A DNA stretch of 63,965 bases, the filler included, from Collodictyon triciliatum (lineage: Eukaryota): the NCBI GenBank assembly GCA_043381765.1. It is 5 parts of 5 records of this genome, joined end to end, with 100 filler letters (N's around TTAATTAATTAA, not from the genome) between each part and the next. Parts side by side here need not be neighbours in the genome. Positions count along the whole stretch, not along the records: positions 40,992 to 57,086 come from JBHJMP010000066.1; 4 more parts are not named here. The stretch is one strand, 5' to 3'. Below, piece after piece: positions 1-63,965 of this stretch. The first letter of the stretch is position 1. Every line of letters begins with the position of its first letter. Under the pieces are notes generated by a model. That model did not search any database. It was not told the DNA's origin and worked only from the letters and a program-made list of their open reading frames with translations. The translations under genes and the position numbers were made by a program.

Positions 1-28200: not shown

Positions 28201-28428
28201 GTGCCATCGGTATGAGATTTCTACAATTTTTTATTTCGCGCATTTCATTTTATTTTATTTTTTGTTGATGAATTTATATTAAGCTAATTTTTTTTCCCTA
28301 ATGTAATATGAATCTCTGTATTACGCCATAGAATTTGGTCGTGTTGTGGACACACGAACAAAGAAATAGCCGGATGTATTGTCGAAGCTCATCACCAAAC
28401 TAGCAATCCTGACAGAGGCGGCTGGTGA
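24877..28428 (+). CDS. Hypothetical Ser/Pro-rich, coiled-coil protein with a C-terminal Cys/His-rich (CHORD/Btk-like) zinc-binding region
   Basis: About 11 exons chain in phase. Coiled coil: IQGQLEQLLKAMSELQSKVEANEKANSELQKELYKER. C-terminus: CHTC...CTHHSG...CDCWCHRIWSCCGHTNKEIAGCIVEAHH; stop TGA at 28426-28428. Confidence 0.7.
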
Positions 28429-28624
28429 GATAGCAAAAGGGTGGAGTCCCAGCATCAATAACCGATCTCAACGCATCAAAAGCCTTACCATCATCACCGA
28501 CAATAAATTATCCTTGTGCACTTTTTTTTTTAAACCCCCCAGCAACTCAGCCACCCTGAAATAATGTCTTTGGGCGAGTAGGAAAATTATGTGTAAGTCC
28601 AATTGTTATCTAGTTGCACTTGCG

Positions 28625-28831
28625 ATGAATGAACCCACCTCTAACAAAACATATGGCGTTTTATTTGGCTGGCAAGACAGTGGAATCCTACCAGAAAACA
28701 TCGACTGGAAATACCCAAACCACGCACTCAGATACCTGGGTATAATGTTTGGGAGCGGCTGCACGGAAAAGTGGGATACACTGATTAATAAGATGAAATC
28801 AATAACGAATTCTTCAAAATGGCTTCGGTAA
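28625..28831 (+). mobile_element. Non-LTR retrotransposon (L1/Tx1-like) reverse transcriptase fragment
   Basis: NKTYGVLFG...IDWKYPNHALRYLGIMFG...KWDTLINKMKSI matches the end of LINE RT domains (NxxK...YLGI...W..l..ki). Truncated on both sides. Confidence 0.7.
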
Positions 28832-28869
28832 TTGCGCCCAACCCCGCATGTGTACCATCGACTGTGAAG

Positions 28870-29337
28870 TGGTAAACGAACGTGTTAATGCAATCTGAAG
28901 AGTTTTGACGGATGGGCGTGTGAAAACTTGTCAATAAGTTGTATGCAGGCTTTGAGATACCCCGATTCAAAGCGAAGGCAACACAAGAACCAGCACCCAT
29001 CAAAGATAATCCGTTTATCCTGCCCCAACCCATCTCACTGATAACCAAGGAGCAAGAGCAAACAGCACAAGTCGAATCCAAGCTTGGAACTCCACACACT
29101 AAAGACAGTCCGAGCAAGCAGGAGCGTATGTTTCTAGAACCACAAACATATAGCCATACTCCGGTTAAGCAAAGTCCACTGCCGGCTACGCATGGTTCCG
29201 AAACCAGGGGACGGTCAAGCGCCACTTCTGATAATACCAGACAAACAACTATGTATCGCTTTCTGTCTGAGTCGCCCAGCAAGAAACGCAAGGAAAGTGA
29301 CCCATGGTCTTCTCAAAAGACTCATCCTGCAGAATGA
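28870..29337 (+). pseudogene. Intronless degraded ORF tail, probably transposon-derived, with PIP-like and NLS-like motifs
   Basis: Open frame 28939-29337 preceded by in-frame TGA codons; contains QTTMYRFL and PSKKRK; adjacent to the RT fragment. Confidence 0.35.
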
Positions 29338-29727
29338 AATAAGACGTAAGACTTGTCTGAGATAGATGGTTGAAACAACTTGTCGAAATCGATTTTCAAA
29401 GTAACTGTCATACGCGTACTTTCATCGACCCGACAACTTTCTAAGGGTGAAATCCTTGGAATCGAATAAAGGGAAAAAATATATGGGTGAAATCCCAGAT
29501 TTCAAGCATGTGTGTAAGAGGGAGAAAAAAAAAGGTTGCCCGCCAGACGCATTCATCTAAATGTTAAATACTGAGTATGTATCATATGAGAGTTTTGCTT
29601 TACTCTTTATCCTTTCAAACTCGATATGCGTGATTTTAGTTTTTTTTTTAAAATATATATATTTCTTTTTAATTTCTTTTCTGCTTTATCTCAGGGTTGG
29701 CTAAGACCCTTTTGCTCGTGCTTCGAC

Positions 29728-30357
29728 TTATATGACGTAAGGTAACCCGCACCAGACAGATGTAGATTGGCAACTGTTTGGTGGACCCGGGCGTAAAATA
29801 TTTTCCGACCGCATTAGTGTCCACACATGCGGCTCCTCCTTCAGTAAATCTATTTCATCTGGTGTGTATGCTATTGTTGCCCAACTTCCAATTGGTTTCC
29901 CACCTTCGCTGGTCGAGGAAAAAACTTTGAATGTTTTACCAAACATCCCTTTAGACTCCAATACCCTCCTGTTAAAATCTTCCATCACAGAGGAGGCCTC
30001 ACGCTGAGTTTTTGCGTCAAAGCACATTGCCACGGGGATAAGAACACAAGAACCCGCATAGATTGCCACTGCTGTATCTGAGACAACAAAGCTCGATATC
30101 TCATTACGAAATGTCTCTGTGAATGCCTGCCAACCTGCTTGGTCCAGTCCACGACGAAAAAGCTCTTGTGGGACCCGAGTTATGCCCGCTTCATCAAAAA
30201 CTGGCGGGCTATTCCAACAGCAGCAATAACCCAGTTGAATGCCAACAGAAATCCGTCCTGGGATGTCTGCTGGTCGTGGCGTATCCCTTCCACCAATATT
30301 CTTTACTTCAAAGGGATAAGTGCGGCTTTTTGCATTCGTAGCAGACATCTCGTTCAT
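29728..30357 (-). CDS. Intronless 209-aa protein resembling the Erf4/Golgin-A7 family
   Basis: Clean ATG-to-stop ORF with F...VPQELFRRGL...F, a short hydrophobic Cys-containing segment, and MEDFNRRVLESKGM; also a CCC cluster. The family call rests on motif resemblance only. Confidence 0.55.
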   Translation of the reverse strand: MNEMSATNAKSRTYPFEVKNIGGRDTPRPADIPGRISVGIQLGYCCCWNSPPVFDEAGITRVPQELFRRGLDQAGWQAFTETFRNEISSFVVSDTAVAIYAGSCVLIPVAMCFDAKTQREASSVMEDFNRRVLESKGMFGKTFKVFSSTSEGGKPIGSWATIAYTPDEIDLLKEEPHVWTLMRSENILRPGPPNSCQSTSVWCGLPYVI

Positions 30358-30835
30358 AGTAGAACCTAATGAAATGACTTAAAAAAAGGTTTCACAACTT
30401 GGTCAATACCGTGTCCTACTGTACATTATGGCTTAATCAAGAGACAAAGAGTTGTTTATCTTTGGTTTCATTCGGCACACGGACTTCTGTCAAGTTTTAT
30501 CACATGCCAGTGACCATGTGGCGATTATAATCTGATCATAGCCTGACGAGTCGTTGGGTTTTTGATTCAAAAATATCAGACGATGTATATCGTTGTGTGA
30601 TGCCGTTTGTATACGTGTTTTATTCTATTGCCACGACATATGGCGTAGGCGGAGTTGGTAAAGGACAGTCCGTGATGAGTTTTTTAGGCATGAACGTTCC
30701 ATTTTAATTGTTTTTTTAGGCTGTTTATGCCTTCGATTAGTTCCAAGGATTCATATTGGCGCAAAAGAGACTCGCAAGGGGAGCATATGACCCATAATAA
30801 ATTGAAGTGGGTGAAGTAATCATGGTTTTTTTTCG

Positions 30836-31441
30836 AGGGAATCCTTCATGTAATTATTGAAAAATGGCGACGATTCTACCCAGCATGCATTTGCGCAATG
30901 TCCCTTCGCTCAAACCCTGTGCAAAACAGCCGGTGAGATTCTTCGACTGACACTCAAGACGGCTGCAGCTGTTATCCCAATACAGGCGATATTTGGGCCT
31001 CTGCAACAGCTGCGTCCAGATGCAAAAACATTCTGGGCGGTGACGCGAGGCCATTTGCTTTGGACTATGTGGATAACGCACATATACTCACGCAAAGCAA
31101 GACTCAACAACCAGCCACCCATTCCTGATAACACACTGGATGACATCATACAAATATCTTTCCTCAACAGCTTCCTTCGCCACCTGCACGTTCTCTACTA
31201 CCCAGACCCCGTGAGAAGAGACATCTGGAAAGAATCTGAGAAAGAGATTCAACCTCGCCTTTTATCTCTCATGCAAGCGCAAGACCCAGGCTACAGGCCA
31301 AACCGCAGGATGCAATTCCCGATTACCGACTACTTCTCCGCCACTCGGCCACCCAAGTAGCGGCATGAAAACGATGGCCAAATAACCAAAGTCAACATCT
31401 CCACCATCCTGCACAAAATTGAAAGATAGAATAAAAAAAAA
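30836..31441 (+). mobile_element. 5'-truncated LINE 3' end: zf-RVT-type zinc knuckle, 3' UTR, AATAAA and short poly(A)
   Basis: NPSCNY[1-nt deletion in the Cys codon]KNGDDSTQHAFAQCPFA followed by LLWTMW; stop at 31358-31360; AATAAA merges into an A-run at 31430-31441. Confidence 0.75.
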
Positions 31442-31699
31442 CCTCTAGAGATGCGCTAGCTTTGGACAACTTACGATTTTTCATCTTGACTATTGGTGTA
31501 TCATTCATATCGTTCCTAATATCAATCACAATATTCTTATTCTTATCACGATTCTATGCTTTTAAATCCTCATGAGAGGTTTCAGCGTTTTGCTTAATTT
31601 TATTTTCAATTTTGTTAGCGAAACAAGGCCCCCTGAATGACCAAAACAGAAGTGATCCAATGGGATTATTATGAGAAATAGACTATGTGGGTGCTGCAG

Positions 31700-32365
31700 A
31701 ATGGCTTATGGTGAAAATAACTTGAATTGTAATAGCAATAAATGAGTTGAACGAGAAGAGAGAGATACCACGACATGAAATGAGGTATTTTAAGATTTGA
31801 GCATTCCAAGGTGTGAAGTCCGCCTAGTCTTGGTTTTGACTGCAAGCATCCCAAAAGCCCCATAATCATCGTTCAAAATAGTTGTGATTGCCTTTAAAAT
31901 ACGTTTTTATTTAGCTAAAATATATCATATGGTAAATAATAGTAATGGTAATAGTCAAGTTCACACAACCTCTAAAGTTGAAAAAAAATAGACGCAAAAA
32001 TAAAAGAAAATAGTATTTACGTTGAAAAACTGAGCATCGTGCGTATTTGTTGTGTCGTTCCAGGTGTTTTGCGATGACAGACCAGTACTTTTTGACTGAT
32101 TTGGTGGTGCGGTGGAACGAAGAAGAAGGATTTGAGGAGGGGGTCTCATCTTCATTATAGGTGTTGGTGGGCACTGGAACTGAGTCGTTGGTGAATCCTC
32201 TGTATAATCGTTTTGATTTGCTGTCATTGGCGCAGTGCCTCTGGAGGTGCTGACTGGTGGGCATTGACCGGAGAGTATTCGTGATTCCGCTCCATAGAAT
32301 GAAGTGATGGCTTGCATGTGAGATGTAGAGGTCGAGGTTGTTTGCTGGGCAGGTTTTCGGCTCAT
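31700..32365 (-). mobile_element. Possible degenerate BED-finger DNA transposase N-terminus (frameshifted)
   Basis: Two overlapping frames give a Ser/Thr/Pro-rich N-terminus, then SVKKYWSV...YARCSVF (TTT is one substitution from TGT, giving CxxC) and a downstream RTSHL. No terminal inverted repeats found. Confidence 0.3.
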
Positions 32366-34089
32366 AATATATAGTGGCTTTGGGCTATATTGATTTTTCT
32401 TTCCTTGTCTTTTTCTCTACCTTTGGGTTGGTGGATTATATTCCTACAAGAATTGAACGAGTGCTTAGCAGTTGGGATGGGATTATGGAACCCATGATTC
32501 ATGACGAGCGAGTTTTGCACGATTTCAATATCAAGTTAATGAGTGAATAAGGCATTTTTTTTCAAGCATTTAATTGAGGTTTTATGAGATAATGAGGGTG
32601 CCATAATCAACAAATAGTGACTATCCGCCAGTCAATAAAAAAAAAAAATCAATCTTATAGTGAGTCGGACGGGATTCGACTAGAACTATTTCAAGGTGTA
32701 TCGACAGAAGCTGATTGGCTGCTTCTTTTTCTTCTTCAACTCGAGAACTGAGCTGGTGCCTTAACATCCTAACGCTGTCTCTTTCTCTGTATGACTTTGC
32801 GCCCTGTGTCTTCCATGATTCTGCTTTTCCAAGTGATTTTTAAGCACATCCCCCACGAAAAGACTTCTATTCGCGGATTGAAGCAACGCCACAAAGCGTC
32901 ACATTTTCCGCCTGTTTTCAAGAAATCAAGTAACGAAGGCATTTGCATATATGGATTTATCACCCAAAAGCATCTCGTAGCGCCTTTCTTGGAACCGAAA
33001 GAACTGGCAATCAACCAAAAACGGCTACACCATCACTTCCGACCACAGTATTCCTGCCGGACTAGTCTTCTGTTTAAGTACTCCACTGGCTACGAAACCT
33101 TCCAGACAGCCACCAATACCCTTTCGCTCATCCAAACTCATCCGGCGCTGTTCATTTGAGTTTCCATTTCTGCGCTTAAGCCACCCGGGAGACTGCGTCA
33201 TGCCGACGCAAAACACCATCACACCATCACACCATCACACTCCGTCCTGCGCCAGGGACAGGCCGTGCTATTCTCTGGGAATTCTGGTGGAAGGGCTTTG
33301 GTTCTGTCTTCCTTTTTTTTTTTTTTTCTTTTTTGCCTCCTTCTTTTTCCCTGCTTAGATGATGGGGCTATACCAGGCGCAAACAGCTTTCCTTGGTGCC
33401 GGCAAACACCTGCGCGGAATAGAGGAGAGTGGTGTTCTGCCTGCGTGACCATGTCGAGAGTGGTCGGACGGGTTGGCAACTACGCGGGCAAAGAGGCTGG
33501 GCGGGCAGACCTTGGATGCGACAAAGTCTCCGCTCCTGCCCAGCGGTCAAGTCGGACTCGATTCTGTGCGTGTTCTACAGCGGTTTATCTTTATTTCCAT
33601 CCTGATGATGGACTTTGCGCCCAGCTGGAATGGGAGGCGGACGGTGATATGCCTTTGCGGCGGCTGTGAGGGTGAGTGGGAGTTTGGATAGGAACGGGAA
33701 AGGTAGAGTCTTGCGAGAAAGGTAGAATGAAGCCCCAGAGAATAGAGTGATCAGAAGAGGAAGCACCACATGAGATACGAGATAAATGAATGCAGAAGGA
33801 GAACAACCAATGTATGAGTGGGTGTGTATGTGTACGCATATGAGTGACTTGGCAAGTAGACAGCGGGTCGAGTTGAGAGGCTCCGAGCTCAGGCCGTCCG
33901 CTCTAAATATCGGAGTCTCGTCGGACGGCCCATATTCCTCTCAGGGTCGGGGATGGTAACTGGGTTGAAAGGGGGATTGATTAGAAAAATCCTGGTTCTC
34001 CGGTACCATTCTATAAGGCGGGCTGTGCACCAACAAACAGGATGGACGGGTCAATACCTATGACTCCGCACGACCCAGGAGCGTGGCAG

Positions 34090-35706
34090 TTAGTAGTGGG
34101 GCGCAGCGGCTCTGGCAAAGGACTCGTATGTGTTCTGCAGCAGCATGGCCACGGTCATGGGGCCGACTCCGCCCGGGACTGGCGTGATGGCCGAGGCCAC
34201 CTCCTTGACGTTCTCAAAGTCGACATCACCCACAATGCGGTGCCCAGTGGGAGACGTAGAGTCCGGGATGGCGTTGATCCCCACGTCGATGATGACGGCG
34301 CCCGGCTTCACCCAGTGCCTCTTGACAAACTCGGGCTGTCCGACAGCCGCAACCACAATATCTGCTCGGGAGACTTCTTGGTCGATGTTTCTCGTGGCTG
34401 GGTGGCATATGGTGACCTGGTCGAAACGGGTGCTGAGTGTGAATATCTTTGCTCTATGTGCAATATGCTGCCTGCTATGTGCGAAGGTGGCGAGGAGAGA
34501 GGGATTACAGTTGCGTCAGCCTTCATCAAGAGGAGTGAAGCAGGCAGTCCGACGATGTTGCTGCGGCCGAGCACCACCGCTTTCTTCCCAACAACGTCAA
34601 TCCCTGAGCGCTTCAACAGCTCCATGCAGCCCTTGGGTGTGCAGGGCGTGAAGAGCGGCGTTCGTCTGTGGATGCGTTTAGGAATGGCTATTTTTAGTGA
34701 GCAGGTGTCCAACTCAATCTTGCTGACGTATAGCGGGCAGATAAACAGGTGGTGATATTGTCTTGATGGGCGTTGGCAGAGTGAGGTTATGCGCGTTGTG
34801 CGAGATTGCAGGAGGTGAGGAGTGTATACTTGTTCATTCCCGTGCGGCCGATGTTGTCTGGGTGGAAGCCATCCACATCCTTCTGCAAACTAATCCTGTT
34901 CAGAACCGCCTCGTCGTTGAAGTGTGGCGGGAGTGGCAGCTGCACGATGATGCCGTGGACGCTGCTATCCTGATTCATGTTCTCCACCTGAACGTCAAAC
35001 AAAGGTGTCTTTGGTCAGCGACTATAGATGGATGTCATATGAGGGACATGACAACACAGGCAGGGATACTGGAGCCGAGTTGCTTCCAGGTCAACAGGAT
35101 TTTCGTTAGTCTGTGAGTGGGGTAGGCATATTCCTGGTGCGTAACCCGGGATGGGCTTTGTATGGTACCTCTTGCTCCAGCTCGGCCTGTGTGATGGTCG
35201 CTGGGAAGCGCCTTTCGACAAAGCGGATGCCGCACTTCTCGGCAGCTCTTTTCTTCATGCGGACGTAGGCCTGCGAGTCTTTGCGGTCACCAACGAGGAC
35301 AACTCCTAGGCCGGGGCGAACTTCTGGAGGGTAAGTCTGCGATAACACCATTAAGGATATTAAGTTGCGCATGATTGGGTATTCCTCAAGCTTCTTGTGT
35401 TTGTGTTTTGTTTTGTTTTGTTTGTGTTTCATGTGACCCTGAAGTTTAAGGGGCAAAGGGCAATCAAATATAAGGCATGCTTTTGGGTCTTTGGCCACGG
35501 TCGCTTTTTAGTCGACTCTAGTTGACGAGGAGGGTTGGCCGAAACTCGAGAAGTGCTGAGTCATGATATACCTTAAGTTTGTCGGAGATTTCCGTGAGGA
35601 CTTGTTCGGATATTTCACGGCCGTCGATTAGTCTCGCGGTGTGGAGGGAGGCGACTAGTCCTCCAAAGCTCTTGCGGAGGGTGGCTGGGACGATGTGGCG
35701 GAGCAT
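34090..35706 (-). CDS. folD: Bifunctional methylenetetrahydrofolate dehydrogenase/cyclohydrolase with putative mitochondrial presequence (5 exons)
   Basis: [96 protein letters not shown]. The N-terminal leader is Arg/Ser/Leu-rich with no acidic residues. Confidence 0.97.
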
Positions 35707-37508
35707 TGGGCGTGTCGGGAAGGTGGGGATCTGGTGGGGAGAAACGTTGTTCAGACCGAGATGGTCGGGCGTGTTTGGTCTGTCCTACTGTCGCTCTGGG
35801 CTGTTCTTGTTGTTGCTCACATTTGCTTGGACGCGCGTTTGTTTGGATACTTCTTGTTCGCTTGAGTGACGAATTCTGTCCCAACGGATGCAGATGCAGC
35901 TCCGAAGAACATTTGTCATGAAGTTGCTTTTAAATAAGATTGGTGTATATATAAGTTGGTTGTTTAGCTCGCGCGTGTGGGTTTGCGCACGCGCAGTTTG
36001 AGTGTTTGCACGCGCCCAACGACAAGAGTGCGCTCGTGCCTACTTGGCGGTTTCCGGTATGGCGCGTGTGGTAAATTCATTGCACGAGCGTCATCCGCAT
36101 TTTTTTGGTTGATTTTTGTTGTTTTGTTCTTGTGTTCTTTCAGTTTTTGTTTTCCATTAAATTATATATTTGATTTCTTGTTTGTTTGTTTGTTTGTTTG
36201 TTTGTTTGTTTGTTGTTGTTGTTTGTTGTTGTTTTTTTCATGCTTTTTCGTATGGCTGGTTAAGTACTATTTTTTTTAAAAAAAAATAAAAATATGAATT
36301 GGGAATGAATCTTTCTTTTGGCAAAGTGGATTAGAGGGTTGCTTGCACTATTTGATTTCATCGTCCATCTTAATATGGATATGGACATATATGGTTATGT
36401 TTGGCTGCAGAATGGAGTGCCGCATATGGAGAAGGGACAAATTCTCGCCCCAGTAAAGAGTGGTCATTCGGCTCTCTACGGATATAGAAATTATGATTGC
36501 AAAGTCCTATTCTACGAATTAGTGAAAGTTATCATACTGACAAATGTGGAAAATTGATTGGCCTCAGGCTGGATGGCCACAACTCTAACATATATTTCCG
36601 TCTGACCGATGTTCTAAGATGACTGAGAAATATAGCTCATTCCTCATTCACCGCCATTCTCGTTGCTTCAAAGCTGCATCACCCACACAGTCTTCTTTCT
36701 TGGACGCGATAGCACGCCAGGTGGGAGAATCGTGCAAAGTATGATATTAGCGTGCGAGGAATAGGACGGCAGGCACAATTTCTCGCATTCGAGTTTTATT
36801 GTCTTCGTGACAAACAGGATTCACAGAACTTAAATACGGTCAGCGGGCTGGGTGGAGGTAGTTATGTACAGTTTGTTTGTTTGTTTGGGTGTCGAAAAGA
36901 AGATGAGTGAGCGAGACTGCCCGGGGAGAGATGCGAATGGAAATATGAGGGTGGGCATACAAAGATAAACTTGGAAGCAAGCGAATGTCCTTTTCTTTTC
37001 TTTTTTTTTCTTTTTCTTTTTTTTTAACTCACTCGCATAGATAAACTACACCGAGGTGCGTGTCATGAGGACGAAAGGGAGAGCAAAAAGGAATGGGTAT
37101 AATCCGTTCCAGATGCATCAATCTGTCATCAAGGCGCATGGAAAGTTGGTCTGGTCTCTCGCTCTTTTGGTTTTGCGGGCTATTTGCGAATATATAAGGT
37201 AAGGGTTGAAAGAATGCTAGGGATGCCTCGGCACCTTGCCGTCAGTCCTTGTTTCTGTGTTCTTGGACTTTGTGCTTCAAGGGGCTTTCATCATATCTAA
37301 CTATTGAGGCTAGGGATATAGCTATTGATTAGCAAAAATAAAACATTTGGTGCATTTTTTTCTATCATCGCAATTAATATTAATTCCCAGTAAAGCAGGC
37401 TCTCTGATACATATTAGGGGTAATACGCGCACATACGACAAGAAATACATATTTAATATGGAATACTCACAAAACCTCGGCCGCAGCGCCCATACGAACT
37501 TGACCAGC

Positions 37509-39272
37509 TTAGGGAGACGGCGGGTCCTTGACTTGGCTTAGGATATAGAGAAAGATACTAGCTTTCCACGAATCGAGTCCGGTTTCGGGTGAGTATCGCT
37601 CCACTGCTTGTGTAGCACCGACATAGTCGTGTCTCATATAAGCTGCGATGAAGTCCTATCGCAAATGCCAGAGTTGAAGATATTAGTCATCTGGAGTCTC
37701 GCAAATGAAAGCTAAATCTCCATATATATGAAGACTATGCAATTCACTAAAATAATATATGACAGAATAACATACGCGGAGAAATGCGAACTCTGCTGTC
37801 TTTGTAAAAGCCCTGTCAATCGATTTATATGTTGATAGGGCTCTGTGGGCCGCTTTCATATCCTGTTTACCCCAAGGGGGTTCGCAGAGAAAATCGTTAG
37901 ATAGTATAGGCGAACAAGACGAACAAATCATGCGTTTATCATACAGCCATCTATTGCGATAACAGAAGTAGCAAGATAAAAACTACTATGACCGAAACCA
38001 ATAGGACATATTACATTCTAACGAGGAAAAAATTTTAATGAAAAGAGATACTTCTTTGAATCGAATAAAGGAAAAAATGAAAAGAGATACTTCTGTAAAT
38101 CACCTTGGAACATAGGAGCATCAAACCAGCACGAAACAAGTATTCTTTCACTTTCCAACGCAGTACTTGGTTGGTTTTTGCGTCTCGGGCAACTTTCTGG
38201 TATATCATGGAAGCACGCTCGAACTCATCTAGCTGGCCGCTGAGCTCTGCCACCTTTAAATAGCATCCAATAGAAAACCTATATGTGTCACATTGGTTAG
38301 TAAAAGTGCTGGGATATTTAGGTTGGTGTCATGAAGTAAAACAAATATATGCAAGTGATAGTTCTCCGGAAGGGAATCAATACAATGAAAAGTAAAGGGA
38401 TACCCTTTGCATTGAAGAACATCGAATGTGTAGGCTGCGTGCTCATAACAAAGTAGTGCCTCTTCAAACTCTAAAAACTTTTCGTGGACCTCTCCAGCTT
38501 CTTTAAGGAGCTTAGCAGACGTTCCCATTTGCTTCAATTCAGAATAAATCCCAGCAGCAACCCGGAGGTATGTGGCTGCATCTGATGGAAATAGATATGG
38601 TTAGGATGATTGACAGGTTTTCGGGATTTTATCATGGATAGAGTGAGTTGAACCAATCCGGCATTTATCATAACTGGTTCAAAGGTAAGGGTATTTTTAA
38701 CAGTTTGATTGCCTCATATTGTGAATAGCGTTGCTATTTATCGGAAAGAAAAGTATGATCTACGCTTGCGCTGTTTTTTATTTTTTTTAAAAAAAAAAAA
38801 AGTTCAAACATTCCGAAACTGAATATAAGTATAGACAATGAGCGAAAAATGGAAAAGAATGATTGCCTGGGTGATCGCACTTTCTTAGACAAGTCGCAGC
38901 AGAGACATACGAAGCTGCTGCTTGTTCGGGATCTTTGAGCTTTTCAAAGCATTCTGCACATCGCACATGTGCCTCTGCAGCTTTTAGCCCTATGTAAATA
39001 TGTTGCCGAGTTATAGATTAAGAGATGCGCCTTTTGGGGGAGTGGCAAAAGAATGACACATATTTCACTAGAAAGAAAAAGGAAACAAATAACAAAATAA
39101 AGGAAAGGAAAGAAGGATCGGTCTTACAGTCTGAGCCAAGGCGGAAGAAGTTTGACGCAGTGGTAAACATCTCTGCTGCTGAGGTCCACTTTGTTGTCTG
39201 GAACAGAAGGATTCGCTTTGTCATGCGATCTGCTTCGGCAAATGCAACTTCTCCATGGGCAGTGGTTGACAT
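37509..39272 (-). CDS. Soluble NSF attachment protein (alpha-SNAP/Sec17 family), divergent (6 exons)
   Basis: KWTSAAEMFTTASNFFRL, AAEAHVRCAECFEKL, YEHAAYTF, CYLKVAEL, LRWKVKEYLFRAGLMLLC, IDRAFTKTAE, LDSWKASIFLYI. Confidence 0.88.
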
Positions 39273-40580
39273 TTTCTACTTCTTTTTGTAAGACCCTTGC
39301 GCTTAGAAAAAAACAGCCCTCTTCCTTGACTGCTCCTTCGAAACAAAGACCTCTCTAGTTTGTTTTCCTTTGGAACCTCTCCTAAGGTGTGGAACTACAG
39401 GGAATAGACCTATTGAGCAAACGACCTGGCTTACTCGAGAGAATACCAGTTCCGTTCCTTTCGTTTAAGTTTTTCTACGAGGCAGGTCACCGGTTTGTTT
39501 TCTGACTTAAAAAATATCTGGGGCTTGATTCAGTCAGATTTATTGGTTGACTAAAAGGAAAAGGGAAAAAAGGGAAAGAAGCAGAATGATCCGCCATTGT
39601 CCGTTCTGTTGCTTCGTCAGGTTGGCTCGCATCACTATCTCTTCACAAGGCTCTTTTGCAACTGATGTTTTTGTCTCTGCTCGGCATTCTCAGGCATCGA
39701 CCTGTCGATTCCGTCCATCGCTTCCAAACACGCTTTGATTCATCTCTGGGCAATAATCGAGTGAAAGAAAATGATCGGGTAATGGGAAACTTGGTTGAGA
39801 TATTTATCTATTTATGGAATTATCATTTGTCTGTTCATTGGAACAGTCTTGATTTTATAAAATTCACAGAATAATCTCTTTTGTTAAACTTGCATTCATA
39901 AGACCGGATTTTTTTCAAATGTTTAAATAGGGCGCTGGCGAACGATTAAATAATCGAATGGATGTATTCTTGTCCGTTGTGTTGCCAGGATTCATAGAAA
40001 TGTTCCTAATATTCATTTTTCTTTGGAAAAGGTCGATCTATTATCCATATTAAGTATTTAGATGATCATGATATCGTAATTATGTTCGTAACCAAGTGCG
40101 TTTCCAAAACTTTTACGGAATTTGTGGCACATGAATTAAATTCGCTTGATTCCCATACTTGTACCTGAAGCGAAAATTATGTCCACAACCCAAACTAGTA
40201 AGCCACTTTCTTATTTCCACAAATAAAACCTTGTTGAATGGCATATCTCATAGTGGAAATTATTTCATTAATAATTTTAAACCTATACACATTTTTACAC
40301 GGTTCTAGCAGTATGATTATTCAGATTATGTAACATAGTTAATTACAGTTTGCACAATAGACTGAGGTGGCTATCAGAGCTATTGGAACATCTTTAGTTA
40401 TGGGCCGCATTGTCCTCATCGGGAATCGCGGTAGTAAACTTTGGCCTCTTTTGGAAAATAAGAAAAACAGTTCTTTTGGGGTCGAAGGTGGGAATTGGGT
40501 TTATGTGTGTCTGCGAAAGGAACACGGAGTCGGTGGGTGGTTTTCTTGGCTGCAGGGCAGGATCTTCTGTGTTGAGGAAA

Positions 40581-40891
40581 AGACGAGAAAAGACAAGAAA
40601 AGACAAGAAAAGACAAGAAAAGACAAGAAAAGACAAGAAAAGACAAGAAAAGACAAGAAAAGACAAGAAAAGACAAGAAAAGACAATAAAAGACAATAAA
40701 AGACAATAAAAGACAATAAAAGACAATAAAAGACAATAAAAGACAATAAAAGACAATAAAAGACAATAAAAGACAATAAAAAACAAAAAAAGAAAATAAA
40801 AGACAAAAAAAGACAATAAAAGACAATAAAAGACAATAAAAGACAATAAAAGACAATAAAAGACAATAAAAGACAATAAAAGACAATAAAA
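40581..40891. repeat. Compound 10-mer repeat (AGACAAGAAA)n then (AGACAATAAA)n at a contig end
   Basis: Two blocks differing by one base, ending at the linker. Confidence 0.95.
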
Positions 40892-40991
40892 NNNNNNNNN
40901 NNNNNNNNNNNNNNNNNNNNNNNNNNNNNNNNNNNTTAATTAATTAANNNNNNNNNNNNNNNNNNNNNNNNNNNNNNNNNNNNNNNNNNNN
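40892..40991. other. Artificial assembly linker
   Basis: TTAATTAATTAA at 40936-40947 flanked by 44 N on each side. Confidence 0.95.
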
Positions 40992-41277
40992 CTCTTATTT
41001 TTACCATATTTTCTACTCGCCTTATTTATAGATAAATTATCGTGAATTTTATATAGTTTTATTCTTATATTCGTATGCTGCGTGATATTGCTCTTTTTGT
41101 TTTTTTGTTTGTTTGTTTGTTTGTTTGTTTGTTTGTTTGTTTGTTTGTTTGTTTGTTTGTTTGTTTGTTTGTTTGTTTGTTTGTTTGTTTGTTTGTTTGT
41201 TTTAATAGTGGCCATATGCATAGAATATAGTATTTCTTATGTCATGGAAAAAGTATACACCTTTCTCGTCACATTAG

Positions 41278-43675
41278 ATGCAAGAAGCAAATCACAAGCA
41301 CCAATTTTTTTCAAGATAAAGGGTTTCCCGTCTGCTTAGAGTGCCGACCGGCTCCTCTATGCCCAAAATGCCAGGTGATTGTTGTCTGATAATATTTTAA
41401 CTCTCAAGTTATGGCGGTGATAATAAACAAACACCCGTTTTAAACAGAATTGTTCATTTACCCATTTACATATTGGCCTTATGCTTTGTAGATATGATTA
41501 TCAGGACATTATCTATTTGCTTTACCTTTATGGCTAGTTATTTTTTGATAGCGTGTGAATTCCTTTTATAGATTTCACTTTTTCTTTTTCTTTTTTCTTT
41601 TTCTTTTTTCTTTTTCTTTTTTCTTTTTCTTTTTTCTTTTTTCTTTTTCTTTTTTCTTTTTTCTTTTTTCTTTTTTCTTTTTCTTTTTTCTTTTTTCTTT
41701 TTCTTTATCTTTTTCTTTTACCTGACTCATTCACATGCTTGTCAAAGAAACCCGTCTATCTCAAAGGAGTCAAGGCCATGGATGGAATGTGGCATTTGGA
41801 GTGCTTCACATGTTCACGATGCAACACGCAGATCCGATCAAGAAATTTCGTAATCGACCGTAACATGCCTGTGTGTTGTGAATGCAGAGAAAAGGTATCC
41901 AAAAGAACTCCCCTATATATATTTGTCCATTTCGATTGCATCATCACTTGTTTTATTCGATAATGAACACATTCTGTCATTCTTTTAAACTCACAGTCTG
42001 TAAATAACTTCCTGCTCACGCATTACAATTTCCACTTTGCTGCATTTTTCTATATAAAAAAATAACAAATTATTTGAAATCATTCATACAGATCAAGGAG
42101 AGGCAATCCGAAGATCGCCGTTCAGCATATCTTCGCAAGTCTCTCATGCGGAAAACTGCCGACGGACTCCTTTCGCCCGAAGAACTTCTCAAGACACAGG
42201 CCGAAATCGAAGCCAACTATCGGTCCAATACCCGTCGAATCCAATCTATGGCCTTACCAGACACGAAAAGCCATTCTGCATCTCCAGCCGAAACAAGTGA
42301 AACAACTTCAAGTGAGGCTGTTGTGCTTGCAGATTCCGGTAATCGCCTCAGCGTGCCAGTGTCGCGCCCAATCGATATTCGTGCGCCGAACAGAGGATTA
42401 ACTTCCATCCAGGAGACCCAAACAGCTGACCGTCTGACAACTCAAATGCACTCGCAATCCGTTGGTTCCATGAGCCCCCGTATAGCTACAATACATGGGC
42501 ATCAGAGTGCTTCTAAATCGCTTCAAATATCCACGAAAAGGGACACTATGAGTCAAGGTTCTGCGCAGGAGTACGCTTCATCCCCAAAGTCCCCCGAACT
42601 TGCAGGCTCCATGCTTCCTCCATCTCCTACGGGGCCTTCTATCATGGCTGACTCGGCATACCAGTTGAGTGGCACACAGATTTCAGACTGGTGCGCTGCG
42701 TGTGGTATTCCGGTGAATCCAGCCAGTGCTTTGAAGTTTTCCGAGCGGCTGTGGCATTTGGATTGCTTTGAATGTATGAACTGTAGAGAGCCGATGAGAG
42801 ATGCAGTGCAGAATGCAGTCCTAAGGGAAGAGAAACTGTATTGTCAGAAATGCAATCTATTGCCTGAGCTGGATTTTCAATCCGCCGGTACTTTTAAAAA
42901 AAAAATTATGACATTCATTTCGAAATTTTTGCACTTTTAATTAAATTTTTGTAAAATAAAATGAATTAATATACTAACTTTTGAATTATAAAATATATCT
43001 ATGTGAACCCAGAAAAGCTTCCTCCTGGTCCTTTGTTGCTACCACAGGTTTGAAAGTAGTGAAAATATGCATACGTCAATATTCCTTGTATAAATGCACC
43101 CTGGAACGTTTGTAGGGTTATCGAATCCGCACCACAATCTGTTTTCCGAGCGGTCAGGTTGTCTCTTTTGAGTTCAACCAATCAGATATTGTGTGTGCTA
43201 TTAAAGAACAAGCCTGGAAACAAATGGTTGAATTGGAGTAATTTTTATCTGATTTTCTTACATATATCCCGCTTAATAATTTTCATATTACATTAGTCAT
43301 TTATTGATAAAAATTCATGTATGTAAACCATAATCTTTGCACGACACTCCAAATTCTTTGTTAACCTGATTTCTCTCCTGATTTCTGATTTCTTCCAGGA
43401 GTGTTCCAGCCCGAAAAACGGTCGATGATTTCATCCTTCGAGCTGCAGATGCAGAAGAATATTTCGAAGATGACAGCTTACCTTTGTGAATTTAATTATT
43501 TAATTAATCTAACATTCATGATGACGAAAGTTTTTTTCATCGAATATGTGGTGTGGTTATACTGCTGGTAAGAGAAAAAATGATGGGATGGGATTTATAT
43601 ATCCGTTGATTCCAAAGTCTAGGAATCAATTGTAGATGCAACAGAAGAAAGTAGTTCAATTACTTATCTCTTTTT

Positions 43676-43707
<32 letters not shown>

Positions 43708-43725
43708 CTTTTTTTTTTTTGTTTT

Positions 43726-43778
<53 letters not shown>

Positions 43779-44618
43779 GCCAATTCTAATGCAGATCAAA
43801 AGTGCCTTACTTTCTTTTGTGCTTCAAGTACCAAACATCACCAGCCTTGTCGCTCGTAGATTTGAATCAGGTAGTAAATCATCCATGTTATTTTTTGGGC
43901 CTCTAATATTTATATTGCCAGACCTCAGAATTTTGTATGCGTCCGTTCAATTTGTGCAAAAGTTGACATATATTCGACATGAACTAAGAAAAAGCTAAAG
44001 TTTCATTTCTTCTTGAACCTACAAACTTACTCTAGCACAAGATATTCATCAAAGAAATTGGTGCCGTCTTGGGTCGACCCCTTCGCTGGGCAACACGGGT
44101 CAATTTAGATTCCATTCGTTTCATTATTTATCAAAGTCACACTGTCAACTATCTAAAGTAACCAACACTCTATATGACCTGCTCATGCTCCAGGAGGGAG
44201 AGACCGCATATTTTAGATTAAAGACTTCATCGTAATTTTTTGTTTTTGTTTTTGTTTTATTGTTTTTGTTTTATTGTTTTTGTTTTATTGTTTTTGTTTT
44301 ATTGTTTTTGTTTTATTGTTTTTGTTTTATTGTTTTTGTTTTATTGTTTTTGTTTTNNNNNNNNNNNNNNNNNNNNNNNNNNNNNNNNNNNNNNNNNNNN
44401 NNNNNNNNNNNNNNNNNNNNNNNNNNNNNNNNNNNNNNNNNNNNNNNNNNNNNNNNTATTGTTTTTTTATTGTTTTTTTTATTGTTTTTTTATTGTTGTT
44501 TTTTTATTGTTTTTTATTGTTGTTTTTTTATTGTTTTTTTATTGTTTTTTTATTGTTTTTTTATTGTTTTTTTATTGTTTTTTTATTGTTTTTTTATTGT
44601 TTTTTTTTGTTTTTTATT

Positions 44619-44663
<45 letters not shown>

Positions 44664-47600
44664 TGTTTTTTTTTTATTGTTGTTTTTTTATTGTTGTTTT
44701 TTTATTGTTGTTTTTTTATTGTTGTTTTTTTATTGTTGTTTTTTCTATTGTTGTTTTTTCTATTGTTTTTTCTATTGTTGTTTTTTCAAAATAACAATAG
44801 CATGTTTGAATACCTCTACTTAAACAAACTCCTTTCCTCTTTTCATAAATCAATACAGCATAATCAGTGAGAGTAGATGGTTGGTAAGATTTGAATAATG
44901 TTTTTAGATATTGAGATACTGATGTCATTATATCTCATATATTTAGTCGTTTATCGTACAATGAAATCCGTTTTTCATTAATATTTTACTTTTAGAGAAT
45001 GTTTCGAAAGCCTCGCAACCAAAAATGTCCTTTCTACATGAACAAGGAGTTTAGAATACGTGTCCATATCAATGAAGGAGAAATCAAGCGCACCATTCTC
45101 TGCAAAGGTACGGCATTCATATAAATAGATTCACGATCAGAATCGCAACCAAAAAAAAAAGCACCTTTTCAATCATAAATAAATGGGGGAAAGCATAATC
45201 AATTTCGATTTGTATTGAGTTTGATTTTTGAGTTCATTAGATACATAAATAAGAGCCTCTCTAAAAAAAAAAAAATATTACATTTTCTAAACTAAAGAGA
45301 ACTCATATCATAAATACCATATTATATTAAGCAAATATGACTGCTGGGGAAGCCATCTCGCAAATATACAGTAGACACAACCCAGCTTTCGTGGACACTA
45401 GCTCTCCAACAGACTACTATTTCAAGGCAATCCTTTCAATCACTTTGATTATGAGCTATCACCGAGTGCTGATATGTGCATAAATATTGAAATGAATTTT
45501 CATACAATGCATTTAATTTTTGAGAATTCCACATTAATTACACCAGGTCATTGGTTCGCATGAGTATGCTGGTGGTGAAGACTTGGTGGCTTCGTTAAAA
45601 TCTGTGCAGAAAGCTGTGCGCATGAATAATGAAGTCGAACTTAGTCTAGTCCACAAAACGGCCATACCACGTACGGGTCGATTTGTTTGATTTATTGCAT
45701 AATTTCCTCATATTTTATTTCTTTGAGTTATGGGTGGGGTAAGAAACTTAATCTTTTTTTTAAAAAATTGAAATCATCCCAGCCATTTTCTACGATGATG
45801 TGGTTCCTCCATCGGTATTATACAAAACACGATTAGTCATATTTATTAGCCCATAAATCATGAAAGTGTGCGAGTTTCTCTCTTAAAAAAGAAATCTTTA
45901 AAATTCATTGAATCTGTCATTAGGAGAGACCCATTCTTCGCCCGCTTGCCGAAGTGGACGATGTTACACATAAATACTACACATGTGACCATTCTGATTG
46001 TGTCCCTGCAAATCAGGTCAGATATTTTCAGTTGAGCACCCAAAAAAACCCATCATATACAATTTGCTCAATAATGATAAAACTTTCATATTCCCCTCTC
46101 TGCTGGTTTTCATAATCGTGGGTAACTCTTTATATGTATAGATTAAACCGCACTTTAGAATTATGATTCGCTCTCTTCGCAGAATTACCACCAAATTCAA
46201 AACTATAAATTCGATCCTGTGAGCTCGATTGAATATGAAAGCAATATGAGATTGGAAATAAATCATGTCTAAAATTTATTGGCGAACGATGCTTTGTTTT
46301 GACTTTTTCTATGTAACGCCTGCAGGGACCAGAAGTCATCTACACCTCCATTAATCAACGTGACTGTGCAACTGTAAAACTCCAATCGATTGCTATATTG
46401 TTTAATACCACGGCGCCTTTTTCAAACTTGTGAATTAAAAAAATTTTCCCTTTATTTCTTCTTTTTTTTAAAAAAAAAAAAGGTATAATGGAGATGAAGA
46501 CATTTGTGCCCCTATTCAAACAACCCCTGCGCCTTTTTCAGAGGATATTGAAATCAACTTTATGGCAGATACACACCTCGTTATCGCAGACATCCCACCA
46601 GTAAGAAAAAAATTTTATTACATTCATATTTTATGTGCTACTCAACCAAGGCTATGATTCTAATTTTGACAACTCCACTCCTCTGATTATACATATAATT
46701 TTGTTTACGAAATCGAAACTTAGAGTGCCAGAATGTGCTTTACTATGAAGGCCATAATCAAAGACCAAGAAATACCCATTGGATGGGTGAACTGCTTGGT
46801 ATAATATCATAAAATTATAGCTTTCTTGTTATTTTTTGTTGGTTTTGATTTGTTGGTTTTGATTCGTTGGTTTTGATTTGTAACATGGCTCCGTAATGTT
46901 ATTTTTTCTTTTAGGCATACGATTATCAGGGGCATCTTCGCTCCGGTGAAGTGTGTCTTTCAATGTGGGATGATGACCGAGCCGTCCATGTTTCTAGTGG
47001 GTTTGGTAATCAAATCACCTAGATGCAGCAGCACTCTAAATGCATCTTTATTTATGTGTCCAGGTACTGCATCCGAGAACTTTGATAGTAGCGCGGCAGC
47101 AATACTGTGCTTGAATTTCAGCGTCAACGAAAAGAAAATATTTTATCAACCTGAATCTCAACGTGTTTTCTCAAGTAACTATACGTTTTCATTATCAAAC
47201 AACTTTGTGAGTCAAATGGTTATAGTTATTTGCCTCTTCTTTTTTCTTTTTCTTTTTCTTTTTCTTTTTCTTTTTCTTTTTCTTTTTCTTTTTCTTTTTC
47301 TTTTTCTTTTTCTTTTTCTTTTTCTTTTTCTTTTTTATGATTCCTTTGCCTTTTTTAAATTCTATTCTGTCGAATGAATTAAACCACTATAGTTCCTACG
47401 AGTATCCCTAAACCAAATAGTGCAGAGGAGATAATATTAAAGCGAATCACCCATACAGGTCTTGTATTGAATGTCAATTATTTTCCTATATTTGTGGTCC
47501 GTGAAAACCAATACTAGGGTTCGCATAGCACTTTTTAAAAATAATTGATAATATGCAACTGTTTAACAATTGGACGGTTAGACCCGCTGCATGTAATGGA

Positions 47601-50600
47601 AGGAAACGACTTTCTCGTACTTTTGAAGTACCGTTATTACTTGATGGACAACCCTCACGCACTACCGAAGTATTTGATGTCTGGTAATAACACTTAACTT
47701 GACTATCTGAATTTGATTGACGCATAAGACTGCCTTTCATATATATATATATATATATTAAAAAAATATATATTGATGCAACCAAAGTTCCCTGGCATGA
47801 ATCTGGTCCAGCTGAAGAGGCTTGCTTGTATGTAAACTTAAAACATGCAAAGTCGAAAGTATTTGTTGAGCATGCTCTTTTTCGTCATAAAGCAAATGTT
47901 ACATGATACCTTTAAAAAAAAACTTATCCGAGCGGCTGCATATCCCTAGTTTGCTTGAAAAATGGAGGAAACCATCACCAACAGATGCTCTGGAGGTTTT
48001 TCCTGATATTTTCTTTTTAATTTTAAAAAATTGTACATCATTTTTATTAAATGAATAAATAAATAAATAAATAAATAAATATATAAATAATCACGATAGT
48101 AAGGATTTAAATTTTATGTAGCTTTTAAACCCAAAGTTTGGTGACATAAGAATCAAGGCTTATGCAACAAAGTGTCTGGAATTTATGTCCGATGACGAGT
48201 TGGAGCTTTATCTGCTTCAATTAGTACAGGTATTATCATTTGTCTTTATTCGCTGCAAGCCTAGTCGTAGAAAAAAAATTAACACAAAGGTAAGCTGCCC
48301 ATTTGTTTGAAATTTTAATGATAATTATGAAACAAGGTTTTGAAGTCAGAGCCATACCACTTTTCCCCTCTGGCACAGTTCCTTTTGAGGAGAGCCCTTC
48401 GCAATCGTATACAGATAGGACTTAAGCTCTTTTGGATGTTAAAGGTCTCTGTCATTTTTACAAATATCTATGATTTGTAAGTATCCAAATTGAATCAGGA
48501 ATCCAACATAGTCCGAGATGCACATGCCAGAGCTATGGGAACGATTTGATTTGATGATTGAAGCATACTTGAGAGGGTAAACCAATGAATGAGTCCGACC
48601 TTTTCTTAAAAAAAAAAAAAAGTCAAGTTCCATTTTCTTTCATCTTTCTTTTAATTCATTTGGTGTTTTAGTGACAATATGCTATTTAACTCATTTGTCT
48701 GATTTTCAGATGCGGACCTCATCACCGAGAGGCAATCTTGAAGCAGAGTGAATTTGTCGACAATTTGAAGGAGATAGCCTTTTCGGTTAGAACAGCGTCT
48801 GGAACTGAGGAAAGGTGGTTTTTATCTCAATCACCCATAATATTTTTCTAGTGTCTTGCAACACACAAGTTGTTTGTTTGTTTGTTTGTTTGTTTGTTTG
48901 TTTGTTTGTTTGTTTGTTTGTTTGTTTGTTTGTTTGTTTGATTTTTTTTTTGGCTTGTTAGTCTGTTTTTGCATGTCACTTGGATATATTTGAAGTAAAA
49001 ATTGCATACGATTGCGATCATTTTTTGTTGTTTAAAACTTCTGATTATTTTTCCGGGAAAACCTTGAATAGAAAGCGCATAATGCAAGAAACGTTGGCAA
49101 ACATGAAAATTCCTCGAAATCTTCTGCTTCCCTTAAATCCAAGGCGAGGAAATTTAAAATACAACATCGTTATAATTACTACTATAAGAAACCATTTCAG
49201 TTAATCTCTGTCGACTTAATTATTTACCTTTTCTTTTTTTTCTTTTTTCTTTTTTTTCTTTTTTTCTTTTTTTCTTTTTTTTCTTTTTTTTCTTTTTTTT
49301 CTTTTTTTCTTTTTTTCTTTTTTTCTTTTTTTCTTTTTTTCTTTTTTTTCTTTTTTTCTTTNNNNNNNNNNNNNNNNNNNNNNNNNNNNNNNNNNNNNNN
49401 NNNNNNNNNNNNNNNNNNNNNNNNNNNNNNNNNNNNNNNNNNNNNNNNNNNNNNNNNNNNNTCTTCTTTTCTCTTCTTTTCTCTTCTTTTCTCTTCTTTT
49501 CTCTTCTTTTCTCTTCTTTTCTCTTCTTTTCTCTTCTTTTCTCTTCTTTTCTCTTCTTTTCTCTTCTTTTCTCTTCTTTTCTCTTCTTATCTCTTCTTAT
49601 CTCTTCTTTTCTCTTCTTTTCTCTTCTTTTCTCTTCTTTTCTCTTCTTTTCTCTTCTTTTCTTTTCTCTTCTTTTCTCTTCTTATCTCTCCTTGTCTCTT
49701 CTTTTCTCTTCTCATTCTCATTCTCATTCTCATTCTCATTCTCATTCTCATTCTCATTCTCATTCTCATTCTCATTCTCATTCTCATTCTCATGTTTTAA
49801 AAATAAGCTTATGTTATATTTGTATTATAGAATTGCTGTTCAAGGCCTTGTTTTTCCAAAGTGCAAATTTATGGACTCGAAAACGGTATCATGAATATTG
49901 ATTGACTTTGGATGGTCAAGACATTAATATCAAGATATGCATCGTGTTATAATGATTTAATTGTTTATAATTTTATACCCATCTTTCATATAAGTTTCCT
50001 TTGTGGGTGGTTTTCAAAAATGCTGATCCGCTGGGGGACAATGTCTATGTCATTTTTAAGGTTTTTCTTTTCTCTTTTCTCTTTTCAACAAGCTCATTTT
50101 TGTTTTGGTTTTCATTCAATTACTATTCCTATATGTTTATTTTATGTTTATCTTATGTTATTTTTATGTTTATTTTATGTTTATTTTATGTTTATTTTAT
50201 GTTTATTTTATGTTTATTTTATGTTTATTTTATGTTTATTTTATGTTTATTTTATGTTTATTTTATGTTTATTTTATGTTTATTTTATGTTTATTTTATG
50301 TTTATTTTATGTTTATTTTATGTTTATTTTATGTTTANNNNNNNNNNNNNNNNNNNNNNNNNNNNNNNNNNNNNNNNNNNNNNNNNNNNNNNNNNNNNNN
50401 NNNNNNNNNNNNNNNNNNNNNNNNNNNNNNNNNNNNNTTTACTTTTATTTTTACTTTTATTTTTACTTTTATTTTTACTTTTATTTTTACTTTTATTTTT
50501 ACTTTTATTTTTACTTTTATTTTTACTTTTATTTTTACTTTTATTTTTACTTTTATTTTTACTTTTATTTTTACTTTTATTTTTACTTTTATTTTTACTT

Positions 50601-51177
50601 TTATTTTTACTTTTATTTTTCTCTCTTGAATCACATAATGTGTAGTAATTGAATTATTTTTTATGTTTTTGTTTATTTATTAATTTGTCCTCTTTTAGGA
50701 GGGCGATGACCTCCGCCAAGACCAGCTTACTCTTCAAATGCTCAACATTATTGATAACGTAATACCGAATACATCGATGTTTTTCAAGTCGGAAAAAAAT
50801 AAAAATAAAAAAATAGAAGGAAATTACTAATCTCTTAAATATCAAAGTTGTGGCTTGAGGACCATCTAGACTTGCAACTAATTACTTACGGTTGTATTTC
50901 GACTGGGAAAGATATCGGTATGATAGAAGTTGTTTTGAACGCAGAGACCACCGCAAGGATACAAAAGGTTAAACAGCACATTTACATACGAAAATTATTG
51001 AGTTGTTTATACTATTTGAGATTTTGACATCAATCCCGAAAATACTATTGACACTGGCTTTTTTTTTTAAGAATTTTTTATTTTGTAATTATTTTGCATA
51101 GAATGCTGGTGGAGCACGAGCAGCTTTTGGAGATAGAAATATCATTAATTGGCTGCAACAACAGAACACATCAGGTG

Positions 51178-51275
<98 letters not shown>

Positions 51276-52837
51276 NNNNNNNNNNNNNNNNNNNNNNNNN
51301 NNNNNNNNNNNNNNNNNNNNNNNNNNNNNNNNNNNNNNNNNNNNNNNNNNNNNNNNNNNNNNNNNNNNNNNNNNNTAATGTTAATGTTAATGTTAATGTT
51401 AATGTTAATGTTAATGTTAATGTTAATGTTAATGTTAATGTTAATGTTAATGTTAATGTTAATGTTAATGTTAATGTTAATGTTTTTCATAAGATATTAT
51501 GCTGCTGGATATCTGCTTATTCAGACATAATTTGAGAACAATACTTGACAATATTTTTGCCTATTAGAGCCTGCTTATAAACTTGCATCCGAAAACTTTC
51601 TCCTCTCTTGTGCGGCGAGGTTTGTTTGCATTTAGGAAGGAAAAAAAGGGATTTTTATTCATGTTCGAACTCTAAATGTTTTAGGAATGCTAGATATACA
51701 ACGAGGCAATCAAAACTCACAATTTATTTTGCAAACAGCTGCGTTGCAACTTTCATTCTGGGCATCGGTGATAGGCATAATGACAACATCATGCTTACAA
51801 AATCAGGCCATCTATTCCGTATCCAAACGAAAACAAACAAACAAACAAACAAACAAACAAACAAACAAACAAACAAACAAGAAAAAGAAAAAGAAAAAAA
51901 GACTCAACTCTATATAGGCTTTATTTGACTCATGTCCGTATTGTTCAAATTTGTTAATAACGTATACACAATTTTTTTCCTTATTATTTGGCGCTATATC
52001 ACCACTCTCTCCATTATTCTTTTATGTCCTTCCGTTTTCCTTAAATCTGAACATCAGACATTGACTTCGGTCACTTTCTGGGGAACTTTATGACATGGAA
52101 TGGCTTTAAGCGGGAGCGGGCTCCGTTCGTTTTGACACCAGATTTTGCGGCGGCCATGGGTGGCAAAGAAAGTCCCGGATTCCGGCGTTTTCAGGCGATA
52201 TGTTGTCGTGCCTTCATCAAACTGCGCCATCATGCATCGCTGTTTATTAATCTGTTCTCGATGGTTTGTTGTTGATTTCTTTATAATTAAAAAAAAAAGC
52301 AGTGATTCTGACATATTCTCAGAATATATTTGAACATTCACTCAAGACATTTACGATAAGAACAAAGAGCTGGATTGGTAAAGCAGCTTGTTTGCAGTAT
52401 ATCGTCATTTTGGGTGTGAACAATCCTTTACTGTAATTGTTGTGATGTTTTTGATTGTTAACACATATTTTTTATATCGCGCGCCCTAGATGGTTTCAAT
52501 TGGCATTCCCGAGCTGACTTCCCCAAATGATTTAGAGTACCTGCGACAAGCTTTTGTTCTCTCTTGTCAGTCTCTACGCGAATATTTTTTTTTCTTCTCT
52601 CTTTTTTTTCTTCTGCATTTTTTGACATTTTTCTTTTCTTCTGTTTTTATTTTTGAGAAATACCAATTCATGATTGAAAATGCGCTTCATAATCACCAAC
52701 AAACGCCTCACTCCCAACACAACGCAGACACCAACGAAGGCGCAAGCAAGCACTTTGAGAGCCTTATCCACGAGAGCCTGCGCACAAAGACAACGCAGCT
52801 GAACTTTGCCATCCACATCCTTGCGCATCCCGACTAA
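41278..52837 (+). CDS. Class I-type phosphoinositide 3-kinase catalytic subunit with N-terminal LIM domains (5' partial, about 30 exons)
   Basis: One phase-consistent exon chain: partial LIM plus two full LIMs; ABD-like (CFPSGQ...IKEQAW); RBD (DYYFKVIGSHEY); C2 ([19 protein letters not shown]); helical ([15 protein letters not shown]); kinase ([69 protein letters not shown]). Confidence 0.93.

Positions 52838-63965: not shown

What the first reader, a model, noticed from the sequence alone, without database searches (positions are those of the whole stretch)
41278..52837. Class I-type PI3K fused to at least three LIM domains
Seen: the exons chain in phase from a LIM C-terminal half (CKKQ...CLEC), through a full LIM (CPKC-x16[10 protein letters not shown]...CCEC), a long Ser/Pro-rich linker and a third LIM (CAAC...[10 protein letters not shown]...CQKC), into ABD-RBD-C2-helical-kinase with no stop or intergenic gap. 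Known: animal p110 subunits lack LIM domains and are localised by p85/p101 adaptors and Ras; tandem paxillin/zyxin-type LIMs bind adhesion sites and strained F-actin. Inference: this PI3K may carry its own actin- or tension-targeting module, linking cortical mechanics to phosphoinositide signalling in motility or phagocytosis. More LIMs may lie upstream of the contig edge. I do not know of a characterised example but could not search.
Basis: partly seen in the sequence, partly recalled or inferred. Interest (0 to 1): 0.78.

Follow-up and report, generated by a model that had tools for sequence, protein, structure and literature searches.

The report
LIM-domain class I PI3K fusion gene
A protist gene joins three LIM zinc-finger domains to a complete class I PI 3-kinase, and the same arrangement is transcribed in the distant relative Rigifila, so this lipid kinase seems to carry its own docking module.

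Summary
On the + strand, LIM exons (41278-42887) lie directly upstream of a complete, catalytically intact class I-type PI3K (43116-52837). My 40-exon model is open from 41278 to the TAA at 52835-52837.

One correction: the LIM3 exon cannot join the first PI3K exon directly, because that join is out of frame. An inferred 35-nt micro-exon (43013-43047) restores the frame. No RNA contig covered this junction.

The decisive support is comparative. The closest PI3K in the databases comes from Rigifila ramosa (CRuMs). One of its transcript isoforms (P0272, 1329 aa) has the same architecture: LIM1, a 5-residue spacer, LIM2, a low-complexity Ser/Pro/Ala-rich linker, LIM3, a Pro-rich piece, then the PI3K. 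It was hidden behind a LIM-less cluster representative. The window protein and P0272 are sister sequences (41% identity), and LIM2 is conserved at 49%.

A freshwater metatranscriptome contig confirms the LIM2-to-linker splice. By orthology there are exactly three LIMs, not more. A candidate start exon lies at 39586-39620, across a scaffold joint.

I found no paper describing a LIM-PI3K. I rate it a new variant of a known kind, of moderate interest.

The parts
39586..39620 (+). Candidate first coding exon (ATG, then the first CxxC of LIM1, 'CPFCC'). It leaves in phase 2 with a GT donor at 39621. It lies in the neighbouring scaffold.
   Evidence: Read from the sequence. Its exit phase (2) matches the entry phase of exon 41278. 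It resembles the Rigifila N-terminus, M-x2-CxxCC, and the spliced aligner picked it. About 22 residues from the middle of LIM1 were not found in the assembled sequence. Moderate confidence.
40892..40991 (.). Artificial scaffold joint (N44-TTAATTAATTAA-N44) that interrupts the gene's 5' part.
   Evidence: the same linker also occurs at 23063-23162, 57087-57186 and 61821-61920.
41278..41374 (+). Exon carrying the second zinc finger of LIM1, a 5-residue spacer and the first CxxC of LIM2.
   Evidence: It aligns to Rigifila P0272 residues 33-64.
41748..41894 (+). Exon carrying the rest of LIM2.
   Evidence: Pfam LIM, E 7.7e-8. The donor at 41894|41895 is confirmed by an RNA contig of run X2, which joins 41894 to 42092.
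42092..42887 (+). 796-nt exon: a charged stretch, a Ser-rich linker and LIM3 (42692-42853). GT donor at 42888. It leaves in phase 1.
   Evidence: Pfam LIM, E 7.5e-12. The acceptor is confirmed by the X2 contig, and the X1 contig covers 42377-42747.
43013..43047 (+). Inferred 35-nt micro-exon (Pro-rich, 12 codons) that restores the frame between LIM3 and the PI3K part.
   Evidence: It is the best of 6 in-frame routes. The orthologue is also Pro-rich at this position. The gene has other exons of 24-48 nt and introns of 67-68 nt. No RNA cover.
43116..44080 (+). Exons of the N-terminal ubiquitin-like (ABD-like) domain and the start of the conserved linker motif.
   Evidence: The profile match starts at model residue 355. 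The orthologue's model shows a beta-grasp-like pattern of strands and helices at pLDDT about 85-90. No in-frame ATG can serve this exon.
45020..45660 (+). Exons of the Ras-binding domain.
   Evidence: Colinear with the Pfam PI3K_rbd of P0272, residues 431-543. Only 21% identity.
46354..47068 (+). Exons of the PI3K C2 domain.
   Evidence: Colinear with PI3K_C2 of P0272. 35 of 100 residues identical.
47416..48731 (+). Exons of the helical (PIK) domain.
   Evidence: Pfam PI3Ka on exon 48122-48310, E 7.8e-12. 53% identity to P0272.
50043..52837 (+). Exons of the kinase domain, with Lys at 50058-50060, DRH at 51770-51778, DFG at 52063-52071 and the stop TAA at 52835-52837. No PX or C2 tail.
   Evidence: Pfam PI3_PI4_kinase, E 2.3e-12. 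Residues invariant across the 41 relatives are present. 72% identity to P0272.

Best explanation
The window holds one multi-exon gene: at least 40 coding exons from 41278 to 52837, probably starting at 39586 across a scaffold joint. It encodes a class I-type PI 3-kinase catalytic subunit with an N-terminal extension of three LIM domains. The order is LIM1, a 5-residue spacer, LIM2, a Ser-rich disordered linker of about 200 residues, LIM3, a short Pro-rich piece, a ubiquitin-like domain, RBD, C2, helical domain and kinase.

Shown: the LIM and PI3K parts are real and on one strand. The LIM exons are transcribed and spliced. The kinase keeps its catalytic residues. An orthologue in Rigifila ramosa is transcribed as a single ORF with the same architecture.

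Inferred: in this organism LIM3 is spliced to the PI3K part through the micro-exon 43013-43047.

Proposed mechanism (inference): the LIM module is a built-in protein-docking or adaptor module. It places or regulates the kinase at a cytoskeletal or cortical partner, while the RBD still receives Ras-type input. The long Ser-rich tether is a likely site of phospho-regulation. The module's layout does not fit the known strained-actin sensors.
For: - LIM Pfam hits on the window's ORFs.
- PI3Ka and kinase Pfam hits on single exons.
- The 40-exon chain is open, with a single terminal stop.
- The class I PI3K profile matches model residues 355-1363 in one piece.
- The frame of the first PI3K exon has a TAG immediately upstream. 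None of the 5 ATGs between 42854 and 43115 reaches it in frame, so it needs an upstream coding exon.
- An RNA contig of run X2 joins 41894 to 42092 at 100% identity.
- The Rigifila isoform P0272 carries LIM x3 (E 1.8e-28), PI3K_rbd, PI3K_C2, PI3Ka and the kinase in one 1329-aa ORF.
- The global alignment with P0272 is colinear from LIM1 to the C-terminus.
- The two are sisters with 100% SH-like support, at 41% identity.
- LIM2 is 49% identical, more than the ABD-like domain, RBD or C2 (21-35%), so the LIM module looks constrained.
- The Rigifila LIM-only isoform P0271 diverges 9 residues after the last Cys of LIM3. The window's donor lies 11 residues after it. This suggests a shared splice position.
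Against: - No RNA contig covers 42760-43640, so the LIM3-to-PI3K splice in this organism is unproven.
- In-frame joining through a micro-exon is weak evidence on its own. By my own count from the splice sites listed, 6 of roughly a dozen possible micro-exons are in frame.
- Trinity isoforms can be chimeric, and I could not inspect the Rigifila nucleotide contig or its read support.
- Rigifila also has a PI3K-only ORF (P0001) and a LIM-only ORF (P0271).
- 0 of the 120 listed PI3K relatives and 0 of 10 further clusters checked member by member carry LIM.
- The function of the LIM module is untested.
Confidence: 0.72

Rival explanations
1. There are two adjacent genes. A small LIM-only protein ends at the stop 42938-42940, by read-through of the 42888 donor. 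A separate PI3K has a true 5' exon that is unrecognised. The fused ORF in Rigifila is then a read-through or assembly chimera.
For: The LIM3 exon stays open for 17 more codons to a stop at 42938. Rigifila has separate LIM-only (P0271) and PI3K-only (P0001) ORFs. No RNA covers the junction here.
Against: Only 175 nt separate that stop from the first PI3K exon, and they hold no usable ATG. That exon has an in-frame TAG right before it, so it must be spliced to something upstream. A chimera of two genes would normally keep the upstream gene's stop, whereas P0272 is one open 1329-aa ORF. The same domain order in two species at 41% identity is hard to obtain by artefact twice.
Confidence: 0.13
2. 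One reading: the LIM module senses strained F-actin and so couples cortical tension to PIP3 synthesis.
For: LIM domains of several families bind tensed actin (abstracts and passages). Two tandem LIMs associate weakly with strain sites. LIM1 and LIM2 of both species have a Phe in the second finger; my mapping of that Phe to the published 'conserved phenylalanine' position is from recall and untested. The best PDB sequence matches to the LIMs include PINCH, paxillin and FHL.
Against: The published binders have at least 3 LIMs in tandem with 7-8-residue linkers, and tripling the linker length abolished binding. All mechanoresponders found had at least three tandem LIMs. Here the LIM1-LIM2 spacer is 5 residues, and LIM3 is about 200 residues away (83 in Rigifila). 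LIM3 lacks the Phe in both species.
Confidence: 0.12
3. The LIM module acts mainly in cis, as an inhibitory or stabilising partner of the ubiquitin-like, C2 or helical domains. This would stand in for the p85/p101-type regulatory subunit rather than serve as a localisation tag.
For: The module sits immediately N-terminal to the domain that binds regulatory subunits in animal p110 (established knowledge). LIM3 is always placed 15-40 residues before that domain in both species. No p85B domain (PF02192) is detected.
Against: No contact prediction or experiment was done. The long disordered tether argues for reach rather than a fixed intramolecular dock, at least for LIM1-2.
Confidence: 0.15

Closest known systems
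Rigifila ramosa transcript isoform TRINITY_DN425_c0_g1_i4 (EukProt EP00004; session id P0272), uncharacterised
   Same: Identical domain order: three LIMs, a 5-residue LIM1-LIM2 spacer, a low-complexity linker before LIM3, a Pro-rich piece, then the ubiquitin-like domain, RBD, C2, helical domain and kinase. It is the sister of the window protein in the tree. The kinase domain is 72% identical and LIM2 49%.
   Different: Overall identity is 41%. The LIM2-LIM3 linker is 83 residues, against about 200 here. Rigifila has a Met right at the start of the PI3K part, so a LIM-less product is possible there. The window has none.
Animal class I PI3K catalytic subunits (p110 gamma, beta, delta, alpha)
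   Same: Same core. The PDB sequence E-value for the orthologue is about 1e-153. The orthologue's model aligns to p110 gamma at Z 38.9, rmsd 2.8 A, over 836 residues. The catalytic Lys, DRH and DFG are present. The protein ends after the kinase domain, with no PX/C2 tail.
   Different: Animal p110s have no LIM domains and rely on p85 or p101/p84 subunits. No p85-binding domain family (PF02192) is detected here.
Other protist class I-type PI3Ks with extra N-terminal modules (seen among the hits)
   Same: The same theme of a targeting or regulatory domain fused in front of the PI3K core: PH (P0022, P0027, P0043, P0090), SH3+C1 (Cavostelium, P0045), DEP (P0066), and GAF plus a cyclic-nucleotide-binding domain (P0076).
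   Different: None of the 120 listed carries LIM (precomputed Pfam).
Strain-sensing LIM proteins (zyxin, paxillin/Hic-5, FHL)
   Same: LIM domains of the common type. PINCH, paxillin and FHL are the best PDB sequence matches, at E 6e-12 to 1e-8.
   Different: The layout rule (at least 3 tandem LIMs, 7-8-residue linkers) is not met.
PTEN-like phosphatase + PTEN_C2 + 5 LIM + FYVE protein (P0208, a EukProt transcriptome)
   Same: Another phosphoinositide enzyme fused to LIM domains in a protist.
   Different: It is a phosphatase, not a kinase. Its LIMs are C-terminal to the catalytic part and in tandem. It is unrelated in sequence outside the LIMs.

Membership tests
Class I PI3K catalytic subunit (p110 type) | PI3/PI4-kinase catalytic domain with the ATP-binding Lys, the DRH catalytic loop and DFG | tested here: met
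   Pfam PF00454 on exon 52051-52275, E 2.3e-12. Lys at 50058-60, DRH at 51770-78, DFG at 52063-71 in the model. These columns are invariant in the 41 relatives.
Class I PI3K catalytic subunit (p110 type) | Helical PIK domain | tested here: met
   PF00613 on exon 48122-48310, E 7.8e-12. 94 of 176 residues identical to the orthologue's Pfam-defined domain.
Class I PI3K catalytic subunit (p110 type) | PI3K-type C2 domain and Ras-binding domain upstream of the helical domain | tested here: met
   Single exons are too short for Pfam. They are colinear with PF00792 and PF00794 of P0272, and the 41-sequence profile runs through both regions without a break. This evidence is indirect, and RBD identity is only 21%.
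Class I PI3K catalytic subunit (p110 type) | N-terminal adaptor-binding (ubiquitin-like) domain | tested here: inconclusive
   PF02192 is not detected, and there is no PDB sequence match. The AlphaFold model of the orthologue P0001 shows a strand/helix pattern like a ubiquitin fold in residues 1-106, at pLDDT about 70-90. Only one p110 gamma entry aligns from model residue 27, and most align from about residue 92.
Class I PI3K catalytic subunit (p110 type) | No C-terminal PX/C2 extension (which would distinguish class II) | tested here: met
   The stop TAA at 52835-37 comes directly after the last kinase helix. The best PDB matches are class I (1e-153), ahead of class II C2-alpha (1e-141).
Class I PI3K catalytic subunit (p110 type) | Obligate partner subunit (p85 or p101/p84) | not testable with these tools
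   No whole genome is held for this window.
LIM domain (PF00412) | Two zinc fingers: CxxC-x16-23-HxxC, then CxxC-x16-21-CxxC/H/D | tested here: met
   LIM2 and LIM3 pass the Pfam cut-off (32.9 and 45.8 bits, against 22.9). LIM3 matches the full regex. Only the second finger of LIM1 is present in this scaffold.
Strained-actin-binding LIM proteins (zyxin/paxillin/FHL type) | [quoted passage not shown] | tested here: not met
   The spacers are 5 residues (LIM1-LIM2) and about 200 residues (LIM2-LIM3). The rule was read in passages of 10.1101/2020.03.06.980649 and 10.1101/2020.03.06.979245.
Strained-actin-binding LIM proteins (zyxin/paxillin/FHL type) | [quoted passage not shown] | tested here: inconclusive
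   The paper's alignment figure is not held, and my placing of the position is recalled. A Phe is present in the second finger of LIM1 and LIM2 and absent in LIM3, in both species.

The most novel reading that the evidence does not exclude
A lineage near the base of Amorphea (Rigifila and the window's organism, whose sequences are as far apart as 41% identity) has kept a class I PI3K whose regulatory or targeting subunit is replaced by a covalently attached three-LIM module. PIP3 production would then be wired directly to a cytoskeletal or adhesion partner without p85/p101-type adaptors. This would be a distinct, conserved way of controlling class I PI3K.
Probability: 0.25. Interest if true: 0.7.

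Novelty: new variant of a known kind. Interest (0 to 1): 0.5.

Why it matters
Class I PI3Ks are usually explained through their adaptor subunits and Ras. A natural enzyme with a built-in, conserved LIM module offers a simple system for asking what localisation or regulation a class I PI3K needs when no p85/p101-type partner is involved. It also shows which partners LIM domains had before animals. In addition, it shows that domain-architecture surveys based on cluster representatives can miss fusions: the Rigifila fusion was hidden behind a LIM-less isoform. The finding is not revolutionary, because protist PI3Ks carry many other N-terminal modules.

Tried and rejected
- Protein word-index searches with the LIM3 exon, 'longer', and with its last 110 residues, 'near': no hits. 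This is now explained for Rigifila, where the representative lacks LIM.
- Exhaustive phmmer with the LIM3 exon: 293 hits at E up to 0.001. The best stretch of every one of the 150 listed lies within query residues 21-261, nearly all over LIM3 (about 195-258). I scanned only the 19 of these 150 that are 700 aa or longer. 0 of 19 hold PI3K domains.
- Metagenome scans with the LIM3 exon and with 31 nt of the micro-exon: nothing.
- ESM Atlas with P0272: only LIM-less PI3K clusters were listed.
- RNA: runs X13 and X14 laid nothing. X1 and X2 gave one contig each. There is no cover over 42760-43640, so the key junction stays untested.
- No whole genome is held.
- A TACTAAC 39 nt before the micro-exon acceptor looked like a branch site. 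Only 1 of the 39 introns has CTAAC and 8 of 39 have CTRAY, so it is not informative.
- Ab initio codon-usage chaining alone mis-called several N-terminal exons, so I preferred homology-guided choices.
- A start codon for a stand-alone PI3K between 42854 and 43115: none usable. One route would need a 28-nt intron, against a minimum of 67 in this gene.
- Search for the missing middle of LIM1 in 39500-41300: not found.
- The IQ-TREE run did not finish, so the tree is FastTree only.
- Earlier scan notes: none for this genome. One unrelated FYVE-Vps34 note came up.
Full report
**What the window is.**
The sequence is eukaryotic, AT-rich (GC about 0.23-0.40 around the gene) and full of microsatellites. 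It is assembled from several scaffolds glued together by an artificial N44-TTAATTAATTAA-N44 linker at 23063, 40892, 57087 and 61821. The finding lies in the scaffold 40992-57086. Four introns of the gene also contain 100-N gaps inside repeats. No whole genome is held for this window.

**The LIM exons.**
- Pfam finds LIM in the ORFs 41559-41963 (E 7.7e-8) and 42008-42940 (E 7.5e-12). Regex scans of all six frames find LIM spacing nowhere else in the window.
- Reading the DNA gives three exons. Exon 41278-41374 carries the second finger of LIM1, five residues, and the first CxxC of LIM2, and leaves in phase 0. Exon 41748-41894 carries the rest of LIM2, phase 0 to 0. Exon 42092-42887 carries a charged stretch, a Ser-rich linker and LIM3 at 42692-42853.
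- The linker has 35 Ser, 17 Thr and 13 Pro in 201 residues.
- A 221-nt contig of a freshwater metatranscriptome (run X2) matches 41765-41892 and 42090-42182 without a mismatch. It skips a 197-nt GT..AG intron. Placing the cut at the GT..AG gives the borders 41894|42092, so this splice is shown by RNA.
- A second run (X1) has a 371-nt contig on 42377-42747 with 3 differences.

**The PI3K part.**
- A kinase exon found 165 relatives at E up to 1e-10. The best, at 74% identity, was a 1043-aa EukProt transcript protein, P0001.
- I wrote a protein-to-genome spliced aligner and ran 8 full-length relatives against 43100-53000. Exon borders from 47582 to 52565 were the same in most or all of the 8.
- The poorly conserved N-terminal third was resolved in two ways: I enumerated GT..AG chains scored by codon usage, and I chose those that reproduce conserved motifs of the relatives.
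- The final 40-exon chain, 41278-52837, is open with one stop, TAA at 52835-52837.
- A profile of 41 class I-type relatives matches model residues 355-1363 in a single stretch of 1051 bits. PI3K homology therefore begins exactly at exon 43116.
- Pfam on single exons confirms PI3Ka and PI3_PI4_kinase. The catalytic Lys, DRH and DFG are present. There is no PX/C2 tail.

**The junction.**
- The LIM3 exon ends at 42887 in phase 1, and the only GT after the last Cys of LIM3 is at 42888. Exon 43116 needs phase 0 and has a TAG immediately upstream in its own frame. A direct join runs into a stop.
- Six in-frame routes exist, all through a micro-exon within 43013-43058. The best scoring is 43013-43047 (35 nt), which encodes a Pro-rich dodecapeptide. 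Its flanking introns are 125 and 68 nt.
- This gene has other exons of 24-48 nt and introns of 67-68 nt.
- By my own count from the splice sites listed, about half of the possible micro-exons keep the frame. Being in frame is therefore weak evidence on its own.
- More telling is that none of the five ATGs between 42854 and 43115 can start the PI3K frame. The first PI3K exon must be spliced to upstream coding sequence.
- No RNA contig covers 42760-43640. Two metagenome scans and a protein search for fragments found nothing. This step therefore remains inferred.

**The orthologue.**
- Looking inside the 90%-identity cluster of P0001 showed that it is Rigifila ramosa (EukProt EP00004). The same Trinity gene has a 1329-aa isoform, P0272, and a 320-aa isoform, P0271.
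- P0272 carries three LIM domains (PF00412, E 1.8e-28, 3 stretches) followed by PI3K_rbd, PI3K_C2, PI3Ka and PI3_PI4_kinase in one ORF.
- The global alignment of my model with P0272 is colinear throughout: second half of LIM1, five-residue spacer, LIM2, low-complexity linker, LIM3, Pro-rich piece, then the whole PI3K.
- Identities are 49% for LIM2, 31% for LIM3, 25% for the ABD-like domain, 21% for the RBD, 35% for C2, 53% for the helical domain and 72% for the kinase. Overall, 524 of 1233 aligned residues are identical.
- In a FastTree of 43 sequences the two are sisters, with SH-like support of 100. The IQ-TREE run did not finish.
- The LIM-only isoform P0271 diverges from P0272 nine residues after the last Cys of LIM3. 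The window's donor lies eleven residues after it. This suggests a shared splice site and, in Rigifila, occasional intron retention.
- The fusion was invisible to my earlier searches because the clusters are represented by the LIM-less isoform.
- Among the other PI3K relatives, 0 of 120 listed carry LIM by precomputed Pfam. 0 of 10 further clusters hide a longer isoform.

**The 5' end.**
P0272 begins three residues before LIM1, so only about 30 residues are missing here, not further LIMs. In the preceding scaffold, on the same strand, 39586-39620 reads ATG plus ten codons containing CxxCC, followed by a GT donor. It leaves in phase 2, which is exactly the phase exon 41278 needs, and Rigifila starts M-x2-CxxCC. 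About 22 residues from the middle of LIM1 are not in the assembled sequence and probably lie in the gap. A SNAP-like gene on the minus strand ends its 5' part near 39275, which would leave a 310-bp divergent promoter region.

**Class and fold.**
- The best PDB sequence matches of P0272 are p110 beta and gamma (about 1e-153), ahead of class II C2-alpha (1e-141).
- An AlphaFold model of P0001, built with a 41-sequence alignment, has mean pLDDT 83.8 and pTM 0.87.
- The model matches p110 gamma by Foldseek at E 1.5e-61. By VIA-align the match is Z 38.9, rmsd 2.8 A, over 836 residues.
- The N-terminal 100 residues are predicted as a strand/helix pattern resembling a ubiquitin fold. They are aligned to p110 gamma from residue 27 in only one entry, and are not recognised by Pfam or by PDB sequence search. 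I therefore call this domain ABD-like and leave its membership open.

**Function.**
I read passages of two 2020 preprints.
- One states that all strain-site binders have three or more tandem LIMs with 7-8-residue linkers, that two LIMs bind weakly, and that tripling the linkers abolishes binding (10.1101/2020.03.06.980649).
- The other states that all mechanoresponders had at least three tandem LIMs with a conserved Phe in each (10.1101/2020.03.06.979245).
- Here only LIM1 and LIM2 are in tandem, with a 5-residue spacer. LIM3 is about 200 residues away, or 83 in Rigifila. The defining layout is not met.
- I therefore favour a general docking or regulatory role for the LIM module, with the Ser-rich tether as a probable phospho-regulated spacer. 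This is inference.
- The conservation of LIM2 above that of the RBD and C2 argues that the module is functional.
- The theme is not isolated. Other protist class I-type PI3Ks among the hits carry PH, SH3+C1, DEP or GAF plus cyclic-nucleotide-binding modules. One protist transcript also joins a PTEN-like phosphatase to five LIMs and a FYVE finger.

**Novelty.**
Four full-text searches listed no paper on a LIM-bearing PI3K. I saw only listings and abstract starts for those. The PI3K evolution paper PMC4617754 contains the word LIM 0 times (term search and passages). Supplementary files were not consulted. The architecture exists in a public transcriptome but appears undescribed. I rate it a new variant of a known kind, and its interest as moderate.

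Noticed in passing
23063-23162, 40892-40991, 57087-57186, 61821-61920: The window is a concatenation of scaffolds joined by an artificial N44-TTAATTAATTAA-N44 linker (stops in all frames). Adjacency across these joints is not guaranteed, though the candidate first exon at 39586 suggests that the 40892 joint is in true order.
   Followed up: partly
32000-36000 (genes at 34090-34515 and 35106-35507, minus strand): A GC-rich island (0.47-0.53, against about 0.33 elsewhere) holds a methylenetetrahydrofolate dehydrogenase/cyclohydrolase gene (PF02882 E 2.5e-43, PF00763 E 3.2e-15). The cause of the composition jump is unexplained.
   Followed up: partly
38035-39275, minus strand: A SNAP (soluble NSF attachment protein)-like gene (PF14938, E 1.8e-5 on one exon). 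Its start lies about 310 bp from the candidate first exon of the LIM-PI3K gene, so the two may share a divergent promoter.
   Followed up: partly
44357-44456, 49362-49461, 50338-50437, 51276-51375: Four introns of the PI3K gene contain 100-N gaps inside microsatellites. The model is colinear with the relatives across them, so no exon seems to be lost.
   Followed up: partly
protein P0208 (EukProt transcript): A PTEN-like phosphatase + PTEN_C2 + five LIM + FYVE protein. This is another phosphoinositide enzyme fused to LIM domains in a protist.
   Followed up: no
proteins P0045, P0022, P0027, P0043, P0066, P0076, P0064: Class I-type PI3K relatives carrying other N-terminal modules: SH3+C1 (Cavostelium), PH, DEP, GAF plus a cyclic-nucleotide-binding domain, and a ubiquitin-conjugating-enzyme domain.
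   Followed up: no
proteins P0001, P0271, P0272 (Rigifila ramosa): One Trinity gene gives a fused ORF (1329 aa), a PI3K-only ORF starting at a Met right at the PI3K part (1043 aa), and a LIM-only ORF that diverges 9 residues after LIM3 (320 aa). This may reflect alternative splicing or intron retention.
   Followed up: partly
15446-15946 (+), 1666-2064 (+), 8074-14472 (-): A mitochondrial ATP synthase subunit d-like exon (PF05873, E 6.6e-7), a tyrosine-kinase-like protein kinase fragment (PF07714, E 4.8e-7), and ORFs that look like an ABC transporter by eye (not tested).
   Followed up: partly
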